Part shown: positions 1 to 64,000 of the stretch, one piece after another
How positions within the stretch are numbered: the first letter of the stretch is position 1
Layout: each line of letters opens with the position of its first letter
DNA from: Piedraia hortae CBS 480.64
Lineage: Eukaryota
Length of the DNA: 64,000 bases
Direction of reading: 5' to 3'
Assembly (NCBI GenBank): GCA_010093745.1
Contig: MU006014.1
Span: forward strand, 1-64,000
Position numbers and translations under genes: made by a program
Notes under the pieces: model-generated
The model's database searches: none
What the model was told of the DNA's origin: nothing
Seen by the model: the letters and a program-made list of their open reading frames with translations, nothing else

Positions 1-1276
1 TATTAGTAACCGTCGCTCGGCTCTCGACTTCACGCGTCAACTAGTTTTCCGTAGAGATTTGTATGCAGGTACACATCTGCTCACAATTATAATAGGAAGG
101 TAATACTGTAAATGCGGCTAATCTGCCAATGCACGCGGCCTCAAACCTAAAATACTGGGTTGGCACACCATCAGATCACCTTTTCGGTGCAGCAAGGGAA
201 TCGGCAACAGGCCTTTTTTTTTTATATATGTTGTGAAGTTCGCCACGAAGCGATCCGCAGGTGATGACCCACATCTCTGACCAGGGTTCGAGTACTCAGA
301 AATTATCTTGTAGCTCTAGATACGCGTGTGTACTGACACACCTGTGAGGTGCCGCTGCTTATTAGAACAATATATATATTTTCCTGCTAGTTGGCCACAT
401 GCCAGCGGGGTTGTTTGCTAAGGTCTCACGTCTCCAGATGTCAATGCCTACAGATGAAAGGTTACACAGCCGTCGGGCATTAGGGATCAGGGAGGGTCAA
501 CGTGATCAACGTACAGATGATTGACCCAGAGCAAGTTGCCGAGTATACCGCATTATTAGAGCTTTCAAGGCCCGCAAAACGTTTGGATATAATCTCCCCA
601 GAAGGCCCAGTTGCCCATCGGGCATCCCAAACTCAGTGGCCGTCCGACATGTCTGACTCTTCGGGGAACCACAAATCTGATGATGAGATTTTATGCCAAG
701 GGAGACCGCTCGCCGCCTACCGAGGAGCCTTGATTCCCGGTTAAGCGCAGCCGATAGGCAAAGATTTGAAGAATGTTGCTTGAGGCCCCTTTTGTGTTGT
801 TGAAAATCCCAACTTCAAGAACGAGGCGGATTGGGCGAACGTTTTGAGCACGCCTCGGAAAGACGAAGCTCGAATTGTGGAACAGCTATGCAATTTGCTG
901 GCACCACAACCTGCCTCCAGTCTCCACATTTATGACAAAGAGAAGGATCCAAATGACCGACAAATAAACCGTCCGTGGATTCGCAGATGGGGTAATACGA
1001 TCGCATTTCCAAGGACCACCTTCTGATATGCTATGAATGAGAAAGCGTTTCGGCCCGAACAATTGCAGCGACTGAAGTTATATGGGGGATTTCGACCGGC
1101 ATATTTTACTGTTGATGGACACTATTTTCCCTTTTTGGTCTGCAAACTGGTTACCGTGGGGAGTTCGGCTGACTCTCGTGCAACAACACCGGTCAGGGCC
1201 ATCGTTAAGCCGTGTAGATTCGTGGAACCCGTTGTCCTTGACAAACTAGAGAAAAGAATTTCTGTGCTACAGTACA

Positions 1277-2272
1277 GTGAACCACTATCATCAATTGGAG
1301 ATATCAGGGCATTTCCTCGTCAGAGAAGAAGGTGAATTTTGTCACTATAGCCGGACGCTATTCCCTTGTACCCTGAGTGATGATATTAGAAAAGCAATGA
1401 GCCAGGATGGCGACCCCGAGGGTCAAAGAAAAACTCCTGCCATCATACGCGCGATTTTAGACGACTTTAACAGAATACATGAATCGCGCATTCTCGGCCT
1501 GGTTGACAATTTGCTACAAATTGACCCACAGTTTTATGTCGCAAGTGTTCCAGAGGAACCATCTACTGTAAGAACAACGCCCAAGAAACGGTCGACAGGT
1601 CCCATTATGAACAGACCTCAAAAGGAAATTATGTAGCTGGAGAAGCAACGCGACATTCAAATATTTGCGGCGGGAGCAAGCATAGAGTGACGGCCAGGAA
1701 CTGAGGGAGTTGGAATTAAGGACAATTCATGAGAAGCGCGTGGATGAATTGGATACAATCTACTAACAGCAGGATCAAGGCAATCAAATGATTATCAGTC
1801 TGCTGAGAGATCAGATGGGAAAACTTGAAAAACAGATCGAAGAGATGGATAAGTATCATAAGGAGGGTGTTGGAGAGATGGAGGTGAAGTATAGGCTAGA
1901 GATAGGAAGATTGGAAAGATAAAACAGAGAGCTGGAAGAGAGAAACAAAGAGCAGAAAAGGGATCATGAGACAAGCGTTGGAAAGATTGGGGAGAAGTAT
2001 GAGGAGCCGATTGAAAAATTGGAGGCGCGGTACGAGAGACTGGAGACGCGATATGAAAAGCTCGAAGAGGTCAGCAGAGAAATGGCCCAAACGCACAACA
2101 CTGAGTCGAGAGCGTTCAATCAAAAGTCACTGGATGCCCTGGCGTTGCAGCGCAATGAATAACTGCACCTTCAAGATCGATTTGTTGATAGCTAGCATGG
2201 TAAACGAATCATACGGTATGAAAGTGATCAGAAAGCTATGGAGAACATCAGCTGCGCAGCAGCAGGTCTATA
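1277..2272 (+). pseudogene. Decayed coiled-coil protein gene (family unidentified)
   Basis: ORF 1277-1636 ends in TAG. After a 1-nt shift an E/K/R/Q-rich heptad-like frame continues (QELRELELRTIHEKRVDELDTIY*QQDQG...LER*NRELEERNKEQ...QRNE*LHLQ), broken only by TAA/TAG codons where Gln would fit. Confidence 0.45.
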
Positions 2273-3560
2273 GCGCGATGCCAAATGAGTTGGTATTTTG
2301 AGAGGTAGCTAGAGTCCAATACCTCGCAGGGTTTCCTACCACACAGAGGTTTACCCCTGCAACGAGGGGCAAGTGCAGTCTATCCCGTAGTGAGCCCGCG
2401 GGCAGGCAGCGCAGGTAGAAATTCACACACGCACTAACCCACTCACACTCGCCCACTCACTCACCCACTGTCAGAGGGGGAGGAAAGAACTCATACCTCA
2501 GTAGAGAGGAAAGTGAATATCTCTAGATCAAAAATGATATCCTGGGAGGAAACCCTCCTAACTAAATGCATGAAAGAACTTTGTCCCCAAATCCTTTCAT
2601 GTCATCGTCTCCTTTATTCGGAGACATATCCCGTCTCAAAAAGCCTTCCGTAAGCGGCAGACTTCTAAAACTCACTCACTCACTCGCAGTCAAACCTGCC
2701 CATGCAACATTTCTCCTTTCGCATCCCGGAGATTATATACACCATTGCTAATTGTGAGGCTACACACAAGAACTCTGACTTAAAGGGTCTACGTGGTGCT
2801 CAACACTTGTGGTCGTGACTCGCACTCCGAGTCATGCAGACCGCCCTGCTCAAATGTTCAATGAGCTCTTTGACAATCGACCGATCGGCTTGTGCCGCCA
2901 ACGTCCTTCCATGGCTTGCCTGCATTTCGTCTCTCTTTGACGCTATTTCACCATTCTTCACTCACTGCCGTGGGGATGACTTCCGAACTTGAAAGATTGC
3001 ATGTGTGAGGACAGGATCCGAAAGAGGAGCCCTACCGTAGTTTGGTTGCTCAATTTGTCGCCTCGAGGGTGCCAACAGGTCTCATTTCTGAAGGTAGGCT
3101 GCAGTACAGACCCCAGGCAGTCCGCATTCCATCCTAAGACTACTTAGACTTCAGGCTTGTATTCTCATGGACAGCATTCTCAGCCATATGATTTGTTGGA
3201 TACCATCGACCCCTTGCTCAGACCGCAACATTGGAACATCACTCCGGCTACGCAGGCTTATCAACAGCCCTTCGCGCTGTTGTTGAGAAGTAGCGGTGCC
3301 ATACCTCGGCCTGATAGCAAAACTATACAAAGAAAAAACCCTGAATAGCAAAATACTCAAAGAGCATGATCAAGAGGACAGTGGGGAAATTGAGTGATAT
3401 TTGAGACTATCTGGACAAAGAAGCTACTTGTATATAAGCTCACTGCTGAACATCAGAAAATACAACTTTGTAAAAACTTAATCTTCAGAACGATTACGCT
3501 ACGCAGCAAATATCTTCCAACAGAACTATGTTGTCGTGCGAGAAGATGACTCCAGGAGCG

Positions 3561-3749
3561 CTACCTAAGTACTACGGAGAGCACGGACGCCGGCTTGATC
3601 AGCTCCCTTGGCTCGCTGTCGTCTAGGCCCATATAGTCCCACACGTCCGAATGCACGGACATGTTCTTGATCATCGTGATCCATCTTATCCACGATTCGG
3701 GGCCATCCAGGACAACGAGTGTGCTTCCCATGGGATGGTACGCGTCCAT
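3561..3749 (-). mobile_element. LTR retrotransposon gag N-terminal remnant (Ty1/copia-like)
   Basis: VVLDGPESWIRWITMIKNMSVHSDVWDYM resembles the N-terminal W..W.......VW.Y pattern of fungal copia-type Gag. No pol or LTR was seen. Confidence 0.4.
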
Positions 3750-3901
3750 CTTTTCCTACGTGGTCCCTAAAGACTTTCCCCCAGGAGCATATGCTTAGTA
3801 TTCCAAAAATGATCTGACTTGCGGAACAAATGGGCTTATAACTGTGATCTGGATGGATGATCAGAGTGGATGAAGAATGAGGGAAAAGACTAAATGACAA
3901 C

Positions 3902-4950
3902 TTAAAAGCGAGGGCCTGCCCAGAGACGATCAAGACAAGGGCCTTCCCCGCGTACATCATGCCAATGGAATCCAATCATCGAATCCGTCTTTCCCGTCAT
4001 TTCCTTCGCCAACCCCCACGCTGCTTCCATACTTGGATACAGCGGAGCCATAATAAAACGGATCAAAAGTTTGTGCCAGATCGATCCGCTGTTTGGGCCG
4101 AAGTGATTATGGGCTGCAAAAGTGAAGCATTCGAGCTCAGGGAGACAGGAAATGAACTCATGAAAGTTCCCATTCGTCGCAAAACGAAGTTTGCTGAGGC
4201 CCTTTGCGAAACCAAGGAGGATTGGTAAAACTGCAATATTTAGGGCAATTTCGAGTTCCTCTAGGGCAATAAAGGCAGCCATGTTCTGAGCGACCAGCCT
4301 GTGGATCACTATCGGAGTCGTTCTCAGATCGAATACGAGCATCTTGAAGCGAGTAAAGTGCAGCGCAGCATGATAAAGAATTTCAGTTGCTTCTTTATTA
4401 CATTTGTTGACATCGTCAGAAAATGTCAATTCGACCAAAGCTGTCAGTGGCCGTATCAGATTTAGAGCACGCTGCCCGGGTTTATTTGAAACCACAACGC
4501 CACACAAATAAGTCTCTTCAAATGCGAACTTTTGACAGGGATAAGCGTCATAGAGTCATCTTTCATCTTTGTCGACGCCAGAAACAAAGACTATAGATTA
4601 AGATGCGGATATTGACCAATACAGGAAGCTACCATATACTTGGGTTCAATTCGGCCGTCGAGGCATAGATGGGAGAGTCAGGGAAAGGCGAGGCCTTGTG
4701 TCGCACTATAATCCGAAAATTGGTAGCTTGGGCATGGCTGCAACTCGATAGCCCGGACTTTGTTCGCGTAGTACTGTTTCCGTGGAGGATGAAGTGCTGC
4801 GAATGTTCTCAAAGGGACGGAGCTCCACTCAGTGGGCATGGAAGGTGCAGTTTCTGGCATCACCACTTGTAGCCATTGGGATATACTGTGGTGCTGTGGA
4901 TGTCGAGGATGGATGTTTACGAGTGACGTAACCTTCCACCATCATCTCCA
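3902..4950 (-). pseudogene. Fragmented F-box/LRR-like protein gene, paralog of 30678-32521
   Basis: Fragments RKQYYANKVRAI...SATQGLAFP and EATEILYHAALHFTRF...RLVAQNMAAFIALEEL align with RKQYYANKARSI...STQRLAFP and EATEAFCHAALHLTKF...SLVG*PMIVFPALEEL. The locus is interrupted by stops and frameshifts; the 5' end is approximate. Confidence 0.6.
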
Positions 4951-5949
4951 TGCATGTAGCCGCCCTTGTTGCTACTTTGTAGCTTGAAACAAGACAAGCT
5001 TTGACTGATTCAGGTGAAGTTAAACGAAGATGCGTGCCTGAAACAAACCGCCTTTGCCAAAACCGCTTAAACTGGTTTCCAACGCGACAATATGCTATAG
5101 CTAGTTCTTCAGCGGTCGAAATTTAGACCTTATCTTCCGGACCGACTCCAGTTCGGTCCCCTCGGCACGTCAATCATCCAATAGCCTCCATCATACCAAC
5201 AAAACGACAGCAGCTTGCATACAAACTGCCAGAAACTACAGCTCCTGGATTCACCTCTCAGATTCACGGCTTCATACTCCATGTTTCTATGGTCCAGACC
5301 CTGCAAGCTACTCCTAGACAACATAATGCAACAGACAAGTTCCTCATCTCAGTCCTCTACGTAGGAATACTAATCAACAGGCAGAATAAGGAAGAAGATT
5401 GAACTTGTGCTTTCAACAAGCTGTAGAGCCGCCATGAATTTTGCTAAGCTTGAAACCCTGCAAAGTTTCATCGAGAACGCTCAGACAGAACAACATCCAA
5501 TTGGAAAAATTCTGCAGCAAATTCTACCGAGAGCAAACGGTCCTTGATGTCACGCAATTGGCTGAGGAACGGACGACTCGCGAAACGCGGACGCGAAGGC
5601 ACCAACCATCACAGCAACTACAGTCGCCAAGAAACCACCCCAATTGGAGCGGCAGTTTCTACTCCGCCCAGGAAACAGAACATATCGCATCTTGACACCA
5701 TGAGCCTCAAATGAACCTGTCAGACGTCTGGGCGCAAGAAATGTCGTATTCGTCCTGCGTACAATGTGGAATGCGATCAAGGACGTCCATTTCCCACGGG
5801 AAATCTACATATCATGATACGAGGCAAACAGCAACTTGATGCCGAGGATCATTTTTCATCAACAGGGACCGGCATGACTCTGTCATTGGCGCAAAACTTC
5901 ATCGTCGCTCCTGACCAGGGGTGGTTGTGCATAGTTCTAGATACTTGTA

Positions 5950-6560
5950 CGTATACACGAACCCACCCATGAGGCGCCGCTTCTTCCTACAACAACCGGG
6001 AGGGATGATCAACCTGGGCTACACCCAATCCACTGATCCTTCTATCATGCGTTTTCACAGTGTCAGAGCCTGTGCACGACCTCCTGCAGGGAGCGTGCAG
6101 GTTGATTACCTGAGCCTTGTACGCTTACCACTCTGCCTGCAAGGCTTCTGATTTGGTGGATATGACCTTGACTACTCGTGGGTATGGCAGGATCTGGTGT
6201 GAAGACGGGATGAATGTTGGTAGTTGCAACGTCGGTCAGGACTCGGTCGACAATCGATTTGATCTCGGGGCGGTACGTACAGTCGATGCTCGCAGGTGAT
6301 TCCGTGAACTGCCTCGTGCGTCTTGGTTACGAAAATTGTAACTGCGTGGAGCCTGCCTGCCTGGTAATCCAGGGCAGTTTTGATGTCTTTGGATAGGATT
6401 GATCTCCGTCGGTGGCCATGACGCTTCTCGTTGGCAAGCGCTGATCTTGTACTTGGGGCTCTGGAGAAGCGAGGTGGTTCTTGGAGTTCAAATTTTGGAT
6501 AATTGTTCTGATACAGTTGTGTGAATCGTGTTGCGTTCCTAACAGCTTTATCTGTTGATC
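5950..6560 (-). mobile_element. Possible Mutator-like (MULE) transposase relic
   Basis: Broken minus-strand frames give ILSKDIKTAL...RLHAVTIF and SIDCTYR, reminiscent of the MULE IDxTYxTN motif. Heavily decayed; limits approximate. Confidence 0.25.
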
Positions 6561-7410
6561 CTCAAGGACCGTCGCGTTCGAAGCGTGCGAAAACTCGGAC
6601 TTGAGTCAGGAGGTTGAATTTGATTTATCCATCTTCGATTCCACAGGATGTGGAGCTGGCGGTTCATTGGTTTCTTTGCGGCGTTACAACTGTCTCGTAG
6701 CTTGGCAGGCTCTGGTAAGAGCGGACTCGATAGGGCTTCCACTACTTTAGCTTCATGCTGAATTTGGTCGTCCAGTCGGCGTGATTTTCATATTTGCCGA
6801 TCACACAAGGGGGTATTGAGGTGTATCCTTCAGAGGTGTGCCCGTCGGCTGCGTTAGACCGGGTATAGAAGGCCAGGGGAATCTCGCCAGCGATCCCTTC
6901 CAGACCTCCAGTCCCATCATTGTGACGATGCTTTGTACTCTCTTCAAGGATGAACATCCTGTGCGCCACTAGACGGAAGGCCAGCGTGCAACGGGGTCAG
7001 GACTTTAGCCTGAGTTGTCCGAAGAGGCAATCTTCAAGCATTTCACAGGCCTTGACGTTTCTGACAATTCTCGTTTACAGTCTAGCCAGGATATATAGCG
7101 GATCGACCTGGCGCGAGAACTCGTTCGCTATAACCAGGTACCTACAGGTAAGTGTAAAGGGCAATCCGCCGTATCCCGTGGCCGCCATACACATATTCTA
7201 TTTGACTCAAGTTACTCGCCACGTCTTGCAATTCATCATTCCTCACTTCCTTGCTCAGTCCATGCTTCCATTCTCCAACGTTCTTTCAATGATCCTCCCA
7301 GTTCCGTGCCTAGCGCGCTAACCCAAAAGCGGCTAATACATCCACGAAATTCCACACCACACACTCTGGCGGGGCATGTCCGAACCCACGACCCAGCCCC
7401 CCACCATACA

Positions 7411-8211
7411 ATGTCCACCCTAACCGACTATACCACCCTCCCCCTCTCCCTCCCACCCCAGCCCTCCTTCCCCACAAAAGCAAAACACTACATCTACATC
7501 CGCACGCACACCCCCAACCTCCCCACGGCAACCTCCAACCGCGAGCTCTTCCTGTCGAACATCCCCCTCGATGCAACCCCACAAGGCCTCAAGTCCATCT
7601 TCTCTGGCCTCGGAGGGGGGAAGATCGAACACATCACCTTCGACGAAGCTGCACCCTCGAGAGGGTTGAGGAAGAAACAGCTGGGGAGGAGAAAACGGCG
7701 TGCCTCCACCGCCGGAGAAGAGGTCGGCACGCTACCCCGAACTGTGGAGAGGGAGTTACATCCCTCTGGCCGCGCGATAGTGAGGTTCGTGGATGGGGTT
7801 AGTAGAGATGCTGCGCTTAGGGAGGTGAAGAGAATGAGTAAGAAAGGGATGGAGTGGAGGGATGTTCCGCTTGGGGTACAGAGATATCAGAAGATGGTGG
7901 AAATGAGGTACCCCGATCCTGTGGTGCTGCAGAAGAGCGTGGATGAGTTCATGGAGGAGTTTAATAGGGAAGAGGAGAGGGAGAGGAAGAAGAGGAGGAC
8001 GTCGAAGGTGGATGATGATGGGTTTGTTACTGTTACAAGGGGGGTTAAGAGGGATGAGGCGCCTAGGGAAGTGAAGAAGGTTGGGAAGGAGGATTTCTAT
8101 AGGTTTCAGATGAGGGAGAAGAGGAAGGCGGACGAAAAGGATTTGATCAAGAGGTATGAGAGGGATGTTAAGAAAATGGAGGCGATGAAGAAGTTGAAGC
8201 CTCAAGGGTGA
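7411..8211 (+). CDS. RRP7: Ribosomal RNA-processing protein 7
   Basis: N-terminal RRM-like segment (HYIYIRTH...RELFLSNIPLDAT) and the C-terminal RRP7 signature (YPDP..LQKSVDEFMEEF...VDDDGFVTVTRG...DFYRFQMREKRK). ATG at 7411; no intron required. Confidence 0.92.
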   Translation: MSTLTDYTTLPLSLPPQPSFPTKAKHYIYIRTHTPNLPTATSNRELFLSNIPLDATPQGLKSIFSGLGGGKIEHITFDEAAPSRGLRKKQLGRRKRRASTAGEEVGTLPRTVERELHPSGRAIVRFVDGVSRDAALREVKRMSKKGMEWRDVPLGVQRYQKMVEMRYPDPVVLQKSVDEFMEEFNREEERERKKRRTSKVDDDGFVTVTRGVKRDEAPREVKKVGKEDFYRFQMREKRKADEKDLIKRYERDVKKMEAMKKLKPQG

Positions 8212-8268
8212 TCGGGTATCATCATTGTCGTGAGCATTAGGAAGAATTTATACAAACTAATTCTCACC

Positions 8269-9104
8269 TCACCTCGAAATCGCTACAATCGCCGGGTCGT
8301 GCGGCAGCTTGGCGCCGTCTCCGTTCGAGATGGCCACGCCGCCGTTGACGTTGTTCACACGGCCTTCATTGCTGACTGGGTTCTGCGGGCAGTCGCGGCT
8401 GATGTGACCGGCTTCGTGGCAGCGATAGCAAGTCTTGGGTCCGTCGGCAATAGGACCGCCGTTGGGGGCCGTACAGTCGCGCGAGATGTGGCCGAGCTTA
8501 CCGCACGCATAGCACTTGACAGCCTGTGCCTGACAGTCGCGCGCATAGTGGTTGGGTCCGCCGCATTTGTAGCACGTCGCAGCCCGGTTGTTGATCACGC
8601 CGGCATAGCCTCCACGGGAGCCGCCGCGGAAGCCGCCACGAAAACCACCGGCTCCGCGGCCCATCGGCGGAGGACCTTGACAATTGCGCTGGACGGGTTA
8701 GCATAATCGACATCGATAGAACTGGTACACTTACGGCAATGTGTCCGACTTGACCACAGGTGTAACAACGATCAGAACCGCTTACGCCATGGATGCGCAG
8801 CGTAGGACAATCGGCCTGGACGTGGCCGAGGCCTTGACAATGATAGCACTGCTTTGCTGCCGACCGTCAGCCTTCTTCCGTCTTCACAACCGCAGCAAAC
8901 ACTCACTCTCGACCGTCTTGGGCTGAGGACAATTGTTGCTTTCATGGCCTGCAAAGCCGTCAGCAATGATCGCATTCATTTACCCATGCCTCTCCTACCA
9001 GGCTGCTTGCAGTTATAGCAGAGACGCTCGGAGCTGGTGCAGCGGTCGGCGTAGTGGCCTACACTGCCGCATTTGTAACACGCGCGACGGGCAATGGCTG
9101 ACAT
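8269..9104 (-). CDS. GIS2: CCHC zinc-knuckle RNA-binding protein (Gis2/CNBP/Byr3 family), 4 exons
   Basis: Exons 9104-8999, 8948-8907, 8856-8735 and 8688-8269 are joined by GT-AG introns with GCTGAC/GCTAAC branch sites. They encode seven CX2CX4HX4C knuckles and an RGG tract. Confidence 0.9.
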
Positions 9105-9307
9105 GGTGCGCAAGGAACGGTCCAAAGAAACACCTTCCGACTCTTCTCTCTTCCTTCTCAACTCTTCAACCCTCCTTCGGCCTCCGCGCGAATCGTCGGC
9201 TAAAAAAGTTTTTGGGATGTGGGATTGGAAATTGACGGCCCGATCCGATTTGCTTTTTCGCGAACTTCAGCTTGGTGACGTCACTGACAACTTTGGTGTT
9301 ATGTGTG

Positions 9308-9372
9308 NNNNNNNNNNNNNNNNNNNNNNNNNNNNNNNNNNNNNNNNNNNNNNNNNNNNNNNNNNNNNNNNN
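9308..9372. other. Assembly gap (N run)
   Basis: Run of N followed by poly-A. Confidence 1.
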
Positions 9373-9476
9373 AAAAAAAAAACACATTGTTGGTGTGCAT
9401 ATCGTTCATGTGGACCATGTGTTACTGCATGAAACTCGTGATTTCTGCTGTCCATCATGTTCTACAGTGATTTCCA

Positions 9477-11009
9477 TTACTCCTGCTTCTCAATCACAGC
9501 CGGAGCTTTAATCTCCCGTCCGTGGAGGAACTCAAGCCCTTCACCTGCATAACTCATGAGCGGACTTACTTCCACTCCAGTTTCCTGCCCTTCGCTCGTC
9601 ACTGTAGCTCCAGCCGCGACGAGGAACCTCCGTCCCTGCTCCATGATATCAGACCTCGAAGTCCCGGGGTCATCTTCACCCGTGCCTGGGGCATTTTTGA
9701 GCGGCGAGAACTCGTCCTCTCGCTTAACCTCCATACAGGCGAACTTATCCATGGACAAGAATGGAAAGCAGTCAAACACAAACTGCTCCAGCTTGATGCC
9801 ATTGGGTTTCTCCGGCTTCACCTGTTCGCCCGTTTTGAGATCGATTGAAGGAATCTTCTTCTTAGCCACATGGTGGGGGAGCTTGTCAACCCAGGTCGGT
9901 ATGGACTTCAAGAAGCCGAAGCTATAGTAATGATTGACAATATTGGCAGCTCGGAACTTGAGGAGGCTGGAGTCCTTGGGGTCTTTGGCCTCTGCCGTTC
10001 CGGCATCAATCTCTGAATACTCGACCACATCTGGTTTGCCGTTCTTCTGCAATATGAGCCCAACAGACTCCTTTGCGTTGCGCTTCCGCACAACCTTTGT
10101 GGCAATGTCCACCTTTTTCTCGGCACCGAAGCCGATAAAGGTGGGATCGGCAACGCGAACGAGACAGTTATCGACGCAATACGCGTGAATGTGCTCAATG
10201 CCTCTCTTTTCCATGTCGTCAACTACGCTACGTTCGATCAAAGCCCTGTAGAGACCTCCATTACCATCGGGCGCAACGGCAACCTTGCCCTTGGTCTCGA
10301 GCATAATCTTTCCCTCCATGGTGATGCAAGGTAGCACGCCTTGTTCAAAGAAGAAGACGTTCTTGCTATCCAGCCCAAAGTACTTGTTCTCTTCGAAGAA
10401 CTGTTCCGTAGGCTTGCGAGTAGGTCCCGACGTCATGATGTACCAAGGGATGACAGCATCCTGCTTTCCGTGGTGCTTGGCTGCCAGATGCTCCAGCCGC
10501 TTGATGCGCTCGCCCTGGAGCTGGAACAAGCTCTTCTTGCTCGGCAAACCAATGTCGTAGCAGCCTTTGGGCGCTGAACTGCCCAGCCTGGTTCCCTGGC
10601 CACCAGCCATGAGAACCACGGCGACTTTATTCTCCGCAATAAGCTGCAGACCGCCGGCGCGCCACTTTTCCAGGGCATCATGTTTGCTGTCGATGGTGCT
10701 GGTGGTGGCAGAATCAGGAAGTTGTTCCAACTTGGGTTTCTTGTCCTCTGCCTCGACCTTTGGAGGATTCAACGCAGTATCAGCAAGCTTATTGATGTAC
10801 TCAGGCGACACAGGTTCAAGCTGCTCATACAGCGTCCCCTTTTCGTGGGGCTTGAGACCGTCCCAATAAGCAAACACTTGGCCCTGACCGGCATCATCGA
10901 ACTTCTTCTTCAACTGCTGGAACAGCTCGTCCGATGGCGGCTGAGGCGCATCGTCGTCTTTTCTACCCAAGCCCAGCATACTGGTCATGTTCGACATGAA
11001 CGACGACAT
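9477..11009 (-). CDS. QRI1: UDP-N-acetylglucosamine pyrophosphorylase
   Basis: Motifs [46 protein letters not shown] and EFSPLKN are all present. ATG 11009 (MSSFMS) gives 510 aa; intronless. Confidence 0.96.
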
Positions 11010-11124
11010 TTGACAGATTTGAAGGCGGGGGATGCGGGATGCGGGGTTCAGGGGGGGACCAATGACGTCGGGGAACCCCTGCATGATCGCTCCATCTGAT
11101 AACCTTAAATTCAACGTCTCTTTC

Positions 11125-11805
11125 ATGGCCTCCCAGTGGCTGCCGTCATGGTTCTCGTCCAAAGCAACGCCGGATCCGGCCAAGGACGACGACGATGCCG
11201 AGTCGACTCCAAAGGCAAAACCGTCCATTCCGACATTGGAATGTCCTCCGCTGTCTCTAAACTCCAACGACGAGGATACGAAGCTAATGCCGCCGCCGTC
11301 CCGGCCCAAGCCAGACCGTCCCAAGCCAGCCGCGACCTCCCTCAGTGTGCCCACAACCGGCCCGTCACCCCAACGTGGCCGACCAGGAGACAGTACGCAA
11401 CGGGCCGGCAAAGGTCTCACACCAAATCGAGGCAAAACGAATGCCCGTGGCCAAGTCACACTCGCACCGGGCCATTCGCCCCTGGACTGGTCTGCTCTAT
11501 CACGCTCCAAGAACCTCTCGGGCGTCGCTAGCCTTCAACGAGTCAAGCCGTCTGAGCTGCGAAAGATGACGGGACGAAAAGGGAAGCCGGCGTGGAGCAG
11601 TTGGCAGGGAAAAGTGTACAACATCACACCTTACCTTCCATTCCACCCCGGCGGCGAGGCAGAACTTCTCAGAGCCGCGGGGAGGGACGGCACAGCTTTG
11701 TTTATGGACATCCATCCATGGGTCAATTGGGAGAATATGCTGGAGTCGTGCCTCGTCGGCGCTCTCGTGCCCGAAGAGTCGTCTACATTGGACGAAATGG
11801 ATTAA
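11125..11805 (+). CDS. Cytochrome b5-like heme-binding domain protein (Irc21-like)
   Basis: [10 protein letters not shown] followed by a cyt-b5 domain ([16 protein letters not shown]...[16 protein letters not shown]). Most plausible ATG is at 11125. Confidence 0.88.
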
Positions 11806-12554
11806 GATACCCTCTGCTCCTGAAATAGGCTGTCTACAACCTGGAATACGGCTGTAACCTGCTTCGTTGTTTCTTCATCCAACCTGCCTCTGAAATAGCG
11901 TTGCATTCGGTCAGGATGCCAACGCACCCGTTCAACTTTTAGCCGTGGTGCATGTCTCATGAAGGCCTCAACATCATGAGCCCGTACCGGCATAGATTGC
12001 CGAATAACAGGCCAGCAGGGAATGTAATCATCTTCAACCGAATGTCGTGCCCATTTATCGAGATATTCCCTCCACGCTTCTCTGTAGTCCTCTTCTTCCG
12101 ATGAATCCCTCACACCCACCACATTTCTCTTCTCTCTCTTCTCCCTCTCCCTGTCCTCCCTGTCCTCCCTGTCCTTCCTGTCCTCCCTGTCCTCCCTGTT
12201 CTTCCTTTCCTCCCTTATCCTCTCAACAAGCACCTCAGGATGCAATCTAACCCATAACTCCTCCATAACCTCCTCAACATCCATGTCCATGTGACAATGA
12301 ATCGGAAACCCATAAACCCCCTCCCAATAAAGCGCAGCCTCTCTACACGTCGCTGCATCTTCCATCGAAGAGCGGAACGCCTCCTTCTCCTCGCAACAAG
12401 TCTGCTCAACATCGGCTCGGGGGTAAGGGTGGACTTGGCGTGGCTCTTCGGACGGTATTCGTTGTTTAGATTGTTGATCGGGGTGGGTTTTTCTCTTCTT
12501 CTTAATGCCGGAACGTGATTTGAAGCGTATGCGGGTTAGTTTTGGGTTTGTCAT
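11802..12554 (-). CDS. Conserved fungal protein with a C-terminal J-like WHPD(R) helical motif
   Basis: 250-aa ORF with a basic N-terminus, F..SMEDA....EAALYWEGVYG, EDR repeats and IPCWP...LKVERVRWHPDRMQRYF...VTAVFQVVD, as in NFKBIL1-like fungal proteins. Confidence 0.75.
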   Translation of the reverse strand: MTNPKLTRIRFKSRSGIKKKRKTHPDQQSKQRIPSEEPRQVHPYPRADVEQTCCEEKEAFRSSMEDAATCREAALYWEGVYGFPIHCHMDMDVEEVMEELWVRLHPEVLVERIREERKNREDREDRKDREDREDREREKREKRNVVGVRDSSEEEDYREAWREYLDKWARHSVEDDYIPCWPVIRQSMPVRAHDVEAFMRHAPRLKVERVRWHPDRMQRYFRGRLDEETTKQVTAVFQVVDSLFQEQRVS

Positions 12555-12723
12555 TGGTGGGGAGATGGGGGCACCACCAAGGGTATATATCCTTGTGTAA
12601 GGGCGGAAAGGATTCCGCGTTGAAACTCTCCGATGGACGATGGGGAGGGCGAGTCGGGTTATTTGGTTTCGAGAATGCAGATTTGGTGGAGGGTTCTTGC
12701 CACTTGATCAAACTTTTGTGTCA

Positions 12724-12801
12724 TTTTTATTTTTTATTTTTGTTAATTTTTTAAATTTTTAATTTTTAATTTTTAATTTTTAATTTTTAATTTTTAATTT
12801 T

Positions 12802-12843
<42 letters not shown>

Positions 12844-12848
12844 GGGGG
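12724..12848. repeat. (TTTTTAA)n microsatellite followed by T18 and G26 homopolymers
   Basis: Read directly: T run 12805-12822 and G run 12823-12848. Confidence 0.95.
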
Positions 12849-13449
12849 TTTTTGGGGTTGGGGTCGAAGGGGATTTGTGGGTAGCAGCATTGAATGGATA
12901 AAGTTGGGTTGTGTCGTTGGTTATTCGGATGTAGTGGATAGTTGTCCGAAAGTACGGGTTTGGTGATAGTAACCATGACTATTATGGGATGCTGTCACAT
13001 TTGCAAAGGTGAACACTCCTTTTAACATGACTTCTTGATCCATAGTTGTGGGCAGGAGAAGTGAATATGATTGGTTGTGGCTAGATGACGTGTCATTCCC
13101 CAAGTGCTGGGCGCCAAGAACCATGGCTTACAAGTCATGAAGCATACACTTCATGTCAAAAATTCGGAAAGTCCAGCATTCGTAGCCTGCAGCACTCCCT
13201 CGAACGACATTTCAAAAAACGCTTTGTTTGCGCAAACGGTGTGGCGCACGATAACGGTAATTACCGTTTGCTATACACAACCCCGGTCCACTTGGCGTTT
13301 CAGCTTGGGGCTCACGTGCCCGCGTAGTCGAGATTCACGCAAGAGAAGCACGAGAACAGGACGGCGATCGGTCGCGCGTTTTCGCGACCAGGAGGAACGA
13401 ACACGACAGCCAACGACAAGGAGTTTACAACACTGAACACGTATCGAAC

Positions 13450-16265
13450 ATGGCGCGACGCGTGCAGGACATTGACGAGGAGCTCGAGTTCCTAGACGTC
13501 CTCAAGCAAAGCCTAGATGCGGGCGCCGACGACTACGCGGAGCGCACGGCTGAGCTGGAGGCAAAGAAGGCGGGCTTGATGCAAGACAGAGAGCACGTGG
13601 TAGCGGCGGGTAAGGGTGGCGCTGAGGCCGACGTGCAGAACGCGCAAGACAAGGCTCAATGCCACATGCCGGCGCAAGACAGCGCGGGTGACGCATCTCC
13701 CTCCTTATCTTCGCACCGTCACACCCCAGCATCCAGCATGAAGCGCTCCGGCGACTTTTTGTCGGATGACGGCCCTTCGTCCAAGCGCCACACGCCCGAT
13801 GGCTTTCACCAGGCGTCGCCCTACCTCTGGCACGACAACAGCTTCACCAACGGCCACCATCAGAGGCAGCCCGACGGCGGGCCAGGCGATGCGGCTTCAG
13901 CGCCTATGAGTCTGGCGGTTCCGGCCGTCCCCGGCGTCCCATCTTTCAGCAACGGATATGGATTCACCGGCACGCGGCCGACGGCGGCGGCCAACGGATA
14001 TGCAGCGGCAAGCGGGTATCCAGCGCCTAGCGGGACTCAGAGACACGGGTACGGTCATTCGGGGGCTAGCGGGAACGCGACAACCGGCGGCCAGGGACGT
14101 CCAGCGCAGCCGGCGCCCAGGCAGCCCGTCGTCATCGACACGATTGACCTGACCAACAGCGACGACGAGGACGACGTGGCGGTGATTGCGCCGACCAGCT
14201 TTTCGCCCAGCGTCCGCCAGCCATCGACGTCTCTGGCCATCGTTCCCCCGCGTCCCGCGGCGCCGCCCCCCGCCGTCCCGTCGCAGCGCGCGGGAACGTA
14301 CAGCACCTACCGCCTGCCGCCGCAGCCCTCGGCCGCGTCGCGTGTAGCAGCCAGCGCAGCCGCTCGGAGCGCGCCGCCTGCTCCGAGCCAGACTGCCAGG
14401 CCTTTCCCGGGCCAGACGGTTCGACCTGCCCCAAGCCAGAGCATCCGGCCGATGGCGCCCACCGTTCTATCGTCCAGCGCGACCGGCGCTTGGCTTAGCA
14501 ACCCATACCTCGGCGCAAACCGCATGCGCGAGCTGGGCGATCTGATCGGCGCGTCTACCACGTACGGGCTGGACGACTACGACGACGAATGCGACAGCTC
14601 CGACGACGAGTCGCCGGCCGACCCGCGCGGCTCGTGGATGACGTCGTCGTACGGCGGCCTCCCGCACGTGAACTCGGCCTACGCCGGCTACGGCGATCTG
14701 TACCGTGAGCGCCACGAAGCCCTCTCGGCGTACGACCCGTCCAAGACCAAGGAGGAGATCCACGCGCTGCTGAAGAACATCCGACCAGACGAGGACCTGC
14801 CGGCCGATCTGATGGTGCACACGCCCGAGGCCATGGCGGTGAAGCTGCACAAGTACCAGGAAATGGGCCTGACGTGGCTCAAGAATTGCGAGGAGGGCAC
14901 CAACTGCGGCGGGATCCTAGCCGACGACATGGGGCTGGGCAAGACGATCCAGATGCTGTCGCTGCTGGTGACGCGGCCGTCCGACGATCCGGCGTGCAAG
15001 ACGACTCTGGTGATTGCGCCCGTCGCTCTGCTGCGCCAGTGGCAGCAGGAGATCCAGACGCGCATCAGACCCGGCCGCCACGCGCTCAAGGTGCACATCC
15101 ACCACGGCCATGGCCGCAGACGGTCGTTCTCTGCTCTGCGCCGGTTCGACGTGGTGCTGACGACGTACGGGAGCCTCGCGTCGGAGTTGAAGAAAATGGA
15201 GATGTTCGAGGAGCGTCGCGCCCACGATGGCAACGCCCAGCAGCATGACAGCGAGCGCTGCGTGTTGATTGGCGACGAGTGCCGCTGGTACCGCGTCATC
15301 CTCGACGAGGCGCAGTACATCAAGAACGGCAACACCAAGACGGCGCGGGCGGCGATGCGGTTGACTGCCAAGTACCGCTTCTGCATGACGGGAACGCCCA
15401 TGATGAACAACACCGAAGAGCTGTATTCGCTGATCAGTTTCCTGCGCATCCGCCCCTACTGCGAATGGGAAAAGTTCCGCGCCGACTTCATCTCGCCGCT
15501 CAAGAACGAGTTTGGCGATTCCCGTCCGCAGGCGATGCGCAGGCTGCAGACGCTGTGCAAGGCCATCATGTTGCGTCGTACCAAGCAGAGCACGTACGAG
15601 GGCAAGCCCATCCTTGTACTGCCTCCTCGCGAGACCATCGTTGACCAGCCCGTCTTTGACGACGATGAACGGGCCTTTTACAAGGCGCTCGAAGAGAAGA
15701 CTCAGCTGCAATTCAACAAGTACCTCAAGAAGGGAATGCTGGGCAAGCAATACTCTGCCATCCTCGTCTTGCTGCTTCGCCTGCGTCAGGCCTGCTGTCA
15801 TCCCCATCTGATCAAAGACTTTAGCGTGTCAGCCTCGACGGATATCTCGCTAGAGGAGATGATGAGGCTGGCTAGGAGCCTTACCCCCGGCGTCGTGGCC
15901 CGCATCAAGGAGAAGGAGGGCAATTTCGAGTGTCCCGTGTGCTACGATGCGGCTGACAACCCGGCAATCTTCATCCCCTGCGGCCACGACAGCTGCTCGG
16001 ACTGCTTCGCCAAGCTGACCGACACCATGGCCAACATTGCGGCCGGTTCCGATGCCGTTGCAAAGAAGAAATGTCCCGAGTGCAGGCACGAAATCGACTC
16101 CAAGCTTGTCACTGACTTTGAGAGTTTCAAGAAGGTGCATCAGAGGGATTTGATTGAAGAGGACCCCAGGGTTGCTGTCGATAGCTTTGATGAGAGCAGT
16201 AGCGATAGCGATAGCGATGATGATGATGATGACGATGATGATGATGACGATAACGATGCTGATGC

Positions 16266-16301
<36 letters not shown>

Positions 16302-17319
16302 CGATGACAGCAGTGACGAGAGCGGGGATAAGTCGAGTTTTGACGAGAAGGTGGAGAAGGTGGAGAAGGAGGAGGAGGAGGATGAGGAGCCGGATTTTGA
16401 TGAGAATGGCAACCTCAAGGGCTTCATCGTTGCAGACGACGCCTCTACGGATGACGAGGATGATGAGTCTTCAAAGGACGAAGACGACGATGGAGATTTA
16501 GACGATGACCCCCTCAAGAAGTCTGGCCCGGTCAAAGCTAACGAGAAGAGGCCCTGTAGGAGCGAGCCTAAGAAGGGTGACAAGCCCAAGAAGTCCAAGC
16601 GCAAGCCAAAGGAAGGGGAAGAGGCATGCGGCAAGCCACACAAGAAGAAGTCGAAAAAGGCAAAGGGCAAGCGCAAGGCCAAAGAAACGCTGAGCCTCGC
16701 ACAGCTGAAGAACGCATCTGGCAAAAACGCGGCGGCCCGCAAGGCCTACCTTAAGAAGCTAAACAAGAACTGGGTATCGTCAGCCAAGATCGAGAAGACG
16801 CTTGAGATCCTACGCAGCATCATGGAGGAGAAAAGCCGCGAAAAGGTTCTCATCTTCAGCCAATGGACGTCGCTGTTGGATCTCGTCGAGGCCCCCATCA
16901 GTAAAGCTGGGTGGGACTATCGTCGCTACGACGGCAGCATGAACCCCCGTCAGCGCTGCGATGCAGTCGACGACTTCCGCGACGAGCACAAGGACGTGCG
17001 TATCATGCTCATCTCGCTCAAAGCCGGCAACGCAGGTCTCAACCTTAGCATGGCCAGCCAGGTCATCCTCCTCGATCCCTTCTGGAACCCTTACATCGAG
17101 GAACAAGCCATTGACCGCGCCCACCGTCTCGGCCAGAGGCGTCCCGTCACTGTGCATCGAGTGCTCATCAAGAATACCGTCGAGGATCGCATCCTCGCGC
17201 TGCAGGAAAAGAAGAGAAACCTCATTGGCACTGCGCTAGACGAAGCAGCTAGCCAGAATATTGCCCGTCTCGGCGTCGAGGAACTAAGGTTCTTGTTCGG
17301 GATCAGCAACAGCCGTTGA
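13450..17319 (+). CDS. SNF2-family helicase/ATPase with inserted RING finger (Rad5/16-like, Uls1/Ris1/Rrp1-2 type)
   Basis: GGILADDMGLGKT, LDEAQYIKN, CMTGTPMMN, LLRLRQACCHP, RING (CPVC..CGHDSCSDC..CPEC), SLKAGNAGLNL and QAIDRAHRLGQ. The N-terminus carries a SIM-like VVIDTIDLT plus an acidic tract. Confidence 0.92.
16196..16320 (+). repeat. Coding (GAT)n microsatellite encoding a poly-Asp tract
   Basis: GAT/GAC runs in the linker after the RING of the SNF2 gene. Confidence 0.9.
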
Positions 17320-17658
17320 GACGCTGTAAGATAGACGAAATGTTCATGTCAGCCGATAGACTAGATCGAATTTCGAATTCAAAAGTGTGCCAAGCCTTCG
17401 ACGTGATCGAACGTGGTGAGTTTTTGCTAGGAAGCAGCTTAGATGTGATCGCTTACGTTTCGGAGAGCAAGTCTACGGCTGGTTTACGGGATTTTGCACA
17501 TAGATCTCATGCTCCTGACATTCAAATAGCTACATAAAGAATGCAAATCCATTTCGCGGCGACTTCAACTCGTTCTTCGACTCACATCTGTTTCTGTTTC
17601 GCATCTTCTTCCCACGACTGTGCGGGGTCACCGCTTCATCTTTCTTCTTTCTTCCAAA

Positions 17659-18531
17659 ATGGCCTCCAAACTGCTCAAAGCGCCCCTAAAGCTCGCCCTC
17701 GTGCAACTCTCCGCGGGGGCCGATAAGTCTGCCAACCTCTCCCGTGCGTGTTCCAAGATCCGCGAGGCCAAAGCCCAAGGTGCCGACCTCGTCGTGCTGC
17801 CCGAGTGCTTCAACTCGCCCTACGGGACGAAATACTTTCCCAAATACGCAGAAACGCTCGAACCCTCGCCACCAACAAACGACCAATCCCCCAGCTTCCA
17901 TGCCCTCAGCGCCATCGCGCGTGAGACTAAAGTCTGGCTCGTGGGCGGGAGCATCCCCGAGCGTTCACCCGACGCAAAACTCTACAACACCAGCCTAATT
18001 TTCAAACCCGATGGCTCCTTGGCAGACAAACACCGCAAAATCCATCTCTTCGACATCGACATTCCCGGCAAAATCGCCTTCCACGAAAGCGAAGTCCTTA
18101 GCCCCGGGAACAAAATCACCATAATCGACGTGGACGGGTACGGCAAAGTAGCAGTAGCAATCTGCTACGATGTGCGTTTCCCCGAATTAGCCATGATTGC
18201 TGCTCGGAAGGGCGCGTTTCTGCTCGTCTACCCCGGCGCGTTTAACCTCACGACTGGTGCTCTGCATTGGGAGTTGCAAGCAAGGGCTCGCGCGGTGGAT
18301 AATCAAGTCTACGTCGCCATGTGCAGTCCCGCGAGGGATATGGGCGCGGATTATAATGCTTGGGGGCATAGTCTGATTGTCAATCCGAAAGCGGAGGTTA
18401 TGGCGCAGTTGGGTGAGGAGGAGGGGGTTGTGTACGCGGAGTTGAAGGGGGAGGTTATTGACGAGACGAGAAAGGGAATTCCGATTTATGAGCAGAGGAG
18501 GTTTGATGTTTATCCAGATGTGAGTCAGTAG
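17659..18531 (+). CDS. NIT3: Carbon-nitrogen hydrolase, omega-amidase (yeast Nit3/human NIT2 type)
   Basis: Catalytic triad motifs LPECFNSPY, HRKIHLFDIDIPG and AICYDVRFPE, plus ARAVDNQ, AWGHS and QRRFDVY. ATG at 17659. Confidence 0.93.
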   Translation: MASKLLKAPLKLALVQLSAGADKSANLSRACSKIREAKAQGADLVVLPECFNSPYGTKYFPKYAETLEPSPPTNDQSPSFHALSAIARETKVWLVGGSIPERSPDAKLYNTSLIFKPDGSLADKHRKIHLFDIDIPGKIAFHESEVLSPGNKITIIDVDGYGKVAVAICYDVRFPELAMIAARKGAFLLVYPGAFNLTTGALHWELQARARAVDNQVYVAMCSPARDMGADYNAWGHSLIVNPKAEVMAQLGEEEGVVYAELKGEVIDETRKGIPIYEQRRFDVYPDVSQ

Positions 18532-18539
18532 GGGAGGGC

Positions 18540-18624
18540 NNNNNNNNNNNNNNNNNNNNNNNNNNNNNNNNNNNNNNNNNNNNNNNNNNNNNNNNNNNNN
18601 NNNNNNNNNNNNNNNNNNNNNNNN
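18540..18624. other. Assembly gap (N run)
   Basis: Run of N. Confidence 1.
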
Positions 18625-18686
18625 AAATGGGTGGTTGTTGGGAGATGGGGAGGGGATGTTGAGGCATCCTACTTTATCCTATCGTT

Positions 18687-21675
18687 ATGTCGTCCGATGA
18701 GATTAAAACTTTTCGAAGACGGTTGCCGTGGCTTCAGGATAGGAGGGTTCTGTCTGAGGGGACGGCGGAAATTCAGCCCGTGCAGTCTCAGTCTGTTGAT
18801 GTGCCGTCCCAGCCTGATGTTGCATCCAACCCTCCGTCAGAGTACAGTTCCAGTTCGCCGGTCAATATTCAGCGTCATGATCTAGATGGGCGGTATGACG
18901 ATGACGATGTCTCGCCTTCGTCGAGAATGCCAACTTTCGAGGAAGAGGGACGAGAACGTCTCGAACAGGAGAGACAGCCCGCTCCAAGAGTCCATTTCCA
19001 AGACCCAGGACCGTCAATTCTGAGAAAATCGTCTTACCAGCCTCAATTCACCACCGCTCCACCACGTAGTCGGTCTTTTTCCGATCGAAGACGAAGCTCC
19101 GCCGTGCCAAGAGTATCGCCAAAAAGGAACAGCATCGATCCAAGCCAGGAAAGAAGGCCAACTCTAACCCAACTGCCTCCCCACCTCGAAGAGAGCTCCG
19201 ACGAGGATGATGATGATGATGAAGACGACGATGTCATTGAACTGGCTGAGCTCGAACACGGCCGTCCTCGACGATCATCATCCCTTCAGGCACAATATCG
19301 TCCTTCGATCTCTAGGATTACCCCTCGTCGTCAGTCCCAACAGGCCCTCAGCGAGACTATCGACGACATGGAAGACCTCATGGACGAAGCCGTCTCTCTA
19401 GCCAGAAACGCCTCGATGCAGGGCAGACCAGACGACGTCAAGGACATTTTCGACTCTGCTACAAGAACGGTCCGTCGGGCAAGTTCTGCCTTGCCTGGGG
19501 AGGCGCCCGCGCCGGGAATTGGAGTCCGTGATTTCGCAGACCTAGACGTCCATGAACATCGTGGCTCGGTGAGCATTCCTACAGCAGAAGACGCTGAGCT
19601 ACGTCGTCGATCAAAGGCTTCCATTTCGCAGCCACCAAGGTTCCCTCGACGGGGCACGCAGCAGAATGAAATTAGGCCTGATTATGTTGGAGAATTTCTG
19701 GACGACTTGCAGGAGAATCACCCGGATACGATGCAGGACATCAAAGATGAGTTTAGGCCTGTGCTTACTTTGCCCGAGGACACTGGGTTGGATTTTGATC
19801 TTGGCGGTGTGGGCAAGTTTTTCACGTCAGGCAAACGTCGGAACAAGCGTCAACCTATTGCCAGGCTGTGGAGCATGAGTCGCAAACGCCTCGTCGCGAT
19901 CGTTGCGTGTCTGAATACCATCTTCATCGGTCTCGTGTCTGGCATCTACGCCGGGGAAGTTCCGAAAATGCAATACCAAATCGCAGATACCGAACATAGA
20001 GTCATTCTCGGCAACGTGATGCTCTTCCTCGGTCTTGGGCTGTCAACCCTCCTCTTCTGGCCCTTGCCTCTTCTCCACGGCAGGAAAACTTACATCCTCC
20101 TCGGCTTTGCCATCCTCCTCCCGCTGCAATTTCCCCAAGCGATGGTCGTATCCTCCTTCCGCGCCCCACGAACCCTCTGGCGCGTCGGACTCCTACTCCC
20201 ACGCATCTTCTCCGGAATCGCCTTGGGGTTCATCAACATCAACACCCTCCCCACCTTGTTCGACCTCTTTGGCTGCTCCTTGATGCAAACATCCCCCCAC
20301 GAAGAAGTCGTCGACACTTTTGACATCCGTCGCCAAGGCGGCGGCGTAGGGATCTGGCTAGGCTACTGGTCCTGGGCCTTTACCGGTTCCCTATCCCTCG
20401 GCTTCGCCACTGGCGCAGCCATCATTTCAAAACTCCACTCCTCGTGGGGATTCTACATCACCGTAATTCTCCTCGCCATCGGGTGTGGAATCAACGTCCT
20501 CGTCCCAGAAACAAGAAAAAACTCCCACCGGGGTTCACTGCTAACCTACCTCGACGAGAAAGAACGTCTCCGTCGCACAATCGCGCGAGGGGAGGTGAAA
20601 CTCCACATGGAAAATACCGGACCGAAATATGCCTAGGAGGAATGTTTCGCTGGTGTAAGGCTCATGACGCGTATGATCCTCCAACCTGGTTTCGCTGCAC
20701 TGGCGATCTACCTCGCTTGGGTCGTTGCGCAGGTAACGCTCATCATCCTTGTATGTCTCTCTCCCGTCCCTACGGGGGAGGTGCTAACTCCCTCCCTACT
20801 AGTTCCTCGGCGCCTTATTATCGAGGGAATACATCTGGCACTCCCAGTACGTCGGCCTTGGCGTCCTGAGCGTTGCCATCGGCGCTGCGTTAGCGATCCC
20901 ACTCTCCAAAGCTTCCTTCTTCTCGAGAGCGAGAGTCACGCCTCCGCGGAGCGACTCTATGACTCTAACCACCCCCTCATCTTCCTCCGGTGGTGGCTTG
21001 AAGGGATTCCACTGGACCTCCCACCTTCTCCGCCGCATTCTCTTCACATTCACCCTGCCCCTCGCGGCAGCGTGTTTCGCCGCCACAGCCGCCGGGCATC
21101 CCATCCCGGCCATAGTCCCCATCCTCGCCTGCGGCGCAGTCGGCTTCCTAACCAACCTCGCCGTCGCGGAAGTCGTGGGAATCGTAATGGAGGCGTTCGA
21201 CACTTCGGACCTCCAACCCGGCGTTAATTCACGACATAGGGTAGAGTCACTCCCTACGGTCGTGAAGAGGAGGAGGACGAATTACTCCTCCTTTCCCCGC
21301 GTCTGCGCGGGCGTGTTTCTCGCCCAAGGGGTGGGTTGGTGTTTCGCTGCTGCTGCGACGGCTGTGAGTGGGACTGTGACGAGGGCGATCGGGGCGCGGA
21401 AGGCGGTTGGGATTACCGCGGGTGTGTTGTTCTTTTTTACGGTGCTTTTTGCTGCTGTGATGGTGAGGTTTAGGAGGGTGAGAGTTGTGCCGGATCAGGC
21501 GTGGGGGGAGGAGGTTTTCAGGAGGGAGAGTTTGAGGAACGACCCCCAAGGGGAGATGGATTGGAGACCGGTTGTGGTGGGGAATCCGTCGGGGAAAGAG
21601 AGGAGGGTTAATCTTTTGGAGATGGGACAGTGGACTAGGTGGAGTGAGATTAGGAGGTTGAATCGGTTGTTGTGA
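18687..21675 (+). CDS. Large MFS transporter-like protein (long disordered N-terminus, ~978 codons) with one in-frame TAG at 20634-20636
   Basis: Exon 18687-20750, phase-0 intron 20751-20802 (GTATGT...GCTAAC...TAG), exon 20803-21675. It encodes multiple TM helices and the motif WPLPLLHGRK. The frame stays open and TM-coding on both sides of the TAG (GPKYA*EECFAGVRLMTRMILQPGF). Confidence 0.82.
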
Positions 21676-22027
21676 GGGGAGGGTTAGGGAGGGGAGGGAT
21701 GCTTCGCGGGTGAATTGACTGACCTAGGGATGCTTCGTGTTTCTTTGGCTCCTGGGATTACCTGTGAGATTTAGATATATTCTTCGAGAGAGTGTTTGGC
21801 TTCCTTGGGGTGTTTGATTTCCCAGTGGGTTTCTGTTCTGAGGGGGTTTCTTGTTGACGTTGTGGGTCGTCTCCAAGACGCATTGCCGTTTCGTGGACCG
21901 CTTTCGAACGGTGAAGAGACTTGCTTCCTGAAATCCTATCGTTGTGATGGGTTTTTCTCAACGTTTCGCAAAGCTCTCCCGTCTGACATTCCCAGTGCAC
22001 GAGCTAAGCCGGCCCGAGCCTAGTGGC

Positions 22028-22390
22028 ATGCCAAGAGCCCAAACTTTTTATCGTGTTGTGCGAGCCCCACTATACTCTCTTTCTTCTTTCAACACCCACG
22101 CCTTGATAACATTGTCGTGGGCGGTCTCGGTGGCCGAGGGCCAAGCCGGCCGTGGTTGAAACTGTATCTGAGATGCGAGCGGAGAGGTATAAGCGCGCCT
22201 ATACCGAGGGTTCTGTTATGATAGATTAAGGTTTCCCAGCCGCGCATACGCGATAGTCATGCATCTGCCGACCCAGATTCAGGGAACAACCATGGGACGA
22301 GATAGATAGCCCGTAACTAGAGGACCTCAAACGGGTATTTCGACTAGATTTTCTTTGCCAGTTTGTTACACCGGCAATAAAGATCTTGAA
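22028..22390 (+). repeat. Diverged dispersed repeat, copy A (copy B at 40632-40990)
   Basis: Collinear shared blocks ATGCCAAGAGCCC..CTTTTTATCGTGT, TACGCGATAGTC..CTGCCGACCCAGAT, GCCCGTAAC and TGTTA.ACCGGCAA.AAAGAT. Confidence 0.8.
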
Positions 22391-22939
22391 CAGCCCATCG
22401 AGAAGTATGTCGACCGTGTGCAAAGGCAACAGACACGACAACTGGATTTACTACACACAAAAATGTCCATGAGGCGTGCCTAAGTCAAGCCTGGACACAG
22501 CAGATCGATCTAGCATGAGAGTTTGGTTAGCTATATCAAGGAGATGCTGTATCAAAGCGTCTACAGATGCAGAGTTCCAGGTACTATGCACGACCACGCA
22601 GAACTTCCATGCCTCCTTCGCAAGCTTCCGAGCGCAATGCATCGCCCTCCACAGAGACTTGCCCTACGAAGCGATGGACCATTGTGCCATGCTCTGGTGC
22701 AAATACCTCCCGAACGCTCTGAAACATGACCCTGCCGTATCTGAAAACGACCGTAACACTTACCTGACTGCCTGTGATCACGAGAATCAGACCTTTACAC
22801 AGGTTGATCAAGTTTTGGCCAACATCCTGGATCGTATGGTATGTCTGCTCAACAAAGCTGCATATCTTCCACTTGGACATGTGGGATTGCTCGTCGACGC
22901 CAGCGTCCATCAGCGTGACCTCAGTCGAAGATTTTGCAG

Positions 22940-23360
22940 CCAAGCTTAAGTACTTCTACCAAGACCCTGGCAAAACTCAGCACGCCGGCCGCGAACTAGA
23001 ACGCATGTACCAGCGAAATACTCCATTCGCAATGTTCCCTCGCCGGTTCGAAGAAATTGATGGCGGATTCATCATATGCCATCAACCCAAAATCAGTGTG
23101 GAGGATGATCTTGCAATAGAAGATGCTGATCGAGCTCCGCCAGGGGCTGGTAAAGTGTCAAGCGATTATTCGGCATTCGTGGCATTCGTCCGTGAGAAGA
23201 GATCTTGCCGCGCCACGACGGCCGCCCAGATCCCTCTTCTTTTCAAGCTTACATCAACCACGCACTACGGTGCGTTTTAGACCAGTTCTGCACGGCATAC
23301 ATGAATGACATTTTGATATGGAGCAACTCCCACAGCCAACATGGTGAACAGGTACTAACG
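22940..23360 (+). mobile_element. Ty3/gypsy LTR retrotransposon relic (gag and RT fragments)
   Basis: Gag-like KLKYFYQDPGKTQHAGRELERMYQRNTPFAMF..RFEE, and RT core PSSFQAYINHALRCVLDQFCTAYMNDILIWS..H with YxDD degraded to YMND. Confidence 0.8.
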
Positions 23361-24673
23361 CAAAGCTTGAGACTGCATCATGCAAAGAGGATGGAACGCT
23401 CGTGTGGCCGACATGCAACGTGGCCGGAGCTACTGCGGGTTTTGGAAGCCCGAACGCATTTCTTTGGAAGCCCCAAGGCTTGATTAGTCGCTGCGTCTTG
23501 GCCAGCTCCACCTTATCGGGTTTGGAGACGATGTGCTCCGAGATAGGGAATTCAAGACGAGGAGGAAATCTTTCTTCCAGACTCACCGTGAAACAAAGCT
23601 ACGAGGTCTGGCAAAAGGTCATTCTTCCAGAGAACTCCCAGGATGATGTGAGTCTACTGTTTCTATTTCATTCGGCGTCAGCTAACAGTGATAATAGTTA
23701 CATATTTCCGGAAAAAGTTGTTCGGACCGGTTCATCTACATCGCACAGGCCTTACTGGATCGCAATGGTCGGGTGTACTTGATGTCCGATGATTTGCACC
23801 ACGAAGCCATGGCTAGTTGCGTCTCGCCCTTACTGGGCTTGGAGACGATGTCTTCAAAGATGGAAAAATATGGCGTCAGAAGGCAACCTGGTCAGACGAC
23901 AACTGAGGTACCTAGCTTTGTCGTAAACCCAAAATTCGATGTCTAATCATTTTTCCAGACCATTCCAAGGATGACAGACACCATTCAGTGTCTGTCAACA
24001 GCAACATACGGCGCCGGCGGCTGACGACCACCCTGAAGAGTCTGCAGCCATCGCAGACGCAGGCAAAGGAGTGGGTCCATAACTCGAACCACAACGAAGC
24101 CAATGGCAATCTACCCGCCCAGTCCTCTGAGGAGCTACGGAATCCTACAAATCCTGACCATCCAGCAGATTCCGCCGAAAATCAAGGGAACAAGAGATCA
24201 AGGCCGGCGAGGAAAGTCAGATTACCTCCGAAAGATCAAAAGAACTGTACCAAGAACTCGGCAGCCGTTGCGCAAACTTTTTCCTGCGCGGCGCCGACGC
24301 ACACCATGAAAGAAGGATCGACAGCAAGAACAAGACCGCCGCTATATAGGACGGATTATGAAAATGCCCGGGAAACCCGGATGTTATGGCTGTATGATGC
24401 CATGGAACTACCGCGCAGAGCCCTGTCATTGCCAGCACCGGGAAGATGATCGTCGTGGCGTGTCTGGGCCAACTAGCCGACGAACCCACTCAGGAACGAA
24501 TGGGTGAAGGTTGCAGCGCCACTACAGCAACGGGTTCAAGCGGCGAACGATAATACTGTCGGCCACTGGACCAAGGGCGTGCATCTGCGCCGCGATCGCC
24601 GCCGCCGAGGCCCTGATCTGTGGGCTACGTCCCGAGTTCTTTTCCTCTCGGGAAGGGTGGCTCGCCATCGACG

Positions 24674-25023
24674 GCTTCGGAGCGCGAGAACATGATCGAC
24701 TCCACGACCGAGCTCCTCTCGACTTGTGCGTTCGGTTCTTTCGATCATTGCGACGTGGGCGATGTGGAAGCAATTGTGGAGGCGATTGATTGTGGGCCGG
24801 CCAGTACACCCTGTACATCGCACAGGCATTGCTGATTCGCAGTTCACTATCCAGCAGACTTCAAACCCCGACCCAGATTCCGCCGAACGCGCGCAGCTTC
24901 GGAGCGCGAGGACATGATCGACGTCACGAACGACACCCTCGCGAGTCATACGCACCATCAACTCGTGCATTCGGGCTTCTTCGACCACTACGACGAAGGG
25001 GATGTTGAAGCACTCATGGAGGC
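24674..25023 (+). repeat. Diverged tandem duplication (~222-240 bp period)
   Basis: GCTTCGGAGCGCGAG.ACATGATCGAC occurs at 24674 and 24896; GATGT.GAAGCA.T..TGGAGGC occurs at 24761 and 25001. Confidence 0.8.
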
Positions 25024-26452
25024 TACCTTATGGCGCAATAGGATTATCCAGACGATTAGGCAGTGGAGATTGCAATTGACAGCTTGAAAGTGAGGAGAGT
25101 CTAATAAAGATGGACGATGTCCACCTTCTCCCAAATGGTGTAACAGAACGTAACGAATGCTGCCGCATGCCTTGTAGGTATTTAGCTCTCGTGGGTGAGA
25201 GTGCACAGCGACCCGAAGAGGGCGGAGCGATAGACGGAAACAGGGACAGGAAAGATGTAGATGTGTGTAAGTCAAAATACCAGTTGCAGCATGGTAGTGT
25301 GAATGACTATTTTCAATAAGGGGACGTTCAGAATGAAAATTCTGTTCCGGTGGGCCGGTGACGTCACGTCGTACACTAGCGGGGCGTATTCACCATGTCA
25401 CATATGACATGACCCTGAGGGAAAACCTCTGTGAGGCAAAAACCTAGGGTGCAGCTGGTAGTGTAGGAGGTATCGCTGACTTGCTATGCAAGTGCCCTGC
25501 ATACGCGCTAGCGGCGATGCTTGAATCCAACATGCCTCTCTCGACAGCCAAGAGTGGCTGCAGGCTAAGTCCGGTAAAATTTTGTATTCCGCAGAGACGC
25601 GGCGAAGTCCTCTAGCCCTCGCAGGATCCATGTCAGGTAATCGTCTCTCTTTTTATGACTCAAGATTATTCTTGGTGAGCACCAGAGCTAGTGCCAAATC
25701 TTCCAGCGCGCGATGGCATGTCTGCAGTGAACCAGGTGATCTTATGATTTTCTTCGCCTACAGCTGTAGTTGAAAACCGCGTTCTTGTAATTGAAGTGTG
25801 TAATTGAAGTGTCTGTGGTAGGCTACAAAGGCTCCATGCCGGTTCTGACTGCGAGCAGCCTGTGAAAAGCCGGCCGATCGAGGTGGAGCCAGTCGTGCTC
25901 TCGGATTGCGTACCGCGGCGTTCACTTCCTGTACGACCTAGACAGCTTGGGAGCTACTTATACGAAGTGACTCTGCACGTGGTCTTCGAAGATTTTCTTG
26001 GCTTCCGCTATAATCCCGGTTGTGGTGGTCTGGCTTCCACATCTCTGGGCCTGCTGCAAATATTCTGGATATCTCATCCGCGAGAGCGTTGCCCACAGCT
26101 TGGCAGTGTCTAATGCGTCACTTCACTTCGAAGTCGTAGAGTTTGTCATTCTGGTGGACTTTTAAAAAGCCCAGTGCGATGAGACAGACACAACATGGTT
26201 GACTGTGTAATGCCAAGGTTCGGCCACACCTCCTTGACTCGCATACGTCATACCTTCCTTTCTTGTATGACCTTGGCACACAATGAGAATTTTACGTCAG
26301 ATCGTAAATCACGTGTACAGTCAACAGTGACGCTTCACTGCATGTATAACGACACACACACTGCTCCTCCTCCTGAACTCTACCGCTTCTACATCCTAAA
26401 CTCTTCCTGTCTACGATCGCCTTAAATTTTTACCATTATTACTCTGAGTATC

Positions 26453-29400
26453 ATGACGCTTCCACCAATGATCGTCTCCGGCAACCGCGATGCCGACGTT
26501 AAGGCGGTAAGTAAAGATATGTGTAGATTCAAGCCGGAGAAGTTTGGCGATCTACTGCCCAATGACATTCCCCATGATGCAACGCGACGAAATGAAGAAG
26601 ATTTCATTCGCAGGTTCTTTACCGAAGAGGATATTTACATCCGAGGTGGCGCATTTGGCGAAGGCAAGGGTTTCCGCTTCCTGAAACAAGTTCTCTGGTC
26701 CATTGCCACCTACAACCATGAGCAGCGCATCCCTGCCATTGCCGAAGAGTGGCTTGCAAGCAACATGTCCATCTGGACCGATCCGGAAAATATCCCATAC
26801 CTCATGCGCTCAGATGTAGCTCCAATGACCTTCTTCCACGAGGATCAGGTTGCTATGTACAGCGATAAGCTGCTGCGTCGGGTCATCCGCCATATTCAGT
26901 ACAAAATCAAGTGCCACGCGGTCAAGTACCGCATCCTTTGTGCTCCACTGCCGACTATGGAGGCTGATGACATGGGGTTTCCGAAGCCAGGACAAAATTA
27001 TAAGCAGACTTCGCTATATGACCAGATGCCTCCCGCTGCACTTGAAACTCTTCCGTATGGCACGACACAGCCTGGCGGCGCCATGCACGCCCCTCAATCT
27101 GACAGGACCGATACTACCTCGACGATCGAGGCCGCTGCCAGGGATATAATCAGCGTGCAATCAATGCAGGGCGATGAACAGGTCGAACAGCGGGCCACGC
27201 CCAGCCTTCAAACAATTCCTGAGCAGCTTTCCCATCAGCCCCATGAGACTGACTCGCAGAAGGTTGGGAAGGCTCATTCACGGGGTCTTAATCGGGTTAA
27301 TTCGCAGGCCTCTGCGCTGTTCAACCGCCAGGTCATACAGCAAGCGTATTTCCAGCCTCAAGGGCACGCGTATCCGCTGAACAGGGGACAAGCTAATCCA
27401 CAAGCTTATGTGCCGCCATATAAGCATCCATATGGACCTCCTCAAGTACAGCCACATGAACCGCCCTATCAGCATTATGGACCGGTTTCTTGGCAGACCA
27501 ACGGATACTCCCCTCCGGTCTATGCCTCTTCCGATCAACAACTCATTTACGTGGCAGAAAATACTAGGGTCCTTTCCAATGAGAAGGAGAGGCCAAATAT
27601 TTTAGGCAACAGCAAAAAGCATGCTACCACTGAAACTGTCAACTCAGAGCGAGCGTCTCCAGTACAAACGGAACCGTCTCTTGTACAGAAGGAAATGTCT
27701 CCCGTTCAGAAGGTACAGCCTCTCGCGCAGCAAGCACCGCCACATTCTGCGCAGCAGGAGCCTGTTGGACGAGATGTTGGCTTGCCACAGCCAACTGTGA
27801 GCAGCTCGAATAAGGAAACCCGCATGATCAACGATCCCGTTTCCGGTGAAGATCAGTACCCGTCTTCCCGAAAAGCCACTCCACTATCCAGTGACAAAGC
27901 GGGTTCTTCCCAGCCGACTCAAGCAGAACAAAGCTCGAGGGTCCAGACTAGCAGCGAAACAGATGCTTCTGTTACTGAAAGCCGAATGAATAAAGAAACG
28001 GCCCAGCCTCCTGCTGTTGCTGTTGCTGATGTTGGAACTGGCCCTGCCTACCAGCTGGCAGAGCAGGTACAGACTAAGTCTGCCGACATCGATAAAGTCA
28101 AAACCACCCAGGAAAGTAGAGTAAAGGCCAAGGCGAGAGACTCGAAGCAGATTGACAAGGGCAGAATTGATCCAAAATCCAAGGCTACCATTACTCCACC
28201 CTCCCAGCCAAAAGACGAGGAAGCACGAGCTAACCTTGATTGCCGGGTTGGTACTACGCATATTGGCGAGGGGGCCACGGAAGTTGAGGAGTTGTTTTTG
28301 TTTAGGATGACACACAAAATTTCTGCCGCAGAAGCACTCAAGCTACTGCGCGACACCTACAGCGGCGTTGAAGACGTTTTCCGCATCTCTTTGTCGCAAA
28401 AAACGAGGGTTTACAAGATAATAATGAGCGGCACCTCGCATGCCCGGCAGCTGCTGGATGAGAACCGTGCCTTGCCTGCGCATCGCAGGCTAGCAATTGA
28501 AGTGCCACATAAATACCACACGAGTCATAGAAGGTCTTGGGATCACGCTCCATTCGGACAAAGTACTGGTAGTTCTACATTGCGCTCGTCGCAGGATTCC
28601 CATCGTCCGTCAAAGAGGGGTTCAAGGAGAAAGTCTAAGAAAAGCCTTTCGCAAAATTACGACGCAAAGTTGGATGTCACGAAGCCTTGGGAGCCCGCAA
28701 AGGCCAAAGCACAGAGTAAAGAGCATTTGCAAGGACCTAAGATTGACCAACACCGAAATGAAGTCCTGAAGACAGGCCCTCCTGCCTTAAAAGATGACAA
28801 TCCGGATGTAGCACCAAAAGCATCTGGTAGACTGGCATATCGAACATTTGCGGAGGCTGTTGCAAGCGGGAGAGAGTCTTCTGTCGCAAGAAAGGCTCAG
28901 CCTGCCGCTAATGACACAAAGGGTATAGCAAACAAGCCTGCAACGACGGTCACTCCACTCATTACCAAACAGCTGGAAACGGCAAAGAGAAAATCTGCCG
29001 TACGAGATATTGAGGCCAATGTACCCATACACACCGCATTCGCAGTCTCCCCCGCAGCTATACGGGGAAAAGGTGGCACAATGGAGTTAAGTGCATCTAA
29101 AACTGATCTATCACGCACTAGAGGGTCTTTACCAGCAAAGGATGAGTCGGTTGCAGAGTATACCAAAAAGACTGCCAAAAACCTGCTCACGGGTGCGTTC
29201 GATGTCGTCAAAACCAGCACCGTCTCAACTGACGCGACCGAAGCGAATGACATGATCAAGGGTGCGTCCGAACCGGGGGTTTCCTGCCAAGCATTTGGCC
29301 ACATGCTTGCAGAGCTCGAGGACAAGCCAAATGAGTTCTGCGGCTCAATTGGGATTCCCGAGAAGAAATCTAAATCTTGGTTTGAAGAGATGAAAGGGGC

Positions 29401-29575
29401 AACCGAAATGACTAAAGCCACTGCATTAAAAGCCGAAACGGCCCAGCATATAGATAAAGAGGAGGATCTTGCCGAGGCTGAGTTACACCAGCCAATCTAC
29501 TCAAGGAAGCGCAAGAAGGACAAAAACTACAAGAACAGCGACTCGGCAAATGAAAGCTGGCCGTCTGAGATATGA
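26453..29575 (+). CDS. Hypothetical 1040-aa protein: globular N-terminal domain, Q/P/S-rich linker and possible degenerate RRM
   Basis: Uninterrupted 3.1-kb ORF in an otherwise decayed region. The alpha/beta-like segment ELFLFRMTHK...VEDVFRI...VYKIIMSGTSHARQLL may be RRM-like (uncertain). Confidence 0.75.
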   Translation: MTLPPMIVSGNRDADVKAVSKDMCRFKPEKFGDLLPNDIPHDATRRNEEDFIRRFFTEEDIYIRGGAFGEGKGFRFLKQVLWSIATYNHEQRIPAIAEEWLASNMSIWTDPENIPYLMRSDVAPMTFFHEDQVAMYSDKLLRRVIRHIQYKIKCHAVKYRILCAPLPTMEADDMGFPKPGQNYKQTSLYDQMPPAALETLPYGTTQPGGAMHAPQSDRTDTTSTIEAAARDIISVQSMQGDEQVEQRATPSLQTIPEQLSHQPHETDSQKVGKAHSRGLNRVNSQASALFNRQVIQQAYFQPQGHAYPLNRGQANPQAYVPPYKHPYGPPQVQPHEPPYQHYGPVSWQTNGYSPPVYASSDQQLIYVAENTRVLSNEKERPNILGNSKKHATTETVNSERASPVQTEPSLVQKEMSPVQKVQPLAQQAPPHSAQQEPVGRDVGLPQPTVSSSNKETRMINDPVSGEDQYPSSRKATPLSSDKAGSSQPTQAEQSSRVQTSSETDASVTESRMNKETAQPPAVAVADVGTGPAYQLAEQVQTKSADIDKVKTTQESRVKAKARDSKQIDKGRIDPKSKATITPPSQPKDEEARANLDCRVGTTHIGEGATEVEELFLFRMTHKISAAEALKLLRDTYSGVEDVFRISLSQKTRVYKIIMSGTSHARQLLDENRALPAHRRLAIEVPHKYHTSHRRSWDHAPFGQSTGSSTLRSSQDSHRPSKRGSRRKSKKSLSQNYDAKLDVTKPWEPAKAKAQSKEHLQGPKIDQHRNEVLKTGPPALKDDNPDVAPKASGRLAYRTFAEAVASGRESSVARKAQPAANDTKGIANKPATTVTPLITKQLETAKRKSAVRDIEANVPIHTAFAVSPAAIRGKGGTMELSASKTDLSRTRGSLPAKDESVAEYTKKTAKNLLTGAFDVVKTSTVSTDATEANDMIKGASEPGVSCQAFGHMLAELEDKPNEFCGSIGIPEKKSKSWFEEMKGATEMTKATALKAETAQHIDKEEDLAEAELHQPIYSRKRKKDKNYKNSDSANESWPSEI

Positions 29576-30677
29576 CATAACCCTTACCAGGAAGATACAT
29601 AAGACGAGTGGACAGCAGTATTCATCATCTTCTTCTCATTTCCTTCCCACATCTCCACCATCTCTCCATTATCTCGATTTATCCACTCTCACATCTCACC
29701 TTGTTCTATTGCGCCGATGAGCCACCACTGTCGGTGATACCAGCTGGCTTATAGCAACGGCGGCAGTTGACCCAGTGGATACGAGTCATGCGATTAAAAC
29801 CCAAGTTTTGATCGATTCGGCACAACAATATGTAGTTGTTGCAGGAATAGCTTTAGAAATACCTAAGACGATGCTTGTCGGAGCTTATTTAGTATAAAGG
29901 AGACTCTCAGATCAACCCGGCGGAAACGAGACTGAGATATCTACCTATATTCGTCTCCAACTCAAATGACTATTTTCTGCCAATGTGACGCATCAGCGCC
30001 ATAGGCCGTTCCGCCTACCGACTCCAGCCCTATAACACTATGACAGGGGTGGCGGTATCTACCAGAAACATCCTTGTCTCGCCCCCGCTTTTCGTCTGCC
30101 AGTGAGGTACAGGCATCTCACCTTTTGTTCTCTTTAGTCTGTGCTTTCATGTAGATAGGGACCTGATCCCCAAAGGATCGGGGTATAGACTTAAATATAT
30201 TTTTCTCTCTCTTGCTCTTGAGGAGCTCTCTCCCTCATAATGCAAGTGGTAGGTGCCCTACCGAGTTGGGTGCTCTTTGGTCTCAGTTTTGCAAAATGGC
30301 AGGCTTCCTCTGATGTTCAATGTAGACTAGCGAGAAGGCAGTGATAATGAATGCCTGTCCATGGAGGCTTCTGGCGTTAGAGCCATCAACACGTCCTTGA
30401 GAGGGCACTAAGACATGACTGGAACAAAAACTTGGAGAGTGATAGTTCGTTCATGACATTTTTGGGTGCGCATTATGTGGCTTTACGAAGCGAATTCACG
30501 CACAACAGTGTTAGACTACCTCTATCACGTCCTTCCGACGTTCTACAAGGGATCGATGAAAGTGCGGTATGAAACTGAGGTATTGTCTAAGGTATCTCTA
30601 GCTTCAACGGTCGAGCGGCGAGGAGCCGCTGTTGAACCTTAGTTCTACATCACCTGTTCCAAGACACACAATTAGGG

Positions 30678-32521
30678 CTAGGGAAGTTTGTATTTTACCC
30701 AGGGTGTAACCAACATGGCTTTCCCATCTTTTTCAGTGAGAAATGAGCACCACGGCACAGGGGTGCGATAGGAAATTGACGTGGAGGGTGACTCGGCATG
30801 AGTATTATGCTTTGAACCTGCAACATTGGCGATTTGCTCCACGTCAATCATTTGCGCGTATGTTAGTCGTTGCTCCAATTGATTCTGATCAAGCGTGCCG
30901 AAAATAATCGCGCTTCTCACTGGCCATTGATTGGTGCATAAATGGGTGACAAATTGCTGTCAGAAGACTCCGGTACCCACTTAAGTGAGTTGGAGGTTTC
31001 ATTGCCAGACTTACAGCACGTATGCTTAAGGAAAGATTAGATCCTTGAACACGTCCATGTCAAGGATATCCCCAGTTCTAACCCTATACCCTTTAGAATC
31101 CTTGTTATGAGTCTCATTCCTCAACAGGTTGCAAGATTTCACAAAATATCAAAACTGTAATCCGCAAGATTCGGAGCATATCGACCAAGAACGAGTCCTG
31201 GTGTCATGATATCGTCACCATTCTGAAGAGTGCTTCGCATGTCAGTTATGAGAAGGATGCTGTAGCTGTAGGGACTTACCGTCCTGTTTTCGGTGAGAGA
31301 TAAAGCTCCTTTAGACGAGAAAAGATCGGCGGCTTCACGTCCTCGTAAAAAGTTGTATGGGCCAGACTTAGGGGTCCTCGTATTTGACATGTCGAAAGCC
31401 TTGGGCAAAACAATCCCAGGCTCTCCGGAATGCTAGAGTCAAAGCAATGACGAGCTGCAAAAGTAAGGTCTCCAAGCCCAGGGGGGGCGGGAAACCAATT
31501 GGTGAAAGTCGTCATTTATCAATGAAGAAGCTTGCAGACCGAGCCACCGGAAATAGTTGCCAATGGAGAGGACAGTAGATCTGGTGAGTTTCGAAATTTT
31601 CTCAAGGTCTGACCCGCAAAGTTTCGCATCATTCCATCCAAGGCATAGGCTTGTCAGGTTTGTTAAATCGTCTACGGCTTCAAAAAGTCTGTAAGACCAG
31701 CCTCTCGTCGTTATGGTAAGTTTTCTTAGGCCCGTTGTTAGACAAAGGAGGGTGGCGAAAACGGACTGGCCAATCTGATCTCCAAGCTCCTCTAGGGCCG
31801 GAAAAACAATCATTGGCTAGCCAACCAGGCTATTGACCACTATTGAATCTATATTGAGGCTGAATGTGAGCGTATTAAATTTGGTCAAGTGCAGTGCAGC
31901 ATGACAGAAGGCTTCAGTCGCTTCTTCAGTGCTTTCGCTGGTATCGACGCAAGATATGAATTGGACCAGGCCTGTCAGTGGCCGCATCAAATGCAGAAAG
32001 GAATGATCAGGGCTGCGTAAACTTGTAAAATAATGGCAGGCGAGCACCTTCACATTCGGGCATTTAACAGGAATGAGCATCCTGACGTTGTTTTCCATCT
32101 TCGTGGACGGCAGACTCAAACACCCTAAATTAGGATGCAAATATTGCCCGAAACAGGAAATTTTCAGATACTCGGATTTGATATTGTCGTTGAGGCAAAG
32201 ATGGGAGAGGCGTGGGAAGGCGAGTCTCTGGGTCGAACGACAATCCGCAAGCCGGTGCCCTAACATGCCGCTCCCCTTTCTGACATGACTAATACTCCGA
32301 GCTTTATTGGCGTAGTATTGTTTCCGCATAGATGAGAGTGTTGTGAATGCTCTCAAAGGAGCCGTGCTCCATTTGAATTCCATCGTAACTTCCTCCCAGA
32401 CTTTACAGACTTGTATCACGCTAAGCAATGTGCTCGAGTCATGCTTGAAGTGTTCCATGACCTTCAGAACAATTTCGGTAGGCAAAGAGGAAACAAATGT
32501 TGCGCCGCTACTAGTAGACAT
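30678..32521 (-). pseudogene. F-box/LRR-like protein pseudogene
   Basis: N-terminal F-box-like LPTEIVLKVMEHF....TLLSVIQVCKVW followed by LxxLxL repeats. In-frame TAG at 31817-31819, then further frameshifted fragments; the 3' end is approximate. Confidence 0.7.
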
Positions 32522-33807
32522 CTAATTTGTTGTGATGCCGTGGTGTTGAGAAAAACAACGATGTGAGCAGTGTCGTAGCCTCTCACGATTCCCACGTCAC
32601 ATATCTGTTATGGTCGCCGTTGAAGGTGCTTTGGGATGAGAAAAGTTAGTCTACTTCACCTTGGAGCGGCCTGGTTTAAGTGAGGAGTAAACGACGATAC
32701 ACAGCTGGATCAAATCGCCTTTGGGTCCCAAACTTTGCCTTGGAAGGCAATGTCTGGGGTAAGGATTGCTTTCACCTCGTTTATGGCTGCCTTTTGTACA
32801 TATCTCCTAGTCTTACCGTGCTGTATCTATTCTAGTAAGCGTAAAAATCTCGAGCCCCATGATGTTACCGGCCTTTGGGCCTGGAAGTTGGGCCAATACA
32901 TGCACCAATAGTACGTTCACACCACATGTAAATAACGAGATTCTGAACACGATGATTGGGTCAAAGACACGCAATCCCGCTTTTCCGTCTTACACGAACT
33001 TGATATGTTGTTATGAATTGCTGTGTAATGTGTGCTGAAGCGTTCTTTTCACCAACCATTGCATGCACTGTGTCCGCATGTCCTTTTCTCCCCCTTTGTT
33101 GAAGTTCGAAACTAGCAACCAAAGGACATGATACCTGAATGACAAGCAAAACAAACAACCAGCGAAACTGCCGAAAAACCTCTTCCGCAGTGTTTCATCC
33201 TGTAGATTGACTTCTCCTTACTTCTGCTAGACACCAAGAGTGGTCGCGACCACCTTTCGCCATTGCCTCTGTTGGCACTCCTGAAGCACTAGTTTTCCAC
33301 TTTCGCAAGTTGGCTGGAGTGTGACCGGTGAGGGTCGTCTAGTAGCTTTTTAACGAGATCCTCTTCGTTCAAAGCAAGCGGAAAATATCCGGGATCAGCC
33401 ACTATCTCTTGTGTCCGTCGCGAAAGCCTTCACGTCCCATTCGACCCCTTTATCTACCTCAACGCTCTTAGTTCATGTAACGGGTCATCTTGCCATCCGG
33501 AAGGATTAGCTGGGGCAGTTTCTCGATCGCGCCGTATTCACTCGATGACTTTCGCATCTCTGCGTGGGAAAGCCCTTGATGTAGCGCTAGTCAGAAACCT
33601 CATAAGGCTCCGACGCATGCAATGTGTTGCATTCCTACCACCCCACCGGCCTTCAGAAGATCGAGGGCCTGAGGCGTCGCTTGACTCATTGACCCAGGAA
33701 CATAATGTTTGGAAACAGTAGTGAAACAGCGCTCTGTCGCATGACCAATCTGGAAAGAATATTCATGTGTGTTATAGGTAGTCTGTCATGCAATCCCAGC
33801 ATGAAAT

Positions 33808-33909
33808 GGCAACGTAGCAAAGTGGTTAATGCGATTGACTAGAACACCTGATTTCAGGTCTCGTGATCAATTCTCTTCGGAGGCGTAGGTTCGAATCCTG
33901 CCGTTGTCG
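33808..33909 (+). tRNA. tRNA-Ser (anticodon AGA) with 21-nt intron
   Basis: Acceptor stem GGCAACG/CGTTGTC, D loop AGTGGTTAA, anticodon stem ATTGA/TCAAT with AGA at 33841-33843, intron 33845-33865 after position 37, long variable arm, T arm GTAGG-TTCGAAT-CCTGC and discriminator G. Confidence 0.93.
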
Positions 33910-36279
33910 GGTATAATATTTTTCATTTCCCTATTTTCTTTGCCAGAATGTATCTTTACTCCTCCGCTGAGCAGGGAGGATTTGTGAGATGGGGAATTAT
34001 AGGCTAGTAGTCAATAGGAAGGGCGTGCGAATGAAAATAATGAATGGCGAGGGCATTTGATGCCTGAGGTATCAACCCACTGCAGGGACGCTTTTTCCGA
34101 CAGCTTGTTCTCTAGGCCTATTTTCAACACTTCTTCTGTTGTCTTGTTTTCAGACGTATGCGTTGCGAAAGGACTTCCAACTGAATATCAGTGACGGGGA
34201 AGGTGTATGTATGTCTGAGAACTTGCCCAATTGAAGCCAATTGAGCATCTCTCGGCTGTTACATCGATTGTGCGCCAGTGCGCCATGGCGCCCCGCCGAT
34301 GCGACACTAAGTTTGCGTGGAATAGTGTTGCTTCTGTAATGAGTGAAATTGAAAGAGGGCTGAAGGCACCGTGAACGAACGGACAGCGAAAAGCTAATCA
34401 CAGCTCAAGAGTGCTAACACGTCACGACAACAAAGAGATACTAGCAGGAGTATACAGGGATCTTAGTGTGAGACGGTAAAACCCTCTCATGCAGTATACA
34501 GCCAGGTCGCCTTTGCCAGCATGGATAGAGGTTGAGGCTTCTCAAGGTTTTCACCTCTCTAGAGGAGGTTCCCCTGGGACGCGTCATCGTCTCATTCATG
34601 TTCTTGCATGTTTCGATGACATTGTTCTGGCGAATGCGGCTAGACTGAGATAGAGTGGAGAAGGTTTCTCCGACTTCACTTCATAAAAATAGACATCTAC
34701 AACCACCTCTTGATCAGGGTTGAGTGCACACATCTGTCTTTGATCTAAGTTCCACTTTAGTCCTCGGAGATTCACCCATCCGACATTTAGTGATCCCAGG
34801 CATCTATATGAAGAGCTGAAAATAGGGACTGAGACTGGATGACGAAGCCGCCACCCCTACGATGTTACATCCAAGTCAAGGACACACTGATGCACACCCA
34901 TTGAAATACCTATATTCTCCATGCAAGAGTCGTGAAGTTTGATTGTTAGGGACCTGGTGTAACATGAGCAACCCAAGAGGTTCTACGCCAGGAAAGTTAA
35001 CAAGCGAAGAGATTCCGGGAAGCCAGAATCGTCGAGTAAGCTTTTATGACTTGCAATAGTCACAATTTTTCTGCAAAGGATGAATGCAACGACAACGCGT
35101 AGGGCCGCAGAGCCAAGGCGCAAAACACACTTATATATCCTGTACCTTGGCCATGCGTACCCTTGTTTAGCATATTTGCTTCGGTTTCGGTTGACCACGA
35201 AGTCAATGGGAAGAAACTGCCTGGACATCAGCACCAATTGAAGGAAGTTTCACAACGCCACCAGCTTTGAGATATAAGAGGTTGCAAGCCAAGGTCACTG
35301 TCAAAGTCTGCAATGAAAAGACAGACGACGGTCTTGTTCTTCCAGTAAGATGGGTATTGACCTACAAGATAGACAGCGAAGCTCTAAACGCGAATGTGCG
35401 CAAGAGGAAATTTTCAGTTGGTGACTGAAGATGATGCTTGGCAACAAGAACGTTTAGGAACTTGCGACTTCGGAACTGGACAGTTGCTTACTGTGAACGC
35501 ACCTTGAATGCGCCTATCAATCTGGATTCAAGAGCTTGAACAGGTCCTGCGCCAGCGGAAAGGCTCCCATAAATTGCCCACAACTACGAAGTCGTCGTTC
35601 AACGAGCTTGTCGGGATGCTCTCCTACCATGGATTGGAAGAATTCCCTGAAGAGCCATATGTATTTGCCTGAAAACCATTATAATTTCTTCGATATCGCA
35701 GCGATATGCAACAAGAAATATAATATCCAAACTGAGCAAGTATTCCTACCTTAGCGGAGGGAGCGAAGGGTGGGCACTTGTGTGAGCCTCACTGGCTTTG
35801 GGGGTTAATATGCCCAATTTTCGACAAGGATTTGAAGAAGGCAATATCAGAACTTGGTAGCAGCCCAGCAGAAGCACCGACGTCGCTGGTTCCCGCTACC
35901 CGGCAATCAAGCCGGTTAAGATTGTCTAGAGATCGTTCAAACAACGGCTGTGGGCCGTACAAAGATCACAGAGAAGCTCTACCAGACACCGGAGAAGAAA
36001 TACTCGGTTCAATCAAGTCGGCGGGTGTTGGCATCGATGTTCACAACAAACCGGACAAAGACTTGTACCAGCAGTCAATGGGCGTGTTACAGTACACAAT
36101 AATGTCGACGTAGCGTTATATCGCATACGTGATAGCTAAGATGTGGCGAAAGTCGCATTGCCAGAGCCTAGCAACGCGTCGATGCGTGAAGCATCTGAAT
36201 TCAACGAAAATTGCCCTAAACGTTCGAGCCCGCCGCTGAGAGCAGGAAAAATATCACGCACCTAATATTCTCACCATTA

Positions 36280-37520
36280 TCGTATATTCCAAGATGAAGA
36301 TTGAGACTATCGGAGAAGATCTGGTCTGCCTGCAGCGTGGAATCCTCATTTTCAACTCGGAAACCCGGCAGTACCAAATGTTATGCAGAGGGCTCGTCAT
36401 GATTGTTGGTGATAACCTGGCAGCCACCTACCTCTGCTCCCATATGTGGGGCGCCGACTTTTTTTGCCGGGTATGCTACCATTAACGTTCAAAGAACAAG
36501 CGCTGGCGACACATAATCAGACCAATGCCATTGCGAACGCCGCAAAACACGAAGAAAGTCAAAGAGCATGGGCTGTTGGGGATACGACAGCCCCTGACAG
36601 GATTCTCGAATCTTGAGGGTTTCAACGCGCACTTTGATATGCCTTATGACTTGCTGCATGGCACCATGCTCGGGTACATCAGGTACATGTGACTGGAGAC
36701 CAAAAAACGACCCGACAGTGAAGGGATTGCTGACTGATGTCGCTGTTCGGACCACAAAAATGAACCCAGACGGGTTCGAGTTCATTCGAACTGCCAAGCA
36801 GACCACTCACTGGAACGGTGCGTTTAATGGTGGCAGCTTCCGCACCCTTGTACAACTGGTCCCTCAAGGTTTGCTCTCCTTTTACGCCATTAAACGACAC
36901 ACATGCAAGATGAGGAAACTGGCGCACATATGGTTTGTGGCTGCACAGCTTACAAAGCTAATGCACGACACGACAATTTATGACCTTAAATCATGGTCCA
37001 CGGAGTTCATGTCAAGAACGTAAGACATGCTCAGGACGTGGAAAAAAAATTGTGGGGCGTGGGATCGATTAGAAGAAAGACCAACTTCCACCACTTGGCC
37101 CACATTCCAATGTGCGTCCGAGGGTTTGGGCCAGTTCTTGGTGCGAGTGTCCACGGACAAGAATCCGTGAACAAGTACCTTAGTTGTTTGTGTTGCATAC
37201 TAACAGGCACTCGCTGTCTCACGATGTCATGGCCATATATGCACTCGCCAATGGCCTTTGTTCTACTGCGGATGGAGGACTCTTTGTTCACAACAACCAC
37301 AGTATGCCTCGAGTCGAGGATGATCTTATACAATTTTCTAATTTACGGGAAATCAAAATAGAGATCGCGTTCCCCGTTAAGAAGGAGTCCAAAGCCAGTG
37401 ATATGTATCTTATTATCCAAAACGTCCTGGGTGCATTTGTCAGCGCGTTGGAAGGACTAGAGTTTTCGCATGGAACATATATGATGCTCGAGCTAACCGC
37501 ACCACGAAAATGGTGACCAT
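36280..37520 (+). mobile_element. Decayed DNA-transposase-like element (CACTA/EnSpm/Plavaka-related fungal family)
   Basis: IVGDNLAATYLCSH..GADFFCRVC and DMPYDLLHGTMLG motifs, then G..FRTLVQLVP and FHHLAHIPMCVRGFGP. Many stops and frameshifts; the element may extend upstream. Confidence 0.65.
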
Positions 37521-37941
37521 GCCATTCCTATCAGCACACATCAATAATACATAGTACGACTACGTCACCTCCAAAACCAAGCACAAGCGCACGAAGATGA
37601 GTAACCGGAGATAGGGGGTATCGTTCGTGCGCAAAATGTGCTGGATATCAGATTAGATTGATTAACAACGTCATCACGATCATATGATAATACCATTCAG
37701 GATGAATAAAATGCCCTTTCATCCTTACAATATCCTTTTGTTGAAACAAGACGCGATCAAGTCATAATCCCATTCACGACGGAAAGCAACTTCTATTCAT
37801 CTTGAATAATGGCATTCACCATGTCTCACCCGCAACTTATTCAACTACTGCGCCGACGGACATGGCAAGAATTTCGGGCATCAATTGCAGGTCTCGGCTC
37901 ATTCTACACATTAGTTTAGTTCAACTTCATTCCTGCATCAA

Positions 37942-38472
37942 ATGAAGAACTCATCATTCTATGCTCGTGTTTCCAACTTCGAGCATACCCAACAGCAAAT
38001 CTTTAGCCTCCCGTACGGCTACTTCGAGCACCACAGAATGGTAGAAAGGTTCCAGAAGTCACTTGGATTGCTTGACCTTGACTTCTATGGTCACTGGAAG
38101 AATCTTTGCGAGCGATTCGCCAGAATTCCCCAAGACTTCCACCACCGAGACGTGGACCTGTCCTCTGCGATTTGCCGGGAATCCCACGTTAACGAAATCG
38201 ACAGTACGGCAAAAGTCTTTGCCGATATTCAGAATACGATTGTGCACGACCAATGGGCTTTTGGCCACGACAACTCGGTCCTAGCAGAGATGGCATTCAA
38301 CTCCGCTGCAGTGAAGCTTCGAGAGGTACTTGAAACCCTCAAGGAGACCAATTCCAGTGTTACAGTCTATGAAGCAGCATATTCTAAAGCTCTGGACGAG
38401 CGGCTGGAAGAGATGGATCAGCTTGACGATATGATGGAGGTCCTGGGCCTTGAAGCAAGTCGAAAGACTTAG
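37942..38472 (+). CDS. Hypothetical helical protein (176 aa)
   Basis: ATG-initiated ORF with protein-like composition and a coiled-coil-like C-terminus; no family recognised. Confidence 0.4.
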   Translation: MKNSSFYARVSNFEHTQQQIFSLPYGYFEHHRMVERFQKSLGLLDLDFYGHWKNLCERFARIPQDFHHRDVDLSSAICRESHVNEIDSTAKVFADIQNTIVHDQWAFGHDNSVLAEMAFNSAAVKLREVLETLKETNSSVTVYEAAYSKALDERLEEMDQLDDMMEVLGLEASRKT

Positions 38473-40631
38473 ATTGAAGCCCTTGAAGAGGAACTTGTTA
38501 ACATACATATTCGTTGCTGAGGTGCTGCTCAATAAAACTGCTGAGCTTCTGCGTACATGAGCCTTCTTGTCTGCACCGAGGAAAGCGTCACAAAGCTTGA
38601 AGCTACCTAAGCTGGCGTGCAGAGGGAGGATGGGACGGCCGGCTTGCAAGAGAATATGGCCGCTTTGAAACTTGACCAAGAACATCAGATGGAGAAGAAA
38701 GACATGCTGATGGATACAGGCTTGATCGGCTCTCCCCGCTTTCGGATTAGACTCTTCAAACGGCTGCATGGGCAAAGGAAATTACGGTGATGAATAGTAC
38801 CTCATACAAAGACTTTGTCATGTTCCCGGCGCTTATATCGTGATTTCCACCTGAGGGTATGTGCAGTTAAGAGGCAAATAGATTGAACTGAAACAAGGGA
38901 AGATATCTTCTGAAGGTTGGGCCTGCGGAGGTGAAATACAGTCGTTCAATAGGAGTAAAATGCGTTCTCGTTTACATAAATTTTTACAGCTGAAGCACAC
39001 GTGAGCTCGAAAGGGCCTTAATATGAGGCGTTGGCCAGTGTCAATCCTTGCCAGTGCCTCGGCATGTCGATCGCATGATCGACATTGATGTTGTTGATAG
39101 ACTAGTTGTTTCTCGTACATAGTTCCGCCCGCCGGCTCGGGCGGGCAGTTGCGTTGTTGTCTTTCTTTCATCGCTGTTTCCTCTGTCTACATCCTTAATA
39201 ACTTCAACACAACGTCTAAATGATGTTCATATTGATATGAACTGCACCTCGACGAACATGTCCGATGCAAGGCCAAGAAACAGAAAATGCAGGATATAAG
39301 CGGCCAATGGCTTAGCAAGTTAGTCAATTGTGAGGCTAAAGACCACCTTTATTAGCCAAATCAGTGTACGATATGCGAGACTATATGAGAAATTGGCCCT
39401 CCGAATGGACGGAGAAAAATCCCGACCACATGACTTCTTACTGGCAATCCAAAGATTCGTATGTATGCCAGGCCCCAGTCCAGTTCTGGTTCGGACCCCA
39501 TAGCAAATGTTCAGCCTCCTCCGCTCTCGTGTGGATCCGACATTTGCACATAAAAAGCTTCAAGCGTCGCCCACCATGGTCACTTCTTTACCTTCTTTTG
39601 TACGGCTTAGTCGTACAATCCACCCTTGTTCACTCGTGTCTTTTATCCATTACGAACTCGCACTCCTTCACTGCCAGTCACACTCGCTGGTATACGAATC
39701 ACTGACGTTTTATCGGCATGCTAGAGCATATATGTCACAGGATGAGTGCCCCATGTTTGTTTTTGCTTCTTTTTTGTTGCAATTTAGGGCCTAGCTCGAC
39801 TCTAGAACCGCTGTCGGTTACTCGGGTGTCGATTTTGGCGCTTTACTTGCTTTCGCGCGTACAGTGCCAACCTTCCCGTAGCTTGCAGCGAGTCGTAACC
39901 ACCCAAGGGAGTTAGAGCCAGTTGATTCCTTAGGGCTTGTTAGGGTTGGGAAGGTTGAGTTCAAGGCAACCGGGTCTTGTTCAGGCTTACACAAGCTCCT
40001 ACATCATCCGGAGGGCCTGCCATATCTCTTTTGGCTTATTCGGATAGCCACAACTTAATAAGCACCAAAATCTTGTTCATTTCCAGCAATTTTGATATCG
40101 GCGACTTGTTGCGACCTTTTTTTCCAGTTGTCACAACTTGCCACGACGAAAGGTGCGAGTTGCTGCAAGTTGCAGGGGGATGAGCTGTGTAGGATAGACA
40201 GACTGTCACATACATTTTGTTTGTCGTTGTTATGAGTCCTCAACCATTTTTGTGACCGTGTATCGAGCTGCCACTTTGCGCCGTTCACTTTCGTTACCTA
40301 GAGTACGGCCCGTTTAGTGAATTTAGGAATGGAAAGTGACATGAAAGACAATGTTGTTGCTGTTACCTTTTTGCTAAGACTCTAGAGGAGATGAGGTTAC
40401 TGGTAACCCTAGCCCTATCGGGACTGGCTCCCGACTAACATCAACTGTAAGAGTCTCATTGTCTTCAATCGACTCATGCTAATGAAGTCAGAGCAAGTCA
40501 ATGCCCCTATTCTGTCTGGAAAGTAAAACTCAAAACAAATGCGTACAAGCCAAGATGGTGTTGCGAGGCTTTCCCGTCACTCCAAATAGGTACAAAACAG
40601 TGCACGAGCCAAGCGGCCTGTGCCTTGCCTC

Positions 40632-40990
40632 ATGCCAAGAGCCCCACCTTTTTATCGTGTCGTGTGGGCCCCGCTCTTATTTCCTTCTTCATTCAACCTC
40701 CACTGGCCGTGCCTTCGACGGGATCTTCGTGTGCAGGCTCGCGCTTGCACCGCCCGAGGGCCATGTCAGTTGTACTGCACCAGTTCTAACATGGTCCAAG
40801 TTCTAAGCGCGCACAATCTGCATGATAGCGTGGGCATAGACATCTACCCACCGCGGGTACGCGATAGTCGCGCGCCTGCCGACCCAGATCCATGGAACGA
40901 AGAAAATGGCCCGTAACCGTGACGAATGATCTGGTTACGAACGAGGAACAAGATATTTTACCGATCTGTTAAACCGGCAAAAAGATTTAC
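40632..40990 (+). repeat. Diverged dispersed repeat, copy B (copy A at 22028-22390)
   Basis: Same collinear blocks as copy A. Confidence 0.8.
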
Positions 40991-42232
40991 AATTAACCCA
41001 ATTGACAAGCATGTCGATGACAGGGTTAGATTTCTGGATAGGAATGCACGAGTCACAGACTGACGTTACTTCCCGCGTCATTACACCAACCAGCCGCCCT
41101 TCCATTACTGACACCGGTGGGAGGAAGCCGGTCCCATTCAGTTAACCATCCCTGATTGGGATGCTCATTCAAAGCCATGAAAACACATCCTTTGGCCTAC
41201 TGTACTCTAAGATTGTTCCGAAAAGCATGAGCCACACTGGCCATTTTAACTCCACTGTGTGAATTTGGACTGGAAAGACAAAGCCTACGGTGCTTCTTAA
41301 GGCTGAGATGGAATAAAGTGCCAAACGAGGCAACTTCTTCAGCCTTTTTCAGCAACATTTTATGGAGCCGAAACCCCCTAGACTCCGAAGAGGACTTTAG
41401 TAGAAAGACCTTCACAGCCCTTGCTACCACGTAAAGAGAACAGCATGGCGGGAAACGCAATAGCGGCCAAGAGACTATAAGCGCAAAGCTTTTGAAGAGG
41501 CACCTGGCATTGGGAACTGGTACAAGTCTCTCAGGAGTAACTACCACTGCGCACCAATTCCACTAGAACTATGCACAATCATGCAGGAGTTCCACTATCA
41601 CTTTGGAAGCCTCCGAACAACCTTCTTCGCCATCCCCAGGGACTTGCACCACAAAGCCATGAGCCACTAAACCTGAGCGCATCAACCTTGCACATAACTC
41701 CGTCTGCCATATCTAGCATCCGCTGCATCCAAGTACCTATAGGTGCATGAAGACCGGATCGGCGGTGCCAGTGGAGATTCTCTGTGTCTCGTGCCCGCTA
41801 TATCCAGGTTTGACTGTACCAGTCCGAAAGCTTCAGAAGTCCTCGCCATAATATGGACCACTGAGCCATGATCTGGTGTAACCACGCGTACATGCCAGCG
41901 ACAAGTGTAAGGCGATGTTGAGCACGAATGTGCGTTCAACGTTAGCCCCTGACTTCAAGCATTTTATTCTTCCCCGGGACTTGTACGACAAAAACGACCG
42001 GCCTTAGCGAGAATGTCCTTAAGGATGAAGAGTATGGTGTCAGAGGGTCGTCATATCTTGTGGGAGCCTCGCAAGTGTCGTGATCCTGGGGGTTTAGTGC
42101 AAGACTGAAAACCCACGGACTCGTATGCGGCGAATGGCTGTAGGGCGAGGGTTATACCTGGGGGTATACCTTGGAAGGCCCGAGGGGTCACGTTTACAGG
42201 ACCAAAGTCCCGGGGAATCTACAATCCCCGAT

Positions 42233-42413
42233 CTCAAGATCGACGCCCCAAAGTATATAATGCTGCGTCTGTGCCTTCCACGTCCTCAGAGCCGACGCAC
42301 CGTTATAGGGTGCATTTGTAGCCTTCAAGACCGATGCACCAAAGTATATAATGGTGTGGCTGTAGTCTCCTCAAGGCAGACGTCCCGACGTATATAACGA
42401 TGCGTCCGTGGTC
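42233..42413. repeat. Degenerate minisatellite, four ~40-55 bp units
   Basis: Consensus-like TCAAGA.CGA.GC.CCAAAGTATATAATG.TG.G.CTGT recurs four times, with indels. Confidence 0.7.
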
Positions 42414-43939
42414 TTGCGCGGACACAATTCCCACCGGCGTCACCTCAACGACCCTAGAGTCATGTGCACTTTTGGGTTTTCAGTTGGAGAAAGGGCATCC
42501 GTCTCGTCGAGGAGGAACAACCACGGCGTGTAGCTACAAGAAATGGTCCTGCCAAGTCCTCCCCATACAGTCGCCAGCTCCCCAAACGAGCCGCGGTCCC
42601 TGGTCCAGCATCAACCACGAGACCTTGGGCCATCAACCTCTGCCGCAATGCTGCCCAATATATCCGAGCTGAGAAGGTCACTCCCAAGAATTCCCATAGA
42701 GTTTCATGGAAGAGTATTGGAATTTGTGGCTCAACCTGGTATACCTCCTCCAGTCAGCAAACCCTCCAAGAAGGTTACAAAGTCAAGGGATGATAGGGCA
42801 CTCACGAGACTGGATGCTGGGGGGTGGGGAAAGGGTGACTTGCATTGTTGACTCGAGGGTTTGAACACTGTCGACTTTCTTCCAACACACGAAACATTGG
42901 ATCAGTTGCGACCGAAGTCGGTCGACAAACCGGAGAAGGATGATAGGCCCAGGCGTCAGACTACCAGACTAAACGTCTGGCCGCAGGAAAGCCGATCTGG
43001 AGAGGCGTGTTAAGAAATCTCCTCACCTTCCAAGTTCGTAATGTCACTTTGAGATTCGATTCGAGAAGAATATGAACGAGCAGCTCGCAAATGAGAGCAA
43101 GAAGTCGGCCACGACGCTGACCCGGGACAAGGCGGTGGCAGAAGCTGCAACGGCTTTTCATGGTGCAAAGCTAGAGGCTGTGATGAAGGATAGTGACGTG
43201 CAGATAAACAGAGCCGATGAATTACGCATTTAGCTGCGTACTGCTCCTTTGAGACAGCATTGCTTGTCTGGGACAGAACTGCTTTGTCGGAGCTTTGCCA
43301 TAGTGGTTTATAGGCCCCCAGATAGAGGTCATACTCTTGTGTTTTATGGTCTCCATCTCTATGTGCCCATCTGTTCTTCGGTTTCCTACGGTGCACTGAT
43401 GCGTTCATGGTGTGATATTAGCCCGTCTTTCCGGTGCCCTAGAGTAATGCCCAAAATTTTCTTCAGAATTCAACAACGCCTGTGTTTGGATCCATGGGAT
43501 CAAAGCCTTCTTCATGCGTGCAAAATTTCCAAAACTTCAAACTTAGATAGCGCCCCACAGCACTGTCATAACCTATCTTCTCAAGCGCAAATGTCCTGAC
43601 ATTTTGTTTCAGTGGCTCGCTCCCATCAGCAGCTTACCGTGTGTATTGGTAGACATAACACAATCTTATCATTAGCTATTGGAGTGTGCATGGCACATCT
43701 CATTTCGAAGCGTGAGCGAGATATCATCAAAGCTTACCAATCGACATTCATCCAAGGCGACTGAACGAAACACACGAAATTGACAAAATACCAGAAATAA
43801 AAAACCAATTCTCATACCCAACTACCTACAAGCCACAAAAAGAGCGGACGTACACCAAAGCATACCAAACCCCCAAACCGAAACCAAAACAAAATCCCAA
43901 AAGAAAAAAAAAAAAAAAAAACCCCTCGCGCGAGGCATC

Positions 43940-44776
43940 CTAACCCTTCTTCGCAAACTCCTTCAACTGCGCAAGCCCATGGAGATACACATCCGAATCC
44001 CCACCATACTTATTCGTATCCTTATTCTGCCAAATCGTCAACTGCTTCCACCCGCCAGGAAGCTTGGTCGGAGGATTTGATCCCCACGCCGCGAGCCAGA
44101 GCGGATTAGTCTTGCTAAACTCCGTCGATCCCTTCATGCACTGCGTCCACCAGCCTGGGCTAAAGTACAACACCGGATACCGCTTCGTGAGACGGTGGTA
44201 TTCATCCGAGAAGCGCTTAACCCAGGAGGGGGTAACGCCGTTACAGACGGAGTTGTTTACGCCCTCGAGATCGAGAGCGCCGGGGAGGGTTTTACCATCG
44301 GCGGACCATTTCCCGCCGTGGGCGACGAAGAATTGGGCTTGTTTGACGGGGTCTTCCTTTCCGTGAGCGAAGTGGTATGCGCCGCGGATGAAGCCGGCGG
44401 AGGTGGTTGACGTCCATTGTTTGGAGAAGGACGGGTTGTGGTAGGTGAGGCCCTCGGTGGCTTTGATGTAGACGAATCGCATGCCGCCTTTGCGGTAGGC
44501 GTTCGCCGCGTTGATGTTGGGTTGGTTGCCGGATATGTCCCACCCGAGCACGCGGGAGGAAGCAGCGCGCGTGGTTAGGTTGGAGGGGGAGGAGTCCTCG
44601 AGGGTGAGCGAGTCATCGTCATCGAAGGAGGGGACGTCATAGTCGGGTTCGTCGATGGAGGTGGCAACGCCTGCGTCGAGCTCGGTGAGGGAAGCGGTGG
44701 TGCCGTCCTCGGGGAAGGCAGCGGGTGCGGCGAGCGCGGTGGTCAAGGCCAATGCGGCGATGGTAAGATACTTCAT
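43940..44776 (-). CDS. Secreted GH25 (Chalaropsis-type) lysozyme / N,O-diacetylmuramidase
   Basis: Signal peptide and acidic propeptide, then GWDISGNQ, FVYIKATEG, IRGAYHFA, WSADGKTLPGALDLE (DxE), PLWLAAW, IWQ and GGDSD. Confidence 0.94.
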   Translation of the reverse strand: MKYLTIAALALTTALAAPAAFPEDGTTASLTELDAGVATSIDEPDYDVPSFDDDDSLTLEDSSPSNLTTRAASSRVLGWDISGNQPNINAANAYRKGGMRFVYIKATEGLTYHNPSFSKQWTSTTSAGFIRGAYHFAHGKEDPVKQAQFFVAHGGKWSADGKTLPGALDLEGVNNSVCNGVTPSWVKRFSDEYHRLTKRYPVLYFSPGWWTQCMKGSTEFSKTNPLWLAAWGSNPPTKLPGGWKQLTIWQNKDTNKYGGDSDVYLHGLAQLKEFAKKG

Positions 44777-45955
44777 TTTGAATGAGAGTAGAATGAGCGA
44801 TTGTTGAAAATATGTGGTTGTTGTGGAACTTGCTGCAGAAGTGAAGTTGCTGAGTGGATGAGAATTGAGAGAACAGGACGTGGTTTATATTCAACTTGGT
44901 CTCTTGGATGGATAGTTGCTGTGCTGCTGTCTGGCATCCTCCATGTCCAAATGAGGGAGATCTTGTTGGTGAAGCTTATTGGTGGTTGGTACCGAGAATC
45001 CACCATGGTTGAAGTTATTGTACTGACAGCCGCACGGGGTAGTAAGACTTTGCACTCGCGAAATGATGAACTCGTAACCAAGCGCCAGCGAATCGCATGT
45101 GTGGATTCTCCCCAACAGCCCAACTCATACCAATCCTCCAGCGAAATCGAGTTATGTTGGCATCACACTCCGCACAGGAATCTCCACCAACATTGCGAAC
45201 TAAGGAGCCTTTCATATGAACTCATGTAACGTCCAAGGTAACACTAACTTGAGCCTCAGCCTTGTCAGGAACAGCAGGAAGCGGATCCGCTTGAAAATAG
45301 CAAAGTGCCAAGGTGGCACCAGCCTTGGAAGGAACAGGCACTCTCACATGTATACAGCACAGCCGGTAAACAAACAGGCGTGGTAGGTTCGTCGGGTGGA
45401 CGAGTTGGGGTTCATTTGGGTCTGCATTCCATTGGGCGTTGGGAAAAGCTTAACGTGTGCGCGGTTGAACGTAGACATCCCTACACAAAGCGAGAAAGGT
45501 CAACATGCTCATCGCAGTAGCAACTTCTACATAAGGCAGTGCACGATCAATCTCTTCGTGGGTAGATGTTCATCCTCATCAAGGCCCGTAGTTGGCAGCT
45601 GGCCTTGCATCCACTCGGACGGTTAGGCGCATTGAGCCGAGCGCGGAGTGGAGGGGATGGTGGTATTTAGATGCGTGTGTTAGTCACGTTGTCAACAAGA
45701 AGATCGAGGTTAATGGTCGCGTGGTGAGGAGGCTAGTGGTCTGTCCTTCGTGTTGCGGGGAATATGGGATACTCGATCTGAGTGGACGGCTTCATCGTCG
45801 TCTTCTTCACAGTCGGCTTAGATGTAAGATCCTGCACCGCCGCTACGGCGGTCAGCTGGATATCCTCTCCGGCCCATCCATCGCGCGTTACATAACTGTG
45901 GTTGCGGCTCCGCCTCCACGGATAACGGTCGCGAAACCCCACCCCCACCACCCCA

Positions 45956-46714
45956 ATGGCCAACTCCAGCTACGCCTACGTCCGCGCCTTCGAGTCCCCC
46001 GACTCTTTACCGTTAGGCAACATAATCGCGATCCGCCTGGACGGGCGGGGCTTCACGTCCCTCACCAAAAAATACCACTTCACCAAACCCAACGACGCGC
46101 GAGCGTTGAATCTAATGAACAGCTGCGCGGCCTCCCTCCTGCGCAGTATCCCCGAAATCGCACTCGCGTATGGCCAGAGCGACGAATACACCTTCATCTT
46201 CCATGAGGATACAACCCTCTTCGGGCGACGTTCCTCAAAACTAGTCTCTACCGTCGTCTCGACATTCACTGCAGAGTATTGTCTACAATGGAAAGTTTTC
46301 TTCCCGGATAGGGAGTTGGAACGCCCATTCCCGACGTTTGATGGAAGGAGTGTTTGTTATCCGAAGAGGAAGGTTTTGAGGGACGCGTTGGCGTGGAGAC
46401 AGGTGGATTGTCATGTTAATAATCTTTATAATACGGTTTTTTGGAGTTTGGTGCTTAGGGGGAAAAGGACAAATAGGGAGGCGGAGGAGGAGTTGAAGGG
46501 AAGTGATTCTGCGAAGAAGAATGAGATTTTGTTTAGGGAGTTTGGGGTTAATTATAATAATGAGCCTCAGATGTTTAGGAAGGGGACGACGGTTTACAGG
46601 GAGAAGAGGGAAAAAGGGAAGAAGGGGGAGATGGTGTTCTATCATGGGGATATCATTCAGGATGGGTTTTGGGATGAACATCCGGAGATACTGGCGGGGG
46701 TGTATGAGGAGTAG
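45956..46714 (+). CDS. THG1: tRNA(His) guanylyltransferase
   Basis: MANS.Y.YVR.FE, RLDGRGF, FTKPND.RAL, AYGQSDEY, PTFDGR, WRQVDCHVNNLYNT and KNEILF..FGVNYNNEP..FRKGT. Confidence 0.96.
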   Translation: MANSSYAYVRAFESPDSLPLGNIIAIRLDGRGFTSLTKKYHFTKPNDARALNLMNSCAASLLRSIPEIALAYGQSDEYTFIFHEDTTLFGRRSSKLVSTVVSTFTAEYCLQWKVFFPDRELERPFPTFDGRSVCYPKRKVLRDALAWRQVDCHVNNLYNTVFWSLVLRGKRTNREAEEELKGSDSAKKNEILFREFGVNYNNEPQMFRKGTTVYREKREKGKKGEMVFYHGDIIQDGFWDEHPEILAGVYEE

Positions 46715-47373
46715 TGTAGAGCATGAGGATAACTGACCTTCATGCGAATTGGCTGTCTGCAGGATGCTTTTTCTCAGTGTCATGTGTCCAGTCTCGCCGC
46801 TTCGTCTCCACGCGGCGGGGAGGATGTCATCGCGGGGTAGTAATACAGACAAATATCCAGAAGCCCAGCATGCAGTCGTACAGCCGCCTGCCTCACTTCC
46901 CCGTAACGTCATCTTCTCGGCATCGGCCGAGCAACAAACGAAAGAGTCACAAGCCGCGGATCAAGGACTTCCAGTCACGAGGCAGGAATACCCGCTCGTT
47001 CGCCCGTTGAACCCTTAAACGGGCAAGTCAAACCCCAGGGTTCAGAATTACACCGAGCTCCGCGCACGCGCACCAATCACATGGCCACACTCCTGCGTCG
47101 AAGGTTATGCGGGGTGCAACTGCGCCAGAAGCTTAATGAACCTTGGGCAAAGACGCCAACCTCTGCTTTTTGCAAAGCAATTCGAAGTATGTACATCCTG
47201 CCGAGGCCTCCATGTGGATAGTCTTCGTTCAGCGTCATATGTACTGTTTACTATGCACGCTCGTAGTCGTCAAAGCGTTCAATCCTTTCTCATACTCCCA
47301 TACCGTCATGCAACAACACTCCGTATTACATAAAGCGGTTCTGCTTGACCCCAAGTCCCAGAAGTTGGAACCA

Positions 47374-48949
47374 TTATAAGCAAATGTCCGCGTCCTTGGC
47401 CGCATTAGACGGATAGAGTATACTTGGTAGGCCGTTTTCAAGCGTGATGGAGAGATCTCCGTTATAGTCCGTGGTATAAGTTTTGCAGGTGAGGAGGTCC
47501 TTAAGTTGCTGGCTCGATGACCAGCCCGTCGACGAAGAACGAAGGGTGATGTAAAAGCTGTTTCCGGAGCCATGGTTTCCAAAGATGGAGATGACGGTCT
47601 TATCCGAAGAGCCCTTTCTAAGTGCAAAGCAATGGTCGTCCGAGTAGACGACTGTCGACTTGCGGCTGACGTATTCCACGTCCTTGCCGATAATATGGTT
47701 GCGAATCCAGTTCAGCTTGGAAATGTACTGGTAGAGGGGCGCATTCGTGTTGTAGCCAGACAACCACAGCGCCTCACGATTGTTGGGGGTGTTGGAGCCA
47801 GAGAAGCCCTGCTCTTGGCCCTGATAGACGATGGGGATGCCGTCATTCATGAAAATGTACGTCAACGCGCTCTTGGTCAAACCTTCATCCTTGGTGATGG
47901 ATGCAAAGCGTGGCACGTCGTGATTCTCCATAAAGTTGGCCATCAGCGTTGTGTCCTTGCACGAGCCTTTTAGCCAGCTCAAGCCATCGACAAGCTCTTT
48001 GAGGCTTGTGGTTGTCGAGCTGAAAAGGTTTTTGATCCAGAAATACGACGCATAATTGAGAATACCAGGCATCACGTCCTGATACGGACAGATCACCGCA
48101 GGGCTACCATGATACACCTCACCAACAGCATACACACCAGATGATGACACAAACGACGGATAAAAGTCCTTGTTCACCTCCATGGCGCTGTCGATGCGAA
48201 GGCCGTCGACTTGAGAGCAAATGTTAGCAAAAGGCTTCCTCGGATAGCAAAAACTTACTGTTGTATTTGCTCACAAAATTCGTGACCCACTCGCCCCACA
48301 ATCTCGCCACAGTCACTTCTTCAGTTCTAAGATCTGGAAGGGACACGATCTGATCGCCGAGCCAACAGTCTTCTACACTTGTCTGGTTAGTGTAGTTGAT
48401 GCTGCAGTAATTGTGAAAGAAGGATTTCTTGTTAAAAGGACGAAACTTGTTGTACTGGACCTGATCCGGACCGCCGTTCCAGCCCATATGGTTCACCACA
48501 ATGTCGACCATGAGGTACATTCCCCGGGAATGCAGAGCAGAAGACAATGCGTTGAGGTCGTCAGCGGAGCCAAAATGGTGGTTGAGAGAGGTGAAATCCG
48601 AAGCCCAGTACCCATGATACGCCTCGCCATAGGCTGTTAGCTCATCCAAGTTGCTTACTACCGGGGATATCCACACCTATCAGGATGGTCAGTGACGACA
48701 GCAATGGCTACTTGGATGCTGGAAGCTTACGGCAGTAAAGCCCATATCTTGGATATAGTCCAGCTTGCTGATCAGACCCTGCCAAGACCCTCCGCAGTAG
48801 TTTTGGAGGTTACATGTTGCCGTCGTAGAGCCGCTGTTCAGGGCAAATCGATCCGTGAGCACTTGGTATATCGCTTGGGATCGCCATTGTGAAGGCGTAA
48901 GGGCTAGCACGCCTGTAGCGAATAGAGAAAGGAGTCGTAATTGCTGCAT
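47374..48949 (-). CDS. Secreted alpha-amylase (GH13, Taka-amylase-like), 3 exons
   Basis: Exons 48949-48731, 48676-48259 and 48209-47374. Signal peptide, [27 protein letters not shown] and catalytic GLRIDS / GEV / ENHD. Confidence 0.93.
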
Positions 48950-50282
48950 AACGAGATAAGGATTTGCTTTTTGCCAGGCGTCATCCAGGACACATCACCA
49001 GTATCAGAACTTCGAGGAGGACCGGACGCATGCGGCATTATGTTCACTTTGGATCACTGTCCTTTCGGAGCGCCGGTGCATTGTATCAGATGACAAAAGA
49101 AATACCGTGGCTTGATCTTCCTGGTCCGGGGGCTCAATGGCAACCACAACATGGAAGCAAGCGCCACTATTCAGAAGCCGCCGAATAATCTCCCAGGGGT
49201 GGTCGAGCATTGTGTTTACGTGGTCGAATCGAAGAGCCCGTTACATGCACCGACTAGGCGGTTAAGCTTCTTTTTTGTTCCCTTGTGACTCGTGGTAGAC
49301 ACCCTGGTTTCTGCCGGAGGTACACCTACACGGAGCTTCGGCCGCATTTTGCTCATGTGATGGCTTGACAAGATGTGGGAGGATTTGTGCAATTTGGCTG
49401 TTTAGCATGCCGTGGCTGTTGTGGTGAAGCCTGCAGGGCACGACTTCTCTGCTTGACTGACACATGGCATTCTGCTTTTTGGGTCTGGACAATGAACATG
49501 TGCTTTGGCTAGTCTCTTGGCTGACAGTGGGGTGCCCAATGGCCGAGATGAGCCAGCACTTACCGCGACTCTATTGGAGGCGGTCTAGAACGAACTCGAT
49601 TGGGCCTTGGAAAACTCATTGTTCCTCTCAAAGCAAGGAGGCATGGCGCTACGTAATTGGACCGTCTTGTTCGAGGTCAGGCGGAATGATCCGCTAGCGT
49701 GTCGTTGGAGACAGCGGTGACCCTTGGAAGGTTGGCAGCCGCGCGGCTGTCAAGCAAGACGTGGCCGCTTGCATGCACGTTCGCTGCCCTATTGTCCGCA
49801 TGCAGCGGACAATTCTTTGAGCCGAATCTTTCCGGATGCCTTCGTCCATATGTTACTCCTATAGCAATTTGTCAACTTGGAGCGTCTATCAGCCCCAGCA
49901 ATTTGCCTACCTGTAGCCTGCAGCACGTCTCAACCTATAGCGTCCAAAGTTGTCAGCCGCATATCATCAAACATAGTGGGGGAGTGCGTCAGAGTGGCGT
50001 GCTGCAGTAAGAGGTGGACGCCGAGGTCCAGCTACGGCGTTGCCGTGGATCTCGAGACACCCCGATGAAGCCAAGCCGAGGGTGCATCATATCTGCCGGC
50101 AGCAGAGTCACTGGGACTCTCCCGCACGTAGCTTAGCCTGTAGTGTAACATCTGAGGGTTAAGTGGCGCTACTTCGTGCTACAGTCACGACAAGCATGTG
50201 TTTTTGACGCGAACCAAGCTCGCTATAAGACAGAGCATGGAAACGGTAACTGCAGTATAGAACTATCTAACGTTCCTCAGCT

Positions 50283-51077
50283 TCATGCAGACTTTGCACT
50301 CAAAATTGCGTCCTGGTCGGCCTTATTCATTGTTGCCCGCACAGCGTTCGGCCCACCGAGCTCCTTTTCCAGACCGCCCGCAAAGATGCGCGGCACTGCA
50401 GGCTGTCGACGTGTTAGCTGGTAATGAGCTCAACGGCAGAGTGAGCTTACCGTGTCCGGATAGACCCCTTTGACCAGAACGCAGACGCCCAGTACAGTTG
50501 CAGCAAACGTACCAACCAGCACCGCGCCCCACTGAGGGGTGAAATGGGTGTAAGCTTCGGGCGAGAATATGCCAAGAATGTCATTGTCCTCGTGCACGGG
50601 CTCTCCGTAGTTGCGGCGTTCCTGAGGATCCCACCATTCGCCGTAGGGATCGCGAAACTGCCTCTTCATGGGGAGGTTGGTCATTCTCGACGGATCAGGA
50701 TAGCCTCCATTCTGCAGATATGTTAGCAGTAGACCCCGATCAATGCATCCATGATTGCCTACCATGTTGGGGTCAACATCCGGCGGGAGGGGCCCGGGAT
50801 ATTCGTAGTTGTGATCATCTGCGTCCTCTACCATCTTTTGTTTCGATGTAGCCTTCGCCGAACCTTCGGCATTGTCCTGCTCGTTGGCCTGTAGAGCTTC
50901 GTTCGCCTCGTCCAGCATGCGCCCGCCATCCAGGGGATTCCTCACAGCCACAGGCCTAACCGCCGACGTAGACATGTGGGCGCCATTTTGTGCATGACTA
51001 ACAGTATGGGACTGGCCCAAGAACCTGGATGGCTGCGCTCGCGGCAGCAGACGACAGGCGGCGCGGATGGCGGCCAT
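50283..51077 (-). CDS. NDUFB8: NADH:ubiquinone oxidoreductase accessory subunit B8 (ASHI/20.1 kDa), 3 exons
   Basis: Mitochondrial presequence-like N-terminus, DPNM|NGGYP, KRQFRDPYGEWWDPQERRNYGEPVHEDNDIL, one TM helix and PAVPR..GLEKELGG. Introns 50762-50712 and 50450-50403. Confidence 0.9.
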
Positions 51078-51344
51078 TTTGGTACGTGTCGTTGGGCGGG
51101 CGGCGGAGGTCGCGGGTGCGGCCCGTGCGCCGAGGGGTCTGACAAGCACGCGTCAACAGCTGCGAAAATCTTTCAACTGTCCAAAACTCCCGCCACACCC
51201 ACTTTGGCTCAAAGCCAACCGCACCACGCGATTCAGCACGCAAGAAAGCTTCTGCTGACTGCGGTTTGGAACATTGACCGCCCACGGTGGCGATGGAAGA
51301 GGGGGTAGTTATCGAACCAGAACACCTCTGCATCCGCCTCTGAC

Positions 51345-54300
51345 ATGGCTACGCCCGTCAAATACGTGGCAAAGCATCAGCGGAGCCCGGAGACGGGCCA
51401 GGCGGCCACTCCCCGCGAGCCGCGCGACGATGACGACGATGCAGACCCGGTTGCGACAGGAAATGGCGAAAACGTGGATGAGGCGGCGGCCAACGGCGAG
51501 ACGGCCGAGATAATGGGGCCGCCCAGGAAGAAACGCAAGAAGGAGTCGCCGCCGTGGAAGTTTCCGGTTGCCGCAGAGAGCTTGGTGCAGACCAAGGACG
51601 GCCGTAGGGTCTCTGCGCGCGTTAATGGCGGCGCATCTCCCTCGCCTCAGTCTGCAGCAAAGGCCAGAGCGGCTAGTCCCCCATGGCGCTCCTGCGAGGC
51701 TGACGTTCCCTCCTCCTTTCAACACAACGGCAGACGCAAGAGCGGCCGCGTCAACAAAGATCTGATGATGTCGCCTGGGAGCGCAAATGGAGTAGATGCT
51801 GCGAAAAACAAACCGGCAAAGAAGAAGGATAGTGGCAAACCTGTGAAGAAGGAGGAAACCGTCGAGAAGAGGAGGTCCAGCAGAGTGTCGGCCGCCAAAG
51901 GTCAAGCCGTCCCAGTGGAAGAAGCCGCGCCCACGCCGACCCCCAAGACTCGTAAATCTGTCAGAAATTCTGTTGCTTCAAATTCGCCAGAAGTTACAAA
52001 GCCCAGTCCTAAACGACGCAAAATGGAGGAACAGACGGTGACTCTGCCAAGTGTATCTCCCATTCAGCCAAAGCCTCGAATCAAGCTGCGGACACAAGTC
52101 AGCAAGCCCATCTTCCCACCTCCTCATCCGCAAGCCCGCGTTCCCGTTCCCGCCCACCCTCCCATGCTCAGTATCTTCCAGATATTGGACCAATACGAAC
52201 TCAAGGAGGCACAGCAGCCCTACGTCGACACTCTGCAGGGCCCGCCGAGCGAGAGTGAGTTGAAGCGTAGAAGTGACGAGCGGGCGTTGGAAGAGGCTCT
52301 GATTCGGATGAAACTCATTGAAGCTGGTAAGCCCGGGGGATTACTGAGCAGAGAGAAATGTAGCATCTACGATGAAGAACCGCAAAACGAGCCCCCCAAG
52401 CAATATGGCCATCCTGATCATCTTGCCAGCCATGCACTTGACTTCCGACTGCGCCTTGCCCGGGAAAAGGCCAACCACAAAACGCTGGCCAAGAATGTGG
52501 CCCATGAAGCTATGGAGGAATGGAAGCGACGGCATGGACCGACAGAAGAGGACTTGATGGAAGAACAGGACAAGATCTTCAAGATGATTCACAAACAGTG
52601 TGTGGCTGATATGCGGGCTAAGTGGGAAATGGTCGAGAAACACGTCAAGGAGCGGCGTAGGTTGAGATGGGAGGCTGCGGAGAATTACAGGCGTCAGGAG
52701 CGACTGCAGAAGCAACTCGAGCAGGCTGAACTTATGGTTGCCAAGCAGCGGGGTGTTGATGATGAGCAGATGGATGATGTGGACATGGATGAGGATTCAG
52801 TCGGAGATGTTGCCGGCGGCGAAAGCAGCGAGGAAGAGACTGGGTTCCGGGAGCCCAAGTGGGCGAATGACGGTGAAGAAGAAAATATGTCAGAGTCGGA
52901 GTCTGAATCGGAGGATGCTGATGGTGGTGAAATGGGCTCGGAAGAACTCGCTGCTTATCTCGCTCACAGAAAGTCGTTGGATGAAGGGGATCAGCCCCCG
53001 TTGGCTGGAGTAAGCCCAAGAGAGGATGTTGTAATGGAGGACCGCCGGTCTGCCGGCGGAGACACCACACGTCCGCAATCTCGTCAATCCCGCCAATCCC
53101 GTCAGTCACCCGCATTTGAGCCCCCAGCAGATATTGAGGGCAACCTCTCAGAGGACGAGTCTGTTGAAATGGTTGATTCTGATGACAATATGAGCAGCTC
53201 AGGCAGCTCAGGCAGCTCAGGCAGCGAGGGAGGCAGTGACGACGGTGATGATGTGGAAGATGCTGCTATTACCACTCTGGGCTTGTTGTACAGTCCCAAG
53301 AACTTGCAGAAAGCTGTAGGTTTACCTACGCCCGGCACCAGCGCCGAGGGAGATGCGAGGGATGCCACTACAGAGCCAATCTTGGAAGACAATGTAGATG
53401 ACCAGACGTCTGCTGGGGCTGCAGTCAAGGATGAGCAAGCCACAGTCGAGATTTCAACCCCAGTGGTCGAGACTCCCTCAACTCCAGGCCCCAAGAACCT
53501 CGTTCCTGTTCCTTCTTTGCTCTGCGGTACGTTACGTTCGTATCAATATGCCGGCCTGGATTGGTTGGCTTCGTTGTATCGTAACCACACCAATGGCATT
53601 TTGGCTGACGAAATGGGTCTGGGTAAAACCATCCAGACCATCGCCTTGCTTGCCCACCTTGCCGAGGAAAAAGGCGTCTGGGATCCTCACCTCGTCATTG
53701 TCCCGACTTCTGTCATATTAAACTGGGTCAACGAGTTTCGCAAGTTCTTGCCAGGCTTCCGAGTTCTGGCATACTACGGCTCCGCAGATGAACGCAGACT
53801 AAAGCGTAATCACTGGGTTAACGATCCTCATCTGGATAAGAAACAGAGAGGCTACAACGTTGTCATCACGTCTTACAATGTCGCTATGCAGGACATCAAC
53901 GCCATTCGAAATGTTCAGTGGCATTACCTCGTCCTAGATGAAGCCCACAATATCAGAAACTTCAACAGCCAGCGATGGCAAGTCCTCATCAGACTCAAGA
54001 CGCATGCGAGGTTGCTGCTGACCGGCACTCCTCTCCAGAACAGCCTCACCGAGCTCTGGTCTCTTCTGACCTTTTTGACGGCAGGTGACGACGATCCGGC
54101 CCATGGAGACTTGGAAGAGTTTCTGAGTCACTGGAAGGAGCCGGTGAAGGAGATCTTTGAACGTGGGGTTACTGAACTCTCAAAAGAGGCGCAGAAAGTC
54201 ATTGACCAGCTTCACATCTCGCTGCGGCCTTTTCTGCTTCGTCGTTTGAAGACTGAGGTGGAAAAGGACCTGCCCAAGAAGACGGAGTCTGTGGTCGTCT

Positions 54301-56066
54301 GTAAACTGAGCAAGAGACAGCGGCAGCTCTACCAGGAGTATATGGGTCTAGCTAGCACTCGTGAAAGCCTGGCGAGAGGTAACGCTGTCAGTGCCGGCAA
54401 GGTGCTGCTCAGCCTGCGTCGCGTTTGCAACCACCCGGATCTATTCGATCCGCGACCTGTCCAAACCAGCTACGCAATGGAAACGTCCATCGTGGAGCCT
54501 TTTTCGATCAAAGAGAAGTTGATCAGGAAGCTGTTGGGTCAGCAAAAAGAGGTGCCGCAAAGTCTCGTCTTGCTCAAGCTAGAGAGCCGATCAGTCAAGG
54601 CCATTGCACGCAGTCGTCAGCTCAGTGCCGTGCATCTCTTGCAGCGAGAAGTTGACAAAATCGCACAGCAATCTGCTCTTCAACCCGGGTATGGGTCCTT
54701 GGTTGGAGGCAGGTCTGGTCAGAGACTGCGTCTACGAGAGCGGAAACTGCAGCATCTGCGGGATGGCATCCAGATGACGCGATCTGCACTGTCAGAGGTG
54801 CCCATCTATGGCTCCGACCTTCGTGAACTAGTCACTCTGCGTACTGGTCGCATATGGCACGTGGTTCGACAGCAACGGGGCCAGCACCCGTATAAGATCC
54901 TTCGCGCTTGGCCCGCTCTGGGAAAACGGCCGCTGCAGTTTATTGACAAGTCGGACTGGTTGTTGTCGCAGACAACTGCTCTACAGTCTGATGTCCTCAC
55001 TTTAGACCGGATGGGCGAACGCATGCAGGACACGTTGGTCCGCTTTGCCTTCTGTCCGCCCATTGTCAAGGCTCCTATGCTGGACTTTGTCATCCCGCCG
55101 CTCATGCAGTCCAACATTCGGTCTGATCCTTCCTACCCACGTGAATCTGACTTTGCCCACGAAGCACGCAGCCGCACCAGCATCGTCTTTCCCGACAAGC
55201 GCCTCCTGGTCTATGACTCAGGCAAATTACAAACCCTCACCAAATTGCTACGCGAACTCCAAGCCAAAAACTCGCGAAGCCTCATCTTTACCCAAATGAC
55301 CGGAACCCTGAACGTCCTCGAACAGTTCCTCAACCTCCTCAACCTACCCTACCTCCGTCTAGACGGCAGCACGACCGTCGAACGACGCCAATACATCGCC
55401 TCTGAATTCAACCGTCCCGATTCAAAATACCAATGCATGATCCTCTCCTCACGCGCCGGCGGGGTTGGTCTCAACCTCGTAGGTGCCAGCTCCGTCATCT
55501 TCTTCGACCTCGACTGGAACCCTCAAATGGACCGACAATGCATGGACCGCGCCCACCGCATCGGCCAAGTCCGCGACGTCCAAGTCTTCAAAATGGTCAG
55601 CGAGAAAACCGTGGAAGAAAACATCCTCCGTCGCGCACAACAAAAATCCCTCCTCGACCAAACCGTCATCCAAGAAGGTCACTTTACCACAGAATACCAA
55701 CAACCCTCCCGCAGTGAAGCCAATGTCGAATCCGCGATTGAGAGATTTCTCGGTGGGGATGATAAGACGACTAATAAAGCGATTGAGTCGATTGAGGAGA
55801 AGGAAGACATTGCTGCTGCGAAGAGGGCTGCCGAGGAGGAGAGGCGGGAGGAAGGGGGAGATGATTTCGGCGACAGGACGAGAGCGGGCTCGGTTGTTGA
55901 TGTTGTTGAGGAAGAGATTCCAGAGGAGAGGAAAGGGCATGTGGATTATTGGATGGTTGAGCTTGTGGAGAATATGATGGAGGACGTGCCCTTTGTGCCG
56001 CCCCCGGTGAGGAGGCTCGATAAAAATGGGAGGGATCCGAGTCATAGACCAAAGAGGAAGAGGTAG
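51345..56066 (+). CDS. SWR1: SWR1 chromatin-remodelling ATPase (H2A.Z deposition)
   Basis: HSA-like helix, acidic region, NGILADEMGLGKTIQTIALLAHLA, LDEAHNI.NF.SQRWQ, split ATPase with a long insertion, FPDKRLLVYDSGKLQ and DLDWNP.MD.QC.DRAHRIGQ. Confidence 0.95.
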   Translation: MATPVKYVAKHQRSPETGQAATPREPRDDDDDADPVATGNGENVDEAAANGETAEIMGPPRKKRKKESPPWKFPVAAESLVQTKDGRRVSARVNGGASPSPQSAAKARAASPPWRSCEADVPSSFQHNGRRKSGRVNKDLMMSPGSANGVDAAKNKPAKKKDSGKPVKKEETVEKRRSSRVSAAKGQAVPVEEAAPTPTPKTRKSVRNSVASNSPEVTKPSPKRRKMEEQTVTLPSVSPIQPKPRIKLRTQVSKPIFPPPHPQARVPVPAHPPMLSIFQILDQYELKEAQQPYVDTLQGPPSESELKRRSDERALEEALIRMKLIEAGKPGGLLSREKCSIYDEEPQNEPPKQYGHPDHLASHALDFRLRLAREKANHKTLAKNVAHEAMEEWKRRHGPTEEDLMEEQDKIFKMIHKQCVADMRAKWEMVEKHVKERRRLRWEAAENYRRQERLQKQLEQAELMVAKQRGVDDEQMDDVDMDEDSVGDVAGGESSEEETGFREPKWANDGEEENMSESESESEDADGGEMGSEELAAYLAHRKSLDEGDQPPLAGVSPREDVVMEDRRSAGGDTTRPQSRQSRQSRQSPAFEPPADIEGNLSEDESVEMVDSDDNMSSSGSSGSSGSEGGSDDGDDVEDAAITTLGLLYSPKNLQKAVGLPTPGTSAEGDARDATTEPILEDNVDDQTSAGAAVKDEQATVEISTPVVETPSTPGPKNLVPVPSLLCGTLRSYQYAGLDWLASLYRNHTNGILADEMGLGKTIQTIALLAHLAEEKGVWDPHLVIVPTSVILNWVNEFRKFLPGFRVLAYYGSADERRLKRNHWVNDPHLDKKQRGYNVVITSYNVAMQDINAIRNVQWHYLVLDEAHNIRNFNSQRWQVLIRLKTHARLLLTGTPLQNSLTELWSLLTFLTAGDDDPAHGDLEEFLSHWKEPVKEIFERGVTELSKEAQKVIDQLHISLRPFLLRRLKTEVEKDLPKKTESVVVCKLSKRQRQLYQEYMGLASTRESLARGNAVSAGKVLLSLRRVCNHPDLFDPRPVQTSYAMETSIVEPFSIKEKLIRKLLGQQKEVPQSLVLLKLESRSVKAIARSRQLSAVHLLQREVDKIAQQSALQPGYGSLVGGRSGQRLRLRERKLQHLRDGIQMTRSALSEVPIYGSDLRELVTLRTGRIWHVVRQQRGQHPYKILRAWPALGKRPLQFIDKSDWLLSQTTALQSDVLTLDRMGERMQDTLVRFAFCPPIVKAPMLDFVIPPLMQSNIRSDPSYPRESDFAHEARSRTSIVFPDKRLLVYDSGKLQTLTKLLRELQAKNSRSLIFTQMTGTLNVLEQFLNLLNLPYLRLDGSTTVERRQYIASEFNRPDSKYQCMILSSRAGGVGLNLVGASSVIFFDLDWNPQMDRQCMDRAHRIGQVRDVQVFKMVSEKTVEENILRRAQQKSLLDQTVIQEGHFTTEYQQPSRSEANVESAIERFLGGDDKTTNKAIESIEEKEDIAAAKRAAEEERREEGGDDFGDRTRAGSVVDVVEEEIPEERKGHVDYWMVELVENMMEDVPFVPPPVRRLDKNGRDPSHRPKRKR

Positions 56067-56289
56067 TGTATAACTGTATTATGTGTTGTTCTACTCTGCA
56101 GCTGTTGTTTGTTTGGTGGTGGGTGGTCTGATTCTATGATAGAGTGCCAAATTTTTTCTTTCGATGTGACGGTGATAGAGGGTTTGTATGCTGTTTGTAA
56201 CGGACCTTGAGAAAAATGAGTCATCTCGATTATATCTATCCGTGTGATTTCCAGTGTGTGACGGTAATATGTAATGCAGACGATACACA

Positions 56290-56570
56290 CCCAGCGTGCG
56301 CCTGCGGGCAGTAAAAGCAGACTTTGGATCATATTCTCGGTTTTTGCCCCAATCTGGCCGAAGCTCAGAGATGGCTGAGCGACACTGCAGGTACTACCCG
56401 GCTCCGAGAGGTCCTGTTGCAAGGTAAAGAGAAAGTTCAATATGCTGCCAGATGGCTTCTACGCACAGGGGTCCTTGAACAGTTTCGGATGGCCTTGGCG
56501 GATGAACGGGAGGACGTGAGTGGTTGGGAGGCATTCCAACCGCCTCATCATGCATCATGGTAAGCCTTCC
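56290..56570 (+). mobile_element. 3' fragment of Tad/I-like non-LTR retrotransposon ORF2
   Basis: Cys/His knuckle CACG...TLDHILGFCP followed by AARWLLRTGVLEQF, typical of fungal LINE ORF2 C-termini. Confidence 0.7.
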
Positions 56571-57170
56571 ACCAACGGGAGCACAGACAAATGCGGCTCA
56601 GCCTCTAAGGTTAGCACAGAAGAGTAAATGACGAGCATGGAGGCGGCGAGATTTTACATACCTCCGGCAGCAGCCGGGGGTGGGATCCTGCTCGCGACAG
56701 CTAACATTGACACAGCGCTCATAGACCCGCTAGGGAACCAGGTAGCTCTTTAAATTGATTCATTATTATGTGATGCAGTCTATGCTACAGTACCCCCTGC
56801 CCAGCCTCACAATCCCAACCTCCCGTAACAGTCTCAGCTCGTGACTAAACTCCTTCTCCAGTCATCCCCACATTCGAGAGACATTCGAGATAAACCTCCC
56901 ACATTGACTTGTGAATCCAAGGATGAGAGCTGGGTCAGATCTGCCAGTGTGATATCGTACATACGTACTCGTAAGGTACTTCCCTCCCTCTCGAACCTCC
57001 CCCCTATTTTCTCGCCCTCAGCCCGTTAATGAGTTTTGCCCCAGAATTGGTGGTCCTGTTTGAAGAGTCCTGACCCTGCGCTTAAATATATCCATGCTTC
57101 TTGTGGGTACTTGCTCTTTCTAATCCCACACTGCGTACATTCCACTTCTGATTCCGTACATTCTGTCCCA

Positions 57171-57870
57171 ATTCGAAATGCTAAGCAGATACCGCACGGG
57201 AACGGTACATTTAATGATGGCAGCTTCCGCACCCTTGTACAACTGGTCCCTCAAGGTTTGCTCTCTTTGTAAGCCATCAGACGACACACATCCAGAATGA
57301 TGAAACTGGCGCACGTGTGGCTTGTGGCTGCACAGCTGACAAAAGTAATACATGACACAACAATTCATGACCTTATACAATTCTTTAACTCACCGAAAAC
57401 AGAGAAGAGATCGGGTTACCCACCTAGAAGGAGCCCAAAGCCAGTGGTATGTAAACGTACCGAGTGCGTGAGGCAGCGCGTTGGAGGGGCTCGGATTTTC
57501 GCTCGGGACACATCGTACCTTTTGAAGACAACGCAGGGTCGACCCGTGGCCGAAGCGGCTCCATTGTTCAGTGTGCTGAGAGAGACGACCCCTATGGCTT
57601 CAAGCTGTTCGTGAGAAGGTGTGCACCGTTCTCTGAGTTTGTCCTATTTGAAGAGTTCCACTTGATCGAGTCACAGACACGCATCGAGCATCGCGCTGTG
57701 TTCGAAGGCCTGGATATTCTAGCCCCAACTGGTCAGTGGTCCATCAAACCCATTGCAGGTATCATCAAGGCTCTCAAAGTCCAGCACCTTGGTGACACAG
57801 GATTCGAGAAGGCTCGCGGACCATCTGCATATCTTGCAGGGCGCGAAAAAATGACGGCTATGTTGTGAAA
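57171..57870 (+). mobile_element. Second, internally deleted copy of the 36.3-37.5 kb transposase-like element
   Basis: 57171-57375 aligns collinearly with 36784-36988, including the identical stretch TGGCAGCTTCCGCACCCTTGTACAACTGGTCCCTCAAGGTTTGCTCTC. The 3' limit is approximate. Confidence 0.75.
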
Positions 57871-58409
57871 GCACGCGGTTGATGACGAGACATCCCGATA
57901 TGCTGTGAATAATTGTATTTTGAGAATGCCTAAGTAGAAACTACAAGAGGATCCCGCCCGTTTTATTTTTCTACTCTAGCTACCTCGCTATCGGCGGTGA
58001 TATCCTGACAATATCCTAAGAATATTTTAAGAACATTCTGACAATACTGTTGGATATGATTAACATTTTCAAGCCTCTCGTCCTTCAACCGCCCCGCCGC
58101 TTGTAGAGCTAGAATTGTCGTGTCCTGATCAACAGGCTGTTCTGATTTTGCTTACTTTCGCGTATTCTTCTTACTTGATATTACCAAAATACGTTAATAT
58201 CGCAGTAATATCTCGCAGTTGCACGTTAGTAGGGATATCACCTAAAAATCTCATAATCAGGTCCCTACACCACATAGAGACGTTGATCTTCACGATCTTG
58301 GTCTCTGATCTACTTTTTCTCGCAGCTTGCAATTTTTGATCTTATTATGGAAATATCACATAAGAGGGAATTATTTCCACAATATCGCTGAAATATCCCG
58401 GTAATACTC

Positions 58410-59060
58410 CGCAGGGCTGGTTGTGTGGTCAGACGTGCTGTGCAGGTGGGGTGCCACTTCGGTTTCTGTCCCTGGGATATTCGAAAATACCAGATCTATC
58501 GTGTGGCCTCTGTTAGGAGTAGGGACTTCAAGTGTGTTGCACAGAGCGAGGTCGTTATCCTGCGTTCATTGTGCGAAAAGCTGTGGCCCAGCGGTGTTGC
58601 TGGCTCCTGGCTCCCACAGCCTCGAGCGCAGGCTGAAATCGCCTGCCATGACAACTCTCGAGGGGAAGGTGCTAGTTGCAGACTGTATCTGGTGGATGAG
58701 ATCTGGGGCGTGCGTGCCAGAGTGCCTGTACACATTGATCGTGTCCAGCGAGTCGCTGTGGCCCGACGCTTTGACCCAGACGATGTCCCGCGAGGGCCTG
58801 AGGGCACTCTGCGTTTCACTCAAGACTGACGGTTTGAGAATGTAGGTCGCTGCCCTCGGTTTGAGATTTTCCTCGCCAAGGGGCAGGAATAAGGTATAGC
58901 CGGGGTGGATTTTGGTGAGAAATGCCTGGCTGGATCTGTCGAACACAGTCCATGGCTCCTGCACCATAAGGCGGCGCCGATCGATGTGCCATGAGAGAGT
59001 ATAAGGTAATGATTAGGACTGGTGTTTTGCACGTTTTCTTGCAGCAGGAAGATTATTCGA
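58410..59060 (-). mobile_element. Tad/I-like LINE ORF2 APE-endonuclease relic
   Basis: LLQENV, VQEPW, KPRAATYI, INVYR, VMAGDFSLRSRLWEP and PT.NRGHTIDLVF are APE motifs. Frameshift present, and an in-frame TGA at 58566-58568. Confidence 0.82.
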
Positions 59061-59467
59061 TCGTGTTGGGATGAGCGGCGGTTCCTTAACCTGGGCCCAT
59101 GCACACCCCCAGTGCTTCCCTTCAGAATTTCGACCAAATGAAATCACCATAAATCCCTCGAAGTCCTTGCGCAGATGCCGATCATGGGAAATGCACATCG
59201 AACTCCGGCGCACCCAACACCACCACAGAGCGTGGACACATCCACAGCACGACGCGGCTGAGGTCTGGTATCTGCGTCTAAAGGAATTCAACAGGATCCT
59301 TCTTCGCATGGTTTGACCGCGATGACCATAGCGTGCATTGGATTCCAGGCCTCCTTTCGGAAATTTTCGCAGCAGGTTCAAGGGAAAACTTCAAATCTGG
59401 CGACACGTACTTATTTCATCGCTCAGTTAATAAAATGGGACCGTCGGAAGGTTGAACAAAATCCGTT

Positions 59468-62400
59468 TTATCTAAAGGGGACTTTGCCCGTGAAATACAG
59501 GACAGTAAAACCGGTCTCTTCGTTGCGAAAAACCATTGTTCGCCCGCACGAGAACCAACCATAATAAACTTTCAGCTGATCAGGGATCTTGAGAATCTTC
59601 CGACCATTGACAACAATCCATTGTTCTGTAGGGTCCAAGGCCCAGATTTGTAGGCCTTGGAACATCGAAGTTGACCTTGTCGAGGGGGAAGAGTCCACCT
59701 GCCTTTGCAGCTGATCGGCTTCATTGGCTGCTAACCTGTCCATAAAATGCAGAACTTTTGACGGCACAAAGCGACTATTGATCAGTATTGATCCAGAACT
59801 ATAGGCCTTAATGATTTTGCGCATGACCAGTATCGAACCGCCCCGGTGGCCCAGAGCCAGTTTGCGCACAATGCACGCCTTTTCAATGTCCCATTCACAT
59901 ATGCCATTCCCCATGTCACAAGTGTAAAGCATCCGACCGTCTGCTGAGAAACAAGCCACTGACACTCGGTTTTCAGACCTCAGTACCAGCGGGGGTTGTG
60001 ACTTCGGTCCCCAGATCCTTATCGTCTTCTCGTCTGTTGCCGATGCAAAGTTCTGCCCATCTGGAGAAATCGCTATATCGCAGATTGTTCCCGTATGGCC
60101 CGCGAATCTTTCTCGCAGAACTCCAAGTTTCACGTCAATAGCCCATATCTCACCGTCGCCCAAACCGCAAAGGAGTGTTTTGTTGTCTGGTGACAACGCA
60201 AGAGCAGTAACATGGCTTGGTTTGTCTTCTAGCTCTCTCAATTCATTTGCACCTATGTCCCAAATCAACACCAGGTTTTCCTGGGGAATGTCTGTGCGCG
60301 CAACAACCACAAAACGACTGTCCGATGAGATCAACATCAGACTCCATAGCGACTGCGAAAAAATGTAAGAGCCTCTTATCTGTTAACCGCCGTTCGCAAA
60401 TTCGCGTTTCAAGGTTCCAAACGCTGAGCTGGTTTCCCTCACTCCATAAGGCGAGTGATCGTCCATCGGTTGACAGTGCGACTTCAGTGTCGCCAGTCGG
60501 ATGCTGCGGGTTTTTCAAGACTAGATCCACGTCCAGCTGTGCAATTTGTCCACTAAAATCTCCCGCCCAGATCGTCTTCCCGTCGGACAATGATGATATG
60601 GCTGTGACACCCCTTCCCAATTGCAGTTTCATCGGCTCTTGTTGCGTTTGAAAGTCGTAGAGAAAAAGACTAGACCCGTCAAAAAACAAAATATTCTGGC
60701 TGTCTGGCGTAACCATGAGACAACTGCCGCGATAAAGTTTGTCTCTTTGCATGATCTGCTCAACTTCATGGGTGGTGCAGTGAAACACCGATATTGTGTC
60801 AGGTGCAGAACAGAAAACAACAAACTTGCTGTTTGGCGAGATGGTGATGCGCCTGATATCAATACCCACTTGGCAAATCTTCTCATGCCCAGCTTGTGCG
60901 CTCCATTTCCAGATGTCTCTAGATCCCGAAACCAATGTCTCGCTATCCCACGAGAAGTGCAGACACCACACTGGATTATCGTGTCCCTCAAGCACCTGTC
61001 CATCATCATTGACGGTGTCCCAAATGTAAATCTCGCCGGTGTCCAGGCCCCAAGCAGCGAATCGGCCGTTCGGAGAGACGGAAACGCTTTCTGCAACGCT
61101 TGGCAGTTTGAGATCAATTCGTCTGGCATCGTCTTCCAAGTTCCACCTCCAATGTTCTCCGGACAACCCGGCAATGACCACAACGTCTTCCTCAGGAAAC
61201 GCTGAAGTAACTGTGCAATCCCGTCTTACGTTAATCTCCAAGCACTTTTCTTCGGTGCCACTTTCAACATCCCATAGTCGCACTGTGCTGTCATCGGCAA
61301 CGGTGATAAGTTGTCTCCCGTCCATCGAAGGTGTTATCGACAGTATCATCTCACCATGCCCCCTCAGGGTTTGCAACTCAGAACCCCAATCACTCCGGAC
61401 GGGCGGCCAAACTTGCAAGATCTCTTCCATGCTACTTCTGAAGCTGTTTCGTATGACACTGTTGCTCGGCGCAAAGGCTAGGGCTGAAAGATATGTCTGA
61501 AGCGGTGTATCGCTGATCATATTTCGATTTGTTGGTACCCATCTTAGCGCATCGGCGACAAAGGAGTGTAGCCTGGGCGAAGATTTCGACTCCGCATGGT
61601 TAGGCATACTTTCGGTGGACTGAAACAGAAGCAATACATACGTCGATGGCCTTTTGCAACTGTTTTAGGCATACTACCATTTCTCCAAGCTTGTCCAGCC
61701 AAGTCATTGCCTCTGTCCAATGAAGGAAACATGTGCGCAAGAAACAGTCGACTTGCCCGCCATCTTCAAGTGTCTCATTGCTTTTGACGGCATGGCTGAC
61801 CCAGTAGCGGCAGGCATACTGTACGGACTCTGGGATGTGCTTCTCGACATCCTCGGCGGACACACCTTTGCGTTCCGTTGCTGACTCTTTCTGCTTGCAC
61901 ACGTCGCGATCGAGCTTTTTCTTGCGCAAATCTAGACATCTCGTTAGGAGAATGCCGTGGGTCTCGCCTTCGTTAACCCAGAACTGGGATATGCCCTTGA
62001 GATTGGGATCCATGAGAAAGTCTCGAAAAGATTCGTGATAAACTCGTACCGCAGCCCGTGAGCCCGCTTTGACCTCCTTGCCACTTGGAAACTCGATTAC
62101 GGAACTCAAGGGTTTGAGAGCATTGAGAACAACGTTATTATCTCCTTCCCCCAGCAGATTGCCCAGTGCCGGAATGGTGAGCGGGGAATGCAGAAGGGCG
62201 ATTGGTTTAATAACTTGACTGAACCATTGAAGCCATTCCTTGTCGAACTTAGTGGCCTGTATCAGAATATTAGAGTAAATCACGGTCAGTGTATCCGTTT
62301 CAGTGAAGTTGAGCCGGTCGACCCATTCTCGAAGCCGTTTGCGTGGATTGTTGCTCACTTCCTTGAATATCGTAGATGCCGCGATGAACAGTGGCTTTGA

Positions 62401-64000
62401 TATTTCCACAAGTTTGTCGACAGCGCTTTCCCCTGGCCAGTCATCCTCGAGCTCATCAAGACTAGACTCCTTCCTGCTTTGCTCCCGAAGTCTTCTCAGT
62501 TCATCGTAACAGAACAACCTCAAGTCGTCTTCGATGGTACTTGATTGCCAGTGTTCAAGCCTCTCATGCTTAAGATCCTTTTGCCCCAACTCGCTTAGCT
62601 TATCCCCGATCTTGTTGTCGGACCGGCTCGTCACAAAAACTCTTAGGTTCATGGAGCTTTGTGCACGAAGTCTCGGCCAAAGAGTCATGGCATGGCCTAT
62701 CGCTCCCCAGTCCTCGCACTCGTCGAGAGCATCGATGACAATGGCCCTGATATCTGTCGCGGAACCCATGCTGTACCCTGACAGCGATCCTTGGATAAGC
62801 GTGTCGAACTGAGTTGTTGGCGCCCTTTCAATCACCGGAGGGGAACCTTTAGAGGCAGCAGCAATCTTGTGGCTAATGCTGGGTACAGAGTCTGCCATTT
62901 GACGGGCAATGGTGGGAAACAAACTGCGAGCGCGGCCCAATTCACCATGGCCGCGCTTGAAGAAGAAGCTTCCCACCAGGTACCCTTGCCTCGCAAGTTC
63001 ATCGGCAACGGTTCGCGCAATTGTCGATTTGCCTGTTCCTGCCTTTCCAGATAACCAGAATAGCCTTTGGTCGTCGTTGGCGGTGGCCCAGTGCATGATC
63101 TCCCTTCTGATCTGCACTCGGGTGTCTTCTAGACATAGCTGCAACTCGCCATTTTCGTCGGCATTCCGATTGTCCATCGAATCGTAAGCTGCCCCAGCAG
63201 CCGCCTGCAGAGCACTAAGATCCAGCGCTTGTTTAACGCCTTGGACTCCTTGATTAATCTCTTGCTGGGCTTTCTCCAGCGTGTTCAGCTTTTGCTTGAC
63301 CCATGCCCGCTGCTCCTCTGAAACCTCGCGATCGACAGCTCTTGCATGATATTCAACCGTCCTCAGCATCCCGTCGTGATCAGTCTTGAACTTTGGTATG
63401 ACTTGACCAGTCAGAGAGTGTATCATACCTTTAAATTTTTTCATGTCACATGTGTGCTGTGCGTGCGCCACGAACGTCAAATTGAGGCCGTAGAGCTTGA
63501 CGATGTTGTCATATAAATGGCGAATCGCGGATGTCGCATCAAGCTGGCTATAGATGTCAAAATATCCATTCAGCAGGTGGCCTGTGTCCAGCACCGTTTC
63601 GATTCCTTTCAGGATCGATTCACTTTGCTCCTGAGTTTTCTGGGCCACCTAGGAGATAATGTCATTCAGGGTCGCAGTTGCACAGTATCTTTGCTTACTA
63701 TTAAGAGAGAGCGGATGCCGGCCCACGGCAGGCTGAGGATGTCCGCTTGAGCATTTGTCGCCACGTCAAACACTGGCGCAAATTGCATGATTTGACAAGC
63801 GATCTTCCTCATGCTTATGATCCATTGATCGGACCTTTTAGTTTGGTTTTGGCCTCTTGAGGTCTCGACTCTGGCCGCGTCCCTCTCGAGGTAACTATTT
63901 GGACCAAGCTGCTCCTTGACAAACTCGCAATCTTCAGTGGCAAGATCATTAAGGGCATCAAGTTTTAACTTGTTCTTGTCTCGGAAGGGGTTGTCTGCCA
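59468..64000 (-). CDS. NLR-like NACHT-WD40 protein (HET-E/NWD-like) with one frameshift; 5' end at or beyond the window edge
   Basis: N-terminal helical exon (>=64000-63699; LSLPWAGIRSLLI), intron 63698-63649, NACHT (WLSGKAGTGKSTIARTVA; IVIDALDECE; VFVTSR; HESFRDFL; YACRYWVSH), intron 61641-61590, then WD40 repeats (LRGH...DSTVRLWD). Frameshift near the A6 run at 60358-60363. Confidence 0.85.

Follow-up and report, generated by a model that had tools for sequence, protein, structure and literature searches.

In this study, we followed up a single in-frame TAG in a gene on the forward strand of a 64,000-nt stretch of Piedraia hortae DNA, the window, by alignment, RNA folding and comparison with related loci. 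The gene at 18687-21675 (Table 1) starts with an ATG at 18687, and the same ORF reaches the TAG at 20634-20636 (...GPKYA*EE...), where the public gene model terminates with a length of 649 aa. Past the TAG the reading frame stays open to 20750 and is continued via a GT..AG intron and exon 2 up to the final TGA, with no further stop or frameshift in the gene, and the read-through product comprises 978 aa with the TAG as codon 650. Exon 1 contains an N-terminal RLPWL motif common to the homologs, exon 2 ends in the C-terminal tail GNPSGK..RR.N.LE.G...RW.EIRRLN.L, and homologous loci carry an intron at the equivalent place. From hydropathy, five strong hydrophobic 19-mers are located upstream of the TAG, with a weaker sixth one likely, and about six downstream, which places the TAG in the central loop with half a transporter upstream. 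This reading of the gene bears out the first-pass annotation, which had described a lone in-frame UAG at this place in an otherwise intact gene. Two ATG codons (Met660 and Met663) follow 24 and 33 nt 3' of the TAG.

Table 1. Features of the AMD1-family gene and in-frame TAG sites of the family; positions refer to the window unless preceded by a locus name
Feature	Position	Strand	Remarks
Exon 1, AMD1-family gene	18687..20750	+	Disordered N-terminal region (~390 aa) and first transporter half, TAG inside
Predicted RNA hairpin	20614..20656	+	Pairs 20614-20620/20650-20656, 20623-20630/20642-20649, 20632-20634/20638-20640
Ala649 codon GCC	20631..20633	+	Replaces the family's near-invariant Trp
In-frame TAG, codon 650	20634..20636	+	Candidate edited base A20635
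Cys653 Phe654 codons TGT TTC	20643..20648	+	Replace family Val and Trp
Intron, 52 nt, GT..AG	20751..20802	+	Starts 114 nt 3' of the TAG; skipped in the X2 contig, kept in the X1 DNA contig
Exon 2	20803..21675	+	Second transporter half and family-specific C-terminal tail, TGA end
Family TAG sites	window site; L001:2572; L008:2458; L008:4260; L012:2877; L037:315		

Sequencing support, family and conservation

Two assembled contigs cover the site. The DNA contig X1 matches the window letter for letter, including the intron, and is probably the window's own source, so that its agreement was counted as non-independent. The contig X2 (2810 nt), derived from another sample and another study of the same organism, corresponds to 18687-20750 joined to 20803-21478 with 0 differing letters, and is taken as cDNA-like only because the 52-nt intron is absent from it. 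A20635 is read as A in X2, a contig consensus in which minority variants are hidden and for which no growth stage is recorded. Since X2 lacks the intron yet contains the TAG, a base-call error and removal of the stop by splicing, both considered in the first-pass annotation, are excluded. The junction 20750/20803 further confirms that the intron is real, as had been expected together with the preserved downstream frame, that the TAG is retained in the spliced form and that A20635 was read independently. A 42-nt GT..AG 'intron' at 20595-20636, which would remove the stop in frame, was rejected, as it would delete invariant residues and is retained in X2. That the genome truly reads TGG and the TAG reflects a sequencing or assembly error has nothing beyond the prior in its favour, X1 possibly being the very source of the window, and with 0 differences across the site in a separate sample and study its probability is practically negligible. 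An origin of the stop by a RIP-type TpG>TpA change, also suggested earlier, found no support in the composition of the gene (TpA/ApT 0.53, (CpA+TpG)/(ApC+GpT) 1.06, GC 0.56).

AMD1, required by F. graminearum for ascus maturation, is a membrane protein of MFS-like type whose N-terminus is long and disordered. The F. graminearum protein FGSG_10094 (P0509 in our set), given as AMD1 and also as PSC04 in the available part of PMC5496914, matches exon 1 at 50% over 302 aa (E 2e-95) and exon 2 at 45% over 304 aa (E 3e-68, FgAMD1 residues 907-1197 aligned). Both matches are contiguous on FgAMD1 at 906/907, giving a collinear homology over the core and the C-terminal tail. Judged by these alignments, the gene is an AMD1-family homolog and probably the Dothideomycete counterpart of Fusarium AMD1. 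The relation to AMD1 and the Dothideomycete host, both only conditional in the first-pass annotation, are hence corroborated, the latter by the nearest relatives, which are Dothideomycetes (Baudoinia, Elasticomyces, Hortaea and Elsinoe, 60-66%), many of them rock-inhabiting black fungi. This is a small family of 159 representative clusters (E<=0.001), and a single F. graminearum cluster is found among the best 120 of 825 matches (E <= 0.001). The MFS_1 profile (PF07690) gave no match at E <= 1 for either half of the window protein or for the Baudoinia homolog P0124, while FgAMD1 scored 29.6 bits, below the cut-off of 33.4. Many homologs bear a precomputed PF07690 label. A language-model comparison of the N-half points to MFS_1 clusters (0.97, 202/256 features), which we take as no more than a lead, and searching solved structures (PDB) with a profile gave no match.

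Around the stop, 112 homologs share the motif GPK[WY]-W-[F/W/..]-[EQD]-E, in which the TAG occupies the variable third aromatic position (F 53, W 38, G 9, others 12). That position had been described as Trp-rich (GPKWW.EE), which holds insofar as W occurs in 38 of the 112, but F is commoner and the near-invariant Trp is the preceding one, present in 110 of 112 homologs and replaced by Ala649 in the window gene. Of the 112 homologs, 106 have V at position 653 and 72 have W at position 654. Where conservation reaches 95% or more, the window gene departs from the family at 7 of the 88 columns before the stop and at 4 of the 73 after it. Its downstream minus upstream identity is -0.022 and ranks 43 of 113 in a family that averages -0.017 (sd 0.024). 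By this comparison, the region past the stop is conserved equally to the region before it, a test that is unable to date a recent lesion. Over all conserved columns the window protein is the strongest deviator among 113 proteins (11/161), which could also reflect generally relaxed constraint.

The surroundings of A20635

The neighbours of A20635 are C at -2, U at -1, G at +1, G at +2, A at +3 and G at +4, confirming the U-A-G-G-A context noticed at first as part of C-U-[A]-G-G-A-G. All six match the preferences of Fusarium editing sites listed in PMC9600606; the full set of six is present at 8.7% of Fusarium editing sites (PMC9600606). In addition, the site is predicted to lie in an RNA hairpin (Table 1) with the loop 20635-20637 (A-G-G) and A20635 at its tip, and opening of the three apical pairs would yield the 7-nt loop C-U-A-G-G-A-G. 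The 51-mer around the site has a minimum free energy of -17.5 kcal/mol (z -3.95), with 1 of 200 shuffles equally good. In spliced mRNA contexts of +-50 to +-400 nt, the pair probabilities are 0.64-1.0 (0.85-1.0 for the outer and central stem) and A20635 is predicted to be unpaired with a probability of at least 0.98.

The tests of the hairpin were designed only once it had been noticed, and the following counts are to be read accordingly. Counted over both strands, the window contains 1107 TAG triplets; 32 of them have the full motif, 23 have their A in a hairpin loop whose 51-mer equals or exceeds the stability seen here, and two have both, the 20635 site and the antisense site 21149. The stability of -17.5 kcal/mol is reached by none of 67 homologous 51-mers, and after in-silico insertion of a TAG by one of 52. 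The hairpin coincides with the residues in which the window gene departs from its family. Both C's of the Ala649 codon pair with G20639 and G20640, the Cys653 and Phe654 codons form four stem pairs opposite CCG AAA TAT, and thus the lineage-private replacements at W649, V653 and W654 contribute 6 stem pairs. With family-consensus residues at the three positions the predicted energy is -10.7 to -14.4 kcal/mol, and with random sense codons the observed stability was reached in 25 of 5000 draws. An origin of the hairpin by template switching was considered and rejected: the arms match at 10 of 12 positions as DNA and need G-U pairs, and the changed codons lie in two separate clusters, so that a single template-switch event does not explain them.

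In-frame stops in the family and in the window

For comparison we assembled 57 distinct family genes, consisting of the window gene and 56 locus groups (80 metagenome loci); the 80 loci were obtained from a metagenome scan with the alignment A2, and a scan with a single protein gave no relative. Among the 57 genes examined, in-frame stops with conserved flanks were found at six sites in five genes (Table 1), with L009 displaying the same two stops as L008. All six are TAG, while TGA or TAA in coding context and frameshifts were found in none of the 57 genes. A neutral single-base model predicts a TAG share of 0.38 and a probability of about 0.003 for six out of six. This TAG-only argument is weakened by the possibility of a RIP-like C-to-T bias at CpA, which also favours the change of TGG to TAG.

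At five of the six TAG sites a near relative has Trp, and the 1332 W-aligned codons comprise 748 TGG, 5 TAG, 0 TGA and 0 TAA. Conditional on TAG, an earlier count of 4/6 gave p 0.03-0.4 for the Trp bias, depending on the transition bias and weakly significant at best, and the count of 5/6 gives about 0.003-0.06 by hand calculation; as independent evidence the Trp bias was downgraded, not being significant conditional on TAG. The unrelated lineages L001 and L008 both have TAG at one Trp codon, that of the PIAREW motif, and Hypocreales gene models apparently skip this codon too. Between L001 (TAG) and its sister L006 (TGG), dN/dS is 0.034 over the 305 codons 3' of the stop, a value that, like the conservation tests, is unable to date a recent lesion. 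The contexts of L001 and of both L008 sites are unusually stable, with 0/38, 4/38 and 2/15 controls equally stable, respectively. L012 and L037 have poor contexts, matching the motif at 3/6 and 4/6 neighbours and having local structure that does not exceed the median. No downstream motif is shared among the six sites, and the relatives' stops are scattered, falling before helix 1, into an N-half loop, after helix 7 and into the C-terminal tail. A control with neighbouring genes revealed no true-frame in-frame stop in ~4250 aligned residues from 3-5 loci, which are too few for a baseline.

Nine other same-frame split ORFs are present in the window. Two around 14.5-14.9 kb were discarded as antisense to a helicase gene and the one at 51306 as lying upstream of the start of an SWR1-like gene. 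An F-box gene is split in the same frame by the stop 31817-31819, in a weaker context than that of 20634-20636, and the remaining five (8209, 15246, 51978, 52341 and 59013) are all interrupted by TGA or TAA. The long SWR1-like ORF 51309-56066 terminates at TAG, which indicates that TAG is an ordinary stop in the window.

Editing, its alternatives and known systems

We propose, with a probability of roughly 0.55, that stage-specific A-to-I correction of UAG to UGG at 20635 is the best reading of these data. The genomic TAG at codon 650 would then be a conditional stop: during ordinary growth the spliced mRNA would carry UAG and give at most a 649-aa half protein, while at some stage, sexual development being the most likely, A20635 would be converted to inosine and UIG read as UGG (Trp), allowing the full 978-aa protein to be made. 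The site would be displayed like a tRNA anticodon loop, with U before the A, purines after it and the A at the tip of a stable hairpin, a presentation that would correspond to the preferred substrate of Tad2/Tad3-based editing in Sordariomycetes. We infer the occurrence of editing, its enzyme and its stage from comparison of DNA sequences; X2, the only RNA-like consensus, reads A, so that editing remains a proposal. According to the accessible text of PMC10776026, some stop-corrected pseudogenes have transcripts in hyphae, so that outside the sexual stage the transcript would be expected to be unedited. We found no published report of A-to-I stop correction in Dothideomycetes. Neither Aspergillus nidulans nor Botrytis cinerea showed editing (PMC11156358), and the origin of the Ame1-dependent machinery is placed in the Sordariomycetes ancestor, with Pezizomycetes independent (PMC11087585 and PMC10776026, as far as their available parts go). 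The wider claim that Dothideomycetes own a stage-specific UAG-to-UGG editing, of a third or a pre-Sordariomycete origin, and that AMD1 is recurrently editing-gated across classes is tentative and falls somewhat short of even odds; AMD1 lineages would then repeatedly exchange a Trp codon for TAG, with the protein made only while editing is on.

The TAG could instead mark a plain null allele or young pseudogene, arisen from TGG (or TAY) in a gene dispensable during clonal growth, whose downstream part would be intact only because the lesion is recent and whose hairpin and motif would be coincidental. For such a lesion speaks that the only RNA consensus is unedited, that editing is unreported in Dothideomycetes, that at conserved columns the window protein departs most from its family and that TGG-to-TAG is a common transition, and neither the conservation tests nor the relative's dN/dS can date a recent event. 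Many of the nearest relatives are moreover rock-inhabiting black fungi, whose sexual stage is often unknown. However, a null allele needs the coincidence of the 6/6 motif with an apical hairpin, seen at 2 of 1107 TAGs, together with three private replacements, each of which contributes to the stem (a stability reached in 25 of 5000 draws with random codons). It also has to account for a family in which 5 of 57 genes are hit by TAG and never by TGA, TAA or a frameshift (P ~0.003), with the PIAREW Trp codon hit in both L001 and L008, and we consider it the main alternative, though rather unlikely.

Readthrough of the UAG without editing, by a near-cognate or suppressor tRNA and perhaps aided by structure, could yield enough full-length protein and was an option of the first-pass annotation. 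It agrees with the preserved downstream frame, with a TAG-only tolerance in relatives that also fits UAG-specific suppression, and with the UAG-CAA and UAG-C contexts, both leaky, of L037 and L008. It fits the window site poorly, however, because G at +4 is an efficient termination context and not among the known leaky ones, and because the stop lies within the hairpin loop and not 5' of a stimulatory structure. UGA, usually the leakiest stop, is absent from the family's in-frame stops, the six sites lack a shared downstream motif, TAG serves as the ordinary stop of the SWR1-like ORF, and five of six sites replace Trp, while Gln, Tyr or Lys are the main residues inserted by readthrough of UAG. 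Taken together, readthrough appears improbable. Even more so does a functional truncated or split product, that is the 649-aa N-half alone or its assembly with a C-half started at Met660 or Met663. Both halves are conserved, the two ATG codons lie close behind the stop, and split halves of MFS transporters can complement one another; in eukaryotes, however, ribosomes are not expected to reinitiate past an ORF of 650 codons. The relatives' stops lie at differing places and hence define no common split point. Furthermore, the unedited truncated proteins of such Fusarium genes are functionless according to the part of Qi et al. 2024 available (PMC10776026).

If UAG-to-UGG correction at A20635 is true, restorative editing extends to the largest ascomycete class, including many crop pathogens and extremotolerant fungi, a new account is needed of how a tRNA deaminase is redirected to mRNA, and genes annotated as truncated or with invented introns need re-annotation. 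If editing is absent, the TAG-only lesion bias of one gene family stays unexplained. Which classes of Pezizomycotina edit mRNA is still open according to reviews (PMC11156358), and in 2020 the fungi that form pseudothecia were listed as untested (PMC7306014).

Regarding the enzyme, Tad2/Tad3 (ADAT2/3) deaminates A34 of the tRNA anticodon loop, with an mRNA-editing form that includes Ame1 (PMC10962958, PMC11087585, PMC11156358). The window site resembles this substrate in the U 5' of the A, the purine-rich 3' side and the hairpin loop, and the opened loop C-U-A-G-G-A-G would put A20635 at the position of A34, a comparison with the anticodon loop that is our own. Unlike the anticodon loop, the minimum-energy fold of the site has a 3-nt and not a 7-nt loop. 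The interaction of Ame1 with Tad3 is reported to have evolved in Sordariomycetes (PMC11087585), so that editing here would require either a different activator or an origin of its own. A precedent for sexual-stage editing outside Sordariomycetes, possibly with multiple origins, is Pyronema confluens of the Pezizomycetes (PMC11156358, PMC11087585), which belongs to a different class and whose sites are confirmed by RNA-seq, whereas the present case is built on comparative DNA.

The closest known system is Fusarium AMD1 itself, in which, following the accessible part of PMC5496914, a premature UAG at codon 211 is converted to UGG by sexual-stage A-to-I editing, with an editing level of 97.6% in perithecia. 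Both genes belong to the same family, are collinear and share the disordered N-terminus, the MFS-like core and the conserved C-terminal tail, and both display a single in-frame TAG with U at -1 in an ORF that is otherwise intact. They differ in the place of the stop, codon 211 in the N-terminal region there and codon 650 in the central loop here, which makes the origin an independent one, in the host (a Sordariomycete there, a Dothideomycete here), and in the evidence, editing of Fusarium AMD1 being proven by RNA-seq and allele swap while the window site is known from comparative sequence. Moreover, Fusarium AMD1 transcripts are rare outside perithecia (same part of PMC5496914), whereas a spliced transcript is found here in a sample with unrecorded stage. 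More broadly, Qi et al. 2024 (PMC10776026, available text) describe 71 pseudogenes of F. graminearum under restorative editing. They scored only sites equivalent to those of F. graminearum, placing the origins within Sordariomycetes and a few in Leotiomycetes, and the main text, as far as available, makes no mention of Dothideomycetes. In the restored pseudogenes TAG is mostly derived from TGG, disordered proteins are enriched, and same-site origins recur across lineages; the last feature is mirrored by L001 and L008, in which the same Trp codon was hit twice.

Gene structure and affiliation

The first-pass annotation had described a lone in-frame TAG in an otherwise intact gene, which was confirmed by ORF reading and by a contig from an independent run; no other lesion was found. 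The public model of the gene ends at the TAG (649 aa). Hydropathy gave five strong hydrophobic segments upstream of the stop, likely accompanied by a sixth, weaker one, and about six downstream, so that the stop lies in the central loop. Two public sequencing runs of P. hortae contain the stretch: X1, which is identical to the window and may be its source, and X2, from a different sample and study. A 2810-nt X2 contig joins 18687-20750 directly to 20803-21478 with zero differing letters and thereby shows that the intron is real. Since this spliced contig retains the TAG and reads A20635 a second time, removal of the stop by splicing is ruled out and a base-call error, offered earlier as an alternative, is excluded. 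In this cDNA-like consensus A20635 is unedited, although minority variants do not show in a contig and the sample may come from any growth stage.

Features of the AMD1-like gene in the window and in-frame stops at metagenome loci of the family
Feature	Position	Strand	Basis or nearest relative
Exon 1	18687 (ATG)-20750	+	ORF reading
Intron, 52 nt, GT..AG	20751-20802	+	sequence and X2 contig
Exon 2, ends TGA	20803-21675	+	ORF reading
In-frame TAG, codon 650 of 978, GPKYA*EECFAG	20634-20636	+	
Predicted 18-pair hairpin, A20635 at tip	20614-20656	+	folding
TAG at Trp of PIAREW	L001:2572		79% to P0005 (metagenome protein); named: Elsinoe, 41%
TAG at PIAREW Trp, as in L001	L008:2458 (identical in L009)		Teratosphaeriaceae-like, about 70%
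TAG at Trp of GS.AW	L008:4260		Teratosphaeriaceae-like, about 70%
TAG where Elsinoe has Trp	L012:2877		Myriangium, 78%
TAG at variable position	L037:315		about 61% to several Dothideomycetes

The proteins nearest to the window's are all Dothideomycete, as had been considered possible for the host: Baudoinia (66% identity), Elasticomyces, Meristemomyces, Recurvomyces, Friedmanniomyces and Hortaea (62-65%), Elsinoe (62%) and Zymoseptoria (59%), with nothing closer in the protein collection searched. The family delimited by the C-terminal half is small and specific, comprising 159 representative clusters at E<=0.001 out of 1.84 billion, and takes in Sordariomycete members. With the Fusarium albosuccineum member as query, the cluster containing FGSG_10094 of F. 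graminearum PH-1 was reached, a gene named AMD1 in PMC5496914. FGSG_10094 matches the exons in collinear order, at 50% over 302 aa (E 2e-95) for exon 1 and 45% over 304 aa (E 3e-68) for exon 2; these matches abut exactly at the intron, and the suspected relationship to AMD1 therefore holds. The MFS label of the AMD1 family proves less secure than one would expect from the literature: with Pfam MFS_1, F. graminearum AMD1 reaches 29.6 bits (cut-off 33.4), and neither half of the window protein nor the Baudoinia protein matches; a profile search of solved structures gave no match, and the language-model look-alikes, which are MFS clusters, are a lead only.

Directly upstream lies an omega-amidase (nitrilase-family) gene (17530-18531). 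To judge from fused public models, P0091 (named omega-amidase) and P0239 (PF00795 plus MFS_1), other Dothideomycetes and lichen fungi share this neighbourhood; the amidase is present at 5 of 80 metagenome loci. An N run occupies 18541-18625, just 5' of the start codon, and since the X2 contig reaches 70 nt 5' of 18687, the 5' untranslated region enters this masked stretch. An X2 contig also splices 21634 to 21724 with ends CT..AC, equivalent to GT..AG on the minus strand, and a 3378-nt minus-strand contig extends to 21724-21800, which points to a spliced transcript in convergent orientation that overlaps the gene's 3' end. The acidic GAT/GAA repeat of the N-terminal region (19199-19233, DEDDDDDEDDD) matches several places in another X1 contig; this low-complexity stretch has no bearing on the finding.

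In-frame stops in relatives

The strongest new evidence for the editing reading comes from the sequences of relatives. Metagenome contigs were scanned with the family alignment, yielding 80 loci with DNA in 56 distinct groups at 97% identity, and in-frame stops with conserved flanks were sought by tblastn with eight family proteins as queries. Including the window, six stop sites occur in 5 of 57 genes and all six are TAG; the four further TAG-bearing genes lie on Dothideomycete-like contigs. Neither TGA or TAA in coding context nor any frameshift was found in the 57 distinct genes, all TGA and TAA within alignments falling in introns or gapped stretches and all apparent frame changes at intron positions common to other loci, mostly the conserved exon 1/exon 2 junction. 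Of 1332 codons that align with a query Trp, 748 are TGG and 5 are TAG, with 0 each of TGA and TAA. Under a neutral single-base model on the gene's codons, TAG makes up 38% of nonsense paths and P(6/6) is about 0.003, the Trp bias adding little weight once TAG is given. TAG-only tolerance fits the prediction of editing, since only UAG has the required U before an A whose deamination gives UGG; the corrected stops of F. graminearum are described as UAG (PMC11156358, PMC10776026).

The stops in L001, L008 and L012 follow 645-774 open codons. L006, a sister of L001 that has TGG at the site, differs from it only synonymously around that codon; dN/dS between the two is 0.034 for the 305 codons that follow the stop, where dS is near saturation, and 0.22 for the disordered N-terminus. 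Few controls were as stable as the local structure at L001 (0/38) and at the first (4/38) and second (2/15) site of L008, while L012 (40/40) and L037 (38/56) are not unusually stable.

TAG also terminates a long SWR1-like ORF in the window and is thus an ordinary stop in this organism. Elsewhere, on the minus strand, an F-box-like protein gene (31439-32521; Pfam F-box-like, 25.2 bits) ends at a TAG (31817-31819) in the context c-U-A-G-c-c-a, with the A paired and z -0.8. A 125-codon ORF resembling leucine-rich repeats continues beyond it in the same frame; the TAG may be an ordinary stop or may mark a second interrupted gene.

Sequence context and predicted fold of the site

In 112 homologs that span the entire core, the motif reads G-P-K-[W/Y]-W-[F 53, W 38, G 9, ...]-[E/Q/D]-E-V-W-A-G, and the TAG aligns with its variable aromatic position. 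Baudoinia, Elasticomyces, Meristemomyces, Recurvomyces, Zymoseptoria, Elsinoe and Aureobasidium have Trp here and Hortaea has Phe, so an ancestral TGG is plausible, not certain. Private to the window's gene are Ala649 (Trp in 110/112), Cys653 (Val in 106/112) and Phe654 (Trp in 72/112). Fusarium editing sites are reported to be enriched for -2 C/U, -1 U, +1 A/G, +2 G, +3 A/G and +4 A/G (Feng et al., PMC9600606), and the site, C-U-[A]-G-G-A-G, carries all six preferred bases.

The structure tests described here were designed after the hairpin had been seen and should be read accordingly. Its 51-mer folds at -17.5 kcal/mol (z -3.95; 1/200 shuffles as good), and the hairpin is kept in contexts up to +-400 nt of spliced mRNA with a probability of at least 0.98 that the A is unpaired. 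Six stem pairs come from the private codons GCC, TGT and TTC: random sense codons at these positions were equally stable in 25/5000 draws, family consensus residues gave -10.7 to -14.4, and synonymous resampling of the whole segment attained the observed stability in 171/5000 draws. For 67 metagenome loci the homologous 51-mers have a mean of -10.96 (sd 2.54), none reaching -17.5; placing TAG in silico brings one of 52 distinct loci to that stability. The window contains 1107 TAG triplets, of which 32 have all six preferred bases and 23 place the A in a hairpin loop of equal or better energy. Only two combine both, this site and an antisense TAG at 21149 (minus strand, inside exon 2) with an even stronger hairpin (-24.2 kcal/mol), and the combination can therefore arise by chance, about once in this 64-kb window.

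Proposed editing, its rivals and known systems

The most probable single explanation, at roughly 0.55, is stage-specific UAG-to-UGG editing, which is favoured by the cis-features, by the TAG-only pattern in relatives and by a downstream half that is intact. It remains a proposal, as the sole RNA consensus is unedited and editing beyond Sordariomycetes and Pezizomycetes would run counter to published work. The main rival is a plain null allele, which we regard as about half as probable. At columns at least 95% conserved among other homologs, the gene deviates at 7/88 before and 4/73 after the stop, and its downstream-minus-upstream identity is -0.022 against a family mean of -0.017 (sd 0.024; rank 43 of 113), figures which show that the portion after the stop is not decaying, but which cannot date a recent lesion. 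With 11/161 the window protein is the strongest overall deviator, others being near (11, 10, 9), and its lineage is fast-evolving. A RIP-type hit, likewise suggested at first, finds no support in the gene's dinucleotide indices (TpA/ApT 0.53; (CpA+TpG)/(ApC+GpT) 1.06) and GC of 0.56. From the initial interpretation the AMD1 relationship and the Dothideomycete host thus stand; error and splicing are rejected, and RIP is unsupported.

According to PMC11156358, Sordariomycetes and Pyronema are known to edit mRNA, and no editing was found in A. nidulans or B. cinerea. The editing role of Ame1 is placed in Sordariomycetes (PMC11087585) and the machinery is traced to their ancestor (PMC10776026), a tracing limited to F. 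graminearum-equivalent sites; some such transcripts are described there as abundant in hyphae. No report of mRNA editing in Dothideomycetes was found by full-text literature searches, and pseudothecia are untested for it according to PMC7306014.

Ten public models of Hypocreales AMD1 orthologs, from seven Fusarium species, Dactylonectria, Trichoderma virens FT-333 and Metarhizium album (P0262, P0398, P0400-P0403, P0423, P0424, P0442, P0299), are without exactly the 24 residues 'VSLR...PIARDW' present in F. graminearum. If a model intron is to begin at the Val codon (GT.) and close with the Trp codon, the latter must supply an AG, and we infer that the skipped residues would fit a TAG at the PIARDW Trp used as splice acceptor. 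In Elsinoe ampelina (P0009), Lecanosticta (P0011) and Teratosphaeria nubilosa (P0008), too, the models either skip this site or start around it. The Hypocreales belong to the class in which editing is established.
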